Shown piece by piece: positions 1 through 64,000 of a stretch of DNA of 64,000 bases. Position 1 is the stretch's first letter, and the number at the start of each line of letters is the position of its first letter. The translations under genes and the position numbers were made by a program. Under the pieces are notes generated by a model that saw nothing but the letters and a program-made list of their open reading frames with translations, had not been told where the DNA came from and did not search any database. The DNA lies in NCBI GenBank assembly GCA_965116595.1, contig OZ220708.1, positions 2,212,041 through 2,276,040 of the forward strand. The letters are read 5' to 3'. This stretch comes from Arenicellales bacterium (GTDB lineage: Bacteria > Pseudomonadota > Gammaproteobacteria > Arenicellales > Poriferihabitantaceae).

Positions 1-583
1 AAAGACCGGTAGTGGGTTTGAGTCCATAGACGCCGCATGAAGCCGCCGGAATTCGAATTGAACCGCCTAAATCAGTGGCGTGTGCAATGGGGACCATGCC
101 CGATGCCACTGCAGACGCGGCGCCGCCGCTACTGCCTCCGGTAGTAATGGCAACATCCCAGGGATTGTAAGTTGCGCCGCGGAAGGCAGGTTCGCAGACA
201 AAATCCTCTGCGAATTCCGGGGTGTTGGTCTTGCCCATCACCACCAGTCCGGCCTGTCGCCAGCGTTTTACAATTTCGCTGTCATAGCGGGGTGTGTTGT
301 CCATGAAGAAACGACATGAGAAGGTAGTTGGCATGTCCCGGGTATACACGTTGACGTCCTTGAGCAGGAAAGGAACCCCGGACAGTGGGGAACCATCATT
401 ACCTGAACTGATAGTTGCTCTGGCAACCTCGTAGTTTTTCATTATCACTGCGTTGAGTTTCGGATTGAGTTTTTCAATCGCTGCAATGGCAGTCTCTACT
501 ACTTCTTCCTGAGAGGCTTGTCCACTGGAAATAGCCTGCGCCAGGCCAACACCATCTAAATTGGCATATTCTTCAAAATTCAT
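1..583 (-). CDS. Amidase signature family protein (partial; runs off the left edge, not in the ORF track)
   Basis: Manual minus-strand translation from the ATG at 583: [47 protein letters not shown]...GVPFLLKD...GKTNTPEF...NPWD...GGSSGG...[23 protein letters not shown]. These are the amidase-signature motifs of the Ser-cisSer-Lys triad. Confidence 0.9.
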
Positions 584-997
584 TGATATTTTTCCTGTGT
601 GCAATATATTCCCAGGATGTGAAACATAAAAAACCGGGTGTAAGTCGTCAAAAGATTTGTGGGAATACCTGGAAAGTTAAGAGGGACTTTGATGTATTAT
701 AGTCTTGTTTCATGGATTCACACAGTCTCCTGGATTTCCCTTATCCCCTCCGTTGTGATGTGTAGTGTTTCATTAGTACCTGTGTGAAGTCAATTCCTAC
801 AGTAGCATCACGGCTGTACTGGAAATCCCAAGCGCCATATCGTAATATCCTGCCAGCTCCCGTTAACGGGTACCGGCAGAACAAAGCGAACAGCCGAATG
901 GCCGTCGTGTTACCAACCCGGAAGACAGGTAGGAATCATCCCAGGCTGAGAACAGTTCAGCGTGGAATCATTGGCACATTTTCCTGGGATACTCACC

Positions 998-1813
998 ATG
1001 GACTGTACGATCGTTGATGTCTTTGCTGAAAGGCCGCTGTCCGGCAACCAGTTGGCCGTGGTCCATGGCGCAATGCATTTGGATACTGCTGAAATGCAGG
1101 CAATCGCGCTGGAGACGAACTTCTCCGAGACCACATTCGTCGTGGATGAAAAACCCGAAGAGGCACAGGTAAGAATATTCACCCCGACCCGGGAGCTTCC
1201 GTTTGCCGGTCATCCGACCCTCGGGACGGCATGGGTCCTGGGCCGGAATCGGGATTCCTACATCTTGAATCTGCAGGCAGGATGCGTGCGCGTGACATTC
1301 GAAGATGACGGCATTACCTGGATGGAGCCTCCGCCTGTTGAGCCAGGGGAAATGTTGAATATACAATCAGCCGCAGCGTTGCTTGGATTGTCTCCGAACG
1401 ACATTGACACGCAATACCCCTGCCGGTTCGCCACCATCGGACCACGCTTCGCGCTCATTGGCGTCAAGGGACTCGACGTATTGCGGCGAGTGGTAATCCG
1501 AACTGATCTATATGATGATCTGGCGGGGAGTGACGAGTTCGGCGTATTTGTCTTCACGGAAGGCGCCTACAACGACGACGCCCACTTCGCCGCCCGCATG
1601 TTTCACCACCGGGGGCTGCGGGAAGACCCTGCTACCGGAAGCGCGAACACTGCATTCGCCGCGCACATTCGGTCACTCGGCGCCCAGGGCAGTATCGTGG
1701 TCGAACAGGGTTTCGAGATCGGCCGTCCCTCACGGCTATATCTCGATATCGCAGAGACCATCCGCGTCGGAGGAAAGGTTCGTCCGGTGCTGACAGGGCG
1801 TTTCGATTTCTGA
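998..1813 (+). CDS. PhzF/YHI9-family isomerase/epimerase
   Basis: Motifs DVFAERPLSGNQLAV, SETTF, IFTPTRELPFAGHPTLG and EDPATGSA. ATG at 998 preferred over GTG at 962. Confidence 0.88.
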   Translation: MDCTIVDVFAERPLSGNQLAVVHGAMHLDTAEMQAIALETNFSETTFVVDEKPEEAQVRIFTPTRELPFAGHPTLGTAWVLGRNRDSYILNLQAGCVRVTFEDDGITWMEPPPVEPGEMLNIQSAAALLGLSPNDIDTQYPCRFATIGPRFALIGVKGLDVLRRVVIRTDLYDDLAGSDEFGVFVFTEGAYNDDAHFAARMFHHRGLREDPATGSANTAFAAHIRSLGAQGSIVVEQGFEIGRPSRLYLDIAETIRVGGKVRPVLTGRFDF

Positions 1814-1977
1814 CTGGTGTTGGCAACCGTCATTGGCTATTTCCCGTCTCGCTGTCGATTCGGTGCTCCTGCACTTCTTCCAGCAGCCAATTGCGGAATA
1901 CAGCGACTGTTAAATATAAACAGTAAATTCGAAACCGTCAGTGAGCGTGCTCAACTGCTCTTGCTTCACTCAGCAAT

Positions 1978-4900
1978 TCATCCGATTTGGGCAAGCAGCG
2001 TCGCGTTTCCTCCGGCTGCTGTCGTATCGATGCATACGTGCCGTTCCAAAGTGCAGCGATCGCTCATTTCACAATCCGTAATCAGTGGGATCAGTGCACC
2101 AATGCGGTGTGACAGGAATTTTCTGGCTTCACGTAAATCTTCCGGATCACTCCACAGGGCAATAGCGTCAAAACCCTCAAGGTGTAACAGGCTTTCGCGT
2201 GACAGGAATCCTGAAATCGCATTTCTTCCCGTTGCGCCGGGTGTGACTATCAGTGAAGAACATCCCTTCTTCCTGGCAATGTCTGCCTGCTTCCAGGCTG
2301 TGGCTAAAGTTGGGCCAAGACAGAGAACTTTTCCACGAGGATAGAGGGACAGGCGATTGGATTCTCCGGTTGGGCCCGGCAGGTCCACGGTGGTCAGAGG
2401 CAATTGTAGTGGTTCGGCCAGATCATTGAGCGCTTTTTGCACTATTTCCGGTGGCGCAACTGGTCCTGAATCAATATCGTGGGCCACGAAGTGATCCCTG
2501 GTGAACCGTTGTACATAGTTTGGCCCTCCTGCTTTGGGACCGGTACCTGACAATCCTTCGCCGCCGAAAGGTTGAGACTCGACAATGGCTCCTATCTGAT
2601 TTCGATTGATGTATAAATTGCCAACTTTCAGTTGTGATGTCATCTGCTCCACTCGACCATCAATTCGTGTGTGTAATCCAAACGTAAGGCCGTATCCCTT
2701 GTTATTGATGCTGTTGATGACATGGTCAATCTCATCCGCCTTGAAAGTTGCGACATGCAGCACAGGGCCGAATATCTCTTCTTCAATATCTTCGATTCCG
2801 TTTACCTTCACCACTGACGGTCCAACAAATTTACCCGCGCCGGGGACATCCAGTTGCTTGATCAGACGTCCCTCGCGCTTTGCAATATCCAGGTGGCAGT
2901 TGATAGTATCTCTTGCATCTGCATTGATGACCGGGCCAACATCAGTCGAAAACAACCAGGGGTCTTCGACTGCGAGCTCGTCCATAGCGCCCAGTAGCAT
3001 ATCCATGAATTCACTGGCACAGTCTTGTTGTAAATAGAGGATGCGCAGCGCTGAGCAACGTTGACCGGCGGATTGAAAAGAAGAAGCAATGATGTCTTTA
3101 ACGGCCTGTTCCGGAAGCGCCGTTGAATCGACTACCATGGCATTAATGCCTCCTGTTTCTGCGATCAGCGCAGCGCCAGGAGAAATATTTTCCGCCATTG
3201 CTTTGTTGATTGTCTGTGCGGTTGACGTTGATCCCGTAAAACAGACCCCTCCGATACGAGGGTCTTCGCTGATTGCCGCCCCGACGACGGAGCCTCGTCC
3301 AGGTAAAAGCTGTAGAACCGGTTTCGGGACTCCAGCCTTATGCAGGAGCTTGACAGCAATAGTTGCAACAATTGGAGTGGGGTCTGCAGGTTTCGCCAAC
3401 ACGCCGTTTCCAGCGGCCAGCGCCGCAGCTACTTGCCCGGTGAAAATGGCAAGGGGAAAGTTCCAGGGAGAGATGCACGCGATCAAACCCCGTGCAGTTC
3501 GATTCTCCAATGACTTGATCCGGGTGGCATAGTAACGCAGAAAATCCACTGCCTCGCGCAATTCTGCAATGGCGTCCATTGTGTTTTTCCCGGCTTCGCG
3601 AGTAAGCGCTGCAAATAATTCGCCATAATTCTCCTCATAGAAGTCTGCAGCCCGGTTCAGAATGCGTGCACGATTGACTCCGCTCTCTTCTGTCCAATCC
3701 TTTGCCGAATCAATGGCATGCACTGCATCCTCGCGGGTAGCGTACACTACGCTGCCAACGATATCGCCCGGATTGGCAGGATTAAGAACAGGCTGTGGTT
3801 GATAACCTTTGTACTTGCAGGCTGTCAGAGGATTGGCAATCCATCGATGGGATTTGAACGGAGTCCGGGCCTGGTCAATTTCAATAAGGTCGTTTTCGTT
3901 ATTGATGTCCCAGCCTCGTGAATTCCGGCGTTCCGGGGCGTACAGGAAATTCGGATTTTTTATATGTGCCGATAACTTGTGGGAGTCAATTGCAGATTTT
4001 TCAAAGGGGTCTGTGACGATGTCGTCAACCGGAACTTTTTTATCGACAATCTGGTTTACGAAAGATGAATTTGCTCCATTTTCCAATAGCCGTCGTACAA
4101 GATATGCAAGCAGATCACGATGGGCGCCCACAGGCGCATAAATCCTGCACCGTGTCCCCTGTTTTTCATGTACCAGGCGATGTAATACCTCCCCCATTCC
4201 GTGGAGGCGTTGAAACTCGAATAATGAGTTATCGCTGCTTGATTCCAGTATCGCAGAAACGGTATGTGCATTGTGTGTGGCAAATTGAGGATATATCCGG
4301 TCTGTCATCCCAAGCAGTTTCTTTGCGCAGCAAATATAGGACACGTCGGTTGCCGACTTCTGCGTGAACACAGGAAAGTCCCGGATACCATTGATTTGCG
4401 CACGTTTTATTTCGGTATCCCAGTAAGCGCCTTTGACCAATCGAACCATAATTTTTTTGTTGAGGTCAACAGACAACGACCAGACCCAGTCAATAACGTT
4501 TGCAGCACGTTTCCCGTAAGCCTGGATGACCACGCCAAAACCGTCCCAATCCGCCAAGCGCTCATCACGAAGAACGGCCTCGATTATGTCGAGGGACATA
4601 TCCAATCGGTCCGCTTCCTCGGCGTCTATATTCAGGCCAATCCGGGCTTGCTTTGCACGCAACGCCAATGCCAGGACGCGGTCTGTCAATTCGGGCGCCG
4701 CTTTTGATTTCTGACTCACTTCATAGCGCGGATGCAGGGCAGACAATTTAACTGAAATACCCGGGTTCTCACGAACCCGATCAGCGTTCGCAAGAGTCGC
4801 CAGGAACTCGATAGCCGCGCTGTAGACTTCGAAGTATCCCGCAGCGTCATGTGCGGTTACAGCGGCTTCTCCCAACATATCGTAGGAGTAGGTATAACCT

Positions 4901-5478
4901 TTTTGTTCCCACGTCTCAGCTCGCACTGCCGCCTGTTCTATTGTCTCTCCCAGAACGAATTGATTACCCATCTCTTGCATAATTCGTCTTATTGCAGTGC
5001 GGATTACCGGCTCTCCCAGCCTTTTTACGGTGTTGTGCAGGACGCTGGCCAGTCCGGACGATGTATCGTTGTCCAAAACCTTTCCGGTAAGCATCAATGC
5101 CCAGGTCGATGCGTTCACCAGAGATGAACTGGATTGGCCGAGGTGGCGGCCCCAGGAGGACGGTGCAATTTTGTCCGATATTAAATTATCAATTGTCTCA
5201 GTGTCCGGCACTCTCAATAATGCTTCCGCCAGGCACATCAATGCGATTCCTTCGTTTGTAGAAAGGCCATATTCACCGAGAAAGACTTCCATCAATCCTG
5301 GCTGATTGTCGTCTCTGATGGCATTCACCAGCGCTGTGGCTCGACGGGCAAAGCGTTTGCGTGAATCTGGTGTGACTTCCGCTTCCAGGACAAGATTGTT
5401 TAATATCTCCCGCTCATTCATCAGGCATGACTTTCTTATCCGGGACCGGATCGGTTCAAGCGAGCGCATTTGTGACAA
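1978..5478 (-). CDS. putA: Bifunctional proline dehydrogenase / L-glutamate-gamma-semialdehyde dehydrogenase PutA (no N-terminal RHH domain)
   Basis: PRODH motifs SYDMLGEAA, SVKLSALHPRY, IDAEEADRL, VRLVKGAYWDTEIK, FATHNAHT, EFQRLHGMG and YLVRRLLENGANSSF. ALDH motifs ISPWNFP, AETGGIN, SAGQRCSALR and GTGPKAGGP. Exact start uncertain. Confidence 0.96.
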   Translation of the reverse strand: MSQMRSLEPIRSRIRKSCLMNEREILNNLVLEAEVTPDSRKRFARRATALVNAIRDDNQPGLMEVFLGEYGLSTNEGIALMCLAEALLRVPDTETIDNLISDKIAPSSWGRHLGQSSSSLVNASTWALMLTGKVLDNDTSSGLASVLHNTVKRLGEPVIRTAIRRIMQEMGNQFVLGETIEQAAVRAETWEQKGYTYSYDMLGEAAVTAHDAAGYFEVYSAAIEFLATLANADRVRENPGISVKLSALHPRYEVSQKSKAAPELTDRVLALALRAKQARIGLNIDAEEADRLDMSLDIIEAVLRDERLADWDGFGVVIQAYGKRAANVIDWVWSLSVDLNKKIMVRLVKGAYWDTEIKRAQINGIRDFPVFTQKSATDVSYICCAKKLLGMTDRIYPQFATHNAHTVSAILESSSDNSLFEFQRLHGMGEVLHRLVHEKQGTRCRIYAPVGAHRDLLAYLVRRLLENGANSSFVNQIVDKKVPVDDIVTDPFEKSAIDSHKLSAHIKNPNFLYAPERRNSRGWDINNENDLIEIDQARTPFKSHRWIANPLTACKYKGYQPQPVLNPANPGDIVGSVVYATREDAVHAIDSAKDWTEESGVNRARILNRAADFYEENYGELFAALTREAGKNTMDAIAELREAVDFLRYYATRIKSLENRTARGLIACISPWNFPLAIFTGQVAAALAAGNGVLAKPADPTPIVATIAVKLLHKAGVPKPVLQLLPGRGSVVGAAISEDPRIGGVCFTGSTSTAQTINKAMAENISPGAALIAETGGINAMVVDSTALPEQAVKDIIASSFQSAGQRCSALRILYLQQDCASEFMDMLLGAMDELAVEDPWLFSTDVGPVINADARDTINCHLDIAKREGRLIKQLDVPGAGKFVGPSVVKVNGIEDIEEEIFGPVLHVATFKADEIDHVINSINNKGYGLTFGLHTRIDGRVEQMTSQLKVGNLYINRNQIGAIVESQPFGGEGLSGTGPKAGGPNYVQRFTRDHFVAHDIDSGPVAPPEIVQKALNDLAEPLQLPLTTVDLPGPTGESNRLSLYPRGKVLCLGPTLATAWKQADIARKKGCSSLIVTPGATGRNAISGFLSRESLLHLEGFDAIALWSDPEDLREARKFLSHRIGALIPLITDCEMSDRCTLERHVCIDTTAAGGNATLLAQIG

Positions 5479-5646
5479 TTTGAAGAATAACCAGGTGGTT
5501 AATTTACCATGACACGGGAGTTACCCGAAAACGTATACTGCTTCCGGTCGAGCATCAAGTAGATGAACCATACCGGTTCAAAACTGGAAGTTGGAGTTGA
5601 ATGGGCTTAATATGGACCGTTACACAACCTTAATTCGAGAGTAATC

Positions 5647-6120
5647 ATGTCAGGCATCGCATTGTTAGCCCTGATTACCTTTTTATACGCAGGTTATAAC
5701 TTGTTTATAAAGGTCGCCGGAGGGTACGTGCCAACATCTGCAACGACTACAGTTTTGGCGACTTTTTGTCTCCAGCTTGGCGCAATTGTTACTACTGCAA
5801 TATTTTTAACCGTTCTGGTTGGACGCGGAGGGCATGTGTTTTCGTTATCAACCCATTCCTATGTCTGGGCAGTTATAGCGGGTTTATGTATTGGTGGCGC
5901 AGAAATTGCTTATTTCTATCTGTTTAGTGGGACAGGTCTATCCGAACCCATGTCTGCAAGTGTGGCGATTCCGGTAATAGTCAGTGGAACCATTGTCATT
6001 TCTCTTTTGTTTTCTTTATTTTTTCTTAAGGAACCCATCGCCATGAATCAATTGCTTGGCGTAATTTTAATCCTGTCTGGAATCGTTTTGCTTTTCGTTA
6101 ACGGAAAAACGACCGCATAG
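5647..6120 (+). CDS. Small DMT/EamA-family membrane protein (single repeat, about 5 TM)
   Basis: 157 aa, hydrophobic throughout. C-terminal FFLKEPIAMNQLLGVILILSGIVLL is typical of EamA/DMT proteins. Confidence 0.7.
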   Translation: MSGIALLALITFLYAGYNLFIKVAGGYVPTSATTTVLATFCLQLGAIVTTAIFLTVLVGRGGHVFSLSTHSYVWAVIAGLCIGGAEIAYFYLFSGTGLSEPMSASVAIPVIVSGTIVISLLFSLFFLKEPIAMNQLLGVILILSGIVLLFVNGKTTA

Positions 6121-6170
6121 CCCCAGGGGGGCCATCCTGATGTCGAAGGTCAGGATGTGTTCAGACGAGA

Positions 6171-7148
6171 TCACGTGACGGGATTACCCAGTCTGCGCAT
6201 CCGCTGTTTGACCAGCGCTCTACCTTCGGCGCTGCCATCGTGCCAACTGCCCATTGGTTTGTCAACTGGCGTCATACTGTTGCCGTAGTTCACATGAAAG
6301 TAGCGGTGATGGAGATGGTGGAAGTAGTCTCCCGCTGGCACGTCTATTCCACCTGGCAGATTGAGACGATTGAATCCCGAATGGGACACCGCCGGGCTGA
6401 CGCCCTGATAAAGCCCTGTCATGATCAGCAGCACGGGATGTATCGGCACTACCCACCAGAGTAAAAACAGGCTGAAGTAGATCAGGTGTTCCACCGGGTG
6501 CATGGAGATACCGCTCCAGGGGCCGGTATTGGTGTTACGATGATGCAGGTCGTGGGCGATGTTGAAAAGCGGGCGCCAGTGGAGCAGTCGATGATTCAGG
6601 TAGAAGTGGAAGGTTGACCAGAACAGTACACCGAAGGCCATGATGACGACCCAGGCCGGGGCTTCGCGGAAACCGACCCACTCCATGTGTCCCGAGGCAT
6701 ACCACCACCAGGTGAGGCACTCATACAATGTCCAGACCGTGACGCCGCTGGCGAGGCTCCAGAACATGTTGTCCCTGACCTGGTCATTGAATGTGAAACG
6801 TGCATCGTTCCGCGCCATCCACGCGGCATTGAATTTGTAGTCGTTCCCTTGACGGCGGCGGATGTAGAACCACCAGTGCAGACCGCCGGCGAACAGGGTC
6901 AGTACCGCAGCATTCCGGAGCCAGATCAAGGCCATCCAGTCCAGGGACAGCGTGGCCATGGTTTGCATGGAAGGCGTCAACCATTGCCACAGAATCACGG
7001 ACAGTGCGACAAAAATGTATCCCCAGGGATACAGCATGTTGACGAACAGATACCGCAGCGCCGCCAGGGGCTTCGGTGGCCAGGCGTACAAGGGCGGAAC
7101 CGGGATGGGTTCTTCGGGATGGTAGCTGGTGGTGGTGTCTGATGCCAT
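6171..7148 (-). CDS. Sterol desaturase / fatty acid hydroxylase superfamily di-iron membrane protein
   Basis: His boxes HFYLNHRLLH, HDLHH, SMHPVEH, SHSG and HHLHH..FHVNYG, plus TM segments. Confidence 0.88.
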   Translation of the reverse strand: MASDTTTSYHPEEPIPVPPLYAWPPKPLAALRYLFVNMLYPWGYIFVALSVILWQWLTPSMQTMATLSLDWMALIWLRNAAVLTLFAGGLHWWFYIRRRQGNDYKFNAAWMARNDARFTFNDQVRDNMFWSLASGVTVWTLYECLTWWWYASGHMEWVGFREAPAWVVIMAFGVLFWSTFHFYLNHRLLHWRPLFNIAHDLHHRNTNTGPWSGISMHPVEHLIYFSLFLLWWVVPIHPVLLIMTGLYQGVSPAVSHSGFNRLNLPGGIDVPAGDYFHHLHHRYFHVNYGNSMTPVDKPMGSWHDGSAEGRALVKQRMRRLGNPVT

Positions 7149-7482
7149 GGGAGGGACCCTCGATTGTTGGTTGTGAAGGTATCGCTGAAGCCGGGGCTGA
7201 AACCTGGAGGAATCCTCCGGATTTCCGGTGCAAGTACGGCAGCCGGGGATTCAGCCGGTCCTAACGGTATCAGTCCGGAACAGAATCTATCACGATGATC
7301 AATTGAGCGTCAATAATTTATCTTTGGTTAATTCGTTCAGGCGAAGCGTTGAAGCTGGACAGGTAATGCACTATCATATTCATCCGCAATACCCATAATC
7401 CTGCTGACCGGAGGTTGATATCCACTCGTCCCGGCTGAGCGTGGTTTTGTGTCTTATACCAAAATCAGGAGGAATTTATCCG

Positions 7483-8715
7483 ATGAAGAAAACACTCAGA
7501 TTGACGGGTTGCGTACTGGGGGTGGCCCTGCTGTTCGCAAATTCGGCATCTGCCCAGGATTGCGGCACCATTGTTCTGGGATCCGCGATCTCCCTGACCG
7601 GAAAATACGCGACCAACGGTGTTCATGCCAGGAACGGCTACGAGTTCGCAGTCCGGAAAATCAGCGATGCCGGCGGCGTGAAGGTCGGGGACAAGTGCTA
7701 CAACTTCAACGTGATCTATTACGATGACGAGTCCAAGGGTGACCGGGGCGCCACTCTGGCGGAGCGCCTGATCAACAAGGACAAGGTCCAGTATATGCTT
7801 GGCCCTTACTCCTCCAGTCTTACCAAGGCCATCGCGGCGGTGACGGAGAAGTACCGGATCCCCATGGTGGAAGCCGAAGGTGCGTCCCGCTCGCTTTTCA
7901 ACCAGGGTTACAGGTACCTGTTCGCGGTGTTGTCCACTTCGGAGCAGTATCTCGCTTCCGCAGTGACCCTGGCCGCCGGGATGGCCCGGGAATCAGGTAA
8001 GGAACCGTCTTCCGTGAAAGTGGCGGTGGCGGTGGAGAACGATCCGTTCTCTCTCGATATTCGAGCGGGTGTGCTGGAGGATGCCGCCAGGTACGGCATG
8101 AAAATCGTGGTTGACGAACAGCTTCCGCGCGACCTGTTCGATATGAGCGCCATCCTGACCAAGGTCAAGTTGCTGAAGCCGGACCTGCTGATCGTCAGCG
8201 GCCACTCCAAGGGCGCCGCTACGGCGGTTCGCCAGATCAGCGAGCAGAAGGTTCCCACACCCATGATCGCCATCACTCACTGTGAGGCGGCGGATGTGGT
8301 GGGTAACTTTGGCGCCGCCGCCAACGATATTCTCTGTGCCACGCAGTGGGCGGAAACGCTGAGCTACGAAGATCCGATGTTCGGCGCCGCCGCCAATTAT
8401 GAGAAAGAATTGAAAGCGGCGTTCCCTGAATACGCGGAGAAAACCATTCCTTACCAGGCCGCACAGGCTTCCGCCGCGGTGTACGTATTCAAGGACGCTT
8501 TCGAGCGGGCCGGCAGCTTGGACAAGGAAGCTGTGCGTGACGCCATCGCACAGACCGACCTGATGACGTTCTATGGCGCCATCAGGTTTTCCGAAGCCGG
8601 CAATAATATCGCCAAGCCGATGGTGCTGCGGCAAATTCAGGATGGCGAGTACAATGTGGTGGCGCCTTCAGAATTCGCATCACACAAGGTTAACTGGCCG
8701 CGTGCGCCCCGGTAA
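7483..8715 (+). CDS. Branched-chain amino acid (Liv/HAAT) ABC transporter substrate-binding protein
   Basis: AGGAGG RBS before the ATG at 7483; signal peptide; motifs SLTGKYA, YYDDES and LGPYSS; first gene of a livHMGF-like operon. Confidence 0.9.
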   Translation: MKKTLRLTGCVLGVALLFANSASAQDCGTIVLGSAISLTGKYATNGVHARNGYEFAVRKISDAGGVKVGDKCYNFNVIYYDDESKGDRGATLAERLINKDKVQYMLGPYSSSLTKAIAAVTEKYRIPMVEAEGASRSLFNQGYRYLFAVLSTSEQYLASAVTLAAGMARESGKEPSSVKVAVAVENDPFSLDIRAGVLEDAARYGMKIVVDEQLPRDLFDMSAILTKVKLLKPDLLIVSGHSKGAATAVRQISEQKVPTPMIAITHCEAADVVGNFGAAANDILCATQWAETLSYEDPMFGAAANYEKELKAAFPEYAEKTIPYQAAQASAAVYVFKDAFERAGSLDKEAVRDAIAQTDLMTFYGAIRFSEAGNNIAKPMVLRQIQDGEYNVVAPSEFASHKVNWPRAPR

Positions 8716-8799
8716 CGCCAGACCAGACGGACAGGATGTCTCAGAGCCCCGAGCGTCCTGGCCTGTATGATCCCCGCGGAAATTTATCACTAACCCTCC

Positions 8800-9711
8800 A
8801 TGGACCAGGTTTCCGGAAATCTCTCGCTGCTGTTCGAGTTCCCCGTCGTCAATCTGAAAATCATCATTGACGGACTCATGATCGGGGCGTTGTTCGCCCT
8901 CGCCGCCTACGGGTTGGCCCTGGTATGGGGGGTGATGAACGTCAAGAATTTCGCTCAGGGGGATTTGGTGATCGCCGGAGGATACGTGGCCTGGTGGCTG
9001 GCAAAGCAGGGTCTGCCGCCACTGATCGGGGTTCCCGCGGCATTCGTGGTGATGTGGGGGCTTGGCTGGACCATCTATAAGCTGGTCATTTCCCGGGTGA
9101 TTGAGCGTGATCTGTTCACCTCCCTGCTGGCGACGTTCGGTCTTGCCATTATCATGGCGCAGATGCTGAATCTGATGTTCGGTTCGGATACCCAAAGCAT
9201 ACAGCTGCAGTATGACACTTTGTATTTCTTCGACGGTTTCATCGATGTGCCCATTGCCAGGTTGTTGGGCGTGCTGATGGCGATGACCCTCGCTGTCGGT
9301 GTTGTTCTGTTCATGAAAAAAAGCCGTATGGGTCAGGCTATCCGCGCTACCGCCCAGGATGCCCGTGCCGCCCGGGTGCTCGGCATTGATACCGAAAAGG
9401 TGTACGCTTTCACTTTCTCGCTGAATGCTGCCATCTGCGGCGCAGCCGGGGCTATCATTGTTATGGTATGGGTGATTCAGCCATTCTACGGCATTACCCA
9501 TTCCGTGCGGTCGTTCGTGATCGTTACGGCTGCGGGCATCGGCAACCTTCCGGGTGTGATCGCCGCCGGTCTGGGTATCGGCGTCGCCGAACAGTACGGC
9601 GCCCATATCTTCGGTATCGGTTACCAACAGGCCATTGCGGTACTGTTGTTGTTACTGGTGCTGATCTGGCGTCTCATTCAGCAGCGCCGGGTGCGTCAGA
9701 GCCTGAGATAG
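8800..9711 (+). CDS. HAAT ABC transporter permease (LivH-like)
   Basis: ALAAYGLALVWGVMNVKNFAQG and SRMGQAIRATAQD...ARVLGI. Confidence 0.9.
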   Translation: MDQVSGNLSLLFEFPVVNLKIIIDGLMIGALFALAAYGLALVWGVMNVKNFAQGDLVIAGGYVAWWLAKQGLPPLIGVPAAFVVMWGLGWTIYKLVISRVIERDLFTSLLATFGLAIIMAQMLNLMFGSDTQSIQLQYDTLYFFDGFIDVPIARLLGVLMAMTLAVGVVLFMKKSRMGQAIRATAQDARAARVLGIDTEKVYAFTFSLNAAICGAAGAIIVMVWVIQPFYGITHSVRSFVIVTAAGIGNLPGVIAAGLGIGVAEQYGAHIFGIGYQQAIAVLLLLLVLIWRLIQQRRVRQSLR

Positions 9712-9723
9712 GGGAGCGCTATC

Positions 9724-10758
9724 ATGAGAAAAACCCTGTTTTACGCAGCGCTGTCGCTGATCGTTCTGGCGTTGCCCTTTCTGTTCCCGGATTTCCGTAC
9801 CCAGTTCGCCGCGTTGTGGCTGATGATCATCGTCGCGCTGACCTGGGACATGACCGGTGGCCAGATGGGGTACAATTCTCTGGGCAACATCTTTTTCTAT
9901 GGCACCGGGATGTACGCCGCGGCGCTGATTGCTATTGGCATGGTGCACCCCATCGGGGAATACACCGACGCCAGCCGTTCCGAACTGATGCTGTTTTCCG
10001 ATGGACAGTATTTCACCGGCGTGTTCCTCGGTTGCCTCGGCGCCGGACTATTCTGCGCCCTGGCCGCGGTAATCATCGGCTATGTGACCTTCGGCCTGCG
10101 GGGACCCTATTTCGCCATTGGCACCCTGGGTGTCGCCATCGCTACAGGTGAACTGGTGTCCAACTGGGAGTGGGTCGGCGGCGGCCAGGGGATTCAACTG
10201 CCGGTGTACCCCGGCGATCTTGAAATCGGAAAACTGTTCTTCTATTCCCTCTTCGCGGGCACCGGCGTGGCTTTGTTCGTCTTTTGCAAATGGCTCTATA
10301 GCACCCGCTTCGGCGCCGCCATCAACGCCATTCGCGACGACGAGGAAAAGGCCGAAGCCATGGGTATCCATACCCTGCGCTACAAGCTCACCGCCTGGGC
10401 CCTGTCGGCCTTCTTTGTCGGCGTGGCTGGGGGCATCTCGGCATTTCAGCTGATTCACTTCGAGCCTCTGGAGACTGCCTACCAGACCATCAACCTCGGC
10501 ATTTTCATGGTGGTCTGCGTGCTGCTTGGCGGCAAGGGAACCCTGTGGGGGCCCGTGGTCGGCGCCATCGTCTTCCATGTCATCAAGGAGGTGACCTGGA
10601 ACTATCTTCTCGGCTGGCAGTGGGTGGCCCTGGGCGCCCTGATCGTGGTAACCGTAGTGTACTTCCAGGATGGCATTATGGGTTGGCTGATGCATAACCG
10701 GCCGGAATGGTTCGGCATTCGGGTGGAGAAGAAGGATGCCGGGGGGAATGCGGCATGA
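9724..10758 (+). CDS. HAAT ABC transporter permease (LivM-like)
   Basis: GGQMGYNSLG, LRGPYFAIGTLG, AIRDDEEKAEAMGI and LLGGKGTLWGPVVGA. Confidence 0.9.
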   Translation: MRKTLFYAALSLIVLALPFLFPDFRTQFAALWLMIIVALTWDMTGGQMGYNSLGNIFFYGTGMYAAALIAIGMVHPIGEYTDASRSELMLFSDGQYFTGVFLGCLGAGLFCALAAVIIGYVTFGLRGPYFAIGTLGVAIATGELVSNWEWVGGGQGIQLPVYPGDLEIGKLFFYSLFAGTGVALFVFCKWLYSTRFGAAINAIRDDEEKAEAMGIHTLRYKLTAWALSAFFVGVAGGISAFQLIHFEPLETAYQTINLGIFMVVCVLLGGKGTLWGPVVGAIVFHVIKEVTWNYLLGWQWVALGALIVVTVVYFQDGIMGWLMHNRPEWFGIRVEKKDAGGNAA

Positions 10759-11498
10759 GCGCGATTATTGACGTCAAGGAGGTCACCAAGACTTTCGGCG
10801 GTGTGATGGCCAATACCGATCTCTCCGTGCAGGTGGAAAAGGGCGGCATCACCGGCTTGATCGGGCCCAATGGCTCCGGCAAGACCACACTGTTCAACTC
10901 CATCGTCGGTTACCACCCCATCGATTCCGGGTCCATCCATTTCGGGGGCCGTGAGATCTCCAGGCTGCCGGTACAGCGGATCGCCCGCCTCGGGCTTTTG
11001 CGTACCTTTCAGCAGACCCGGATCTATGGCGCCATGAACTGCGTGGACAATATGCTGATCTCCATGCCCCATCGCAAGATGAATTTTCGGGAGTCGTTTG
11101 GCCGTAACACCCGGGAAGACCGGGAGCGGGCAGAAATGCTGCTGGATTTCGTCGGCCTTTATGAAAAACGCCTGCTGCGTTCGGGTTCGCTGTCGTTCGG
11201 TCAGCAGAAACTGCTGGAGTTCGCCATGGCGTTGATGAACGAACCCACCGTGCTGCTGCTGGACGAACCGACGGCAGGCATCAACCCGACGCTGATCAAC
11301 GGCCTCATCGACCGGCTCAAGCGCGCCAACAGCGAGTTCGGCATTACGCTGTTCATCATCGAACACAACATGCGGGTGATCATGAACATTGCGGACACGA
11401 TCTACTGTCTTGCCCATGGCAAACTGCTCGCCAGGGGAACCCCTGAGGAAATCCAGCATGACCAGCGGGTGATCAGTGCCTATCTCGGCGCCCATTGA
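10755..11498 (+). CDS. HAAT ABC transporter ATP-binding protein (LivG-like)
   Basis: Walker A GPNGSGKT, LSFGQQK, LLLDEP, IEHNM and C-terminal VISAYLG. The ATG overlaps the upstream TGA (ATGA). Confidence 0.9.
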   Translation: MSAIIDVKEVTKTFGGVMANTDLSVQVEKGGITGLIGPNGSGKTTLFNSIVGYHPIDSGSIHFGGREISRLPVQRIARLGLLRTFQQTRIYGAMNCVDNMLISMPHRKMNFRESFGRNTREDRERAEMLLDFVGLYEKRLLRSGSLSFGQQKLLEFAMALMNEPTVLLLDEPTAGINPTLINGLIDRLKRANSEFGITLFIIEHNMRVIMNIADTIYCLAHGKLLARGTPEEIQHDQRVISAYLGAH

Positions 11499-11516
11499 TC
11501 CGGCCAGGGAACTGAA

Positions 11517-12383
11517 ATGACGGAAAAAAAAGAGATTCGCGGTTATGGTACGGGTGATGTCGACGCAATCATCTCCGTGGATGAGGTGGAGCGCCGGGCG
11601 GCGGCCATCTCCGGGGGAATCAGTGTCGAAAGGCTTGATGATCTGGCGGGCAACCAGCCCTGGGTCACCATTGAGAATCTGAACGCCGGCTATGGCAGGA
11701 TGGAAGTTCTCCATGGCATCAACCTGCGGGTCGGCCGCAAGCAGTCGCTTTGTCTTATCGGTCCCAACGGCGCCGGCAAGTCCACGGTGTTACACGCTAT
11801 TTTCGGCTTCAACGACATCTTCTCCGGCCGCATCACCATAGGACGGGGCACGGATGCCATGGATGTTACCAGCCTGTCACCCAATAAAAAACTCTCCCGC
11901 GCCGGGATTGCCTACATCCTCCAGGATAAATCCATCTTCCCCGGCATGACTGTGGAGGAGAATCTCTGGATGGGCGGTTTCCTCAAGGACAAGCCGGCCG
12001 AGTCCAAACAGGCCACCGAAATGATCTTCGACAAGTATTCCCGACTCGCTGCCCGCCGCAAACACCAGGCCAGGGTCCTTTCCGGCGGCGAACGCCGCCT
12101 GCTGGAAATCTCCCGCGCCCTGGTCATGAACCCCGACGTCCTCCTCGTTGACGAACCTTCCATCGGGCTTGAACCCCGCTTCATCGACATGGTCTTTGAA
12201 ATCCTCGACGATCTACAGAACAACGAGGGCAAAACGATCATCATGGTGGAGCAGAATGCCAGGAAGGGGCTGGAGTTTGCGGATATTGGCTATGTGCTGG
12301 TCTCCGGCGAGGTGGCGATCGCCGGAACAGGATCGGAACTGCTGGACAATCCCAGGGTGGGGGAATTATTCCTCGGAGGATAG
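11517..12383 (+). CDS. HAAT ABC transporter ATP-binding protein (LivF-like, N-terminally extended)
   Basis: GPNGAGKST, LSGGERR, VDEPSIGL, VEQNA and C-terminal FLGG. Confidence 0.9.
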   Translation: MTEKKEIRGYGTGDVDAIISVDEVERRAAAISGGISVERLDDLAGNQPWVTIENLNAGYGRMEVLHGINLRVGRKQSLCLIGPNGAGKSTVLHAIFGFNDIFSGRITIGRGTDAMDVTSLSPNKKLSRAGIAYILQDKSIFPGMTVEENLWMGGFLKDKPAESKQATEMIFDKYSRLAARRKHQARVLSGGERRLLEISRALVMNPDVLLVDEPSIGLEPRFIDMVFEILDDLQNNEGKTIIMVEQNARKGLEFADIGYVLVSGEVAIAGTGSELLDNPRVGELFLGG

Positions 12384-12449
12384 CTCCGGGGAAATTGGTT
12401 CGGGTTGCCGCACCGGCATAGAGATTGGAAATTTCTCCTGGCGCCCCGG

Positions 12450-12917
12450 TTATAGTCCGAGTTCGGTCAACCCGGGATAATCCTCCGGGCGTGGCCCCTC
12501 ATCCCAATGAAACCTGCGATCGGATTCAAGGATCGGAACGTCGTTGATGCTGGCCTCCCGCCTGCGCATCAGTCCGCGCCCGTCAAACTCCCAGTTTTCA
12601 TTGCCGTGTGCGCGAAACCAGTTTCCTGAATCGTCATGATATTCGTACTGAAAACGTACGGCGATTCGATTCTCATTGCAGGTCCAGATTTCCTTGATCA
12701 GGCGATAGTCCAGTTCGCGTGCCCATTTGCGTTGGAGGAATGCAACGATCGCTTCGCGGCCCTGGAAAAATTCGGCGCGGTTGCGCCAACGGCTGTCTTG
12801 TGTATACGCCAGCGAAACTTTTACCGGGTCGCGAGTGTTCCAGGCATTTTCGGCCATTCGGACTTTTTGAACGGCGGTTTCCAGGGTAAACGGCGGGAAA
12901 GGGGGGCGTTCGGACAT
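12450..12917 (-). CDS. DUF1348 / NTF2-like (SnoaL-like) protein
   Basis: [28 protein letters not shown]...WRNRAEF...[13 protein letters not shown]...[11 protein letters not shown]...[11 protein letters not shown] at 12917 chosen over the longer ORF. Confidence 0.88.
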
Positions 12918-13130
12918 GAGTGGCTTCCAGGTTCGTGTACTTGTCGATACAGTGTATATCAATCTTTGCAAACTGCAAGTTCGGCGCACCTGATCAGTGA
13001 GCCCGCCTGTTATCCAGACAACAGGCTGCCCCAGGGTTGACCGGATAGCCAGGGTATTTGACCGAAAGTGGAATATAATCCCGGTTATAAACCAAAGGGT
13101 GGTATCGACTCGTGACGAAGGACACATAAC

Positions 13131-14906
13131 ATGTTGGAATATGGTCAAAAGACGATTCAGCGCCGGGTTCGGGCCTGTAGTCTTGATAATGATGGAAAGA
13201 TGGGTGATCCGGTAATTTCACCTCTTTTGAAAAGGATATTCGAGAATAGACGAATCGATCATGTTTCTAAACTGAACCACTCTTTCTCCAATTTATGTAA
13301 ACCCGATTCACTCAAGGATGGGGATGTTGCCGCACTACTGATCTGTGACGCGATTAAGGCAGGCAAGCGTGTTCTGATCATTGGTGACTATGATGCCGAT
13401 GGCGCTACCGCTGTTGTGCTGGGCCTGTCCGGATTGAAATCCATGGGATTGGGTGATGTCGATTATCTGGTGCCGAATCGTTTTAAACACGGTTATGGGT
13501 TGTCGCCGGAAATTGCTGAAGTTGCCTTGCAGAAAAACCCCGATATTGTGATTACCGTAGATAACGGGATCAACAGTATGGATGGAGTTGCCCTGCTTAA
13601 AGATAGCGGGGTGGTCGTCGTCATTACCGATCATCATCTTCCTGCGGGGAGGTTGCCGGAAGCGGATGCGATACTGAATCCCAATCAACCTGGCTGCAAT
13701 TTCCCGAGCAAGGTGATTGCAGGCGTTGGCGTGATGTTTTACTTTTTATTATTGATCAGGGCGAAACTCAAATCGGTTGGCTGGTTTGAAGGGAGTCAAC
13801 GTCCGATTCCAAATCTGGGCGACCTGGTTGACCTGGTTGCTTTGGGCACGGTCGCCGACATGGTGCCGCTGGACCACAATAACCGGATTCTGGTCGCCAA
13901 TGGAATTCTGCGAATCAGGTCCGGCAAATGCCGTCCCGGGATACTGGCATTGATGGAAGTCGGAGGCCGGCATCACAGTGAAATTGATTCTTCCGATTTT
14001 GGATTCGTCATCGCTCCCAGGCTGAATGCTGCTGGACGCCTGGATAATATTTCGACAGGAATAGAATGTCTGCTGACTGAAGACAGTGCGGTTGCGCATA
14101 ATTACGCACTACAACTCAACCAGATAAATGAAGAGAGAAAGGGAATTGAAATCGATATGCAAAACAGGGCTATGGAAATCGTAAGGCGCATGATGACTGA
14201 CAAAAGTAATATCAGTCAACACGGGGATGAAATACCCGCAGGATTCTGTCTGTATGATCCCGACTGGCATCAGGGGGTAAGCGGGCTGGTTGCCTCCCGG
14301 ATAAAGGGAAAGACCAATCAACCCGTGATTGCCTTCGCCAGGACCCTAAGTGGAGATTTGACTGGCTCAGCCAGGTCCGTACCCGGGCTGCATATAAAGG
14401 ATTTGCTTGAGGGAATTGCCCTGGAAAACAACGGACTGATTGAAAAATTCGGCGGACATGCGATGGCGGCGGGCTTGACTGTTCGAGCGGACAATTACGA
14501 TCAATTTTGCGACAGATTTCACAGAAAAGTAGCAGAGCATTATGGTCAGGCCGGCATCAGTAATACAATCGATACCGATGGTGAATTAGAACCGGGAGAA
14601 ATCAACCTTGCCAATGCACAACTGATTCGAGAGGCAATGCCCTGGGGGCAGGGATTTCCTTTCCCCAGGTTTGATGGTGAATTTATCGTATCGGACTGTC
14701 GCATCGTCGGGCAGATTCATTTGCGTATGACGTTGCAGCCTGTGGGTCAGGACACCCGGTTCAAGTGTATCGCGTTCAAAGCGCTTGAACCCGGCCAGAA
14801 GGCGCCTGACCTTGACAGGGTTCATGTCGTGTATAAACTTGATGTCAATCAATTCCGGGGAACAAAATCCTTACAGTTGATCATTGAATACCTGGAACCG
14901 GTTTGA
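13131..14906 (+). CDS. recJ: Single-stranded-DNA-specific exonuclease RecJ
   Basis: GDYDADG, ITVDNG, ITDHH (DHH), [20 protein letters not shown] and FGGHAMAAG. Confidence 0.96.
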
Positions 14907-15002
14907 TCCTGCGGGCACGATGTGTGCATGAATGGTTGTTTTGATATTGAATAAGATAAACTACAGAATTCGATCATTACTGCGGAAAACAATAACCGGA
15001 AT

Positions 15003-15584
15003 ATGGACGATCAAGTTGACAATGATATAGCCCTGGTCGAGCGGGTCCAAAACGGAGACAAGAAGGCTTTTGATTTGCTGGTTCGCAAGTATCAGTATCG
15101 AATCAGGAATCTGGTCAGTCGATTTGTAAGAGATCCATCGGAACAGGAGGATATCGTCCAGGAATCCTTTATCAAGGCTTACCGGGCGATTGGAAGATTT
15201 CGTGGAGACAGTGCATTCTACACCTGGTTGTATCGCATCGTGGTCAATACATCGAAAAACCACCTGGTTGCCGCGGGTCGGCATCCTCCCGCCCAGGATG
15301 TCGATATTGATAGTGCGCTGCAAAGCCGTGGCGCCGACCGTTTGACTGAATTCAACACCCCCGAGCAGATGGTCCGGAATGATGAACTGGTGGCGGCAGT
15401 GAAAAGAGCGATCACCGGTCTGTCAGATGAATTGAAGGAAGCCATTCTGTTGCGGGAAATGGATGGATTGAGCTATGAAGATATTTCCGTCATCATGCAT
15501 TGTCCGGTCGGAACCGTACGCTCCAGGATTTTCAGGGCCCGCGAAACAATTGAAAAATCAATCGCGCATCTTGTAGATGAGTGA
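15003..15584 (+). CDS. rpoE: ECF sigma factor RpoE (sigma-E/AlgU)
   Basis: LVERVQNGDKKAFDLLVRKYQ, FRGDSAFYTWLYRI and CPVGTVRSRIFRARE; followed by rseA and rseB. Confidence 0.95.
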   Translation: MDDQVDNDIALVERVQNGDKKAFDLLVRKYQYRIRNLVSRFVRDPSEQEDIVQESFIKAYRAIGRFRGDSAFYTWLYRIVVNTSKNHLVAAGRHPPAQDVDIDSALQSRGADRLTEFNTPEQMVRNDELVAAVKRAITGLSDELKEAILLREMDGLSYEDISVIMHCPVGTVRSRIFRARETIEKSIAHLVDE

Positions 15585-15635
15585 TCCTGGCCTGTGTGGT
15601 GATGTATATGGCGCTGAATTGCAGGAAACTGATGT

Positions 15636-15662
15636 GAACTTATTGTCATTGGATGGTACTAA
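15636..15662 (+). promoter_or_regulatory. Putative sigma-E-dependent promoter upstream of rseA
   Basis: GAACTT-N16-ACTAA resembles the sigma-E consensus GAACTT-N16-TCTAA/TCTGA with one mismatch in the -10 element. Confidence 0.4.
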
Positions 15663-15681
15663 TATAGGATAGGAGGATATC

Positions 15682-16239
15682 TTGGAACCCAGGAAGATGA
15701 ACGAAAGAATTTCTCAATTGATTGATCAGGAACTGATGCCTGATCAACAGGTGGTTGTTATTGGCAAAATGATCAATCATGAGACTGCTGGCAAGACATG
15801 GCAGCGCTATCAATTGATTGGTGATATCGTGCGTGGTGAGGTTGATCAGGTCGGAGCGGATCTGACAGAAAAAATCAGTGCGCGTCTGCAGGCAGAGCCA
15901 ACTGTGGTCGCACCAGACAGGGCGGCCCGGGAAAATCGTATTGCCGGGCCGGATGCCGGCATTGGCATCTGGAAACCGGTCGGGTTGTTCGCAATGGCTG
16001 CTTCCCTTGCCGTTGTTGCGGTGGTTACACTGGATCCTCTCAATGATTCATACCAGGTCGACACAGTTGCTGCCGTTGATCAGGCTGAATCGGGGCAGGT
16101 CGAATCAGGGCACTCCATCATGCACGCTGAGGGGTTTCATGAGATGCTGACCGGACATGGAGAATTCACCTCTTCCCCTGCCTTTAATGGCCTGCTTGCT
16201 CATGTGGTTCTGGTAAGTAATCAGTCACCCGTTCAATAG
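15682..16239 (+). CDS. rseA: Anti-sigma-E factor RseA/MucA
   Basis: ERISQLIDQEL, TWQRYQLIGDIVRG and one TM (FAMAASLAVVAVV); lies after rpoE. The start may be the ATG at 15697. Confidence 0.85.
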   Translation: MEPRKMNERISQLIDQELMPDQQVVVIGKMINHETAGKTWQRYQLIGDIVRGEVDQVGADLTEKISARLQAEPTVVAPDRAARENRIAGPDAGIGIWKPVGLFAMAASLAVVAVVTLDPLNDSYQVDTVAAVDQAESGQVESGHSIMHAEGFHEMLTGHGEFTSSPAFNGLLAHVVLVSNQSPVQ

Positions 16240-16274
16240 ATTCCATTTTCTTCATGCAATTCCGACAGGGTTAA

Positions 16275-17246
16275 ATGATGGGATCAGTTTTATCTCGCCG
16301 GATGGTGGTTGTCCTTGTATTCTGGTTTCTCCCGGCGCATGTTTTTGCGGATCCGTTTGACTGGTTGATGAAAATCAGCAAGGCAGCGGCGGATGTGAAT
16401 TTTATCGGTACGCTGGTATATACCAATAATGGTGAAATCAAGACCATGGAGGTGGCGCGCAGAATCCAGGATGGATTGATGCAGGAGCGCATCTATTCAC
16501 TTGATGGAGAACCCAGGGAGATAATTCGCAGCGAGGACAAGGTCTGGTTTTATATCCCGGACAAGAACATGGTTGTCCATGACTACCGGCAGGTTACGAA
16601 AAGTGGCTTCCCGAGAATCCTTCCGGACGACCTGGATCAATTAAAGCAGAACTATGGTTTTGAGGAAGGCGAAGAAAAACGCATTGCCGACCGGGTGGCG
16701 ATAGAGATAAAGGTGATTGCCAATGATGCCTGGCGATATGGGTATACCCTTTGGGCTGACAAGCATTCAGGTCTGCTTTTAAGGTCTGATCTGGTCAGCC
16801 AGGACGGTGAGATTGTTGAACAATACCTGTTTGCCGATATCGAAATCAACGGTGTAATTACTGATGCCCAACTGGCCCCGGTGAGCAGCGCCGACAAGTT
16901 GCGTTTATTCGGAAATTCGGAGCCGATGCCCGAGTCTTTCGAATCTTCTGAGTGGTCAGTCACTAAACTCCCTGATGGCTATCAATTGAATAATCATATT
17001 CGCAGGATGTCGCCGATGGGGAAGGGTGAAATCGAGCACTTTGTATATTCCGATGGGTTGTCGACTTTGTCCGTATTCATCAAGAAAACCAGTCAGAATC
17101 AGGGCGAAATGACGGGTCTGGGCAGAATGGGCGCCGTGCATGCCTACCGTACCCGTATTGGCAATCATCTTGTCACTGTGATCGGAGAAGTCCCCGCAGA
17201 AACCGTACAGGTGGTTGCACGGGGTGTTCAACTCAACAAAGGCTGA
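16275..17246 (+). CDS. rseB: Sigma-E regulatory periplasmic protein RseB/MucB
   Basis: Signal peptide; SLDGEPREIIR, GLLLRSDL, HFVYSDGLSTLSVFI and VTVIGEVP. Confidence 0.9.
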   Translation: MMGSVLSRRMVVVLVFWFLPAHVFADPFDWLMKISKAAADVNFIGTLVYTNNGEIKTMEVARRIQDGLMQERIYSLDGEPREIIRSEDKVWFYIPDKNMVVHDYRQVTKSGFPRILPDDLDQLKQNYGFEEGEEKRIADRVAIEIKVIANDAWRYGYTLWADKHSGLLLRSDLVSQDGEIVEQYLFADIEINGVITDAQLAPVSSADKLRLFGNSEPMPESFESSEWSVTKLPDGYQLNNHIRRMSPMGKGEIEHFVYSDGLSTLSVFIKKTSQNQGEMTGLGRMGAVHAYRTRIGNHLVTVIGEVPAETVQVVARGVQLNKG

Positions 17247-17345
17247 TCCCAACCAACCGGATTTTGCCCCTGATTGGTCGAAGCGGGTTATTTATACAAT
17301 CGCTTCGGAGTATGATAGCCACTTACAATCCTGCGTGTGTCTTGA

Positions 17346-18869
17346 ATGGAAAAAGAGAATTATGTTGCCGCAATAGATCTGGGATCCAACAGTTTTCATA
17401 TGGTGATTGCCGATGCAGGTGATCACGGCAGCATAAAAATCATGGATCAGTTGAGGGAAATGATCCGATTGAATGCAGGTCTTGATCAGGATCGGAATCT
17501 GTCCGGGGAAGCCCAGAAAAGAGCCCTGGAATGCCTGCACCGGTTCCGTCAATGCCTGACCGGCATTCCAGCTCACCGGATACGGGCTGTCGGTACCAAT
17601 ACCTTGAGAAACGCACGAAACAGTGATGCGTTCCTGAAATGTGCGGAAGCAACTCTCGGACACCCGATTTCAGTGGTTTCAGGTCATGAGGAGGCGCGGC
17701 TTGTTTATCTTGGCGCAGCGTTTGATCTGTCTACTCGCGGTAAAAAAAGACTGGTTGTCGATATTGGCGGCGGAAGCACGGAACTGATTGTGGGAAAAAG
17801 CCATAAACCATTGCACATGGATAGCCTTGAAATCGGCTGTGTCAGCCTGACGCGAAATGTCTTTGACGATGGCTGTATCACCAAATCCCGGTTCAAGCGT
17901 GCAAAGAATCTCGTTTCGATGGAATTACAGCCGGTCATCGGAGCCTACCGCAAGCTGAAATGGCAGGAAGCCGTCGGCACATCGGGAACGATAAAGGCAG
18001 TAGACAGGGTCGCGAGGGAATTGGGCATGGAGCGGGACTGGGTATCCGCAAAAAGCATGGCTGAAGTAAAAAAATGGATTCTGGATACGAAACACAGTCA
18101 CTTGCTCAGCCATGTTTCTGATCAACGAAGGCCAGTATTTGCGGCTGGATTCGTGATTCTATCGACAATTTTCGAAGAGCTTGGAATCAATAGAATGGAT
18201 ATTTCTCAGGGCGCCTTGAGGGAAGGGGTTGCCTATGATCTGATTGGACGGTTGCATGATGAAGATTCGAGATTTCACGGGGTGGCTTCGTTGGTAACAC
18301 AGTTCAAGACTGACCCGGAGCAGGCGAACCGGGTTCAGAATCTGGCAATCCGTTTTCTCGATCAGGTCAAGGACGATTGGGACCTGCAGGAGACTCTCAA
18401 CTATAAACTGCTTTACTGGTCAGCACGATTGCATGAGATCGGAATTTCTGTTTCATACGATCAATATCACCTGCATAGCGCCTATATAATCGAACACAGC
18501 AATATGGATGGATTTTCCAGACAGATCCAGAAAATACTTGCGCTGCTGGTCAGATGCCACCGACTCAAGATAGAAATCGATGCCATTGCAAGATTGCCCG
18601 ATGAATGGGTAGAGCGGATATCCAGACTGATTATTCTGCTCAGACTGGCCGTGACGTTTTATCGCAGTCGCTCGGATGTTGATTTATTCGGTATTCTGAT
18701 AAAAGTCAGTAACAGACAGGTGATTGTTTCCTACCCGAAAGGCTGGGGTAAGGCCCACCCCCTGACGGTGTTCGATCTTGAAAATGAAAGGCTCGTTTTT
18801 GAATCCATGGGGTATGGGTTGGAGGTCGGGATCAATTCAAATTGTACAGGCCGATTTCAGAAGGCCTGA
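17346..18869 (+). CDS. ppx: Exopolyphosphatase Ppx/GppA family
   Basis: AAIDLGSNSFHM, AVGTNTLRNA, SGHEEARLVYLG, VDIGGGSTE, GTSGT, GALREG and the HD-like LHEIG. Confidence 0.92.
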   Translation: MEKENYVAAIDLGSNSFHMVIADAGDHGSIKIMDQLREMIRLNAGLDQDRNLSGEAQKRALECLHRFRQCLTGIPAHRIRAVGTNTLRNARNSDAFLKCAEATLGHPISVVSGHEEARLVYLGAAFDLSTRGKKRLVVDIGGGSTELIVGKSHKPLHMDSLEIGCVSLTRNVFDDGCITKSRFKRAKNLVSMELQPVIGAYRKLKWQEAVGTSGTIKAVDRVARELGMERDWVSAKSMAEVKKWILDTKHSHLLSHVSDQRRPVFAAGFVILSTIFEELGINRMDISQGALREGVAYDLIGRLHDEDSRFHGVASLVTQFKTDPEQANRVQNLAIRFLDQVKDDWDLQETLNYKLLYWSARLHEIGISVSYDQYHLHSAYIIEHSNMDGFSRQIQKILALLVRCHRLKIEIDAIARLPDEWVERISRLIILLRLAVTFYRSRSDVDLFGILIKVSNRQVIVSYPKGWGKAHPLTVFDLENERLVFESMGYGLEVGINSNCTGRFQKA

Positions 18870-20112
18870 AATTGGACAGACAACCCATCGCGTCAAGCAC
18901 CGAGATCAAAAAACCATGTGCGGTTATTCTGCCCAGAGAGCCTGATATACAGTCTGTTTCATTATATTTATCCACCCGGTCCTTTCTTCCGAGCGGGTTA
19001 TAGATGGCTACAGGCACCGGGTCTCCGTTGTGTTCTCCGCAAAGGGAATCGGTAGAATGATCCGCACAAACCCCGACCACCAGATCACTCGTATCTATTT
19101 TTCCAAGTGCGGAATCGAAGCGTGAAATCAGGTCTGCTTTTGCCTGCGGGTCACGGTCGTGCGCCGCGATATCCATTCCCTTGATGTGAATGTATACCAG
19201 GTCATGGGTTTGCAAAGCCTCCATTGCCAGGCTGAGTTTCCTGTCCAGGTCGGTATCAGGCAGGGAGGTGAAAGCAGGGTCATTAATTGTCAAAAACCCG
19301 AGCAGTTTGCCCAATCCGATAATGGTGCTTTCACCAGCAACGATAGCAGCCGACAAATCCAGGTAGGCATGTATATTCCTGAAATCCCGGTGAATTCCTG
19401 CACTACGGGTAATTACTGCGTTGGCAGGCAACTCTCCTGCCCTGACTCTGTCGTTGTTGACCGGATGACTGTTCAGGATATCATGGGATTTCTCGAAAAA
19501 TCGGTTGACTGCCTGCGCGGTGCGAACGGCATCCTTGTCCGTGGCGCAAATTGCATGACATCCGAGAACTCCCTTTTCGATGTTCATTCCACCCGGGTCG
19601 GTGTCACTGACCAGTGCCGAAAGTTCAAGCCCTCTTAGCCGCAATACACAGCGATGTTGGGTGGCAGGGTACAGTGATGCTGTTATTCCATCCCCGACCT
19701 GAATGTCGTGCAGGGAATCACAGAGCGGTATGACACCCTGATTGATTCTGCCAGCCCGTCTGTCACGGATGCGGTAATGAGCGCCTTGTTTTTCAACGGT
19801 TGCCAGATTGGATCGAAATAAAAGATCACCCGCACTTGAGACCAGCCCGATCCCCGAAGCTTCTATCGGCCCTCGGCACAGTTTGGCTGCATCGTCCGGA
19901 GGTAACCCAAACAGAATGCCGACGCCCGTATGGGTATCCACCGGCAATCCTGGCAACAGCGGATCCATCAGTCCCGATTGTCCGTTTTGCGCCAACTGAT
20001 CCAATATCGGAGTGCTGGCATACTCGAGTGGAGTGAGACCACCGAGCTGAGGATTTGGACGATCGCCTAATCCATCGAGAATGATTATCAGACCTTTTAT
20101 ACGATTGTGCAT
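18832..20112 (-). CDS. Archaeal-type (ApgM/COG3635-like) cofactor-independent phosphoglycerate mutase family protein, alkaline phosphatase superfamily
   Basis: ILDGLGDRP, TPLEYASTP, RGPIEASG, FRSNLATV, DRRAGRI, HIKGMDIAAHD, ADHST and HNGDPVP. Confidence 0.85.
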   Translation of the reverse strand: MHNRIKGLIIILDGLGDRPNPQLGGLTPLEYASTPILDQLAQNGQSGLMDPLLPGLPVDTHTGVGILFGLPPDDAAKLCRGPIEASGIGLVSSAGDLLFRSNLATVEKQGAHYRIRDRRAGRINQGVIPLCDSLHDIQVGDGITASLYPATQHRCVLRLRGLELSALVSDTDPGGMNIEKGVLGCHAICATDKDAVRTAQAVNRFFEKSHDILNSHPVNNDRVRAGELPANAVITRSAGIHRDFRNIHAYLDLSAAIVAGESTIIGLGKLLGFLTINDPAFTSLPDTDLDRKLSLAMEALQTHDLVYIHIKGMDIAAHDRDPQAKADLISRFDSALGKIDTSDLVVGVCADHSTDSLCGEHNGDPVPVAIYNPLGRKDRVDKYNETDCISGSLGRITAHGFLISVLDAMGCLSNFRPSEIGLYNLN

Positions 20113-20140
20113 TCAAGTATCCTGATCAGGATTTTCCGAT

Positions 20141-21331
20141 TCAAGTGTACTGATTCCTGAGAGATTTGATTTCTCCCTGATATCTGGCTGATATGGTTTG
20201 AATAATGATCTTTATGAGATCCAGCGAAGTCTCGGTTATATCCCGGTTATCGATAATTTCGATATCTTCATTATCCGCCTCGAAAAGCAATGCAGTCTGT
20301 AGTTGCCAGATTTCATCCAGATTCTGCAAATACCGTTTTGCCCTGCGTTGCGTGTTTTTGGATGAACGGCCTTTGATAAATCTCTTCAGTCTGTTCCGGT
20401 CGAGTACAGCAAGGCACACCTGTACGGCCACCGTGTCACTCCTGGAATTAATTCGATCCAGAAGTGAAGGGCGAACATGTACTCCTTCCACGATCATCGA
20501 TACTTTTTCATTGAATGCCCTCTGTATGACTGCTTCGCAAGCGACCTCCACCATTTGTGTCTGCATCTGAAATCCATATAAAAGACGATCATCGGAATTA
20601 ATGCCGATATCCGCAATGTTTATCGCTTTGCCCGCCTTGAACGTAGAGGTATGCAGGGAAGGGGAGACTTTTTCCGGGATCGTGATTCGCATCACCTCCC
20701 TTAACATATCGGTAGACTGGGTTCGCACAATCCCGAGCCGGTTTGCAACTTCGGTCGCGATGGTACTTTTACCGCTTCCGGGCGCCCCTCCGATCAACAG
20801 AAACAAAGGGGTGTTGTTTTCGAGAACAAATCTCCACAGGAGGTAATTGTCGGCATGTTTTTGATCGACACGCTGCCTGATCGCAGAATAGGTCAGCCCG
20901 GTCAAATCCCGTGAGGAGATTTCGCGCGTTTTGTTGCTGACCAGATGGCTGTGAACATGACGGGTAATGGCATTACATTTTGCGTTATCGATTGCACAGC
21001 TTTGCAGCCTTTGAACATGGATTGCCCGGGAAAAAGGACCAGAACTGCCATCTACGCTTATTACACGGATGTTCTCCTTTGTAATATCCTCTTTTTTATA
21101 TCTTGAAAGTACTGCGCCCGGATAGTCGTCCGTTAGAATTTCCACTATCCGATCCCTTAATTCGACCGTACTCACATCGCCATAATCATCAAACTCCTCC
21201 CTGAGATTGCTGGCAACACGATAAGCATCGACGAACTCAAGACCTGCCTGATGCAAGGATTTGGTCAACATACCGCGCAAAAAGGGAACCCGTGTATCAT
21301 TCTCCTGGTCCACGACGACAAGTTTGGACAT
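20141..21331 (-). CDS. 2-phosphoglycerate kinase-like P-loop kinase (COG2074) with two N-terminal ATP-cone-like domains
   Basis: Two cone-like starts (RVPFLRGMLTKSL, GPFSRAIHVQRL), then LLIGGAPGSGKSTIATEVANRLGI, STDMLREVMR, LHTSTF, SMIVEGVH and RYLQNLDEIWQLQ. Confidence 0.8.
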   Translation of the reverse strand: MSKLVVVDQENDTRVPFLRGMLTKSLHQAGLEFVDAYRVASNLREEFDDYGDVSTVELRDRIVEILTDDYPGAVLSRYKKEDITKENIRVISVDGSSGPFSRAIHVQRLQSCAIDNAKCNAITRHVHSHLVSNKTREISSRDLTGLTYSAIRQRVDQKHADNYLLWRFVLENNTPLFLLIGGAPGSGKSTIATEVANRLGIVRTQSTDMLREVMRITIPEKVSPSLHTSTFKAGKAINIADIGINSDDRLLYGFQMQTQMVEVACEAVIQRAFNEKVSMIVEGVHVRPSLLDRINSRSDTVAVQVCLAVLDRNRLKRFIKGRSSKNTQRRAKRYLQNLDEIWQLQTALLFEADNEDIEIIDNRDITETSLDLIKIIIQTISARYQGEIKSLRNQYT

Positions 21332-21338
21332 ATCTGCT

Positions 21339-23483
21339 TTATCCGTCTGGTAGAGAATTCAGACTCGTGTGCAGTCTCGTGTAATATTCGAAATCAAGCA
21401 ATATCCTTGCGCTCTCGACCAGAAATGGATCAGTTTGATTCCTGGAAGTATTGACGGGATTTGCAAAGCTATCGTTTTGAGCCTCTTCGGCATCCAGCGA
21501 TTCAACTGACAGCAGCGCTGTTTTGCCTAATCCGGTTCGCCTCGCGTTTTCCAGTTCAAGCCGCTGCTGATCCCGGATTTTTCTCAACTGCCGGCGTTTC
21601 TCCTCGGACAGTGGAACCGTTTTCATCTGCCTGGTAATCCGGTTGATCAGATTTACTTCCCGGGCGTAAGTGAACTCGGGATTTTCTTTTGCCCGTCGCT
21701 GATGCTCGGAAATGATTCGATCCATCACACTGGAACCCGGTCTGGATCGATAGGGCAGGAATGCAACCGACCCGATCTGGCGCCACGGAATGGCATTGTC
21801 ATTACTGCGTTCGCCGGATTCGCTGTCCGTCTCACTGATATTCCATGTGATGTCAGGAGTGACACCGCGATACTGGGTACTGTCGCCGTTGACTCTGAAG
21901 AATTGGGCAATGGTTAACTTGAGTTCTCCGAGGTCAACATCAGAATCGAGGTGGTTGTTCAGATTTACGAGGTTTTGAACGGTGCCCTTGCCAAAAGTCG
22001 GCTCTCCAAGGATCAATCCACGATTGTAATCCTGGATCGCTCCCGCGAAAATCTCGGAAGCGCTGGCGCTGTTTTGATCAACCAATACCGCAAGGGGGCC
22101 ACTGTAAATGATCGCAGGATCCGGGTCACGATCTATCTCGGTGCCGTTGGTAAATTCAACCTGTACGATCGGGCCTGTACGAATGAACAATCCGGTCAAT
22201 GCGATTGCTTCGTTGAGTGCGCCACCGCCATTGCCCCGCAAATCCATGATCAGGCCGTCCGTGTTTTCATGTTCAAGCTCGGCCAGGAGTTTTTTGACAT
22301 CCCGGGTAGTACTTCGGTAATCAGGGTTATTGACATTTCTGCCAGCGAAATCGGTATAGAACGAAGGCAGTCGAATTACACCTATTCTGGAGGTAATGTC
22401 ATCGGTGGTAATGTCAATGATCTTTTTTGTGGCCGCCTGTTCTTCAAGTTTGATTTCGTCTCTGACGATAGCAATGATTTCCGGCTCGCTGTCCAGGCCA
22501 TTTTCAGCAGGAAGGATTTCCAGATTGACGGTAGACTCCTTCGGACCTCTGATCAGTGTCACGACATCGTCGAGTCGCCATCCAATGACGTCGACAATCT
22601 CCTCGCCCCTTTGTCCAACCCCGATGATACGGTCACCGGAATCCAGCTTTCCGGACAGATCTGCGGGTCCTCCGGGAATGACATTCCTTATCATGGTATA
22701 TTCATTGTCGTTTTGCAGAACTGCGCCGATTCCTTCCAGCGACAACCGCATCTGGATCATGAAGTTTTCGGCTCCCCTGGGAGAATGATAGGCGGTATTG
22801 GGCTCGATGCCCGTAAGATAGGAATTGATAAAACTCTGAAAAACATCTTCACTCTTCAACTGCCCCGTTCTTCGTGCAATATGAATGTATCGATTTTTCA
22901 GAGTGTCCTTGATCTCATACTCTGACTTTTCTGCCAGGCGCAGGTTGATAATGTCGTTTTTGATTCGCTTGCGCCAGTTATCATTGAGTTCGGCAATATC
23001 CTGTGCCCAGTGAGCCTCCCCGCGGTCCAGTAGATACTCCTCGTCAATCGTGAAATCGAAGGGTTGGTTCAGTCTGTCAATGGCAAATTCAATCCTCTGA
23101 TTCACCCGGGTCCGGTAAATCATGAAAATGGCGTAGGCGGGCTCCAGGAAGCCGTTATTGATGTAGTCATCGAATTCATGTTTCAGGGTTTCGATCTGGT
23201 CAATATCTTCCTTGAGAAAAAAACTTTTCGACGAATCCAGTTGATTGATGTAATTATCCAGGATTTTCTCGGAAAACCGGTCATCCAGAGGGATTGGGTG
23301 AAAATGCCGGGCTTTGATAATGGCATTGATCAGGGCCGTAATTGTCGCCTGCGTAGTATAGTTTCCCGAAATTTCCGTCTGTTCGAGTTCGCTCAGCTCG
23401 GAAGCAGGGGCATTGATGCTGAACAGGAGCGCCAGACCTGATGCAAACAGGAATTTACTGCATTTGGAATTCATCGTTGGCAT
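21339..23483 (-). CDS. prc: Carboxy-terminal processing (tail-specific) protease Prc/Tsp, S41
   Basis: Signal peptide; PDZ region LEGIGAVL...DVIGWRLDDVV; DLRGNGGG, SASASEIFAGAIQDY, FGKGTVQ and STQYRGVTPDI. Confidence 0.93.
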   Translation of the reverse strand: MPTMNSKCSKFLFASGLALLFSINAPASELSELEQTEISGNYTTQATITALINAIIKARHFHPIPLDDRFSEKILDNYINQLDSSKSFFLKEDIDQIETLKHEFDDYINNGFLEPAYAIFMIYRTRVNQRIEFAIDRLNQPFDFTIDEEYLLDRGEAHWAQDIAELNDNWRKRIKNDIINLRLAEKSEYEIKDTLKNRYIHIARRTGQLKSEDVFQSFINSYLTGIEPNTAYHSPRGAENFMIQMRLSLEGIGAVLQNDNEYTMIRNVIPGGPADLSGKLDSGDRIIGVGQRGEEIVDVIGWRLDDVVTLIRGPKESTVNLEILPAENGLDSEPEIIAIVRDEIKLEEQAATKKIIDITTDDITSRIGVIRLPSFYTDFAGRNVNNPDYRSTTRDVKKLLAELEHENTDGLIMDLRGNGGGALNEAIALTGLFIRTGPIVQVEFTNGTEIDRDPDPAIIYSGPLAVLVDQNSASASEIFAGAIQDYNRGLILGEPTFGKGTVQNLVNLNNHLDSDVDLGELKLTIAQFFRVNGDSTQYRGVTPDITWNISETDSESGERSNDNAIPWRQIGSVAFLPYRSRPGSSVMDRIISEHQRRAKENPEFTYAREVNLINRITRQMKTVPLSEEKRRQLRKIRDQQRLELENARRTGLGKTALLSVESLDAEEAQNDSFANPVNTSRNQTDPFLVESARILLDFEYYTRLHTSLNSLPDG

Positions 23484-23578
23484 TTATCGTTAGAGCTTCT
23501 GGATTCGATCATATCATTTTTCTGTGTCGGCAAATATCCGTTCCGGATTCAGGGCCAGCGCGGAGCATCTGCAGGATT

Positions 23579-24523
23579 CTACGGTTGCTTCCTTAAATTC
23601 CACAATCCGACACTGAGGCTATGACTGTCTGACCCCGCGGGCGACAATTGTTCCGCGCTGATCAGGTTGAGTCCACAATTTCCGGCCCACTGTGAAATCG
23701 ACTGCGGTGATATTCCAAGGCGGCGGTGGGCGTGTTTTTCCCTGAGAAATTCCAGGTCATGGGGGAGAAAATCGACGATGATCAGTTGACCGTGCGCGCG
23801 CAATACTCTGGTTGCTTCCCTGATAATTTTATCCGGTCTGTCCAGATAATGTAATACCTGATGGATTGTGATGGCATCGACGGAATTGTCTTCCAGGATC
23901 AGATTGCCAATGTCCTGATGCCGGACCGAACAATTCCTGGCGCCTGCCGTATCGAGATTGGAGCGTGCAAGCATCAGCATTTCCCTGGTTATGTCGATTC
24001 CGACTCCCTTTTTGATATAGGGAGAGAAAATTTCGAGAATTCTCCCTGTACCTGTGCCAAGGTCAAGAAACAGGTCCGGATATTCGATATCAAGACAGTC
24101 AATCAGTTTTTTCTCGACATAACTCTCCGGTACTGCGAGTCTGCGAATCGTATCCCACTCTGCTGCATTTTTACGAAAGTATTCGGCAGCCATGGCTGCA
24201 TTCCGGCTTTTGATTTTTTGCAGTTTGTGCTGATCGCGGGCGATGTCAATATCCTGCATGTCAATCAGGTCCAGAACTGACGAGATGAATTCGGCCGTTT
24301 TCCCGGTATCCGTGAGTCGGTGGAAGACCCATGCGCCCTCCGGATAACGCTGCACCAATCCGGCGTCGCACAGTAATTTCAAATGGCGGCTGACCCTTGG
24401 CTGGCTTTGTTCCAGTATTTCCATCAACTCAGAAACGGTCAGTTCACTATTGCGTAAAACCGACAGAATGCGCAACCGGGTGATTTCGGCCACGGCACGA
24501 AGCGCTGTAAGCAGAGGTCTCAT
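23579..24523 (-). CDS. ArsR-family HTH fused to SAM-methyltransferase-like domain (SahR-like regulator)
   Basis: TRLRIL...SQPRVSRHLKLLCDAGLV...EGAW, then FLDLGTGTG, HQVLHY, IVDF and EKHAHRRLG. Confidence 0.85.
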   Translation of the reverse strand: MRPLLTALRAVAEITRLRILSVLRNSELTVSELMEILEQSQPRVSRHLKLLCDAGLVQRYPEGAWVFHRLTDTGKTAEFISSVLDLIDMQDIDIARDQHKLQKIKSRNAAMAAEYFRKNAAEWDTIRRLAVPESYVEKKLIDCLDIEYPDLFLDLGTGTGRILEIFSPYIKKGVGIDITREMLMLARSNLDTAGARNCSVRHQDIGNLILEDNSVDAITIHQVLHYLDRPDKIIREATRVLRAHGQLIIVDFLPHDLEFLREKHAHRRLGISPQSISQWAGNCGLNLISAEQLSPAGSDSHSLSVGLWNLRKQP

Positions 24524-24574
24524 GTGATTGGCGGATATTACTGGGGAATGCCCTTCGTTTCGTCTTATGTCGAG

Positions 24575-24624
24575 TGTGTCGAATATGTCATAATTGTGTC
24601 GAATATGTCATAAATATTGTAACA
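24575..24624 (+). promoter_or_regulatory. Pho-box-like direct repeats upstream of pstS
   Basis: TGTGTCGAATATGTCATAA occurs twice (24575 and 24595). ATGTCAT-AATT-GTGTCGA resembles CTGTCAT-N4-CTGTCAT with 11-bp spacing. Confidence 0.55.
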
Positions 24625-24696
24625 CTGGCATCATACTGTAGACATGACAGAACCTTGGACTGATGCTGGCAGATTAACTGACTACGGAGTTATCCC

Positions 24697-25737
24697 ATGA
24701 AAAAAAGTATTGTTTCAGTTGCTTTGGCAACATTTATCGCAGGCACGGGTTCTGCCCAGGGCGCCCGCGATTATATCCAGATTGTCGGGTCATCGACCGT
24801 TTATCCGTTCGCGACGGTGGTAGCGGAGAAATTCGGTAAAACCAGTGGCTTCAAGACCCCTATTATCGAATCGACCGGTTCAGGTGGCGGCATGAAACTG
24901 TTTTGTGACGGAGTGGGTGAATCGCACCCGGATATTACCAACGCATCCCGTCGAATCAAGCTCTCGGAATTCGAAAAGTGCCAGGCCAATGGAGTGAAAG
25001 ACGTGATCGAAGTCAAGGTCGGTTACGATGGTATCGTGCTGGGTAATTCCAACGAGGTTGACCAACTGGAATTGACTCTGAGGGATATTTTCCTTGCGCT
25101 CGCCAAAGACGTTCCGAATCCCGATGGCAGCGAATCCACCATACCGAATCCCCACTCCAACTGGAAAGAGGTCAACGCGGCGTTGCCGGATTCGGAAATC
25201 GAAGTGCTGGGACCACCTCCCACATCGGGCACCCGCGACGCCTTTGCCGAGCTTGCTCTGGAAGGCGGCTGCAAGACATTCGACTGGATCAAGGCCCTGA
25301 AAAAACAAGACAAAAATGCGTATAAAGCCCTTTGCCATACTGTTCGCGAAGATGGGGCTTATGTGGAGGCCGGGGAAAACGACAACCTGATCGTGCAAAA
25401 GCTGCGGGAAAACGAAAAGGCGCTCGGCGTGTTCGGTTTCAGTTTCCTGGACCAGAATTCGGATGTCATCCAGGGTTCGATGATTGACGGTGTTCCGCCT
25501 GAGTTCGAGGCCATTGCGGATGGTTCATATCCGGTTTCACGCCCGCTTTACTTCTATGCCAAAAAAGCGCATGTCGGCCTGATCCCGGGTATTGCCGAAT
25601 TCATGGCGGAGTTTACGAACGAAGCGGCTTTTGGAGAAGAAGGCTATCTGGTGGACAAGGGGCTGATCCCGATGCCTACCAGCGAAAGAGAAAAATTCCG
25701 ATCCGATACGGCTAATCTGACTCCACTGCGTATGTGA
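24697..25737 (+). CDS. pstS: Phosphate ABC transporter substrate-binding protein
   Basis: Signal peptide; IVGSSTVYP, ESTGSGGG, NASRRIK, GPPPTSGTRD and YPVSRPL; first gene of pstSCAB-phoU. Confidence 0.95.
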   Translation: MKKSIVSVALATFIAGTGSAQGARDYIQIVGSSTVYPFATVVAEKFGKTSGFKTPIIESTGSGGGMKLFCDGVGESHPDITNASRRIKLSEFEKCQANGVKDVIEVKVGYDGIVLGNSNEVDQLELTLRDIFLALAKDVPNPDGSESTIPNPHSNWKEVNAALPDSEIEVLGPPPTSGTRDAFAELALEGGCKTFDWIKALKKQDKNAYKALCHTVREDGAYVEAGENDNLIVQKLRENEKALGVFGFSFLDQNSDVIQGSMIDGVPPEFEAIADGSYPVSRPLYFYAKKAHVGLIPGIAEFMAEFTNEAAFGEEGYLVDKGLIPMPTSEREKFRSDTANLTPLRM

Positions 25738-25762
25738 CAACCATTTTACATCAGTGTATCAT

Positions 25763-25797
25763 GCGGCCACCGGATTCTAGGGTGGCCGCTTTTTTTT
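25763..25797 (+). terminator. Intrinsic terminator-like hairpin between pstS and pstC
   Basis: GCGGCCACC-9 nt loop-GGTGGCCGC followed by T8. Confidence 0.8.
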
Positions 25798-25821
25798 GAG
25801 AAACAGGAAAAACACAGTTAA

Positions 25822-26826
25822 ATGAGTATTCTGGCGCTTCTTTTCGTGTTTTTCATCTTGGCTCCGTGCCTGATGCTGGTCGCATTGAGCCTGGCCAGGA
25901 AGAACCGGGCGTTAAGGAACCGGGTTGAAAGGGTGATCAAGACTTTTCTGATTGCCTGTACCAGCATCGCCATCCTGACCACGGTCGGTATCGTCCTGTC
26001 GGTGTTGTTTGAGTCCATCCGGTTTTTCAATGTTATCCCGATCACCGACTTTCTGTTTGGCCTGGAGTGGTCCCCCCAGACCGCTATTCGTTCCGATCAG
26101 GTGGGATCGTCCGGCGCGTTCGGAGCTGTTCCCCTGTTCGCCGGGACCTTCCTGATTACCATAATCGCGATGTTCATTGCTGTACCGTTCGGGTTGATGT
26201 CGGCAATTTACCTGTCGGAGTACGCCAACCGGCATGTGCGGACATTCGGCAAGCCCCTGCTTGAGATTCTGGCCGGCATTCCAACTGTGGTTTACGGTTT
26301 TTTCGCCGCTTTGACGGTGGCGCCGTTGATCCGCAATTCGCTGGAATCCTTCGGCATGAGTGTTTCCAGCGAAAGCGCTCTGGCGGCCGGGGTGGTTATG
26401 GGGGTGATGATTCTGCCCTTCGTGTCGTCGCTGTCGGATGATGTAATCAACTCCGTGCCCCAGGCATTGCGTGACGGTTCTTATGGACTCGGGGCGACCC
26501 GCTCGGAGACGATCCGGAGGGTTGTCCTGCCGGCCGCGCTGCCGGGTATCGTCGGCAGCATTCTGCTGGCGGTTTCACGAGCAATCGGGGAAACCATGAT
26601 CGTGGTGATGGCGGCGGGACTGGCGGCGAATCTGACTGCCAATCCGTTCGAGTCGGTCACCACCGTTACCGTGCAGATCGTCACCCTGTTGATCGGGGAT
26701 CAGGAATTCGACAGCCCGAAAACCCTGGCGGCGTTCGCGTTGGGACTGACCCTGTTCGCCATCACCCTGGTCCTCAATGTCATCGCCTTGCGGGTGGTCC
26801 GCAAATACAAGGAACAATACGAATGA
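25822..26826 (+). CDS. pstC: Phosphate ABC transporter permease PstC
   Basis: FGAVPLFAGT, AIYLSEY, KPLLEILAGIPTVVYG and SRAIGETMIV. Confidence 0.95.
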   Translation: MSILALLFVFFILAPCLMLVALSLARKNRALRNRVERVIKTFLIACTSIAILTTVGIVLSVLFESIRFFNVIPITDFLFGLEWSPQTAIRSDQVGSSGAFGAVPLFAGTFLITIIAMFIAVPFGLMSAIYLSEYANRHVRTFGKPLLEILAGIPTVVYGFFAALTVAPLIRNSLESFGMSVSSESALAAGVVMGVMILPFVSSLSDDVINSVPQALRDGSYGLGATRSETIRRVVLPAALPGIVGSILLAVSRAIGETMIVVMAAGLAANLTANPFESVTTVTVQIVTLLIGDQEFDSPKTLAAFALGLTLFAITLVLNVIALRVVRKYKEQYE

Positions 26827-28091
26827 CCCAGGTCGAGATCATCAAGGCGGGGTTGGCCAGGCGTTACGCGCGGGAAACCCGATTCCGTCTGTACGGGCTG
26901 TCATCGATTATTTGCGGGCTGGCCTTTCTGGTATTTTTGCTGGTTACCACCGGCTCCAACGGCTATACCGCGTTATTGCAGACGCATATCGGGCTGGATA
27001 TCCATCTGATGGCTGAGGATTTCGGGGGTGACCTGAGCCGGGAATCCCTGTCGAAGGCGGATTATGCCGGATTCATCAAGGCGGCGCTGCGCCAGACATT
27101 CCCGGAAGTCACCAAGCGCAAGGAGAAAAAAGCCCTCTACCGGATCATGAGTGGTGGAGCGCAATACCAACTACGCGAAAAAGTCATGGCGGACCCATCG
27201 CTGATCGGCAGGCCGGTGACCTGGTGGCTGCTGGCCGATGACGAGGTGGATGTTTTTGTCAAGGGCCGGATTGACCGGGATGTCCCCGAAAAGAACCGGC
27301 GGATCAAGGACATTACCATCGGATGGGTGGATCGGCTAGCGGAAGACGGCCGTGTGGAAAAACGCTTCAACATCCCGTTTTTCACCGCTGGCGATTCACG
27401 TGAGCCGGAGCAGGCGGGTATTTTCGGCGCCACGATGGGGTCCATTTTCACCATGCTGGTGACCATGCTGCTGGCTTTCCCGATCGGGGTCGCGGCGGCG
27501 ATTTACCTGCAGGAGTTCGCTCCGAAGAACCGGATAACGGACTTGCTCGAAGTCAATATCAATAATCTGGCTGCAGTTCCATCAATCATATTCGGACTGC
27601 TCGGGTTGGCAATTTATATCAACGCTTTCGGCCTCCCACGCTCGGTCCCGCTGGTAGGCGGGATGGTGCTGGCGCTGATGACGCTGCCCACTATCATCAT
27701 CTCCAGCCGCGCCGCTCTCGGAGCGGTGCCGCCCAGTATTCGGGAAGCCGCGCTTGGAGTGGGCGCTTCGCCGGTGCAGACCGTGCTGCATCATGTGGCG
27801 CCGCTGGCGATGCCCGGCATGCTGACCGGAACCATTATCGGACTGGCCCAGGCGCTGGGTGAATCGGCGCCCTTGCTGGTGATCGGGATGGTGGCGTTCA
27901 TCGTTGACGTTCCCGGAGGGCCGCTTGAGCCGGCTACGGCGCTGCCGGTGCAAATATACCTGTGGTCAGACAGCCCGGAACGCGCGTTTGTCGAACGTAC
28001 CTCGGCTGCGATCATGGTTCTGCTCCTGTTCCTGATTGCGGTCAATGGATTGATTGTCCTGTTAAGGAAGAAGTTTGAACGCCGCTGGTAA
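26823..28091 (+). CDS. pstA: Phosphate ABC transporter permease PstA (long periplasmic insertion)
   Basis: DSREPEQAG, EVNINNLAAVPSIIFG, VPPSIREAALGVGAS and AQALGESAPL. Confidence 0.95.
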   Translation: MTQVEIIKAGLARRYARETRFRLYGLSSIICGLAFLVFLLVTTGSNGYTALLQTHIGLDIHLMAEDFGGDLSRESLSKADYAGFIKAALRQTFPEVTKRKEKKALYRIMSGGAQYQLREKVMADPSLIGRPVTWWLLADDEVDVFVKGRIDRDVPEKNRRIKDITIGWVDRLAEDGRVEKRFNIPFFTAGDSREPEQAGIFGATMGSIFTMLVTMLLAFPIGVAAAIYLQEFAPKNRITDLLEVNINNLAAVPSIIFGLLGLAIYINAFGLPRSVPLVGGMVLALMTLPTIIISSRAALGAVPPSIREAALGVGASPVQTVLHHVAPLAMPGMLTGTIIGLAQALGESAPLLVIGMVAFIVDVPGGPLEPATALPVQIYLWSDSPERAFVERTSAAIMVLLLFLIAVNGLIVLLRKKFERRW

Positions 28092-28112
28092 CCACAACTT
28101 CGATATGACACT

Positions 28113-29003
28113 ATGAGTACACTCACTGACAGAACCGCGGACACAATGAATGCAGCGACAGAGGAGCAACGGACAGCCGTTGATCCGAACTTTGATGACC
28201 CGGTCCTGAATCCGGATTTCAAGACGTTCGGCAACGTTCATGTCGATGATCCCGCAATGACCAGCCGAAACGTCAATGTGTCTTATGGCGACAAGCAGGC
28301 CATTTTCGATGTGTCTCTGGATATCGCGAAGAACGAGGTGATTGCGATGATCGGACCATCCGGATGCGGGAAATCCACCTTCCTGCGTTGTCTGAACCGG
28401 ATGAATGACACGATTGACGGGTGCAGGGTGTCCGGCAGCATCAAATTGTACGGTGAAGATATCTACAGCAAGGACATGGATGTGGTTCTGCTTCGCGCCC
28501 GGGTGGGTATTGTCTTCCAGAAGCCCAACCCGTTCCCGAAGTCATTGTATGAAAACGTCGCATACGGAGTAAAGCTGCATGGGCTGGCGGGCAGTAAATC
28601 CGAATTGGACGATATTGTGGAAAGCAGTCTGCGTAAGGCGGATTTGTGGAAAGAAGTTGCCGACAGGCTGGACAAGCCCGGAACCGGTTTGTCAGGCGGT
28701 CAGCAACAAAGGTTGTGCATTGCGCGGGCCATTGCCATCAGCCCCGAGATCATTCTGATGGATGAACCCTGTTCCGCTCTTGACCCCATTGCGACGGCAG
28801 CCATTGAAGAGTTGATCGACGAACTGAGAAAGCAATATTCAATCTGCATTGTGACTCACTCCATGCAACAGGCAGCCCGGGTTTCACAGAGAACAGCCTA
28901 TTTCCACCTGGGCAGGTTGGTGGAAGTCGGTCCCACCGGCGCCATCTTTACCAACCCCCGGCACCGGCTGACAGAAGGGTATATCACTGGCCGTTTTGGC
29001 TGA
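28113..29003 (+). CDS. pstB: Phosphate ABC transporter ATP-binding protein PstB
   Basis: [50 protein letters not shown] and YITGRFG. Confidence 0.96.
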
Positions 29004-29039
29004 CCGGATCCGATTTTACCGTTTAGCGGGATAACAATC

Positions 29040-29837
29040 ATGAACATTCAAGATGAAAGACATATTTTCAAGCGTTTTGATAATGAAATGCAGTATCTCC
29101 ATAACCTGGTCTTGCAAATGGGCAAGCTTGCGGTCAGTCAGCTTGAGGACGCCCTGGATACCCTGAAAACCGAGAATCCGGAAAAAGCATACGAAGTTAT
29201 CAGCAATGATAAAAAACTGAATGATCTTGATTCGCAGGCGGATGACGAAATCATCCGCCTGATAGCTTTACGCCAGCCTGTTGCCAGGGACTTGAGAAAA
29301 CTGATCTCAGTCGGGAAAATTGTCGCGGAACTGGAACGATCCGGCGATGAAGCCAGGAAAATTGCCGGCTTGACTATTCGTTTTTTCAGAGCGGGTAAAA
29401 CCCCGCCGAGCGAAGAAATATTACGCGATATCCATTCTCTTTCCGCTTATGTGATCAATATGCTGGATATGGCCATGCAGGCATTTGATGAGCTGAATCT
29501 TGATCTTGCGGCAGATGTTCTGGTCGAAAGCGCAAAACTGGATGATCAGTTGAAATCAATACTGCGGCGTCTGAGCACATTCATCATGGAGGATTCCAGG
29601 AATGTCGGCCATTTCGTGGATATTGTGCTTGGCATTCGGGCGCTTGAACGATTCGGTGGGCATAGCAGTAATATAGCCGGACATATCGTATTTATCGAAA
29701 AGGGGATAGACGTGCGTCATACAGACGATAAAACCATTTTACGCAATATCAGGGATGTATATATCAAGGAATTCGATTCAGCCCTGAGCGAAGAAGCCCG
29801 TATGCGCAGCAGCGGGGAAGAAAATCAGAAACAGTAG
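29040..29837 (+). CDS. phoU: Phosphate signalling protein PhoU
   Basis: HIFKRFDNEM, IALRQPVARDLR, ELERSGD and RALERFGGHSSNIA; lies after pstB. Confidence 0.92.
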   Translation: MNIQDERHIFKRFDNEMQYLHNLVLQMGKLAVSQLEDALDTLKTENPEKAYEVISNDKKLNDLDSQADDEIIRLIALRQPVARDLRKLISVGKIVAELERSGDEARKIAGLTIRFFRAGKTPPSEEILRDIHSLSAYVINMLDMAMQAFDELNLDLAADVLVESAKLDDQLKSILRRLSTFIMEDSRNVGHFVDIVLGIRALERFGGHSSNIAGHIVFIEKGIDVRHTDDKTILRNIRDVYIKEFDSALSEEARMRSSGEENQKQ

Positions 29838-29859
29838 ATCCGCGCAAAAAGCGCAGGTT

Positions 29860-30780
29860 TCAAACCAGTTGTTTTTGAAATTGCTGCCCGTGGTGTTGCA
29901 GCAGTTCGGAAAATTTGTTCATGTAGCCACGAAGCGCCAGTTCTTCAAGATGTACGTTGTATGTGGTTGAAGGTGTGAACAGGTGGCTGAGGTCGCGAAA
30001 AACCAGTTCCTCGTCATCCCCTGCCAGGGACGATTTTGACTGCGCCATTTGTGCCACGATGGCAATACCCAGATTCAGTCGTACATAGGTCTGGATGATG
30101 TCGGTGTCGCCAGCGCTGAAAGCGATGTCAATCGCGACATTGGCCTCGCTGAATGTTCTTTCAACGATTTTGCGTTCAGCGAAGTCAGGCATGTAGGTAA
30201 TGATCGGGTATTGCGCCAGTTTGGTGAGGTCAATCGCCGTATGTTCCAGCGGATGACCCTGCCGCAGGATCAATACACGATTCCAGGCGTAGCACTTCGT
30301 TTTTGAGAAGTTGGCCGGTACGTCTTCTTCGCTGGAGAAAATGGCGAAGTCAATCTTGCGCTGGCGCAGCATACTCAGGAATTCAGCGGGGCTGCTTTGG
30401 TAAATGCTCATCCGCACTTCGGGATACTCGGTTCTGAACTCGCGGATCACCTGGGGTAAAAAATATCTTGCCTGGGTATGGGTGGTGGCAATCCTGAGGT
30501 TTCCCTTTTCGCTGCTTGTGCGTTCCAGCGCCAGCGCCTTGATATTGCTCCCGGCGAGCAGTGTGCGTTCGACTTCCGGGAGCAGGGTTTCACACAACGG
30601 CGTCAGTTTGATCAGACGTTTACCTCGACGCTCAAACAGTTTACCCCCGAGTTCTTCTTCCAGCAGAATCAACTGATTGCTGATAGCCGACTGAACCCGA
30701 AACAGTTTCTTCGCGGTCAGGGAGAGGTTCAGGTTATTGTCTATCAGTGTAGTGATGATTTTAAGTTGATGAAGAGTCAT
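29860..30780 (-). CDS. CysB/Cbl-like LysR-family transcriptional regulator
   Basis: MTLHQLK...NLNLSLTAKKLFRVQSAISNQL..LEEELG, FERRGKRL, LRIATTHTQARYFLP, YPIITY and DTDIIQTYVRLNLGIAIVAQMA. ATG at 30780. Confidence 0.85.
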   Translation of the reverse strand: MTLHQLKIITTLIDNNLNLSLTAKKLFRVQSAISNQLILLEEELGGKLFERRGKRLIKLTPLCETLLPEVERTLLAGSNIKALALERTSSEKGNLRIATTHTQARYFLPQVIREFRTEYPEVRMSIYQSSPAEFLSMLRQRKIDFAIFSSEEDVPANFSKTKCYAWNRVLILRQGHPLEHTAIDLTKLAQYPIITYMPDFAERKIVERTFSEANVAIDIAFSAGDTDIIQTYVRLNLGIAIVAQMAQSKSSLAGDDEELVFRDLSHLFTPSTTYNVHLEELALRGYMNKFSELLQHHGQQFQKQLV

Positions 30781-30796
30781 GCCGGTATTCCGGATA

Positions 30797-30817
30797 TATA
30801 TCATATAAAAAGATATA
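30797..30817. promoter_or_regulatory. LysR-type T-N11-A dyad (TATATC-N9-GATATA) in the divergent cysB-like/glnK promoter region
   Basis: Perfect 6-bp inverted repeat with ATC-N9-GAT core, directly upstream of the LysR start codon. Confidence 0.5.
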
Positions 30818-30908
30818 CAAATCAGTTTACATCGTTTTGAACGATTAGTCACCCACTGCATAATCTACCACCAAGTTGAACCAGGAGTTGAACCATCGGA
30901 GAAAAAGC

Positions 30909-31247
30909 ATGAAATTGATAATCGCAATTATTCAGCCTGCGAAGCTGAATCGGGTTCAGGAAGCTCTATCCGAAATCGGAATAAAAGGTATGACTGTGAC
31001 CGACGCAGTCGGATTCGGTAACCAGAAAGGGCATACCGAGCAATACCGCGGTACCGAGTACAAGATTAAATTCCTGCCGAAGAAAAAAATCGAAATAGCG
31101 GTGCCGTCTGAAATTTCCGGGAAGATAATCGACTCAATCATGGAGTCTGCGGCTACCGGCAAGATCGGTGATGGCAAGATTTTCACTCAGAATCTTGAGT
31201 CTGCGGTGCGTATCCGTACCAGTGAACAAGACACCGACGCATTGTAA
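30909..31247 (+). CDS. glnK: P-II nitrogen regulatory protein GlnK
   Basis: MKLIIAIIQP, GFGNQKGHTEQYRGTEY (T-loop Tyr51 present), TGKIGDGKIF and VRIRT; directly upstream of amtB. Confidence 0.92.
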   Translation: MKLIIAIIQPAKLNRVQEALSEIGIKGMTVTDAVGFGNQKGHTEQYRGTEYKIKFLPKKKIEIAVPSEISGKIIDSIMESAATGKIGDGKIFTQNLESAVRIRTSEQDTDAL

Positions 31248-31282
31248 TGTGCCGGAAATTTTATTTGTAAGGAGAAGAGAAC

Positions 31283-32560
31283 ATGAAATTACTGAAAGTT
31301 ACAACGCTGCTTATGCTGCTGGGTATGCCGGGTACCGTGCTGGCGCAGGTCGATAGCGGTGATACGGCGTGGCTTCTGACTTCTACGGCGTTGGTCCTGT
31401 TTATGACCATCCCGGGGCTTTCCCTGTTTTATGGCGGCCTGGTCAGGAGCAAGAACGCCCTGTCAGTATTGATGCAATGTTTCACAGTTACCTGCCTGAC
31501 AGCTTTGGTGTGGCTGATTGTCGGTTACAGTCTTTCGTTCAGCGATGGTGGTGAATGGAATCATCTGGTGGGCGGACTTGATCAGTTGTTTCTGCAGGAA
31601 TTGTCGAGAGATTCAGTGTCGGGGACTATTCCTGAAAGCGTATTTGTGATGTTTCAGTTGACCTTCGCCACCATTACCGTGGCTCTGATTGTCGGCAGCT
31701 TTGTTGAACGGATCCGTTTCTCTGCTGTTATGCTGTTTTCCCTGGTCTGGTTGTTACTGGTTTATTTCCCGATCTGCCACATGGTCTGGGGCGGCGGCTG
31801 GATGAGTAATTTTGGAGTGCTGGACTTTGCAGGCGGTACTGCGGTGCATCTGACCGCCGGGGTTGCGGCGCTGGTATGCGCACTGGTTATCAGGAAACGC
31901 CACGGTTTTCCACAGACGCCAATGCCGCCGCATAACCTGGTGATTACCGTAATTGGCGCCAGTATGCTGTGGGTCGGCTGGTTTGGTTTCAATGCTGGCA
32001 GCGCCGTTGCTGCGGGCGCCGATGCGGGGATGGCTATGCTGGTCACTCATATCTGTACTGCGGCTGCATCGCTGACGTGGATAGCGATCGAATATATCAG
32101 GCGTGGTAAGCCCAGTGTTCTTGGTATTGTCACCGGAATGGTTGCCGGGCTTGTAACGATTACGCCGGCTTCCGGTTTTGTTGGACCCATGGGGGCGTTG
32201 GTGATCGGTATCGCAGCTGGTGCTGTTTGCTTTTCGGCAACCCAACTGATCAAGGTGGTTCTTCATATAGACGATTCTCTTGATGTTTTTCCTGTGCACG
32301 GTGTGGGCGGCGCGCTTGGTACTGTACTGACCGGTATATTTGCCGCCGAAGGTCTGGGCGGCGTCGGTATGGACACTTCAATTGGCGAACAAGTAATGAT
32401 TCAGCTGGCCGCTGTTGGATTTGTCGTTGTCTGGGTGATGATCTTTACCTTCATCGCGTTGAAGCTGGTTTCTTTTGTGACTACGCTGCGGGTCGAACAG
32501 GAAGACGAAATCGAAGGGTTGGACATCACCCAGCACGAAGAAATCAGTTATCACCTGTAG
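31283..32560 (+). CDS. amtB: Ammonium transporter AmtB
   Basis: DSGDTAW, FYGGLVRSKN, DFAGGTAVH, LWVGWFGFNAGS, GLVTITPA and DDSLDVFPVHG (both conserved His present). Confidence 0.96.
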   Translation: MKLLKVTTLLMLLGMPGTVLAQVDSGDTAWLLTSTALVLFMTIPGLSLFYGGLVRSKNALSVLMQCFTVTCLTALVWLIVGYSLSFSDGGEWNHLVGGLDQLFLQELSRDSVSGTIPESVFVMFQLTFATITVALIVGSFVERIRFSAVMLFSLVWLLLVYFPICHMVWGGGWMSNFGVLDFAGGTAVHLTAGVAALVCALVIRKRHGFPQTPMPPHNLVITVIGASMLWVGWFGFNAGSAVAAGADAGMAMLVTHICTAAASLTWIAIEYIRRGKPSVLGIVTGMVAGLVTITPASGFVGPMGALVIGIAAGAVCFSATQLIKVVLHIDDSLDVFPVHGVGGALGTVLTGIFAAEGLGGVGMDTSIGEQVMIQLAAVGFVVVWVMIFTFIALKLVSFVTTLRVEQEDEIEGLDITQHEEISYHL

Positions 32561-32731
32561 GCGCGCCTCTCCGTACCATCTCCGCCGGTTTTATCCACAA
32601 CGTTGACCGGACAGGCGCGGGGGACGGCGTTCGATATATGGGGGCCGCAGTTATGATGCGTAGGGGCGACCCTCTGTGGTTGCCCGCGATATATGGGGGC
32701 CCCGCCCCCCCGATCAAGCCGGGGGCAGGCT
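32557..32731. repeat. Composite intergenic repeat cluster: GTAG-type REP-like palindrome, 15-bp direct repeats and a CCCCCGATCAAG-type hairpin
   Basis: GTAGGGGCGACCCTCTGTGGTTGCCCG (32660-32686) matches 59230-59256 at 26/27 positions. CGATATATGGGGGCC occurs at 32632 and 32687. CCCCCGATCAAGCCGGGGGCAGGCT is at 32707-32731. Confidence 0.7.
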
Positions 32732-32760
32732 CTGCGATGATGGTTGGGGCGGATTCCGAT

Positions 32761-35073
32761 TCAGTTTCGTAGCGTTTTGCCGAAATCCAGCATATTGCCA
32801 ATTCTTGCCCGCGTGCTGTCAGTACTCACCAGTGTCAGAAATGAGCGCCGCTCCGCGTCCAGCAAATCCTGTTCGGACCAGGTTGTACCCGCTTCAATTT
32901 CCCCGCCTGATACGATTCGGGCAATTTCCGTTCCAACCACAACATCATGCGGCGTCAACAAGCCATCTTCCCTGGATTTCTCAAGCCATTTCACCATTTC
33001 TACAAAAACAGGCAAACCGGGCATGGCCAGATGCGGACGCGTGAACGGTTGCTGACCTTCTCCGGAATCAAGCGCCCGGACCGCGGCATCGTATATCCGG
33101 TCACGGTTCATTTCGTATCGATCATTATTCCTGACCATCGCCAGGCCAATCGCCAGCAGTGGTGATGTCGCAGTTCTCCCGTATCCGGTATTCATGAATG
33201 ACTTCCAGCTTGCTGCCGAGATATCCTCGCTGCATCCGAGTTTATCAATCCAGCGATACAGCATTTCCTTGCATCCTCCGCCGGAGGGAACGACTCCGAC
33301 CAGGGATTCGACCAGTCCCATCACCGAATTGGCATGTGCGATAACCTGTTTTGCATGAAGGACTACCTCGAATCCTCCACCCAGCGAAAGACCCACTGGC
33401 GCCGCTACAACCGGAAATCCGGCCCGACTCATCGCCCCGACAGTCTGCTGGAAGTGATCCAGAAACCGGTCCAGTCCATCAAGATCATCCCGTTCATAAT
33501 ATTTTCTGACTGCACCCAGGTTCACGCCACAGGAAAAATGCTGGGCATCATTATGAACAATCAGTCCCTTCAGTCCCCTGATCGGAACCTGTTCGATCGC
33601 ATCCTCCAGAATAGCCATCGAATCGGCATCCAGCGCATTCGCTTTGCTGTGAAATTCGACCAGTGCGGCATCGTCAGTAATATACCAACTCGCCATTTCG
33701 TTGGAATTATTCGCAGACAGCGTTCGTTTTTTCTCGTTGAACCGTACGACACCCTGAGGTCTTGAAATAGCCTGCCATTGGCCGTTGCCGGTTCTTGCGC
33801 AAAGTTCCCGATTTATCACCTGATAAAACCCCGACCCTTTTGCCTTGTACAGAAATGCGGGGACATCGCGCTTTTCCGAGACAAGCCGATCAATCATATA
33901 GTCCACACCAATCCCGTCCATTATTTCAAATGGTCCTGATATCCAGTTGTAGCCCAGTTTCATCGCATCATCAATGCCGACCGGATCATCGCCCACTTCA
34001 GGAATCAGGGAGGCTGCATAACACAGTGTTTTTGACAATACCCTCCAGGCAAATTCCCCATAAACCGAGTCGTCTTCAAGCAGATGCCTGATCCCGTTTT
34101 TCTCTGAATCCGGGGCAATTGAAAGGTTCAATCTTTCAAACTTTTGATATTCCCCGGTTGCCAGGTTGAGCACAAACCGGTCAGTCGAATGCGCTGAATG
34201 TCGATAAAACCCTTTCCCCTGCTTGTTGCCGGTTTGCCCGTTTTCGATCATTGTTGTCATCAACGGGATTTCATCCGCTTCAAGGTGAAAGGCATCGTCC
34301 GCAGGCAGGATATTGCTCATGCTTGTTACCACATCCGCCATCAGGTCGATCCCGATCAGATCATAGAGGCCGAATACACCGGTCTTTGGAATGCCCATCG
34401 GTCGTCCGAAAACAGCATCCGCCTGAGTTGGCGTCAAGCCGAGTTCGAATGCCGAATGCAGGGCGCACTGAATCGCATATACCCCGACCCGGTTACCCAG
34501 AAAACCGGGAGTATCAAGGCATCGAACCACGCCTTTGCCCAGTTGCCGTTCGCAAAATGTGTCCAAACGGTCGATAACTTCAGGCGCGGTGGAGTCACCC
34601 CGAACCAGTTCCAGCAGACGCATGAATCGAACCGGGTTGAAGAAATGGGTAATGGCGAACCGTTTGCGAAAGGATTCCGGCATTTCCCCGACCAGTAATC
34701 TGATCGGTATGGTGGAAGTATTTGAGGTAATGATCGCCTGGCGGCTGCAGGTTTGATCGAGGCGTTTGTACAGATCTCTTTTGACGTCCAGACGCTCAAC
34801 TACAGCTTCTGCAATCCAGTCACAATCAACCAGTCTGTCAAAGTCATCCCTGGTATTGCCCAGGGTTATCAGTTGCCCCGCCTTTTTGTTCATCAACCCC
34901 GGTTGATCCGGGTCCAACAGCCGTTGATAACCCCGCTCGGCCGGGGCATTTACATTGTCGGCGTCACCGGGCAAATCCAGCAGCAAAACCTCTATACCTG
35001 CATTGGCCACCTGGCCTGCTATACCTGCACCCATAGTGCCCGCGCCTATTACTGCCACTTTTTTGAAACTCAT
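32761..35073 (-). CDS. 3-hydroxyacyl-CoA dehydrogenase / enoyl-CoA hydratase fusion (FadN-type order)
   Basis: KVAVIGAGTMGAGIA, EAVVERL, SNTSTIP, THFFNPVR and DTPGFLGNR, then crotonase motifs EFHSKANA, FSCGVNL, LGGGFE and GLVESLVGVVPSGGG. ATG at 35073. Confidence 0.9.
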   Translation of the reverse strand: MSFKKVAVIGAGTMGAGIAGQVANAGIEVLLLDLPGDADNVNAPAERGYQRLLDPDQPGLMNKKAGQLITLGNTRDDFDRLVDCDWIAEAVVERLDVKRDLYKRLDQTCSRQAIITSNTSTIPIRLLVGEMPESFRKRFAITHFFNPVRFMRLLELVRGDSTAPEVIDRLDTFCERQLGKGVVRCLDTPGFLGNRVGVYAIQCALHSAFELGLTPTQADAVFGRPMGIPKTGVFGLYDLIGIDLMADVVTSMSNILPADDAFHLEADEIPLMTTMIENGQTGNKQGKGFYRHSAHSTDRFVLNLATGEYQKFERLNLSIAPDSEKNGIRHLLEDDSVYGEFAWRVLSKTLCYAASLIPEVGDDPVGIDDAMKLGYNWISGPFEIMDGIGVDYMIDRLVSEKRDVPAFLYKAKGSGFYQVINRELCARTGNGQWQAISRPQGVVRFNEKKRTLSANNSNEMASWYITDDAALVEFHSKANALDADSMAILEDAIEQVPIRGLKGLIVHNDAQHFSCGVNLGAVRKYYERDDLDGLDRFLDHFQQTVGAMSRAGFPVVAAPVGLSLGGGFEVVLHAKQVIAHANSVMGLVESLVGVVPSGGGCKEMLYRWIDKLGCSEDISAASWKSFMNTGYGRTATSPLLAIGLAMVRNNDRYEMNRDRIYDAAVRALDSGEGQQPFTRPHLAMPGLPVFVEMVKWLEKSREDGLLTPHDVVVGTEIARIVSGGEIEAGTTWSEQDLLDAERRSFLTLVSTDSTRARIGNMLDFGKTLRN

Positions 35074-35164
35074 CAGCCTGTTCCTGGTCTCCCGGTTTTT
35101 TATCCATTGTACAAAAATACAGAACAGGTTTGAATCAAGACTCCAGTGCAGCGATAATCCAGTC

Positions 35165-36685
35165 ATGATCAGTATTGAGCGCCTTTCGAAGCATTTTGGT
35201 GGACTGAAGGCAGTTGACGACGTCTCAATCAACATCTCGAAGGGCTCCATTACCGGTTTGATCGGTCCCAATGGAGCGGGCAAAACCACGTTGTTCAATA
35301 CCGTCGCAGGGTTGCATGCACCCACTGACGGAAGGGTGCTGCTGGACGGTGAGGATATCACCGGCCTGAAACCCCATCGGCTTTTTGCAAAAGGACTGCT
35401 GCGAACCTTCCAGATTGCACACGAGTATTCCCGGATGTCTGTGACCGAGAATCTGATGATGGTCCCGCCGGGACAATCCGGCGAAAGCCTGATTCACGCG
35501 TGGTTCCATCCCGGCAGGGTTGCACGGGAAGAAGATGCGATCTATCAGAAGGCCCGGGAGGTGATCGATTTTCTGAATCTGGGGACGGTCGCTGATGAAC
35601 TGGCAGGCAATCTCTCCGGCGGCCAGAAAAAGCTGCTGGAACTTGGCCGTACCATGATGGTGGATGCCAGGATCGTTTTCCTTGACGAAGTCGGCGCAGG
35701 GGTCAACCGAACCCTGTTGCGTGATATTGGTGATGCCATCATCAAGCTCAATCGGGAGAAGGGCTATACTTTCTGCATGATCGAGCACGACATGGATTTT
35801 ATCCGCCGCCTGTGCGACCCGGTGATCTGTATGGCGGAAGGCGCGGTACTGGCCGAGGGTACTGCCGAAGAAGTGCAGAACAACGAGGAAGTGATCGAAG
35901 CCTATCTTGGGCGTGGTCTCAAAAACAAGTCCGTGTCCGCAGCCTCGCCAGGCCGAAACAGCTCAAAATCGGGCGAGACGGAATGTGCGTTGATCGGTGA
36001 GAAAATGGTCGGCGGCTACCACGGCAGTGATATTCTGAAAGGCTGTACGGTGGATGTTGCCGAGGGAGAAATTGCGGTCATTGTCGGCCCCAATGGGGCT
36101 GGCAAATCAACCGCGATGAAAGCGCTGCTGGGCATGTTGAAATTGAAAGCCGGCAGAGTCCGGCTGAATTCGGATGAGATATCGCACCTGTCGGTTCAGG
36201 ATCGAATCGCGAGAGGCATTGCCTTTGCACCGCAGAACAGCAATGTTTTTCTCTCGATGAGTGTGCAGGAGAATCTTGAGATGGGGGCGTTTTTAAATGC
36301 GGATGATACGGGTGAGACCCGGCATCAGATTTGTCGGCTGTTTCCGATTCTTGAGGAGAAAAAGGATCAGTTGGCGGGTGAACTGTCAGGCGGACAACGC
36401 CAGCAGGTTGCGGTTGGGCGCGCACTGATGTCCCGGCCTTCGGTATTGATGCTTGATGAGCCCACAGCGGGGGTTTCGCCGATAGTGATGGATGAACTGT
36501 TCGACCGTATTCTGGAAATCAGGAACACCGGCGTCTCGATCCTGATGGTTGAACAGAATGCCCGGCAGGCCCTGGGTATCGCTGATACCGGTTTTGTACT
36601 GGTTGTAGGCGAGAATCGTTATACCGACACAGGCCAGGCATTGCTGGCGGACCCCGAAGTACGCAGATCATTTCTGGGGGGATAG
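35165..36685 (+). CDS. Fused LivG-LivF double-domain ABC ATP-binding protein
   Basis: Two complete NBDs in one frame: GPNGAGKTT/LSGGQKK/IEHDM/EAYLG, a linker, then GPNGAGKST/LSGGQRQ/VEQNA/FLGG. ATG at 35165. Confidence 0.88.
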   Translation: MISIERLSKHFGGLKAVDDVSINISKGSITGLIGPNGAGKTTLFNTVAGLHAPTDGRVLLDGEDITGLKPHRLFAKGLLRTFQIAHEYSRMSVTENLMMVPPGQSGESLIHAWFHPGRVAREEDAIYQKAREVIDFLNLGTVADELAGNLSGGQKKLLELGRTMMVDARIVFLDEVGAGVNRTLLRDIGDAIIKLNREKGYTFCMIEHDMDFIRRLCDPVICMAEGAVLAEGTAEEVQNNEEVIEAYLGRGLKNKSVSAASPGRNSSKSGETECALIGEKMVGGYHGSDILKGCTVDVAEGEIAVIVGPNGAGKSTAMKALLGMLKLKAGRVRLNSDEISHLSVQDRIARGIAFAPQNSNVFLSMSVQENLEMGAFLNADDTGETRHQICRLFPILEEKKDQLAGELSGGQRQQVAVGRALMSRPSVLMLDEPTAGVSPIVMDELFDRILEIRNTGVSILMVEQNARQALGIADTGFVLVVGENRYTDTGQALLADPEVRRSFLGG

Positions 36686-37708
36686 ATGCAAGCAATTATC
36701 GACGCGCTCAACGCGATTGTATTACTGTTGAATTTTGTCATCGTGCCGGGGCTGGCCTACGGTTCACAGCTTGCGCTCGGCGCGCTTGGAATCACGCTGG
36801 TGTTCGGTATTTTGCGATTTGCCAATTTCGCCCACGGCGACATCATGGCCTTCGGTACCATGATCACCATCCTGATGACCTGGTGGTTACAGTCAATCGG
36901 GGTCAGCCTGGGTCCGTTACCGACTGCATTGCTCGCACTGCCAGTCGGAATCCTGGCAACGATTGTGATGGTGACCGTGACCGATAAACTGGTTTACCGC
37001 CACTTTCGCCGTCAAAATGCCAGACCAGTGACGCTGATGATCGCTTCAATTGGCGTGATGTTGATGATGAACGGTATCGTACGATTTGTGATCGGCCCGA
37101 ATGACCGGATTTTTCTGGATGGTGAACGTTTCATTATCAGCGCCCGCGAATTCAAAGTGATGACCGGGTTGAATGAGGGATTGAGTATCAAGGTTTCCCA
37201 GGGGTTGACTGTAGTCATCGCTCTGATCTGCGTTTTCGCGCTTTTCTGGCTGTTGCAGAAAACCCGTACCGGCAAGTCGATGCGAGCTTATTCGGACAAT
37301 GAAGACCTTGCCCTGTTGTCCGGTGTCAATCCGGACAGGGTGGTGCAGGTTACCTGGATACTCGCTGCCATCCTGGCAACCATAGCCGGTACACTTTACG
37401 GCCTCGACAAGAGCTTCAAGCCGTTTACCTACCTGCAACTGTTGTTACCCATGTTCGCCGCCGCCATCGTCGGTGGTATCGGCAACCCGATTGGCGCGAT
37501 TGTTGGCGGTTATGTAATTGCGTTTTCCGAGGTGATCGTCACCTACGCATACAAGAAGGTTTTTATCTATCTGCTGCCGCAAAGCCTTGAGCCGCAGGGA
37601 TTGATGCAATTGCTGTCTACCGATTACAAATTTGCGGTATCGTTCATGATTCTCGTGCTGGTGTTACTGATCAAGCCGACCGGCATTTTTAAAGGCAAGG
37701 TACTGTGA
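36686..37708 (+). CDS. HAAT ABC transporter permease (LivH-like)
   Basis: LGITLVFGILRFANFAHG, TRTGKSMRAYSDN and FAAAIVGGIG. Confidence 0.9.
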   Translation: MQAIIDALNAIVLLLNFVIVPGLAYGSQLALGALGITLVFGILRFANFAHGDIMAFGTMITILMTWWLQSIGVSLGPLPTALLALPVGILATIVMVTVTDKLVYRHFRRQNARPVTLMIASIGVMLMMNGIVRFVIGPNDRIFLDGERFIISAREFKVMTGLNEGLSIKVSQGLTVVIALICVFALFWLLQKTRTGKSMRAYSDNEDLALLSGVNPDRVVQVTWILAAILATIAGTLYGLDKSFKPFTYLQLLLPMFAAAIVGGIGNPIGAIVGGYVIAFSEVIVTYAYKKVFIYLLPQSLEPQGLMQLLSTDYKFAVSFMILVLVLLIKPTGIFKGKVL

Positions 37709-37721
37709 AAGGCAGGCCTGG

Positions 37722-39104
37722 ATGACCAATACACAAAAAGCCTGCTGGTCATTTGCCGTCATCGGCGTTTTGTTCCTGATTATCGGCTTTGTTCAATCCT
37801 GGTCGGTTTCGCTCGGCATCTTGAACCTGTGCCTGATTTCCGCAGTGATGGCGCTTGGTGTCAATATGCAATGGGGTTATGCGGGGTTGTTGAATGTTGG
37901 CGTCATGGGTTTTGCCGCATTGGGCGGCGTCAGTGTGGTTCTGGTATCCCGCGCACCCGTGGTGGCCGCCTGGCAGGCGGGATCGGATAACCTGCTGCTG
38001 GCGCTGATTTGCTTCGTGATTACCATCGTGTTGGCGAGATGGCTGTACAAACGATGGCCTCGTGGCCCCAGACGTGCTTCAGCTATGGCGGCGGTCATCA
38101 TTACCGGTCTGTTCATGACCCGTTATTTTCTGGACCCGGCGGTGACTTCAATTGAAGCGGTCGAGTCGGCAAAAACGGGATTTCTGGGTGGCATCGGATT
38201 GCCGGTACTGTTTTCCTGGGTGATCGGCGGGCTGTTCGCCGCAGGCGCAGCCTGGTTGATTGGCAAGGTCGCCCTCGGACTGCGCGCAGACTACTTTGCC
38301 ATTGCCACCCTGGGGATTTCAGAAATTATCATTGCGATCCTGAAAAATGAGGACTGGCTGACACGGGGCGTAAAAAACGTCACAGGTTTGCCGCGCCCCG
38401 TTCCCTATGAAATCGAGTTACAAAACAGTGCCTGGTTTGTCGATTTCATTGCCCGCTGGAACGCGACCGGATTATCTTCATTAAATGAGACAGATCGTAT
38501 CGTTGCGTTGAAGCAACTGGTCATCGCCGGCTCGAGCATTTTTGTAAAACTCTGTTATGCCGGATTGTTTGCGTCGGTACTGATCATCATTTTATTACTC
38601 AGTGTACGGGCATTGAATTCGCCCTGGGGCCGTATGATGCGCGCTATTCGTGATAATGAAACTGCGGCGGGCGCGATGGGAAAGGACGTGACCCGATGTC
38701 ATCTTCAGATATTTGTAATTGGTTCGGCCGTAATTGGCATTGCCGGCGCCATGCTGACAACCCTGGATGGCCAGTTCACACCCACCACATACAATCCTCT
38801 GCGCTATACTTTTCTGATCTGGGTAATGGTCATTGTAGGTGGCTCGGGCAATAACATGGGGTCGGTACTCGGCGGTTTCCTGATCTGGCTGGTATGGATA
38901 GAAGCAGAGCCGGTGGGTGTCTGGTTAATGGAGTCGGCAACCGGATGGATGGAGGATGGCAACCCGGTCAGGGATCATCTGATCGCAAATGCGCAACATA
39001 TGCGCCTGTTTTTTATGGGATTTGTGTTGTTGCTGGTCTTGCGATACAGCCCGGGAGGGTTGTTGCCGGAACGGGTCCGGAAAAAATCTAATTCCCCCAC
39101 CTGA
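37722..39104 (+). CDS. HAAT ABC transporter permease (LivM-like)
   Basis: NMQWGYAGLLNVG, LRADYFAIATLG, SPWGRMMRAIRDNE and MVIVGGSGNN. Confidence 0.9.
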   Translation: MTNTQKACWSFAVIGVLFLIIGFVQSWSVSLGILNLCLISAVMALGVNMQWGYAGLLNVGVMGFAALGGVSVVLVSRAPVVAAWQAGSDNLLLALICFVITIVLARWLYKRWPRGPRRASAMAAVIITGLFMTRYFLDPAVTSIEAVESAKTGFLGGIGLPVLFSWVIGGLFAAGAAWLIGKVALGLRADYFAIATLGISEIIIAILKNEDWLTRGVKNVTGLPRPVPYEIELQNSAWFVDFIARWNATGLSSLNETDRIVALKQLVIAGSSIFVKLCYAGLFASVLIIILLLSVRALNSPWGRMMRAIRDNETAAGAMGKDVTRCHLQIFVIGSAVIGIAGAMLTTLDGQFTPTTYNPLRYTFLIWVMVIVGGSGNNMGSVLGGFLIWLVWIEAEPVGVWLMESATGWMEDGNPVRDHLIANAQHMRLFFMGFVLLLVLRYSPGGLLPERVRKKSNSPT

Positions 39105-39164
39105 TCCGGCCCGAATTCAGGGGAAATCAGGCATGCAAGTGATCATGACGAGGGGCGCCGGTTG

Positions 39165-39210
39165 TGGATACCCGCTCCCTGACAGGGGCCGGAGACAAGC
39201 TTCGCGGGAA
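39165..39210. repeat. Degenerate TGGATTCCCGC/GCGGGAATGAC-type palindromic element with internal insert
   Basis: TGGATACCCGCT-[25 nt]-TCGCGGGAA resembles the reverse complement of 49004-49029. Confidence 0.5.
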
Positions 39211-39324
39211 AGGCGGCAGGTTGGTTCGCGTTATCAGTTGGGTTATACTCGATGGCTTCGGATTATTCCGGTCCAAGTGACCTGTTCTTCGGAATTATCA
39301 ACACTTTGCCTAGTAGGAGGCACG

Positions 39325-40506
39325 ATGAAAAAGACCATATTAATACCCGCATTACTTGCTATCCTGTCCGCGCCGGCGCTGGCTGATGATATCAAAATCG
39401 GTGTCATCCTCGGATTTACAGGACCCATCGAATCGCTGACGCCGGATATGGCCAGTGGCGCAGAGCTTGCGTTATCCGAAGCCTCCGGATCCGGAATGCT
39501 GCTTGGTGGGAAAACCATTGTCAGTGTTCGTGGTGACTCTACATGTATTGATGCTGCGGCTGCATCTTCGGCTGCTGAGCGTCTGATCACTGCTGACGCG
39601 GTTGCGGCAATAATGGGCGCTGATTGTTCCGGCGTAACGACCGCAATTGCCAACAATGTGGCTATCCCCAATGGCGTTGTGATGATTTCGCCATCGGCCA
39701 CTTCACCGGCGCTTTCAACAATTGATGACAATGGCTATTTCTTCAGAACAGCTCCATCGGATGCCCGTCAGGGACAGGTCCTTGCCGATATTCTGAAAGA
39801 TCGGGGCATTACCGAGGTAGCCATCACCTACACCAACAACGACTATGGCAAAGGGTTGGCTGAATCATTCGGCGGTGCATTCAAAGCCAATGGCGGGACG
39901 GTTGCAATCACAGCGGCGCATGAAGATGGCAAAGCGGATTACTCTGCTGAAGTCGGCGCCCTTGCGGCTTCCGGCGCCGGACACCTGGTGGTATTCGGAT
40001 ACGTTGATCAGGGCGGCAAGGGTATCATCCAGGCGGCAGTCGATGCAGATGCCTTCACAGGCTTTGTGATGGCGGATGGCATGGTTGGCGAATCCTTGAC
40101 GGATGCCATCGGCGCTGGTCTCAATGGTTCTGTTGCGACCCTGCCTGGCGGGGCATCAGGAGCAGATGCGTTTGTCGACTACGCCAACTCAAACGAGATC
40201 AAGGGCGATGGCGCCTTCGTACCCGAGGCGTATGATGCGAGCGCTTTGCTGGTTCTCGCCATTCAGGCAGCAGGCTCGGCCGACCGGGCTGCCATCCGGG
40301 ACAACATCATGTCTGTGGCGAATGCACCGGGCGAGGAAATCGGTCCCGGTGAGCTGGGTAAGGCACTGCAAATTCTGGCGGATGGCGGGGAAGTCAACTA
40401 TCAGGGCGCGACCAATGTCGAGTTCAATGAAGTAGGCGAAGTGTTCGGCAGCTACAAAGAGCTTGAGATCACTGACGGTGAATGGAAAACGGTTCGGATT
40501 CATTGA
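39325..40506 (+). CDS. HAAT ABC transporter substrate-binding protein
   Basis: AGGAGG RBS, ATG at 39325, signal peptide; GFTGPIESL, GADCSGVT, ISPSATSPALS, FFRTAPSDARQG and YTNNDYGKG. Confidence 0.9.
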   Translation: MKKTILIPALLAILSAPALADDIKIGVILGFTGPIESLTPDMASGAELALSEASGSGMLLGGKTIVSVRGDSTCIDAAAASSAAERLITADAVAAIMGADCSGVTTAIANNVAIPNGVVMISPSATSPALSTIDDNGYFFRTAPSDARQGQVLADILKDRGITEVAITYTNNDYGKGLAESFGGAFKANGGTVAITAAHEDGKADYSAEVGALAASGAGHLVVFGYVDQGGKGIIQAAVDADAFTGFVMADGMVGESLTDAIGAGLNGSVATLPGGASGADAFVDYANSNEIKGDGAFVPEAYDASALLVLAIQAAGSADRAAIRDNIMSVANAPGEEIGPGELGKALQILADGGEVNYQGATNVEFNEVGEVFGSYKELEITDGEWKTVRIH

Positions 40507-40514
40507 TTTATCAT

Positions 40515-40545
40515 ACACCGGGCAGGGTAATACCCTCCCCGGTGT
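40515..40545 (+). terminator. Stable stem-loop downstream of the binding-protein gene (mRNA stabiliser or attenuator; no U tract)
   Basis: ACACCGGG-C-AGGGTA-A-TACCCT-C-CCCGGTGT inverted repeat. Confidence 0.5.
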
Positions 40546-40584
40546 CAGTGGCCGGTAAAATTATATCTTGAGTCGACAGGGTTG

Positions 40585-42654
40585 ATGACCGTTTCTGATC
40601 GGTATGCGATCCTTTTTGAACCCGTAAAAATCGGGCCTGTCACAGCACGTAATCGTTTTTATCAGGTTCCCCATTGTAACGGATTCGGCCACCTGAGACC
40701 GCGGGGCCATGCCGCGATGCGCGGTATGAAGGCGCAAGGCGGCTGGGCGGTGGTGTGTACGGAGGAGACCGAGATTCATCCAAGCTCCGACTTGTCGCCG
40801 TATGCGGTACAACGCCTGTGGGATCAACGGGACATACCTGCATTGGCCCTGATGACCGAGGCTGTGCATCAGCACGGTTCGCTGGTCGGTATTCAATTGG
40901 CCCATAATGGTCATCACGCACCCAACCTGTTCTCACGCATCCCTCCGCTTTCGCCCAGCGGACGAACGATTGAAGACCTGTATCCGCGGCAGGCCCGGGC
41001 GATGACCCGATCCGATATCCGGGACTTGCGCAAATGGCATCGAAACGCAGTCAGGAATGCCAAAATTGCAGGTTTCGATATTATCTATGTATACGCCGGT
41101 CACCACATGACGCTGGCGCATCAGTTCCTGAATCCGGCGTTCAATCAGCGTACCGATGAATATGGCGGCTCTTTGGAAAACCGGGTTCGCCTGACCAGGG
41201 AGTTACTGGAAGAATCGCTGGATGAAGCTGCTGGGGAATGCGCCATCGCATTTCGACTGGCGGTAGATGACATGGCGGGCGCCAATGGTATGCAGGCCCG
41301 GGAAGAAGGCAGGGAAATTGTCGAAATGCTGGCTGAATTTCCTGATCTGTGGGATGTCAATGTTGCGGGCTGGGACAACGATTCACAGACATCGAGACAT
41401 GCCCCCGAAGAGGGCTACCAGGAATCGTATACCGCATTCGTAAAACAACTGACATCCAAGCCGGTAGTCGGGGTAGGGAGGTATACCTCGCCTGATCGAA
41501 TGGTTGCACTTGTCAAGAAAGGTCATCTTGATTTTATTGGCGCTGCCCGACCGTCCATCGCAGACCCGTTCCTGCCGAACAAGATCAGGGATAATCGGGT
41601 TGAGGATATCTGCGAGTGTATCGGCTGCAATATCTGTGTTTCTTGCGACACCACCGGTATTCCCATCCGATGCACCCAGAACCCGACGATGGGTGAAGAA
41701 TGGAGAAGGAACTGGCATCCGGAGAAGATCCAGCCAAAATCGAGTGACGAACCGGTTGTAGTCGTGGGCGGCGGACCCGCGGGTCTGGAATGTGCATTGC
41801 AGTTGAACCGGCGTGGCCATAATGTCATTCTGGCTGAAGCATCAGACCGGCTGGGTGGTCGAGTGGTCAGGGAGTCTCAACTGAAGGGTTTGTCGGCATG
41901 GAAGCGGGTGAGTGACTATCGAATCATCCAACTGGAGCAGTCCGCCACTGTCAATCTGTATCTGCAAAGCGAAATGGATGCAGACAACATTGTTGAGCTG
42001 GGAATCCCCCATGTGTTTATCGCAACCGGGGCGCACTGGCGTCGTGACGGGGCAGGCAGAAGTTCCCGTACCGCGATGGAATTCGATACCGGGATCAGTG
42101 TCATGACGCCCGATGATATCATGGCCGGACTGACCCCTGAGCCGGGGCCGGTTATCATTTATGATGACGAGCAATCCTATATGGGCGGGGTGATTGCCGA
42201 GCAACTTGCGGCAACACACCCGAATATAAGATACATAACTTCGGCTGGCGTTGCTTCTGCATGGACCAGCAACACTCTGGAACAACACAGGATTCACTCG
42301 GCGCTGATTTCACAGGGGGTCAGTATTTCTACCAACCAGGCAGTGAAAAGCGTAAATAATAATCAGCTTGTCACCCAGTGCATTTTTGGTGGCAAGGATC
42401 GTGTTTACGAATGCAACACATTGATCCTGGTTACTGAAAGACAACCGAACAATCACCTTGCCAACGCATTACTTGAGATCAACAAAAGCGACAATAAGTT
42501 TGCCACCCTTGAAGTGATCGGCGATGCACTCGCACCGGGACTGATTGCTGATGCAGTATTTTACGGCCACCTGGCTGCGCGTAATTTTCAGATGGACCCT
42601 GAGATGGTCGAAAACCAGTTGTTCATGCGGGAAATCCCCTCTCTCACCGGGTGA
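40585..42654 (+). CDS. Trimethylamine/dimethylamine/histamine dehydrogenase-like iron-sulfur flavoprotein (OYE barrel + 4Fe-4S + ADP-binding domain)
   Basis: NRFYQVPHC (FMN-linking Cys position of TMADH), YVYAGH, RTDEYGGSLENR, ARPSIADP, ECIGCNIC...CTQNP.MGEEWRR.WHPE and VVGGGPAGLE. Confidence 0.85.
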   Translation: MTVSDRYAILFEPVKIGPVTARNRFYQVPHCNGFGHLRPRGHAAMRGMKAQGGWAVVCTEETEIHPSSDLSPYAVQRLWDQRDIPALALMTEAVHQHGSLVGIQLAHNGHHAPNLFSRIPPLSPSGRTIEDLYPRQARAMTRSDIRDLRKWHRNAVRNAKIAGFDIIYVYAGHHMTLAHQFLNPAFNQRTDEYGGSLENRVRLTRELLEESLDEAAGECAIAFRLAVDDMAGANGMQAREEGREIVEMLAEFPDLWDVNVAGWDNDSQTSRHAPEEGYQESYTAFVKQLTSKPVVGVGRYTSPDRMVALVKKGHLDFIGAARPSIADPFLPNKIRDNRVEDICECIGCNICVSCDTTGIPIRCTQNPTMGEEWRRNWHPEKIQPKSSDEPVVVVGGGPAGLECALQLNRRGHNVILAEASDRLGGRVVRESQLKGLSAWKRVSDYRIIQLEQSATVNLYLQSEMDADNIVELGIPHVFIATGAHWRRDGAGRSSRTAMEFDTGISVMTPDDIMAGLTPEPGPVIIYDDEQSYMGGVIAEQLAATHPNIRYITSAGVASAWTSNTLEQHRIHSALISQGVSISTNQAVKSVNNNQLVTQCIFGGKDRVYECNTLILVTERQPNNHLANALLEINKSDNKFATLEVIGDALAPGLIADAVFYGHLAARNFQMDPEMVENQLFMREIPSLTG

Positions 42655-42682
42655 TACTCACCCGACCTCACTCTTGCCATAC

Positions 42683-44266
42683 ATGACTGACACAGCTTCC
42701 ACCGACGAAAACAATAAAAGCCCGGACAGGTCCCGCGGCCCGAGGAGGCGCGAAGGAGGCCGGAATGCACGCAGAACCAAAAGACAGGCGCAAACCACTT
42801 CGCTGGCGGTCTGGCCCGGTATTCGCGGGGGCAGTTATAAACCGTTGAGCGAACATGACATGGAGCAGGTGCATCAGGCAGCCCTGGAGATTCTGGCGAC
42901 AATCGGAATAAAGGACTGGACCGAAGAGCTGCTGGAAACGGTATTGCCCGGAGGGGCTTTTCTGAATGAACACAATAGACTGTGTTTCCCCGAAGCTCTG
43001 ATCGAAGACATTATCGCAGGCGCCGCGCGTAACTTCGTGGTTCACGCAAGAGGGGCCCGGAAAGGAACAGGTGACATTGAATGCAGCGGTTCGAAAGTGT
43101 ATTTTGCGACATCAGGCTCGGCAGTATCGACATTCGAATCTGAAACCAAAAGCTACCGTGCATCCACACTTCAGGATATTTACGACTTCACCCGGCTGAC
43201 CGATAAACTCGATAACATTCACATGGTGGGCGATACTGTGGTTCCTACAGATGTCACGGATGATTTCGAGCACGACATCAATATCCCGTATGCGATGATG
43301 GCGGCGACAGAGAAACCCCTTTGTTTTGCTTTTCGAAGCTCGAAAAGTGTCCGCCCTGCGGTCGAAATGTTTGATATGGTTTTGGGTGAAGAAGGCAGAT
43401 TTCAAAAAGAGCCATTTGCTATTTTTGGGGGTTGTCCGATCGTTTCACCGCTGAGATTCGGGCTGGAAAATCTGCAGGTGATGATGGAAGCCAGCCGGCT
43501 TGGCTTGACCAGTGACCTTGCGGTAGCGCCCCAGAGCGGGGCCACCGCTCCGGCGCCCCTGGCAGGCATCCTGGCGCAAGTCATTGCAGAAACCCTGGCC
43601 TGCCTTGCAGTCGTCAATCTGATCAACCCCGGTTGCCCGATGGCTTTCGCCGCGTGGCCCTTTATTACCGATTTGCGTACGGGTTCATTTTCCGGAGGCA
43701 GTGCAGAGGAGGCGTTGCTGTCCGCTGCAGCCGTACAGATGGGCATATTCTATGATCTTCCCAATTCTGTCGCGGCAGGCATGACAGATTCCAAAATCCC
43801 TGATGTGCAGCACGGTTTCGAGAAAGGCGTCTCATTGACGCTGGCTGCAATGGCTGGCGCAAATCGCGTCTGTGAAGCGGCGGGAATGATGGGTAGCCTG
43901 ATGGGTTGCAGTTTCGAATCCCTGGTTATTGATGATGAGATTCTGGGGTTGGTTCTGCGTGCGACCCGCGGCATCGAGGTCAGCGATGAAACCCTGTCAG
44001 TGGCGGTCATTCGCGAATCTGTTATCAACCCCGGCCATTTTCTTGGGCACAGCCAGACCCTGAACTATATAGAATCGGAGTATCTGTACCCGGAGTTATC
44101 CGATCGCACTCCCACTGACGCATGGGAGAAAGCGGGTTCCAGTGATCTTTATACGCGCAGTCAGCAGGTTGTCCGGGAAATCCTTGATCAGCATCGACCC
44201 TATTACATTGATAATGCAATCGATAGTGCGATTCGGGACAAATTTCCAATTCTTCTAAAGATATAG
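42683..44266 (+). CDS. Non-pyrrolysine trimethylamine methyltransferase (MttB superfamily) protein
   Basis: Arg-rich N-terminus (RRREGGRNARR); VHQAALEILATIG, IVSPLRF, QSGATAP, DLRTG, AAGMTDSKIPDVQHGFEK and PGHFLG. No in-frame TAG. Confidence 0.88.
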   Translation: MTDTASTDENNKSPDRSRGPRRREGGRNARRTKRQAQTTSLAVWPGIRGGSYKPLSEHDMEQVHQAALEILATIGIKDWTEELLETVLPGGAFLNEHNRLCFPEALIEDIIAGAARNFVVHARGARKGTGDIECSGSKVYFATSGSAVSTFESETKSYRASTLQDIYDFTRLTDKLDNIHMVGDTVVPTDVTDDFEHDINIPYAMMAATEKPLCFAFRSSKSVRPAVEMFDMVLGEEGRFQKEPFAIFGGCPIVSPLRFGLENLQVMMEASRLGLTSDLAVAPQSGATAPAPLAGILAQVIAETLACLAVVNLINPGCPMAFAAWPFITDLRTGSFSGGSAEEALLSAAAVQMGIFYDLPNSVAAGMTDSKIPDVQHGFEKGVSLTLAAMAGANRVCEAAGMMGSLMGCSFESLVIDDEILGLVLRATRGIEVSDETLSVAVIRESVINPGHFLGHSQTLNYIESEYLYPELSDRTPTDAWEKAGSSDLYTRSQQVVREILDQHRPYYIDNAIDSAIRDKFPILLKI

Positions 44267-44271
44267 ATTCA

Positions 44272-45213
44272 TTATCCAACAGGAATACCGTAAGGCATGG
44301 CTATTCGTTCGAGTTGATCGCCCGCAGCCGAACCGACGGCCAATACACCGTGATCGATCGATGTTGCGGGCACCATGGCGGATATCAGATTGATTCGATC
44401 ATCAAGTCCAACAGAGTCCACGACTGTTCCGGCTTTTGAGTCCGGGTTGTCGCTGGTGTAGATTGCATCACCTGGAACAACGGGGTTGACGGAATTGACC
44501 CTGGCTACAATCAATCTTTTTTTTGATTTGCCGAGATATTTCAGCCTTGCAATAATCTCCTGCCCCGGGAAACAGCCTTTTTTGAAACTGACACCGTCAA
44601 CCAGTTCGAGGTTAATGTTCTGGGGAATGAAGGTTTCAACCGTGTTTGCGTACACCTGGGGGATGGCTGAAAGAATATCCAGCGCTCGCCAGTAGTCACC
44701 ATTAAAAACTGCCGTATTGTCATGGTTGGAGATTCGCTTGATCAGATCATCGTTTCCAATCAGCAGATAGCGTAACCGTGGTTCATCCACGCAATAGATG
44801 TTGCCGCCTGATGCCATGAATTCCTGGCCTGGCGAATCGACCTCCCCGACAAATCCCAGGCAGTGGAAATCCGATTCGATTTCAATCGTCACTTTGGCAC
44901 GCATCACATACATTTTGATTCGCTTTGAGAATGACCCCACCAGATCATTCGGAATCAATGCCCAAAAGCCATTTTCACTACGCATTATTCTCAGGATAGC
45001 GAGTGTGCGGCCCTTGGGGTTGCAATAGGCATGCAACTGGGACTGACCGTGACCGAGTTTGGTAATATCGTTGCTCAATTGACCTTGCAGAAATGATTCT
45101 GCATCCTCTCCCTGTATGCGGAGCAAGGACAACGGACCCGGATCAATGTAGTGCTGACCGGGTTTTTCATTGTCCAGCATTGCGTCTAACTGTGCTTGTG
45201 TCAATGGGATCAT
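44272..45213 (-). CDS. ygfZ: Folate-binding Fe-S repair / tRNA-modification factor YgfZ
   Basis: GEDAESFLQGQLSND, CNPKGR, FIPQNINL and the signature KGCFPGQE. Start uncertain (45213 or 45270). Confidence 0.9.
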   Translation of the reverse strand: MIPLTQAQLDAMLDNEKPGQHYIDPGPLSLLRIQGEDAESFLQGQLSNDITKLGHGQSQLHAYCNPKGRTLAILRIMRSENGFWALIPNDLVGSFSKRIKMYVMRAKVTIEIESDFHCLGFVGEVDSPGQEFMASGGNIYCVDEPRLRYLLIGNDDLIKRISNHDNTAVFNGDYWRALDILSAIPQVYANTVETFIPQNINLELVDGVSFKKGCFPGQEIIARLKYLGKSKKRLIVARVNSVNPVVPGDAIYTSDNPDSKAGTVVDSVGLDDRINLISAMVPATSIDHGVLAVGSAAGDQLERIAMPYGIPVG

Positions 45214-45347
45214 ATTTCTGGACGGTTGGATGGTTATCAATGCAAAGTGGTCGGTGAATTGCAGGGTCACTTCGAGTGACTCCTGGAATATTATTGCGAT
45301 GATTCAGAAAACCAAGTATACATGGTGTGCTTATCAGTTAAAATCAA

Positions 45348-45734
45348 GTGATGAAGATAACAGATAATGGACCTGACCGCCCGCTTTCTCCGCATCTGCA
45401 GGTCTACAAGCCTCAACTCACATCTGTATTGTCCATTCTTCACAGGGCAACTGGAATCATGATCGCTATCGGTGCAGTTGTCATTGCCCTATGGTTTCAG
45501 AGTGTAACCATGGGGGAAGAGATTTATGACTGTATCAGACAGTGGTTGAGTTCCCCGGTGGGCAAAGGATTGCTGGTGATCTGGACAGCCTGTACCAGTT
45601 ATCATTTGTTCAATGGCATTCGCCATCTGTTCTGGGATTACGGATATGGTTATGATCTCTCCATCGTTTACCTTTCCGGCAGGCTTACGGTAGTGGCTGC
45701 GATTCTGTTGACGGCAGGAGTCTGGCTGATATGA
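45348..45734 (+). CDS. sdhC: Succinate dehydrogenase cytochrome b556 subunit
   Basis: RPLSPHLQVYKPQLTSVLSILHRATG and YHLFNGIRHLFWD. Confidence 0.94.
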   Translation: MMKITDNGPDRPLSPHLQVYKPQLTSVLSILHRATGIMIAIGAVVIALWFQSVTMGEEIYDCIRQWLSSPVGKGLLVIWTACTSYHLFNGIRHLFWDYGYGYDLSIVYLSGRLTVVAAILLTAGVWLI

Positions 45735-46069
45735 CATCTGCAACACAGGGTTCCCGCCATTGGTGGTCCCAGCGCGTGACTGCGATGATGCTGGTCCCAC
45801 TCACTATCTGGTTCATGTTTTCGATTATCCGTCATACGGCCAGCCGATTCGATGAAGTGGTTGCATGGATGTCGCAGCCCTGGGCGGCGGTGTTGTTGAT
45901 CCTGTATCTTGCAACCATGTTTTATCATGCCTGGCTCGGTGTGCAGGTAGTGGTAGAAGACTATATTCACAGCCAGGGTCTGAAAACCGTAAGCCTCCTG
46001 CTGAGCAAGGGAATCTTATCGTTGTCTGCACTGATGTCCATTATTGCCGTATTGAGGATTGCCTTGTGA
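45731..46069 (+). CDS. sdhD: Succinate dehydrogenase hydrophobic anchor subunit
   Basis: HWWSQRVTA and [15 protein letters not shown]. Confidence 0.93.
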
Positions 46070-47862
46070 CCGGGGTTGGCGCATACAAGATCATCGATCA
46101 CCAGTATGATGTGGTAGTGGTCGGTGCAGGAGGAGCCGGACTGCGGGCTACCTTCGGTATGGCGCTGGAAGGTTTGAGCACGGCTTGCATTACCAAGTTG
46201 TTTCCCACCCGGAGTCACACTGTTGCCGCCCAGGGCGGTATGAGCGCCGCTCTTGGAAATATGGGGGAAGACGACTGGCGCTGGCACATGTATGACACGG
46301 TCAAGGGCTCTGACTGGCTGGGCGATCAGGATGCGATCGAGTACATGTGCAAGGAAGCCCCGAATGCAGTGATTGAACTGGAGCATTACGGTGTCCCCTT
46401 TTCGCGTACTGCCGAAAACAAGATCTATCAGCGTGCCTTCGGCGGCATGACGACGCATTACGGCGAAGGACAGGCACAGCGTACCTGTGCGGCGGCGGAC
46501 CGGACCGGCCATGCAATTCTGCATACCCTTTACCAGCAGGCACTCAAACACCGGGCTGAATTCTTCATTGAATATTTTGCTGTTGATCTGATCATGCAGG
46601 ACGATCAATGCCAGGGCGTGATGGCATGGGATCTGGACCGGGGAGAGTTGCATCGGTTTGCAGCAAAACTGGTGGTGCTGGCCACAGGTGGGTACGGCCG
46701 TACGTATTTTTCTGCAACATCCGCACACAGCTGTACAGGAGATGGCGGGGGTATGGTGCTTCGTGCCGGATTGCCGCTTCAGGATATGGAATTCATTCAG
46801 TTTCATCCTACCGGAATTTATGGTTCGGGCTGCCTGATTACAGAGGGAGCCAGGGGTGAGGGAGGATATTTGACCAACTCGAAGGGTGAGCGGTTCATGG
46901 AGCGGTATGCGCCGAATGCCAAGGATCTTGCATCACGCGACGTGGTAAGTCGTTCAATGACGCTGGAAATCCGTGACGGGCTGGGTGTGGGTGAAGAAAA
47001 AGACCACATTCATTTGCACCTGGAACATCTCGGGCCGGAAGTACTGGCTGAACGATTGCCCGGCATTTCTGAATCCGCCCGGATATTTGGCGGGGTCGAT
47101 GTAACCCGGGAGCCGATTCCGGTAATACCCACGGTTCACTACAATATGGGCGGCATACAAACCAATATCCATGGTCAGGTGGTTACGTTGAAAGATGGAA
47201 ACTCCGAGCATATTGTTCCTGGTCTGATGGCGATTGGAGAGGCCGCGTGCGTATCCGTGCATGGCGCCAACAGACTCGGTTCCAACTCGCTTCTGGATAT
47301 CGTGGTTTTTGGAAGGGCATCAGCTCATCGGGCCAGAGACATTATCGATTCGGGAGGGGCGGCTGTGCGCCTGGCGAAAAATACAGGGGAAGAGATTATT
47401 GATCGTTTTGACAGGCTGCGTTATGCCGATGGCGATTCGACGACTGCTGATATTCGACTCGATATGCAAAAAATCATGCAGAATTTTTGTGCGGTATTCC
47501 GGACAGAAGAGGTGATGCAAGAGGGAATCGGCAAAATCAGGCAGGTATGCGAGCGGTTTGCCGATGTCAAGGTTACTGATCGATCGATGATCTGGAACAC
47601 CGACCTGGTTGAAACCCTGGAACTGGATAACCTTCTTCGTCAGGCAAGGGTGTCGATACATTCGGCAATCAATCGAAAAGAGAGTCGTGGCGCCCATGCC
47701 AGGGAGGATTATCCGGATCGCGACGACCAGAACTGGATGAAACATACCCTGGCCTGGCAAAAAGAGGTTGACAGTAATCCGGTGATTGACTATCGGCCTG
47801 TACATGACTATACGTTGACCGATGAAGTTGAATATATTAAACCCAGGGAAAGAGTATACTGA
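46066..47862 (+). CDS. sdhA: Succinate dehydrogenase flavoprotein subunit
   Basis: [21 protein letters not shown] (FAD-linked His), [29 protein letters not shown] and ESRGAH. GTG at 46066 overlaps the sdhD stop. Confidence 0.96.
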
Positions 47863-48635
47863 TGGCTGAGTTCAGACTGCCTGCCAATTCCCGTATAAAA
47901 AAGGGAAAACGATTTACCGATTCGAGTACTGGTGAATTACGTCCGGTCCATGTTTATCGCTGGAACCCGGATACTGGCGAGAATCCCAGGATTGATACTT
48001 ATGAAGTTGATATCAAAGCCTGTGGACCGATGGTGTTGGATATCCTGATCAGGATCAAGGACAATATTGACAGCACCCTGACTTTCCGCCGCTCCTGCCG
48101 TGAAGGGATTTGTGGTTCCTGTTCGATGAACATCAATGGCGTCAATACGCTCGCCTGCATTTGTTCAGCCAATGAAATCCAGGGGGATATCAGGATATAC
48201 CCATTGCCTCACATGTCTGTGATCAAGGATCTGGTTTCCGACCTGAACAATTTTTATTCGCAATATGCATCGATCAAACCCTGGTTGCAGGCCGAGGAGG
48301 CCGCACCTGACAATGAGCGGTTGCAGTCAGAACAGGACCGGACAAAACTCGACGGTTTGTATGAATGTATCCTGTGCGCCTGTTGCTCGACCAGTTGTCC
48401 AAGCTACTGGTGGAACAGCGATCGTTATCTCGGCCCGGCGGCCCTGTTGCAGGCTTACCGATGGATTGCGGACAGCCGTGATCAAGCCACTGATGAAAGA
48501 CTCGATGAACTGGACGACACTTTCAAGCTGTACCGTTGCCATACGATCATGAATTGCACCAACACCTGTCCGAAAGGCTTGAATCCCGCCAAAGCGATTG
48601 GAGAAATCAAGTCTGCGATCCAGCGCAGGAAGTAG
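47862..48635 (+). CDS. sdhB: Succinate dehydrogenase iron-sulfur subunit
   Basis: [29 protein letters not shown] and [17 protein letters not shown]. Confidence 0.96.
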
Positions 48636-48710
48636 TCGGCTGCCGGCGACCAGTGACCGGTGATCAGGTGACCAGGCGCAGGCGGACGGCAGGATTCCGG
48701 CGAAATCCCG

Positions 48711-48968
48711 ATGCAAGGGCACAATGAACTGAAACGAATTCTGTGGAAATGCCGGCGAGGCACCCGGGAACTCGACCTGACCCTGGAAAAATTTGTCGAG
48801 TCGCACTACCAGTGGCTGTCCGAACAAGCCAGGGCTGAGTTTCACTCGTTGCTGGAATACGACGATTCGCTGTTGATCGACTGGCTATGTCATCAGAAAA
48901 AACCGGATGTTCCGGAGGTCCGGGACATCGTCTCCCGGATATGGGCCGCCGGTTGCGGTCAAGATTGA
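48711..48968 (+). CDS. sdhE: SDH flavinylation/assembly factor SdhE
   Basis: WKCRRGTRELDL (RGxxE motif) and LLEYDDSLLIDWL; lies after sdhB. Confidence 0.88.
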   Translation: MQGHNELKRILWKCRRGTRELDLTLEKFVESHYQWLSEQARAEFHSLLEYDDSLLIDWLCHQKKPDVPEVRDIVSRIWAAGCGQD

Positions 48969-49003
48969 ATCCGGGGGGTTGTGGATTCCGGTCAGCCAAC
49001 CCC

Positions 49004-49029
49004 GTCATTCCCGCGGAAGCGGTAATCCA
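49004..49029. repeat. GTCATTCCCGCG..AGCGG.AATCCA palindromic element
   Basis: GTCATTCCCGCGGAAGCGGTAATCCA lies between convergent genes and is related to 39165-39210. Confidence 0.55.
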
Positions 49030-49071
49030 TAAGCCGGGCTGACCCCTGTCAAGGGGGGGTTGCCCCGGTAA

Positions 49072-50583
49072 TCATATTGCCGATGCCATTGGCGCGACCC
49101 GGATACCGGGTCGTAAATTGCGGTAGGGCAGTTCTTCGAGTTTGCACGACAGCGCCCCCGGCGCACAGGCCAGCAGTGTTTCAGCCGCGATCGGATCAAA
49201 ATCCGCGCGAAAGTGTACGGTGCTTTTTATTGCGAGTATGCGCTGTTTGGTGGGTTCGACGCCCAGGTGCCGGAGCATCGCGAGATCAAGGCATTGCGCT
49301 CGTTCGCTATTGACAATCACGCGGACATCGCTGCCAGCGTCGATGATTCGCAACAAGGCCATTGGCCCAAGCTGCGCTTCGATATTCCGGTACATCTCGC
49401 CGGTGCAGGTGAAGCGGCCGTCGCCGAGCGCCTCAACTTTAACCGTACACTGATATGGCAATACACCCGGGAAGCCGGATTTGGCTCCCAACCGGACCTC
49501 CAGTTGTTGTCCAATTCCGGACTGATGGGCAAGTTCAGCGACCTGCGGATCGTACAGCATGGCCAGTACCGCGCCTTTGGCCTGATTGCTTACCAATGCT
49601 TTTAGCAAGCCGGTTGTATCCGATGTGCCTCCGCCGCCGGGATTATCCTGGACATCGGCAAGGACGACCGGTTTGTCCGTGTGCCATCGCATGGCCTGCC
49701 GGATGGCCTCATCGGGAGAAAGCAGCCGGGAAACAAACTGTGGCTCGGCATCGACAATCTGTTGCAGGCAGTCGTCCAGCACGGAGTCCACGGATGCCTG
49801 ATCCCGGCCATGTATCAATATCGCGGGGCCGCATTGGGCAATATCGGCAGACGGAAATCCGGGGGCAAATTCAGCGCTGACGACAGCCGGGCTGGTCTGT
49901 TCCAGGCAGGCAAGGTCGCGGTAAATCGACTTGCATGGTTCATGGTCGGTACACTGGGATGTCAATGGGATCAGGAAAGGGATTTTCCTCATGCCGCTGA
50001 CCATTTTTCCAGTTGACAGTATGTTGTTCAGCAAGGCATGAGCCCGGGCTCCGGTCTGCGCCATGTCGAGGTGCGGATAAGTCCGGAAAACCGTGATTGC
50101 ATCCGATTGTTCGATCATGGCGTCAGTGATATTGGCGTGCAGGTCCAGGCTTACGACCAGCGGCATGTCCGGCCCGATCACCGCCCTCACACGGCGTAAT
50201 AATTCGCCTTCGCCGTCTTCGAAGCTTTCCACCACCATGGCGCCGTGCAAATCGAGATAGACCGCATCCAGGTTCTCAGTGGCCTGCAAGGAATCACATA
50301 TCCGGCTGGAAACCTTCTCGTAGGCATCATCGGTGACCAGGCTGCTTGGTTCCGCTGAACACCACAATATCGGAATCAGTTGCCGGTTGTCTCTGCGTGC
50401 CGCCTCGATAAATCCCGAGATCGGGATATTCAGCCCAGGGAATTCGGCAAGCAGATCGTTGCCGCACGTCAACCCCGGCCAGCCATCGGCTTTGACGAAG
50501 GCAGGGTAGTCGGCCTGGTGCGGAGCGAAGGTATTTGTTTCGTGCTGGAAGCCAGCGATGGCGATACGGATGGGTGAGGTCAT
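49072..50583 (-). CDS. M81-family metallopeptidase (MlrC-like)
   Basis: IAIAGFQHETNTF, LDLHGAM, DGEGELL, LDLHAN, YPHLD, DVQDNPGGG and KSTVHFRADF. ATG at 50583 overlaps the upstream stop (TAATG). Confidence 0.9.
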   Translation of the reverse strand: MTSPIRIAIAGFQHETNTFAPHQADYPAFVKADGWPGLTCGNDLLAEFPGLNIPISGFIEAARRDNRQLIPILWCSAEPSSLVTDDAYEKVSSRICDSLQATENLDAVYLDLHGAMVVESFEDGEGELLRRVRAVIGPDMPLVVSLDLHANITDAMIEQSDAITVFRTYPHLDMAQTGARAHALLNNILSTGKMVSGMRKIPFLIPLTSQCTDHEPCKSIYRDLACLEQTSPAVVSAEFAPGFPSADIAQCGPAILIHGRDQASVDSVLDDCLQQIVDAEPQFVSRLLSPDEAIRQAMRWHTDKPVVLADVQDNPGGGGTSDTTGLLKALVSNQAKGAVLAMLYDPQVAELAHQSGIGQQLEVRLGAKSGFPGVLPYQCTVKVEALGDGRFTCTGEMYRNIEAQLGPMALLRIIDAGSDVRVIVNSERAQCLDLAMLRHLGVEPTKQRILAIKSTVHFRADFDPIAAETLLACAPGALSCKLEELPYRNLRPGIRVAPMASAI

Positions 50584-53500
50584 TAACTGTACTCCCTTCG
50601 GGATTCCCACGGACGCATGAACAAGCGGTAGAGTAACGGGATAAAAAATAATGTAAGCATGGTGGAGACGGTTAGGCCCCAGACCATGGAGGCGGCCACC
50701 GGGCCCCACAGGAGTGATTCTCCGCCGAGACCGGTAGCCAGTGAAAACAGGCCGGCGATGGTGGTCAGCGAGGTGATTAAAATCGGGATGACCCGACGAC
50801 GGGAAGCGTAAATAATCGCGTTGGTGGTACTCATACCCGATCTCAGCCTGGCATTGGCGGTCGAGAGCAAAACAATCGCCGCATTTACCGCAATGCCCGC
50901 CAGGGCTACGATCCCATAAAGGCTGAACAGGCTCAATGGATATTGGCTGATCAGCAGGCCGAGCACGACCCCGGTTGCGGCCATGGGTACCGTCATAATA
51001 ATCAGAAAAGGCTGGAAATAGCTTCGGAACTGGGTGCCGAGTATCAGGTAGATCAATCCCAGACCCATCAGGAAGAATAATCCGATGGCATTCAGGCTTT
51101 CCTGTATATCGTCAATTACGCCGCTGAAATCGAGGTCCATATTGGGATACCGATGGCGAATGGACTGCCAGAATTCCCGTATCATTTGATTGGCTTTGAA
51201 CTCGTCTGTCATTCCCTTGTGAATATCCGCTTCAATGGTGATATTGCGGCGATAGTTGTAGTGGCGAATGGTGTCCGGGCTGTTGGAATAGGTGGCGTGA
51301 ACCAGTTGATTGAGAGGGATCAGGTTACCGTCCTTTGTCGGCAGTCGAAATCTGAGGATTTCACTGATTTGGCTCAAATTGTTTTCTGCCGTCAGGCGGA
51401 TGTCGATTTTTTCGCCCAGATAGCGGAAGTTGGTGACGACTTCACCGTCAACCAGGAGTCGGAGTGTCTGTCCAATAGTATTCGGGTCAATCCCGGTGCG
51501 TTGTACTGCGGCGCTGTTGATTTGCAGGTCCAGGGTGTTTTGACCGGGAAGATTACTGTCCGAGATTTCATGAAAGACTGGCTGCCCGGCCATGAATTGC
51601 TTGATTTCTTCAGAGGCGTTGATGAGCTCATCCAGATTGTCGCCGCGGACCTTGACACTGATTGCCCTGGTGAGCGGGGGGCCGCCAGCCAGACGCAGAA
51701 AAGAAAGCTCTTCTATGCCGGGAACTTCGGCCAGTTTCTTTTGCAGGGAGTGGATTAATTCATCCACAGACCGGTTGACTTTGTCTTTTGGTTTCAGGGA
51801 GACCAGGACTTGCCCGTATTGTTCACTGAAAATGATCTCGGTCTTGGTCAGCAGCTGCCCGGCATAACTCACTACCGAACGGGTTTCCCCGGGTTCGATT
51901 TCCCCGTTCACGATGTGCTCAACCTGTAAAACCTTGTCCATGGTGGTACGCAGTTCGGTCCCCGCCGGCATTTCGATGCTGACGTAAAATAACCGGATCG
52001 GGTCGCTGGCGAAGAAATCGATTTTGATCTTTTCGTAGTAGACTGTACCCAGAGCGCCCGAAAACAGGGTGACCAGGATGATCAGGGCGATGATCGGGTG
52101 TCTGAAAACCCGGATCAGGACCCGGATGTAAATGTGTCTCAGGGAGTATTGGAACTTCTCCCTGGCCCGATGAATTCGTGAATCCCGCCTGAAATTCACC
52201 TTTGCCACAATAATATGCGCGGGCAGAAGCCAGTAGGCTTCAACCAGGCTGATGACCAGGGCGGTGGTCACGACCATGGGTATGATGAGCATGAATTGAC
52301 CCAGTACCCCGGGCAATAGCATCAGTGGCAGAAAGGCCGCAATCGTGGTCAGCACCGCGGTGGTCACAGGGCTGATGACCTCCTGCAGTCCCTGAATGGT
52401 TGCCTGTAGCGTGGCGGCGCCTCGCTGCAGGCGGTAGTAAATCGCTTCGACCACGACCACGGCATCGTCGACCAGCATACCGAGGCTGATTACGACACCC
52501 AGCAGTACGGTGACGTTCAGCGTTTGCCCGATACTGTTCAGGAACCAGAATACGCCTGCCAGTATGAACGGGATCGCGATGCCGGTGAGCAATGCGATCG
52601 GAGCGCCTAGAAAAATCCAGGTCACGGCCAGTACCATGATCAACCCCAGGGTCGCATTGGTCTGCATGGTGTTGAGCGCATCGCGGGTGATCTGTGTCTG
52701 GTCATCGACCAGTGTCACGGTAACCCCGGTGTTTTTGAAAAGAGGTTGATTGTCGTCAATGTAGTCTGAAATTCGCTCGACCAGTTGCAGTATGTTTTGT
52801 TTTTCCTGTTTGGTGATGGTAAACAGCACGGAGGGTTGCCGGTTGAATCTAACCAGTTGGCTGACGGGTTCCTTGGCTTGTATGACCCTGGCGACTTCTT
52901 TCAGTAAAATTTCTCCCTGCGAAGTGATAATGGGTAAATTATTCAGGTAATCGAGGTCGTAACGGCTGCCGGAAATCCGGATTGCCCAGTTGCTTTGCGC
53001 CACCTCCAGGGTGCCGGCGGAGATGTTCTGGAAATAGAGTCGGATGGTGTCCGCAAGATCAGAAGGCCCCAAGCCAAACTGTTCGAGTAATTCCGGGTTG
53101 AATACGATATGTATCTCCGGGTCGGACAAACCGTTTTGCAATACGCGGCTCACGCCTTTCAGTTGTTCCAGGTCTTGTCTGATCAGGGTTGACTGTCGTC
53201 TCAGGTTCTCGTCATCGACCACTGAACTGACCACCACGGTAGCCGTGGGCAGGGCGTTGTCGGTCGTGATTTCGAATATAAAAGGGTCGAGCGCGGTCTC
53301 AGGCAACTCGTCCTTGATGTTCTCGATCTCCCGCCTCAGGTCGGCGACCCTTTTTTCAAATGTTCTCCCGGTGATCTCTTCAAACCGGATCAGTAGCGTG
53401 GAAACGCCTTCCCTGCTGGCGCTGGAGACGAACTTGATGTCGGAAACCTTGCGCACCGCATCTTCGATGACATTGGTTACCTGCTTTTCAACATCCGGGG

Positions 53501-53660
53501 TCGATGCGCCCGGCCAGATTGTGTTTATGTTGATCCAGTTAAAGTTGATGGACGGGTCCTGCGCTCTGGGCATCAGCAGATAGGACCCGGTCCCCAGGAC
53601 CAGGACCAGGACAAACAGCAGGTTTGCCAGAACATGGTTTTGGAGAATACGCTGAAACAT
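50583..53660 (-). CDS. RND efflux transporter permease (AcrB/AcrD/AcrF family)
   Basis: About 1025 aa; LGMLVDDAVVVVE, TTIAAFLPL, SLVEAYWLLPAH, QFRSYFQP, GIAVNAAIVL and PILITSLTT. Start 53660 or 53687. Confidence 0.92.
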   Translation of the reverse strand: MFQRILQNHVLANLLFVLVLVLGTGSYLLMPRAQDPSINFNWININTIWPGASTPDVEKQVTNVIEDAVRKVSDIKFVSSASREGVSTLLIRFEEITGRTFEKRVADLRREIENIKDELPETALDPFIFEITTDNALPTATVVVSSVVDDENLRRQSTLIRQDLEQLKGVSRVLQNGLSDPEIHIVFNPELLEQFGLGPSDLADTIRLYFQNISAGTLEVAQSNWAIRISGSRYDLDYLNNLPIITSQGEILLKEVARVIQAKEPVSQLVRFNRQPSVLFTITKQEKQNILQLVERISDYIDDNQPLFKNTGVTVTLVDDQTQITRDALNTMQTNATLGLIMVLAVTWIFLGAPIALLTGIAIPFILAGVFWFLNSIGQTLNVTVLLGVVISLGMLVDDAVVVVEAIYYRLQRGAATLQATIQGLQEVISPVTTAVLTTIAAFLPLMLLPGVLGQFMLIIPMVVTTALVISLVEAYWLLPAHIIVAKVNFRRDSRIHRAREKFQYSLRHIYIRVLIRVFRHPIIALIILVTLFSGALGTVYYEKIKIDFFASDPIRLFYVSIEMPAGTELRTTMDKVLQVEHIVNGEIEPGETRSVVSYAGQLLTKTEIIFSEQYGQVLVSLKPKDKVNRSVDELIHSLQKKLAEVPGIEELSFLRLAGGPPLTRAISVKVRGDNLDELINASEEIKQFMAGQPVFHEISDSNLPGQNTLDLQINSAAVQRTGIDPNTIGQTLRLLVDGEVVTNFRYLGEKIDIRLTAENNLSQISEILRFRLPTKDGNLIPLNQLVHATYSNSPDTIRHYNYRRNITIEADIHKGMTDEFKANQMIREFWQSIRHRYPNMDLDFSGVIDDIQESLNAIGLFFLMGLGLIYLILGTQFRSYFQPFLIIMTVPMAATGVVLGLLISQYPLSLFSLYGIVALAGIAVNAAIVLLSTANARLRSGMSTTNAIIYASRRRVIPILITSLTTIAGLFSLATGLGGESLLWGPVAASMVWGLTVSTMLTLFFIPLLYRLFMRPWESRREYS

Positions 53661-53683
53661 GATCCAAAAAGGAGACGACTGAA

Positions 53684-54715
53684 TCAATCGACGATTATTC
53701 TGGTTCCATCAGTCAGGGCAAACCGTCCTTCAGTCACCAACAGGGTGTCCCCTGGCAGATCAACAGCGACGGGTTGTCCCGGGTTTGCATTTGCGACAGG
53801 GATGAATCGCGCTGTCCTGTCGGTGTCGGAATTATCGACAATAAACAGTCCTCTTTGCCCATTACGTTCCAATATCAGTGAATCAGGCACGATATTGCCG
53901 GGTAATGACCACCGTAGTCTCCCTACAGTACCTGCGAGGGGAGTCCTGTCAGAGAAGCTGAGCCTGACTGTCCGGCTTTGGGAAGACGCATCCACCACGG
54001 TCAGAGTGGATCTGATGGTCACAGGATAGACCTGATTCTGGTACTTGAAGGTGAGCGACGGTGAGGCTGCCACCTGCGAAAGTTCGGTGTGGCTTAATTG
54101 AGTTTCCAGTTCAATACTTTCAGTGTCTGTAAGCGAGATGATCTTGCCTCCGGGCGTAACGAAGTTCCCCACTTCGCTGTGTATCTCGGTAATAATGCCT
54201 GAAAAGGGGGCCGTGATTTCACATTTCTCAACTTGTCTCCGGGCGATGTTGATGCTTATATTCTGAGAATTGATCCTGGCTATTACTGAATTAAGTTCAG
54301 ATTGCTTCTGGTTGATGGCTTCTTCGGATGCATTATTCGATTTTCTCAATTGATTGAGCCGTGAGAGTTGTTTGCTTGCCAGAACTTTTGATTCGGATAA
54401 TACATCAAGCTCTGCTTTCTCCTGTTCCAGAGTCAGTTGATTGTCGATGCAGTCAAGCCGGGCGACAAGCTGGTTTTTCACAACCATATCTCCTACTTTC
54501 AATGGCAGTTCGCTTACCGTTGTCGTCAGTTGGGAGGCGACGGTGGATTGTCGCAGGCTCAAGGCTTGAGCGGGCGCTGAACGGGTGATTTTGATTGTAA
54601 GCTGTTCCAGAGGCTGTGCCTGAACCCGGATATCAGCGCCGGATACAGCCGCATGGGTCAGGCATGAAAGTAATAACAAGCCCTTGCCAGTACGGTTGAT
54701 TAATCCTGGTCGCAT
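53684..54715 (-). CDS. RND efflux periplasmic adaptor (membrane fusion protein)
   Basis: Signal peptide; lipoyl/hairpin motifs KVGDMVVKNQLVARLD and ITAPFSGII; directly upstream of the RND gene. Confidence 0.88.
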   Translation of the reverse strand: MRPGLINRTGKGLLLLSCLTHAAVSGADIRVQAQPLEQLTIKITRSAPAQALSLRQSTVASQLTTTVSELPLKVGDMVVKNQLVARLDCIDNQLTLEQEKAELDVLSESKVLASKQLSRLNQLRKSNNASEEAINQKQSELNSVIARINSQNISINIARRQVEKCEITAPFSGIITEIHSEVGNFVTPGGKIISLTDTESIELETQLSHTELSQVAASPSLTFKYQNQVYPVTIRSTLTVVDASSQSRTVRLSFSDRTPLAGTVGRLRWSLPGNIVPDSLILERNGQRGLFIVDNSDTDRTARFIPVANANPGQPVAVDLPGDTLLVTEGRFALTDGTRIIVD

Positions 54716-54765
54716 GGCTGTTTTACTGTGAGACTTAAGGACATGCCGGTGGGAGACTGCATGGA

Positions 54766-55890
54766 TCAGCTTTGATGCAATATTCTCAACATCCGGCGCA
54801 AGGGTTCAGCCGCTCCCCACAATAGTTGATCGCCTACCGTAAAAGCGGATATCAAACCTTTTTCGATGTTCAGCTTTTTAAGTCGGCCAATCGGAATATT
54901 GAGCGTTCCCGAAGTCGCTGCGGGACACAATTGACTTAAAGATTGCTCGCGCTCGTTGGCAATCAAGGTTACCCAGTCATTTGCATTGGACAGGATTTCC
55001 TGCAATTCATCCAGTGGCAGGTCCGCCTTCAGCTTGATGGTAAACGCCTGGCTGTGGCAACGCATCGTCCCGATTCGAATGCAGGTGCTTTCAATCGGGA
55101 TCATTGCATCGGCCTGCCGCCCCAGGATTTTGTTGGATTCCACCGAACCTTTCCATTCTTCCCGGCTGGTACCGGAGTCGAGGTCACTGTCAATCCAGGA
55201 CAGCAGGTTACCGGCAAGAGGATATCCGATTTCGTCATTTGGAAAATCGGCAGAGTGAATTGTTTCACTCATATTCCTGTCGATATCCAGAATCGAGCTG
55301 TCAGGATCGCCAAGCAATTCCCTCGCATTGCGGTTGACCATGCCCATTTGCTCCACCAGTTCCCGCATTTGCCGCGCACCCCCTCCGGAGATTGCCTGGT
55401 AGGTCATCACTGTCATCCATTCAATCTGATCAGCGCTGAACAATCCGTCCAGAGCCATCATCATCAAACTGACAGTACAGTTGCCACCAATAAAGTCCTT
55501 GTGCCCGACAGCCAACCCCTGTTCGATTACAGGCAGGTTGACCGGGTCGAGAATGATCGTGGCATGTTCCGCCATTCGCAGGGTCGATGCCGCATCGATC
55601 CAGTAGCCGTTCCAGTCCCGTTGGCGGAGCTTTTGGTGTACGTCAGAGGTGAAGCCGCTACCCTGACAGGTAACAATGACATCGAGTTGCGAAAGGGAAT
55701 CGATGTCGTGAGCGTCCGCCAGTGGTTTTACCTCCCGACCAATATCCGGACCCGGTCGTCCGGCCTGTGAAGTGGTATAGAAGATTGGTTCGTCTATCAG
55801 GGCAAAATCATCTTCCTCGCGCATCCTCTCAAGGAGCACCGAACCGACCATACCTCGCCAGCCGACGAAGCCAACACGATGTAGCTGCAT
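54766..55890 (-). CDS. asd: Aspartate-semialdehyde dehydrogenase
   Basis: VGFVGWRGMVGSVL, YWIDAASTLRM, GGNCTVSL, YQAISGGG, MRCHSQ and FTVGDQLLWGAAEPLRR. Confidence 0.97.
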   Translation of the reverse strand: MQLHRVGFVGWRGMVGSVLLERMREEDDFALIDEPIFYTTSQAGRPGPDIGREVKPLADAHDIDSLSQLDVIVTCQGSGFTSDVHQKLRQRDWNGYWIDAASTLRMAEHATIILDPVNLPVIEQGLAVGHKDFIGGNCTVSLMMMALDGLFSADQIEWMTVMTYQAISGGGARQMRELVEQMGMVNRNARELLGDPDSSILDIDRNMSETIHSADFPNDEIGYPLAGNLLSWIDSDLDSGTSREEWKGSVESNKILGRQADAMIPIESTCIRIGTMRCHSQAFTIKLKADLPLDELQEILSNANDWVTLIANEREQSLSQLCPAATSGTLNIPIGRLKKLNIEKGLISAFTVGDQLLWGAAEPLRRMLRILHQS

Positions 55891-56047
55891 TATTTGTTCT
55901 CTACCGGAGCTTATTTAAAACGGGTGTCGGATTATACTGACTTTTCAACGAAAATATTGTATGACATCTGAAATTCAGCTTGTAGATTGCAGGGTTGGCC
56001 TTTAGAATACAGGCCCCCGATATTGAGGGATACGGTGTTTCAAGGTT

Positions 56048-56107
56048 TGCCAGTTCGATCGGGTGAATTACCACTCACGAACCGGATCTTACTTTGGCAC
56101 AGGTAAT
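56048..56107 (+). promoter_or_regulatory. Candidate rpsO (S15) autoregulatory leader structure
   Basis: Stem GTTCG..GGGTG-AATTAC-CACTC..CGAAC. Loop ATTAC is complementary to GTAAT at 56103-56107, which could form a pseudoknot just 5' of the RBS. Confidence 0.4.
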
Positions 56108-56130
56108 AGTCTGATTAAGAGGAAAAATAA

Positions 56131-56400
56131 ATGGCCCTGGGAGCCAAAGATAAGGCCGCTGTTGTAAAAGAGCATCAGCGTGCCGAGGGAGATACTGGTT
56201 CTCCTGAAGTTCAAATTGCGCTAATGACGGCGCGCATCCTGGATCTGTCCGATCATTTCAAGACCCATATTCACGATCATCATTCCCGGCAGGGTTTGCT
56301 GCGGTTGGTTAATCACCGCCGAAAACTGCTGAGCTATTTAAGAAAAACTGATATCGAGCGCTATCGGGCGTTGATCAGCAAGTTAGGTCTGCGCAAGTAG
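56131..56400 (+). CDS. rpsO: 30S ribosomal protein S15
   Basis: 89 aa; [30 protein letters not shown] and KLGLRK. Confidence 0.98.
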
Positions 56401-56427
56401 TAGCCAAACACTACAGGAGATAATAAA

Positions 56428-58518
56428 TTGAATAAAGTAGTAAAGACCTTTCAGTATGGTCAACATGAGGTACGCCTTGAAACCGGCGCTGTTGCCAGAC
56501 AGGCAGATGGTGCGGTATTGGCGAGTATGGGCGATACCATGGTATTGGTAACCGTGGTTGGACGCAGGGACTATCGCGGACACGATTTCTTCCCGCTCAC
56601 TGTAGACTATGAAGAAAGGACTTATGCTGCGGGCAAGATCCCGGGAGGTTTTTTCAAGCGCGAAGGGCGGCCTTCTGAGAGCTCTGTCCTTACCTGCCGG
56701 TTGATTGACCGACCGATCAGACCACTGTTCACCAAAGGCTTCATGAACGAAGTACAGGTCGTGGTCACAGTAATGTCGGTCGACCCGGAGATCAGTGCCG
56801 ACATCGTTGCGCTGATCGGAACGTCAGCAGCGATTGAAATCTCCGGTTTGCCATTCAATGGTCCGATGGGCGCTGCCCGTGTAGGTTATGTCGATGGTGA
56901 ATATGTGCTCAACCCCGGTCTTTCGGTATTGTCCGAAAAGTCGTCACTGGATCTGGTGGTCGCAGGTACTGAATCCGCAGTTCTGATGGTTGAATCACAA
57001 GCCAGCATTCTGACCGAAGAGCAAATGCTCGGTGCAGTCATGTTTGGTCATCAACAAAGCCGGGTCATGACCAATGCGATCAGGGAACTCGGACAACAGG
57101 CGGGCAAGGCAAAATGGGACTGGCATCCGCCTGTCGGGAGAGACCAGGCACTGACTGATCGGGTTGCCGGTCAGGTAGGCGATAGAATTGCAGAAGCCTA
57201 CCGGATTACCGACAAGGTCAGGCGGCTGAGCGCTGTCGGAGAAATCAGGGGTAGTGTCGTTGCCGCGCTTTGCCCTGAAGGCTCGGGAGACGACATTTCC
57301 GGTGCAGTGATTGCGGAAATCCAGTCACTCGAAAAACACCATGTTCGCAGCAGTATCATTGCCGGCAAGCCCAGAATCGATGGTCGTGATACCCGAACAG
57401 TCCGTCCTATCAATATAGAAGTCGGTGTTTTGCCAAGAACCCATGGTTCAGCCTTGTTCACCCGTGGCGAAACCCAGGCAATCGTTGTGGCCACACTCGG
57501 AACCGAACGGGATTCCCAGATTGTTGATGCACTGGAAGGCGATTATCGTGATGGCTTCATGCTGCACTACAATTTCCCTCCTTATTGTGTCGGAGAAACC
57601 GGACGGGTAGGGTCACCGAAGCGACGCGAAATAGGACATGGCCGTCTTGCAAAGCGCAGCATCATGGCGGTTCTCCCAACCCAGGAAGAATTTCCCTATA
57701 CCCTGCGGGTGGTTTCAGAAATAACCGAGTCCAATGGATCAAGCTCGATGGCAAGTGTATGTGGAACCAGTCTGGCGTTAATGGATGCGGGGGTTTGTAT
57801 CAAGGAACCGGTGGCCGGTGTGGCCATGGGTTTGATCAAGGAAGAAGACAGCTTCGCGGTGCTGACCGACATTCTGGGTGACGAAGATCATCTCGGTGAC
57901 ATGGATTTCAAGGTGGCCGGAACCACTGAAGGCATTACCGCCTTGCAAATGGACATAAAGATTAATGGCATTACCGAAGAGATCATGCGAAAAGCGCTTG
58001 AGCAGGCGAAAGAAGGGCGCCTCCATATCCTCGGTGAAATGAACAAGACGATTGCTGCTCCACGCCAGGAAATGTCGGAGTTTGCGCCGCGAATCGTGAC
58101 GATCAATATTAATCCCGGAAAGATTCGTGACGTCATTGGCAAGGGCGGGGCGGTAATCCGGGCATTGTCGGAAGAAACCGGCGTGAACATTGACATTGAT
58201 GATGATGGAACAGTAAAAATTTCCTCTACGGATAATTCGGCAGCGAAAGAAGCTATTCGCAGAATCGAGCAAATTACCGCTGATGTCGAGGTAAACACCG
58301 TGTATGATGGCAAGGTTGTCCGATTGATGGATTTTGGCGCATTCGTCAATATCCTGCCTGGTCGCGATGGTCTGGTTCATATCTCCCAGATTTCAAATGA
58401 GCGGGTGAATCAGGTCAGTGATGCGCTCAAGGAAGGTGATCGGGTGAAGGTGAAAGTCCTTGAAGTGGATAAGCAGGGTCGTGTACGACTCAGTATGAAG
58501 GCGGTTGAAGGAAATTAA
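56428..58518 (+). CDS. pnp: Polyribonucleotide nucleotidyltransferase (PNPase)
   Basis: [56 protein letters not shown] and [12 protein letters not shown], plus KH and S1 domains. TTG start with AGGAG RBS. Confidence 0.98.
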
Positions 58519-58604
58519 GTCAATCTGTTGTTTAAACCATGTTTATGGGGTTCTTGAGATTATTCAGATCTGTGTTAGTCTGATCCGGGCGAATAATTTT
58601 TCCT

Positions 58605-59144
58605 GTGACTAAAATGAAAGATCACGAAGACGCACAGAACGAGAGCTTGCAGAAGGAACCTGAACCGTTTTTTTCACCTGATACTGCTGGCAAAAAACTG
58701 GCTGCTGCGCGAGAGGGCTGGGGGGTATCTGTGCAGGAAGTGGCAGACAATCTGAATCTGGGGGTCAGTATTATTGAGGCTGTCGAGGCAGATGAATATG
58801 ACAAGTTGCCTGGCTCCACGTTCGCCAGAGGCTATATTCGAGCCTATGCCAATCTTCTCCGGCTGGATCCGGATGAACTGATTGCCATGGTCGTTGTGAA
58901 ACCAGACCAATTGCTGGATATGCCATTGGGGAAGGGCCCCACTAAATTCAAGGGAAGATCTTTTGGAACGAACAGAAAACGCAGATCTGTTCTCCAATTT
59001 TTTCTCTTTGCATTGTTGTTCGTCGTTCTGGTGCTGTTTGGTCTGAATCAGTGGTTTCAACTGGATGTGGAAAAGCTTGTCGGCCCATACAAATTTCTGG
59101 CGTCGGAAACAGTTGAAAGCAGCCAGGAAGGCAGTGGAAACTAA
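58605..59144 (+). CDS. RodZ-like HTH protein with single TM and no large periplasmic domain
   Basis: GKKLAAAREGWGVSVQEVADNLNL...EAVEADEYDKLPGSTFARGYIRAYANLLRLD, then a basic patch, one TM and a tail of about 30 aa. Confidence 0.75.
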   Translation: MTKMKDHEDAQNESLQKEPEPFFSPDTAGKKLAAAREGWGVSVQEVADNLNLGVSIIEAVEADEYDKLPGSTFARGYIRAYANLLRLDPDELIAMVVVKPDQLLDMPLGKGPTKFKGRSFGTNRKRRSVLQFFLFALLFVVLVLFGLNQWFQLDVEKLVGPYKFLASETVESSQEGSGN

Positions 59145-59156
59145 TGGGTGATGTTG

Positions 59157-59304
59157 GTAGGGGCGGCGGGCCGGTTTGCGGGCCGGCACGGAGACCGGCC
59201 CCTACGATGATTACGGTTCGCGGGCTGGCGTAGGGGCGACCCTCTGTGGTCGCCCGTTAATGATGATAACGGGACGGCGGGCAGGCACGGGGACCTGCCC
59301 CTAC
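59157..59304. repeat. Tandem GTAG-type REP doublets (REPIN-like)
   Basis: Unit 1 is GTAGGGGC...GCCGGCACGGAGACCGGCCCCTAC (59157-59205). Unit 2 is GTAGGGGCGACCCTCTGTGGTCGCCC...GGGCAGGCACGGGGACCTGCCCCTAC (59230-59304). Each is bounded by inverted GTAGGGGC/GCCCCTAC. Confidence 0.75.
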
Positions 59305-60698
59305 ATTGCCGGCAATTTGATTACAGTGCGTAGTCCGGGCGAATTATCTTCCAGTGTGATCGTTCCATTATGCATGCCGATTACCGCCTGAACCATGCTC
59401 AATCCCAATCCGTTGCCACTGCTGCCCCGGCTTTGATCCAGGCGATAGAATCGGCGAAAGACCTTTTCCCTCTCTGACGCAGGAATTCCGGGCCCATTGT
59501 CAGCAATGGCGATGACCAGTTGGTTGCCCGGGCAAGTCAGGGAAACTGAAATAGTGCCGTGGTCGGGGGTGTATTTAATGGAATTCTCGATGACATTGGC
59601 AAACGCCTGAAACAGCAGATCCCGGTCGCAGAGAGAAAAGATGTTTGTATCCAGGTTGGTTTTCAGATTCTGGTGCTTTTCCTCACTGAGCGGCTCGTAA
59701 AACTCGACTATGTCTGCCAGCAGTATATGAAAATCGACTTGACAGAAGCCTGCCTTAATCTGCCTGGATTCAATTCTGGCAATGCGCAGTAGTGCATTGA
59801 AGGTGATCAACAGGGAATCTGCTTCCTTTATGGATTGCTCAAGGTTGGCCCCCGCTTTTGATGAGAGGTCTTCTTTCAGTCTTGCTTCTTCCAGATGTTG
59901 ACGCAGGCGGGCCAGGGGAGTTCTCAAATCGTGGGCAATGTTGTCTGATACTCTTTTTATGTCCTCCATCAACATCTGGATTCGATCAAACATTTGATTG
60001 AGGTTGCCTGCCAGTTGATCGAAATCATCGTTGCGACCGGTGTCCGGCACACGCCTGGATAAATCCCCGGACATGATCGCCTGCGCCGTCTGGTTGATTC
60101 GCTCAATTTTTCGGACGGTTCTTCGGCTGAGTAACATGCCGCCTATAAACGCAAGCAGAACCATGATCGCCAATCCCCATGTCAGTGCCTGGACAATTCG
60201 TTGTTTCGCCTCGACAAGTTGATGTATGTCACGCCCTACGAGCAGGCCATAATTGCCAGGGAGTATAAATATCTTTGCCCGGGCGAGATGCATTTCATTG
60301 GTTTGCTTGTTGATTTCAAGTCCGAATTCAATCCAGTCGTTGTTGATAGAGGCATTTTTCGGCCATCTATCCAGGTTTCCAACCAGGGGTTGCAGAGTAT
60401 AGGTAGACAGCAAATAAATCGAGTTCCCTGTAGCCTGTTGTCGATTGATTCGTTCAGCGATCAGTTCAGTCAAACCCTGCAAGCCTTCCTGATCATAGCG
60501 TTCGGCCAGGCCCTGAATTTCAGCCTGGATAGTACTGTCCATCTGCTCGGTCATGTATGATGCTGTGAAGACGTAGAAAAAGTAAAACAGCAGAAGGGTC
60601 GATGTACTGAAAATGACGGCATAAAGTAACGCCAGACGGAGCGTATAGCTGTGAAACAGACTATGTCTTTTCTGCACGTAGGATGTAGCCTGTTCCAC
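59301..60698 (-). CDS. HAMP-domain sensor histidine kinase
   Basis: Two TMs and a HAMP domain; H-box IAHDLRTPL, N-box NVIENSIKY, DNGPGIP, FYRLD and GNGLGL. The start may be GTG at 60677. Confidence 0.93.
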   Translation of the reverse strand: MEQATSYVQKRHSLFHSYTLRLALLYAVIFSTSTLLLFYFFYVFTASYMTEQMDSTIQAEIQGLAERYDQEGLQGLTELIAERINRQQATGNSIYLLSTYTLQPLVGNLDRWPKNASINNDWIEFGLEINKQTNEMHLARAKIFILPGNYGLLVGRDIHQLVEAKQRIVQALTWGLAIMVLLAFIGGMLLSRRTVRKIERINQTAQAIMSGDLSRRVPDTGRNDDFDQLAGNLNQMFDRIQMLMEDIKRVSDNIAHDLRTPLARLRQHLEEARLKEDLSSKAGANLEQSIKEADSLLITFNALLRIARIESRQIKAGFCQVDFHILLADIVEFYEPLSEEKHQNLKTNLDTNIFSLCDRDLLFQAFANVIENSIKYTPDHGTISVSLTCPGNQLVIAIADNGPGIPASEREKVFRRFYRLDQSRGSSGNGLGLSMVQAVIGMHNGTITLEDNSPGLRTVIKLPAM

Positions 60699-61341
60699 GG
60701 ACGGTATTCAGTAGGGGAGTGTCAAAATTCTTGTCTATTTTGCTGCGCAAACGGCTGATATGTACATCAATGACATTGGTTTGCGGGTCAAACTTATAGT
60801 CCCATACGTTTTCCAATAACATTGTCCGTGTTACCACCTGATTGCTGTGTCTCATCAGGTATTCAAGCAGGCGAAATTCTCGAGGCTGGAGGTCTATCAC
60901 GGTGTCTCCGCGCTTCACCTCTCTGCCAAGCAGGTCCATCATCAGGTCTCCTGCAACCAGGGTGGTTTCCTGAGTTTCGACTGCGGCTCTTCGAAATAAC
61001 GCATCAAGGCGCGCCAGAAGTTCAGAAAAAGCGAATGGCTTGGTCAGGTAATCGTCACTACCTGCCTTTAATCCATCAACACGGTCATTGACATCACCCA
61101 ATGCACTTAATATCAATGCCGGGGTATGATTATTTTGCTCTCGCAGATTGGAGACAATGGTGAGGCCATCCATTATCGGCAGCATTCGGTCTATGATCAA
61201 TGCCTGATAGTTTCCACTGTTTGCCATGGTAAAGCCATTATCGCCCCGTGAGGCAATATCGACGGTATGACCTGCTTCCACCAGTCCTTTGTGTATATAG
61301 GATGCGGTTGCCTGATCGTCTTCTATTATGAGTATACGCAT
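60661..61341 (-). CDS. OmpR/PhoB-family response regulator
   Basis: MRILIIEDD, IIDRMLP, DDYLTKPF and the wHTH REFRLLEYLM...NVIDVHISRLRSKID...TVRGTGY. Confidence 0.94.
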   Translation of the reverse strand: MRILIIEDDQATASYIHKGLVEAGHTVDIASRGDNGFTMANSGNYQALIIDRMLPIMDGLTIVSNLREQNNHTPALILSALGDVNDRVDGLKAGSDDYLTKPFAFSELLARLDALFRRAAVETQETTLVAGDLMMDLLGREVKRGDTVIDLQPREFRLLEYLMRHSNQVVTRTMLLENVWDYKFDPQTNVIDVHISRLRSKIDKNFDTPLLNTVRGTGYILRAEKT

Positions 61342-61420
61342 GGCAGGTTTTCAGGTAAATTGACGCAATGATACCAGCAAACGGCTATTTTAAAGCAATA
61401 ACCGTCCATTCCGTAACTAC

Positions 61421-62026
61421 ATGATCAAACAACAACTCGATGCCGCCTGCAGCCTTGACCCACAATTGTCTGTGATACTGGATCTGACCGGATATCCCGA
61501 ACCTCGGCTCCGTCCTGCAGGGTTTGCGACCCTGGTACAGATAATTAATGCCCAGCAGTTATCAACCAGGGCCGCCGGAGCGATCTGGCAAAGACTTGAA
61601 AACTCATGTGGAGGTGAACTTACCCCTGAAAAGATTCTCGATGGGGCGCCCCGGATGCTTCTCGATTGTGGACTCTCCGCCAGAAAGACGGAATATATAA
61701 CCGGGCTTTCCGGAATGCTTGTTTCCGGAGAGTTGGATTTGACCTCTCTGGATTTGATGTCTGACGAGGAAATGGTGTCGGCGCTTGTGAAGGTAAAGGG
61801 AATCGGACGCTGGTCTGCTGAAATCTATGGCATGTTCGCATTGGGGAGGAAAGACCTGTTTCCCGCTAAAGACCTGGCTTTGCAGGCTGCTGTGCAGAAA
61901 TATGCAGGGATGAGTGATCGGCCCGATGAAAAGGAAACCAGGACCATAGCGCAAAGATGGTCACCCTACCGTAGCGCAGTGGCGATTTTGATGTGGAAGT
62001 ATTATGGAACAGCTACTCTGGACTGA
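61421..62026 (+). CDS. DNA-3-methyladenine glycosylase II family (short AlkA-like HhH-GPD)
   Basis: LVQIINAQQLSTRAA, GLSARK, HhH VKGIGRWSAE, FPAKDLAL and WSPYRSAVA. Confidence 0.88.
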   Translation: MIKQQLDAACSLDPQLSVILDLTGYPEPRLRPAGFATLVQIINAQQLSTRAAGAIWQRLENSCGGELTPEKILDGAPRMLLDCGLSARKTEYITGLSGMLVSGELDLTSLDLMSDEEMVSALVKVKGIGRWSAEIYGMFALGRKDLFPAKDLALQAAVQKYAGMSDRPDEKETRTIAQRWSPYRSAVAILMWKYYGTATLD

Positions 62027-62054
62027 AATGTGAGTAGTCTGCCGTTTACGGGGT

Positions 62055-62858
62055 CTAGTGTTCGAGAATTTGGCTGAGAAACAGTTTGGTACGCTCGTGT
62101 TGAGCATTGTCGAAGAAATCGTTCGGATTGTTTTCCTCGATAATTTCTCCGCCATCCATGAAAATGACCCGGTCGGCAACGGTTTTGGCGAACCCCATTT
62201 CGTGGGTTACGCACAACATGGTAATTCCTTCATTGGCAAGTTCGACCATTACATCAAGTACCTCCTTGATCATTTCAGGGTCGAGAGCCGAAGTGGGTTC
62301 GTCGAAAAGCATGATGCGTGGTTTCATGCACAAGCTGCGGGCAATAGCGACACGCTGTTGCTGACCACCTGACAGTTGCCCGGGATATTTGTTCGCCTGT
62401 TCGGGTATTTTTACTCTCTCCAGAAACTGCATACCGATCTCTTCCGCTTCTGCCTTGGGTGTCTTGCGTACCCAGATCGGAGCCAGGGTGCAGTTTTCGA
62501 GCACGGTCAAATGGGGAAACAGGTTGAAATGCTGAAAGACCATGCCCACTTCCCGTCTTACCAGTTCGATGTTTTTCAGATCGTTGGTCAATTCAACACC
62601 ATCGACAATGATGTCACCCTGTTGATGTTCTTCCAGTCGGTTGATGCAACGAATTACGGTTGATTTGCCGGATCCTGACGGGCCGCAGATGACTATTTTT
62701 TCTCCACGGGTAACGTTCAGATTGATGTCTTTAAGCACATGGAACTCGCCGTACCATTTATGCATTGCATTGATGATGATGGCATATTCCGATTGATTGA
62801 CATTTTCCACGGGGGATGATTGATCGTTCATTGTCAGATTCTCGGTATTTTCGGTCAC
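62055..62858 (-). CDS. General L-amino acid ABC transporter ATP-binding protein (AapP/BztD-like)
   Basis: [44 protein letters not shown] and [12 protein letters not shown]. Confidence 0.93.
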
Positions 62859-62867
62859 TTTTCGGGA

Positions 62868-63977
62868 TTACTGTTTATGACCGGTTTGCAGCTTGTTTTC
62901 GAGATATAGTGAATACCTTGCCATTGAAAAACAGGAAATGAAAAAGAAAATAGCTACAAACAGATAGACCTCATAGGCCAGGCCGGTCCATTTGGTATCG
63001 GCAAGGGATGCGCGTCCAACTCCCAACGGGTCCAGTAGTCCTATGATCAGGACCAGTGTTGTGTCCTTGTATAATCCAATGAAAGTATTCACGATTCCCG
63101 GAATGGAAATTTTAAGGGCCTGGGGCAGAACCACCAGCCGCATTGAAGCCCAGTACTTGAGACCCATAGCGTCAGCGGCTTCTAACTGACCCTTGGGTAT
63201 CGCCTGCAAACCGCCACGGATGACTTCCGCCATATAGGCCGAAGCAAATAGGGTGACCATGATCAATACCCGCAACAAAAGGTCGAATGATGTGCCGGGC
63301 GGCAGAAAGTAACTCAACATGGTTGAAGCTACGAACAACAAGGTGATCAAGGGAACACCGCGGATAAATTCTATAAATCCGACGCTGAACAATCTTATTA
63401 TCGGCAGCCTCGATTGACGCCCCAGCGCCAGCGCGATCCCAATCGGCAGCGAGGCTGCAATACCTGTTACTCCGATTACCAGGGTCAGCATGAAACCACC
63501 GAATTTGTCAGTGGGAACCGGGGTCAGTCCGGCTCCTCCGATCAAAAGCCAGCCAGCGATGAAAGGAAATGCCATCGCAAAATACAAGCCGTATTTGCGA
63601 TAAGGTAAATTGTCGAACAGAACAGCTACCGTCGCCACGATCAGCAGGACAAATGACAGATTGACTCGCCAGCGTTCTTCAATGGGATAAAATCCATAGG
63701 CAAAAAGTCTCAGCCTTTCATTGATAAACGCCCAGCAGGCGCCACTTCCCCTGGCCTTGCACTCGTCACGGTTATCACCGGTATAGGCTGCGTCGATGAA
63801 CAACCAGTCGATTGCAGCGGGCAGACTCTTGTAAAGTAACCACACTATCAGAACGGTCATCACGGTATTTGCAGGGGTGGAAAACAGGTTTCCTCTTATC
63901 CAGGCGGCTGGACCTATGATGCTTGACGGAGGAGGGAGGTTCGGGTGTTCCCCTGGTAGATACGTTTTCTGATTCAT
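62868..63977 (-). CDS. General L-amino acid ABC transporter permease (AapM/BztC-like)
   Basis: WIRGNLFST, GACWAFI, ALGRQS, FIRGVPLI, AYMAEVIRGGLQAIPKGQ and KISIPGIVNTFIGLYKDT. Confidence 0.92.
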   Translation of the reverse strand: MNQKTYLPGEHPNLPPPSSIIGPAAWIRGNLFSTPANTVMTVLIVWLLYKSLPAAIDWLFIDAAYTGDNRDECKARGSGACWAFINERLRLFAYGFYPIEERWRVNLSFVLLIVATVAVLFDNLPYRKYGLYFAMAFPFIAGWLLIGGAGLTPVPTDKFGGFMLTLVIGVTGIAASLPIGIALALGRQSRLPIIRLFSVGFIEFIRGVPLITLLFVASTMLSYFLPPGTSFDLLLRVLIMVTLFASAYMAEVIRGGLQAIPKGQLEAADAMGLKYWASMRLVVLPQALKISIPGIVNTFIGLYKDTTLVLIIGLLDPLGVGRASLADTKWTGLAYEVYLFVAIFFFISCFSMARYSLYLENKLQTGHKQ

Positions 63978-64000
63978 TGTCCGCTTCCGCTGTCAGTCTA

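Follow-up and report, generated by a model that had tools for sequence, protein, structure and literature searches.

The window (the whole 64-kb stretch of DNA that was analyzed) carries a kinase gene and an ApgM-like gene in a phosphate-related setting (Table 1). The spacing given in the initial annotation is borne out by the sequence itself: there are 7 nt from the prc stop to the kinase ATG, 28 nt from the kinase stop to the ATG of the mutase-like gene on the same strand, and a 38 nt overlap (18832-18869) between the 3' ends of the mutase-like gene and ppx, which is convergent to it. The pst operon, also named there as a near neighbor, starts (pstS-phoU) 3.4 kb from the kinase start. The kinase is probably co-transcribed with prc, which our neighborhood survey found upstream of the kinase only in Arenicellales-type loci.

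Table 1. Features of the kinase-mutase locus (columns: feature, window position, strand, basis)
prc (tail-specific protease)	21339-23483	-	profile matches and reading frame
kinase, 396 aa, 2-phosphoglycerate-kinase-like (COG2074 family)	20141-21331	-	ORF, Pfam, NCBIfam
ApgM-like alkaline-phosphatase-superfamily phosphotransferase, 426 aa, Thr-type subfamily	18832-20112	-	PF10143, PF01676, TIGR00306
ppx, Ppx/GppA-family exopolyphosphatase	17346-18869	+	PF02541 (E 1.5e-70), PF21447
pstS-pstC-pstA-pstB-phoU, phosphate uptake and signaling operon	24697-29837	+	profile matches
first ATP-cone-like module, kinase residues 1-80	21092-21331	-	weak Pfam match and modeled secondary structure
second ATP-cone, kinase residues 89-167	20831-21067	-	PF03477
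P-loop kinase domain, residues 172-396 (GGAPGSGKST, QSTDMLREVMR, EGVH)	20144-20818	-	
Thr60 codon of the mutase-like gene	19933-19935	-	aligned to Ser of GSDTAH in solved ApgMs

The motifs first quoted for the kinase, GGAPGSGKST, STDMLREVMR, and VEGVH, are all found in its translation. The two ATP-cone-like repeats that had been described at its N terminus are unequal in Pfam: residues 89-167 match the ATP-cone family PF03477 with E = 4.2e-10 (40.5 bits, cut-off 25.8), while the N-terminal 88 residues match it weakly, below that cut-off (E = 8.7e-4, 20.2 bits). We nevertheless accept both repeats, because the AlphaFold model (pLDDT 85) shows a strand-strand-helix-helix-strand-helix-helix pattern twice, at residues 5-80 and 89-171. 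With an ATP-cone followed by a P-loop domain, the STD.LRE and EG.H motifs, and full-length homology, the protein belongs to COG2074 in the wide sense.

Its best NCBIfam matches are the 2-phosphoglycerate kinase (2PGK) models PRK04220 (263.5 bits, E = 2.7e-78, profile positions 12-301 of 306) and PRK12337 (230.4 bits), and neither score reaches the equivalog cut-off (343 and 603, respectively); the mevalonate-3-phosphate 5-kinase model gives a score of just 58.6. Fifty-one of the 150 listed representatives of the kinase family were scored against PRK04220 and 14 reached its cut-off, among them none of the four from the clade of this kinase (P0145, P0148, P0158, and P0171, with 248.8-253.3 bits), and in the kinase-domain tree this clade lies apart from those that do reach it. 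Even so, 29 conserved kinase-domain positions are identical to those of the clade reaching the 2PGK cut-off and 2 differ. Profile scores and conserved positions agree in grouping the kinase with the 2PGK family and not with mevalonate-3-phosphate 5-kinase. It is thus, by sequence, closest to 2PGK while standing outside the group that reaches the NCBI equivalog cut-off, and 2PGK is its predicted activity. Foldseek matches of the modeled structure include gluconate kinase, adenylate and UMP/CMP kinases, and the kinase domain of PFKFB3.

The mutase-like protein just reaches the cut-off of the apgM subfamily model TIGR00306 (325.0 vs 320 bits) and matches PDB 2zkt with E = 3.1e-66 (HMMER). It falls below the cut-offs of the PRK04024 equivalog (339.2 vs 489 bits) and of two further ApgM equivalog models (200.6 vs 468 and 187.8 vs 426); the NCBIfam models for PhpG and a proposed homoserine kinase give 207.6 (cut-off 545) and 175.4 bits. 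All seven ligands of the binuclear metal site (D13, D17, D314, H318, D351, H352, and H361) are matched by identical residues in 2zkt and 3idd. In the 17-sequence alignment A2 they are invariant, as is T60. The protein also keeps the DRRAGRI and HR motifs found in solved ApgMs. In the alignments to 2zkt and 3idd, THTGV takes the place of the SDTAH or SDTSH of the solved enzymes. At least 90% of the 81 kinase-linked sequences retain Thr60, and so do the Thermoanaerobaculia-type fusions that we inspected; three ApgM-family genes that have no kinase neighbor (L103-L105) retain GS. We take the Ser of the GSD(T)(A/S)H loop to be the ApgM nucleophile, by analogy with Ser62 of iPGM, and since Thr replaces this residue and its neighbors are altered, the reaction of the mutase-like protein may differ. 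The initial call of an archaeal-type alkaline-phosphatase-superfamily mutase has to be qualified: the alignments set this protein apart as a distinct ApgM subfamily that keeps all metal ligands and has Thr in place of the Ser of solved ApgMs.

Is the mutase-like gene simply the glycolytic phosphoglycerate mutase of this cell? A search of the genome for a separate housekeeping enzyme found a canonical gpmI (396.2 bits vs a cut-off of 330.65, at G000:C1:2417342-2418904), so the mutase-like gene is not the only one. Three of the other four pair-bearing genomes also have gpmI above the cut-off; the remaining one, G315, is an assembly of 810 contigs with 95% completeness. In a profile search no gpmA exceeded its cut-off in any of the five pair-bearing genomes, and a bisphosphate product would thus not be needed as a dPGM cofactor. 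The pair is separate from housekeeping glycolysis.

The two genes are co-conserved well beyond this genome. Of 80 related loci, 60 have the mutase-like gene immediately after the kinase gene, in the same orientation (in one more it is cut by a contig end), and these paired loci span 40-94% kinase identity and differing surroundings. Natural fusions of kinase and mutase, 811-843 aa long, make up 19 protein clusters, a single 850-aa ORF joins the two in locus L093, and fusions occupy at least four separate positions on the kinase-domain tree. The kinase and the mutase-like gene are functionally coupled, and the dependence runs in one direction. In an evenly drawn class sample of 401 gammaproteobacterial genomes, strong mutase-like matches (E<1e-90) occur in just five, always beside the kinase. 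The kinase itself has a rare and patchy distribution (16 of the 400 genomes scored). Because 11 of those 16 genomes lack the mutase-like gene, as do 18 of the 80 related loci that have room for one, the mutase step is dispensable; the core of the module is the kinase, to which the mutase is an optional addition.

The phosphate setting is no accident of the 64-kb stretch, as it recurs around distant homologs and fused forms. In unrelated lineages the kinase lies beside pstSCAB-phoU, pit-phoU_div, phoR, ppx, ppk1, CHAD, or phosphate porin genes. Seventeen of 33 distant loci contain pst, pit, or phoU genes (16 of 20 among those with at least 9 kb), and phosphate genes adjoin the kinase in 10 of 14 sampled genomes. 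Of 47 Arenicellales-type loci, 24 have ppx adjacent to the kinase homolog, and outside this count L090, L092, L093, and L094 have it adjacent in divergent orientation; the kinase is directly beside phoR-phoU in L066 and L078 and stands at the end of pstCAB-phoU in L089. Fused forms are surrounded by pstS-phoU-pstCAB, ppk1, ppx with CHAD, phosphate porin, and a two-component pair, and the kinase keeps its phosphate neighborhood at loci that lack the mutase-like gene. The kinase thus has a recurrent phosphate and polyphosphate gene neighborhood. SixA-like histidine-phosphatase genes adjoin it in seven loci, and the neighborhoods examined contained neither phosphonate nor inositol genes. A Pho box scan with an E. 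coli-type consensus did not separate even pstS upstream regions from background. The genes ppk1 and ppk2 are also present.

The explanation that we prefer, although only tentatively, is that the two enzymes jointly lead from 3-phosphoglycerate through 2-phosphoglycerate to 2,3-bisphosphoglycerate (2,3-BPG) under adenylate control and so serve phosphate homeostasis. The ApgM-like enzyme would interconvert 3-phosphoglycerate and 2-phosphoglycerate, the kinase would use ATP to convert 2-phosphoglycerate to 2,3-BPG, and the two N-terminal ATP-cone modules would tune kinase activity to adenine-nucleotide status. The module would be part of a phosphate economy with Pst/Pit uptake, PhoU/PhoR signaling, and polyphosphate turnover, in which a small bisphosphate pool might take up phosphate or report phosphate status. 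In favor of this, the top family matches of both proteins are enzymes that act on phosphoglycerates, which suggests such substrates here. The 29 shared kinase positions, the retained metal ligands and ApgM motifs, the coupling of the two genes, their separateness from housekeeping glycolysis, the recurrent phosphate neighborhood, and the cDPG and phytate precedents also speak for it. Against it, spending ATP on 2,3-BPG would be odd in a cell with ppk1 and ppk2, and the separate clade and sub-cut-off 2PGK scores of the kinase may point elsewhere. The altered loop of the Thr-type enzyme, the genomes and loci that have the kinase alone, and a product not needed as a dPGM cofactor also weigh against it. 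Part of the initial interpretation survives in this scheme (co-conservation, a non-housekeeping mutase, the 2PGK grouping, and the phosphate context), and it is corrected on the mutase subfamily, the kinase clade, and the optional nature of the mutase.

The altered nucleophile loop (Thr for Ser, His for Asp, Val for His) around an intact metal site would also suit make-and-break control. Here the kinase would generate 2,3-BPG or another bisphosphate like it, the Thr-type enzyme would be a phosphatase or phosphotransferase that takes off or moves one phosphate and not a 2-PG/3-PG mutase, and the pair, or the fusion, would control how much of a regulatory metabolite is present, much as PFK-2/FBPase-2 does. 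The recurrent fusion of a kinase to a phosphoryl-transfer enzyme and the SixA-like neighbors agree with this, as does the appearance of the PFKFB3 kinase domain among the Foldseek matches, with weak TM-scores and in the company of many other P-loop kinases; but the likeness to PFKFB3 is no greater than to any P-loop kinase, and the phosphoglycerate-binding motifs DRRAGRI and HR are those of an ordinary mutase, so this account seems rather unlikely. The same Thr could instead indicate an enzyme that needs a bisphosphate primer, the kinase only supplying catalytic 2,3-BPG, and in the class sample the mutase-like gene is indeed always accompanied by the kinase. That the kinase so often stands alone there, that the phosphate neighborhood follows it even then, and that two ATP-cone modules look excessive for primer supply make a priming role highly improbable.

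Another substrate would change the chemistry and keep the architecture: the pair could act on some other phosphorylated acid or polyol and convert it to a phosphate-rich product. Candidates are phosphoglycolate, phosphoserine, phospholactate, a phosphonate-type compound (PhpG offers a parallel), and an inositol phosphate, the type of substrate proposed for plant LPA1. Both proteins are below their equivalog cut-offs, the ApgM family takes in PhpG and the proposed homoserine kinase, and COG2074 takes in mevalonate-3-phosphate 5-kinase and a plant phytate-pathway protein (described as such in PMC4844270). Set against these are the near-complete match of the conserved kinase positions to the 2PGK-scoring clade and the lack of phosphonate or inositol genes in the neighborhoods examined, and we regard a different substrate as doubtful. 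The position of the kinase next to phoR-phoU and pstCAB-phoU, together with its tandem ATP-cone modules, might suggest that it gives input to PhoU/PhoR/Pst signaling, as a nucleotide-sensing NTPase or protein kinase and not as a small-molecule kinase; its full-length 2PGK likeness, conserved acceptor-side motifs, and repeated fusion to a metabolic phosphotransferase make this very unlikely. Finally, a spare glycolytic mutase might have come to lie beside an unrelated kinase by chance, and the NCBI subfamily model would indeed call the mutase-like protein apgM, but gene order kept across changing contexts, recurrent fusions, and the strict dependence of the mutase-like gene on the kinase contradict this, and we give it almost no credence.

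The occurrence of the pair among phosphate-uptake and polyphosphate genes in scattered bacteria points to a putative phosphate-linked side branch of lower glycolysis. A more specific possibility, which we advance with less confidence than the route to 2,3-BPG as such, is that an ATP-cone-gated branch from phosphoglycerate to 2,3-BPG or a close relative acts as a phosphate buffer or status signal beside Pst/Pit, PhoU/PhoR, and polyphosphate. Its carriers would include this sponge-associated gammaproteobacterium, sulfur oxidizers, and the lineages with fused forms.

The initial annotation named no characterized example in Gammaproteobacteria, and the literature that we searched likewise yielded neither a characterized example nor a description of a kinase-mutase module. 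ApgM (PDB 2zkt, 3idd/3kd8; TIGR00306) has the same fold family, metal ligands, and DRRAGRI and HR motifs; the mutase-like protein differs in its THTGV loop with Thr60, in being found in the class sample only beside or fused with the kinase, and in not being a housekeeping enzyme. PhpG, an ApgM-like phosphonoformyl transferase, and phosphopentomutase illustrate that such "mutases" can perform other transfers. The mutase-like protein is far below the PhpG cut-off, with phosphonate genes absent nearby, and phosphopentomutase, which has a Thr nucleophile and requires glucose 1,6-bisphosphate, is of a different family. In 6-phosphofructo-2-kinase/fructose-2,6-bisphosphatase, a P-loop kinase and a phosphoryl-transfer domain on one chain govern a bisphosphate, but the phosphoryl-transfer domain is there a histidine phosphatase, whereas here the partner is an alkaline-phosphatase-superfamily enzyme, and the likeness is architectural only (low TM-scores to the PFKFB3 kinase domain in Foldseek).

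The plant 2PGK homolog LPA1/OsPGK1, required for phytate according to PMC4844270, belongs to this kinase family and is likewise tied to a phosphate-storage compound. It is distant in sequence (an algal LPA1 is a weak match to our kinase, with 28% identity over 52% of the query), eukaryotic, and has only a putative substrate. We know of no ApgM-like partner for it. The 2PGK of Methanothermus fervidus, an enzyme of the cDPG pathway, has in common with our kinase an ATP-cone and P-loop and a near full-length PRK04220 match. Our kinase differs in its extra N-terminal cone-like module, its sub-cut-off score and separate clade, its pairing or fusion with an ApgM-like enzyme amid phosphate genes, and its host, a mesophilic sponge-associated gammaproteobacterium. 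The cDPG made via 2PGK has been discussed, in PMC1224877, as a carbon and phosphate store of a methanogen. If the bacterial branch is indeed a phosphate buffer or status signal, it would parallel, in bacteria, the cDPG system of archaea and the phytate system of plants, and would draw on the same kinase family.

The kinase and its companion phosphotransferase form a coupled module that stands apart from housekeeping glycolysis and travels with phosphate genes. In the window the kinase gene and the mutase-like gene lie between prc and ppx, and the open reading frames, spacings and ppx overlap claimed in the initial annotation are all present in the sequence, as are all the kinase motifs in the translation. 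The host genome (2.71 Mb, single contig, completeness 97.8%) has its nearest public relatives at this locus among metagenome-assembled genomes labelled Arenicellales, Candidatus Poriferihabitaceae and Candidatus Spongiihabitans. The gene for the ArsR-methyltransferase fusion protein adjoins prc as a conserved neighbor in Arenicellales-type loci, and in the window it is divergent from pstS.

Features of the kinase locus (window positions)
Feature	Position	Strand	Remark
ppx	17346-18869		convergent to mutase-like gene
Mutase-like gene, 426 aa	18832-20112	-	final 38 nt overlap end of ppx
Kinase gene, 396 aa	20141-21331	-	28 nt before mutase-like gene
prc	21339-23483	-	7 nt before kinase gene
ArsR-family HTH fused to SAM-dependent methyltransferase, 314 aa	23579-24523	-	
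pstSCAB-phoU	24697-29837		

The sole ATP-cone match above the Pfam cut-off in the kinase covers residues 89-167 and precedes a region that weakly matches many families of P-loop kinases; residues 1-88, searched by themselves, match the ATP-cone below threshold (E 8.7e-4). In the AlphaFold model (mean pLDDT 85) one fold pattern appears twice, at residues 5-80 and 89-171, with a Rossmann-like kinase domain after the two repeats. Foldseek ranks first the class I ribonucleotide reductase of Pseudomonas aeruginosa, an enzyme with a duplicated ATP-cone; its other matches are gluconate, adenylate and UMP/CMP kinases and the PFKFB3 kinase half. By sequence, matches to solved structures are limited to P-loop stretches of adenylate-kinase-like proteins. 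The nearest NCBIfam models are the two for 2-phosphoglycerate kinase (2PGK), both of whose cut-offs are missed (263.5 vs. 343 and 230.4 vs. 603), and the mevalonate-3-phosphate 5-kinase model gives just 58.6 bits.

A library of representatives at 50% identity holds 180 kinase relatives at E ≤ 1e-30 and 752 at E ≤ 1e-10. The cut-off of model PRK04220 is reached by 14 of the 51 representatives scanned from 150 listed, namely 300-aa forms, 480-aa forms and two of ~390 aa; scores for the four members scanned from the window's clade are 248.8-253.3 bits. That clade lies apart from the clades that reach the cut-off in a kinase-domain tree (FastTree, 135 sequences, midpoint-rooted). Positions at least 85% conserved in both groups are identical at 29 sites (among them T207, D208, R211, E212, R215, H227, S229, R271, E282, H285, R322, R329 and Y334) and different at two, which argues for the same or very similar chemistry in the window's kinase and the 2PGK clade that reaches the cut-off. 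Databases call the kinase 2-phosphoglycerate kinase, zeta toxin family protein, AAA family ATPase, ATP cone domain-containing protein or hypothetical protein.

The mutase-like protein matches PF10143 and PF01676, barely reaches the apgM subfamily cut-off (325.0 vs. 320) and misses every equivalog model; the closest solved structures are the ApgMs 2zkt (E 3.1e-66) and 3idd/3kd8. In a 17-sequence alignment the metal ligands D13, D17, D314, H318, D351, H352 and H361 are invariant, as are T60, H61, T62 and G63 and the DRRAGRI and HR motifs, the last two being shared with the solved ApgMs. A larger alignment (n = 84) contained the window's protein, those of related loci, the C-terminal halves of 19 kinase-mutase fusions and three ApgM-family outsiders without a kinase neighbor. 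The 81 kinase-linked forms have P-V-x-T-H-t-G where the solved ApgMs have G-S-D-T-(A/S)-H, and the three outsiders have G-S at the loop where the kinase-linked forms carry Thr. By analogy with iPGM, where Ser62 has this role, the Ser of the ApgM GSD loop is presumably the nucleophile that becomes phosphorylated. Given the intact metal ligands and motifs and the invariant Thr loop, the mutase-like proteins are a distinct Thr-type subfamily whose catalytic site is predicted from sequence to be complete.

A role as the glycolytic mutase is ruled out by a canonical gpmI elsewhere in the window's genome (396.2 bits, cut-off 330.65). gpmI is likewise above cut-off in three of four other pair-bearing genomes, the fourth being a fragmented assembly. 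None of the five pair-bearing genomes has gpmA above cut-off, so a need for 2,3-bisphosphoglycerate (2,3-BPG) as dPGM cofactor does not explain the kinase, and that reading was dropped.

The two genes are co-conserved well beyond the window. A scan of species-representative genomes yielded 532 stretches encoding kinase relatives, and in 60 of the best 80 loci (40-94% identity) a co-oriented ApgM-like gene lies downstream of the kinase, with a median gap of ~90 nt between the tblastn matches. In one further locus the contig ends inside the mutase-like gene; 18 lack that gene despite at least 3 kb downstream and one more has no room for it. The Arenicellales-type order is arsR-methyltransferase, prc, often valine-pyruvate transaminase, kinase, mutase-like gene, convergent ppx and rseB-rseA-rpoE. 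The pair persists in loci labelled Chromatiaceae, Sedimenticola, tubeworm endosymbiont and others, where every Arenicellales-type neighbor is absent. The transaminase, found between prc and the kinase in 32 loci and absent from the window, was taken as a bystander. Two loci (L067 and L068) are kinase paralogues on one contig, with a CHASE-domain histidine kinase and a response regulator between them.

In an even sample of the class, strong ApgM-like matches (E < 1e-90) occur in five of 401 genomes, each time beside the kinase, and three weaker ApgM-family matches (26-33% identity) lie in genomes without it; thus, the dependence runs one way, from the mutase-like gene to the kinase. At locus L093, in one of the sampled genomes, a single ORF of 850 aa encodes both. 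A search limited to longer proteins gave 22 matches, of which 19 are 811-843-aa clusters with the kinase and both mutase domains, some labelled "phosphoglycerate mutase" at source and found in Xanthomonadales and Thermoanaerobaculia assemblies. A metagenome scan with the fusion alignment found 60 loci, 28 of them candidate fusions in which a single match covers over 700 residues of the 811-residue query. Fusions fall at no fewer than four separate places on the kinase-domain tree. A structure model of one natural fusion (P0140) has confident domains (pLDDT 84.2), but with a pTM of 0.54 and a low-confidence linker no fixed arrangement of the halves can be claimed.

The module is rare and patchy. 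The kinase occurs in 16 of 400 scored genomes of the class sample, the window's included, and is absent from the two other genomes of the same order in that sample and from all 400 other genomes of a phylum-level draw. Related clusters in a language-model atlas are chiefly from Pseudomonadota, Myxococcota, Deinococcota and Actinomycetota, and a 2005 comparison already listed COG2074 and COG3635 as both common to Thermus, Deinococcus and archaea (PMC1274311).

The phosphate neighborhood, first noted in the window, extends to distant loci, the class sample and fusion loci. Among the distant loci 17 of 33 have pst, pit or phoU genes; of the 20 with 9 kb or more of sequence, 16 do. Typical orders are kinase, mutase-like gene, pstS, PhoU-domain protein, pstC, pstA, pstB; kinase, mutase-like gene, phoU_div (DUF47), pit, a 205-aa unnamed protein, metallophosphoesterase; and kinase, phoR, phoU; in two loci the pst operon is divergently upstream. 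Of the Arenicellales-type loci, 24 of 47 have ppx adjacent and 7 of 47 have pst. In the class sample (18 loci fetched from 14 genomes), phosphate genes are present at ten loci of ten genomes; among these, L089 reads pstC-pstA-pstB-phoU-kinase in one orientation, and in L090, L092 and L094 (three genomes of one family) the kinase lies between pit and a divergent ppx. At fusion loci, tblastn with gammaproteobacterial probes placed pst, pit, phoU or ppx in 9 of 60, many of these loci being short. A Pfam scan of 41 ORFs at eight of them found ppk1 (L108), a phosphate-selective porin (L117), a CHAD protein adjoining the ppx and pstS detected by tblastn (L113), and a histidine kinase next to a regulator of the OmpR type (L120); L107, L118, L122 and L124 gave no match to any of these phosphate genes, and the neighbors at L118 are solely a PTP-like phosphatase and a HAD hydrolase. 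In a 3-Mb genome a handful of phosphate loci take up just a few per cent of the sequence, so their frequency near the kinase would exceed chance by far, on an informal estimate in which related genomes are not independent.

Several neighbors deserve mention in their own right. The four-gene block at L055:9030-13160 (also in L059, L062, L070 and L160) comprises phoU_div (DUF47), pit (PHO4), the 205-aa protein without a family match and a 410-aa metallophosphoesterase. A 361-aa protein between pstS and pstC (L051:9134-10219; also L053, L063, L064, L068, L076 and L081) begins with a pair of PhoU domains, and its C-terminal half weakly matches low-molecular-weight phosphotyrosine phosphatase/arsenate-reductase-like domains, which makes for an uncommon PhoU architecture. 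A SixA-like histidine-phosphatase gene (61.9 bits on TIGR00249, below the cut-off of 74.5) adjoins the kinase in seven loci of three separate lineages (L060:542-1108, L066, L078, L088, L108, L112 and L121). In the window's genome ppk1 lies at 2202832-2203368 of the contig, ~9 kb left of the window and roughly 28 kb from the kinase, and ppk2 at 2706680-2707339, away from both.

Regulatory signals were sought with the E. coli Pho-box half-site consensus at 11-bp spacing. The window's best scores fall at positions other than upstream of pstS or the kinase, and in 74 regions upstream of kinase, pstS and phoU_div genes nearly all scores are within background, pstS controls included. A near-perfect E. 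coli-type box (13/14) occurs in the L093:7602 region, upstream of phoU_div-pit rather than the kinase; there phoU_div-pit is convergent on the fused kinase-mutase gene. Promoter and terminator consensus sites between 17000 and 25000 are no more numerous than in shuffles. Short stretches of three genes (mutase-like, kinase and prc) are covered at 95-100% identity by contigs from one metatranscriptome library, which cross no gene junction and may be DNA carry-over.

The phospho-metabolite pathway of the initial annotation is partly supported, by the coupling, the non-housekeeping character and the phosphate context, and is weakened by a kinase that falls below both 2PGK cut-offs. Our tentative reading, to which we give somewhat less than an even chance, is that the ApgM-like enzyme would supply 2-PG from 3-PG, the kinase would convert 2-PG to 2,3-BPG, the cone modules would adjust the kinase to adenylate status, and 2,3-BPG would serve as a phosphate buffer or signal. 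Against it stand the family scores under the equivalog cut-offs, a dispensable mutase-like gene, Pho control that is not demonstrated, and the ppk1 and ppk2 already in the genome. The Thr-type loop and the repeated fusion of the two proteins would also suit a second enzyme that breaks down or rearranges the bisphosphate, which we consider unlikely, and it is about equally improbable that the pair acts on a different substrate. Two further ideas were set aside: the kinase as a substitute polyphosphate kinase, because the genome has ppk1 and ppk2, and a link to autotrophy with its abundant 3-PG, since RuBisCO is present in four of five other kinase-bearing genomes and not in the window's nearly complete one.

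Recognized players in bacterial phosphate homeostasis are transporters, PhoU-type regulators and polyphosphate, and to our knowledge there is no settled account of bacterial phosphate sensing and buffering inside the cell. Here a conserved module, sometimes one protein, travels with transporter, PhoU-type and polyphosphate genes in a number of unrelated lineages. Should its product prove to be 2,3-BPG or similar, the module would add a small-molecule phosphate pool or signal. Both enzyme families have been described before. What appears to be undescribed is the Thr-type subfamily of the mutase, its obligate link to the kinase by pairing or fusion, and the phosphate neighborhood across lineages: the full-text literature searched, with most subscription journals outside its scope, has no description of a bacterial kinase-mutase module or of its phosphate link, in keeping with the initial annotation, which knew of no characterized example in Gammaproteobacteria. 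Characterizing the module would also mend database names that now span "zeta toxin family protein" to "phosphoglycerate mutase."

Phosphate-responsive loci of Flavobacterium are listed with a ctpA-like protease, deoB (phosphopentomutase) and a gpmI-type mutase (10.1101/719427), a loose parallel to prc and an alkaline-phosphatase-superfamily "mutase" near pst. For the kinase family, precedents for a phosphate-storage role come from cDPG, discussed as a carbon and phosphate store of a methanogen (PMC1224877), and from plants, whose 2PGK homologue is required for phytate (PMC4844270). If our reading is true, one kinase family would join methanogen cDPG, plant phytate and these bacteria, which have so far been isolated observations.
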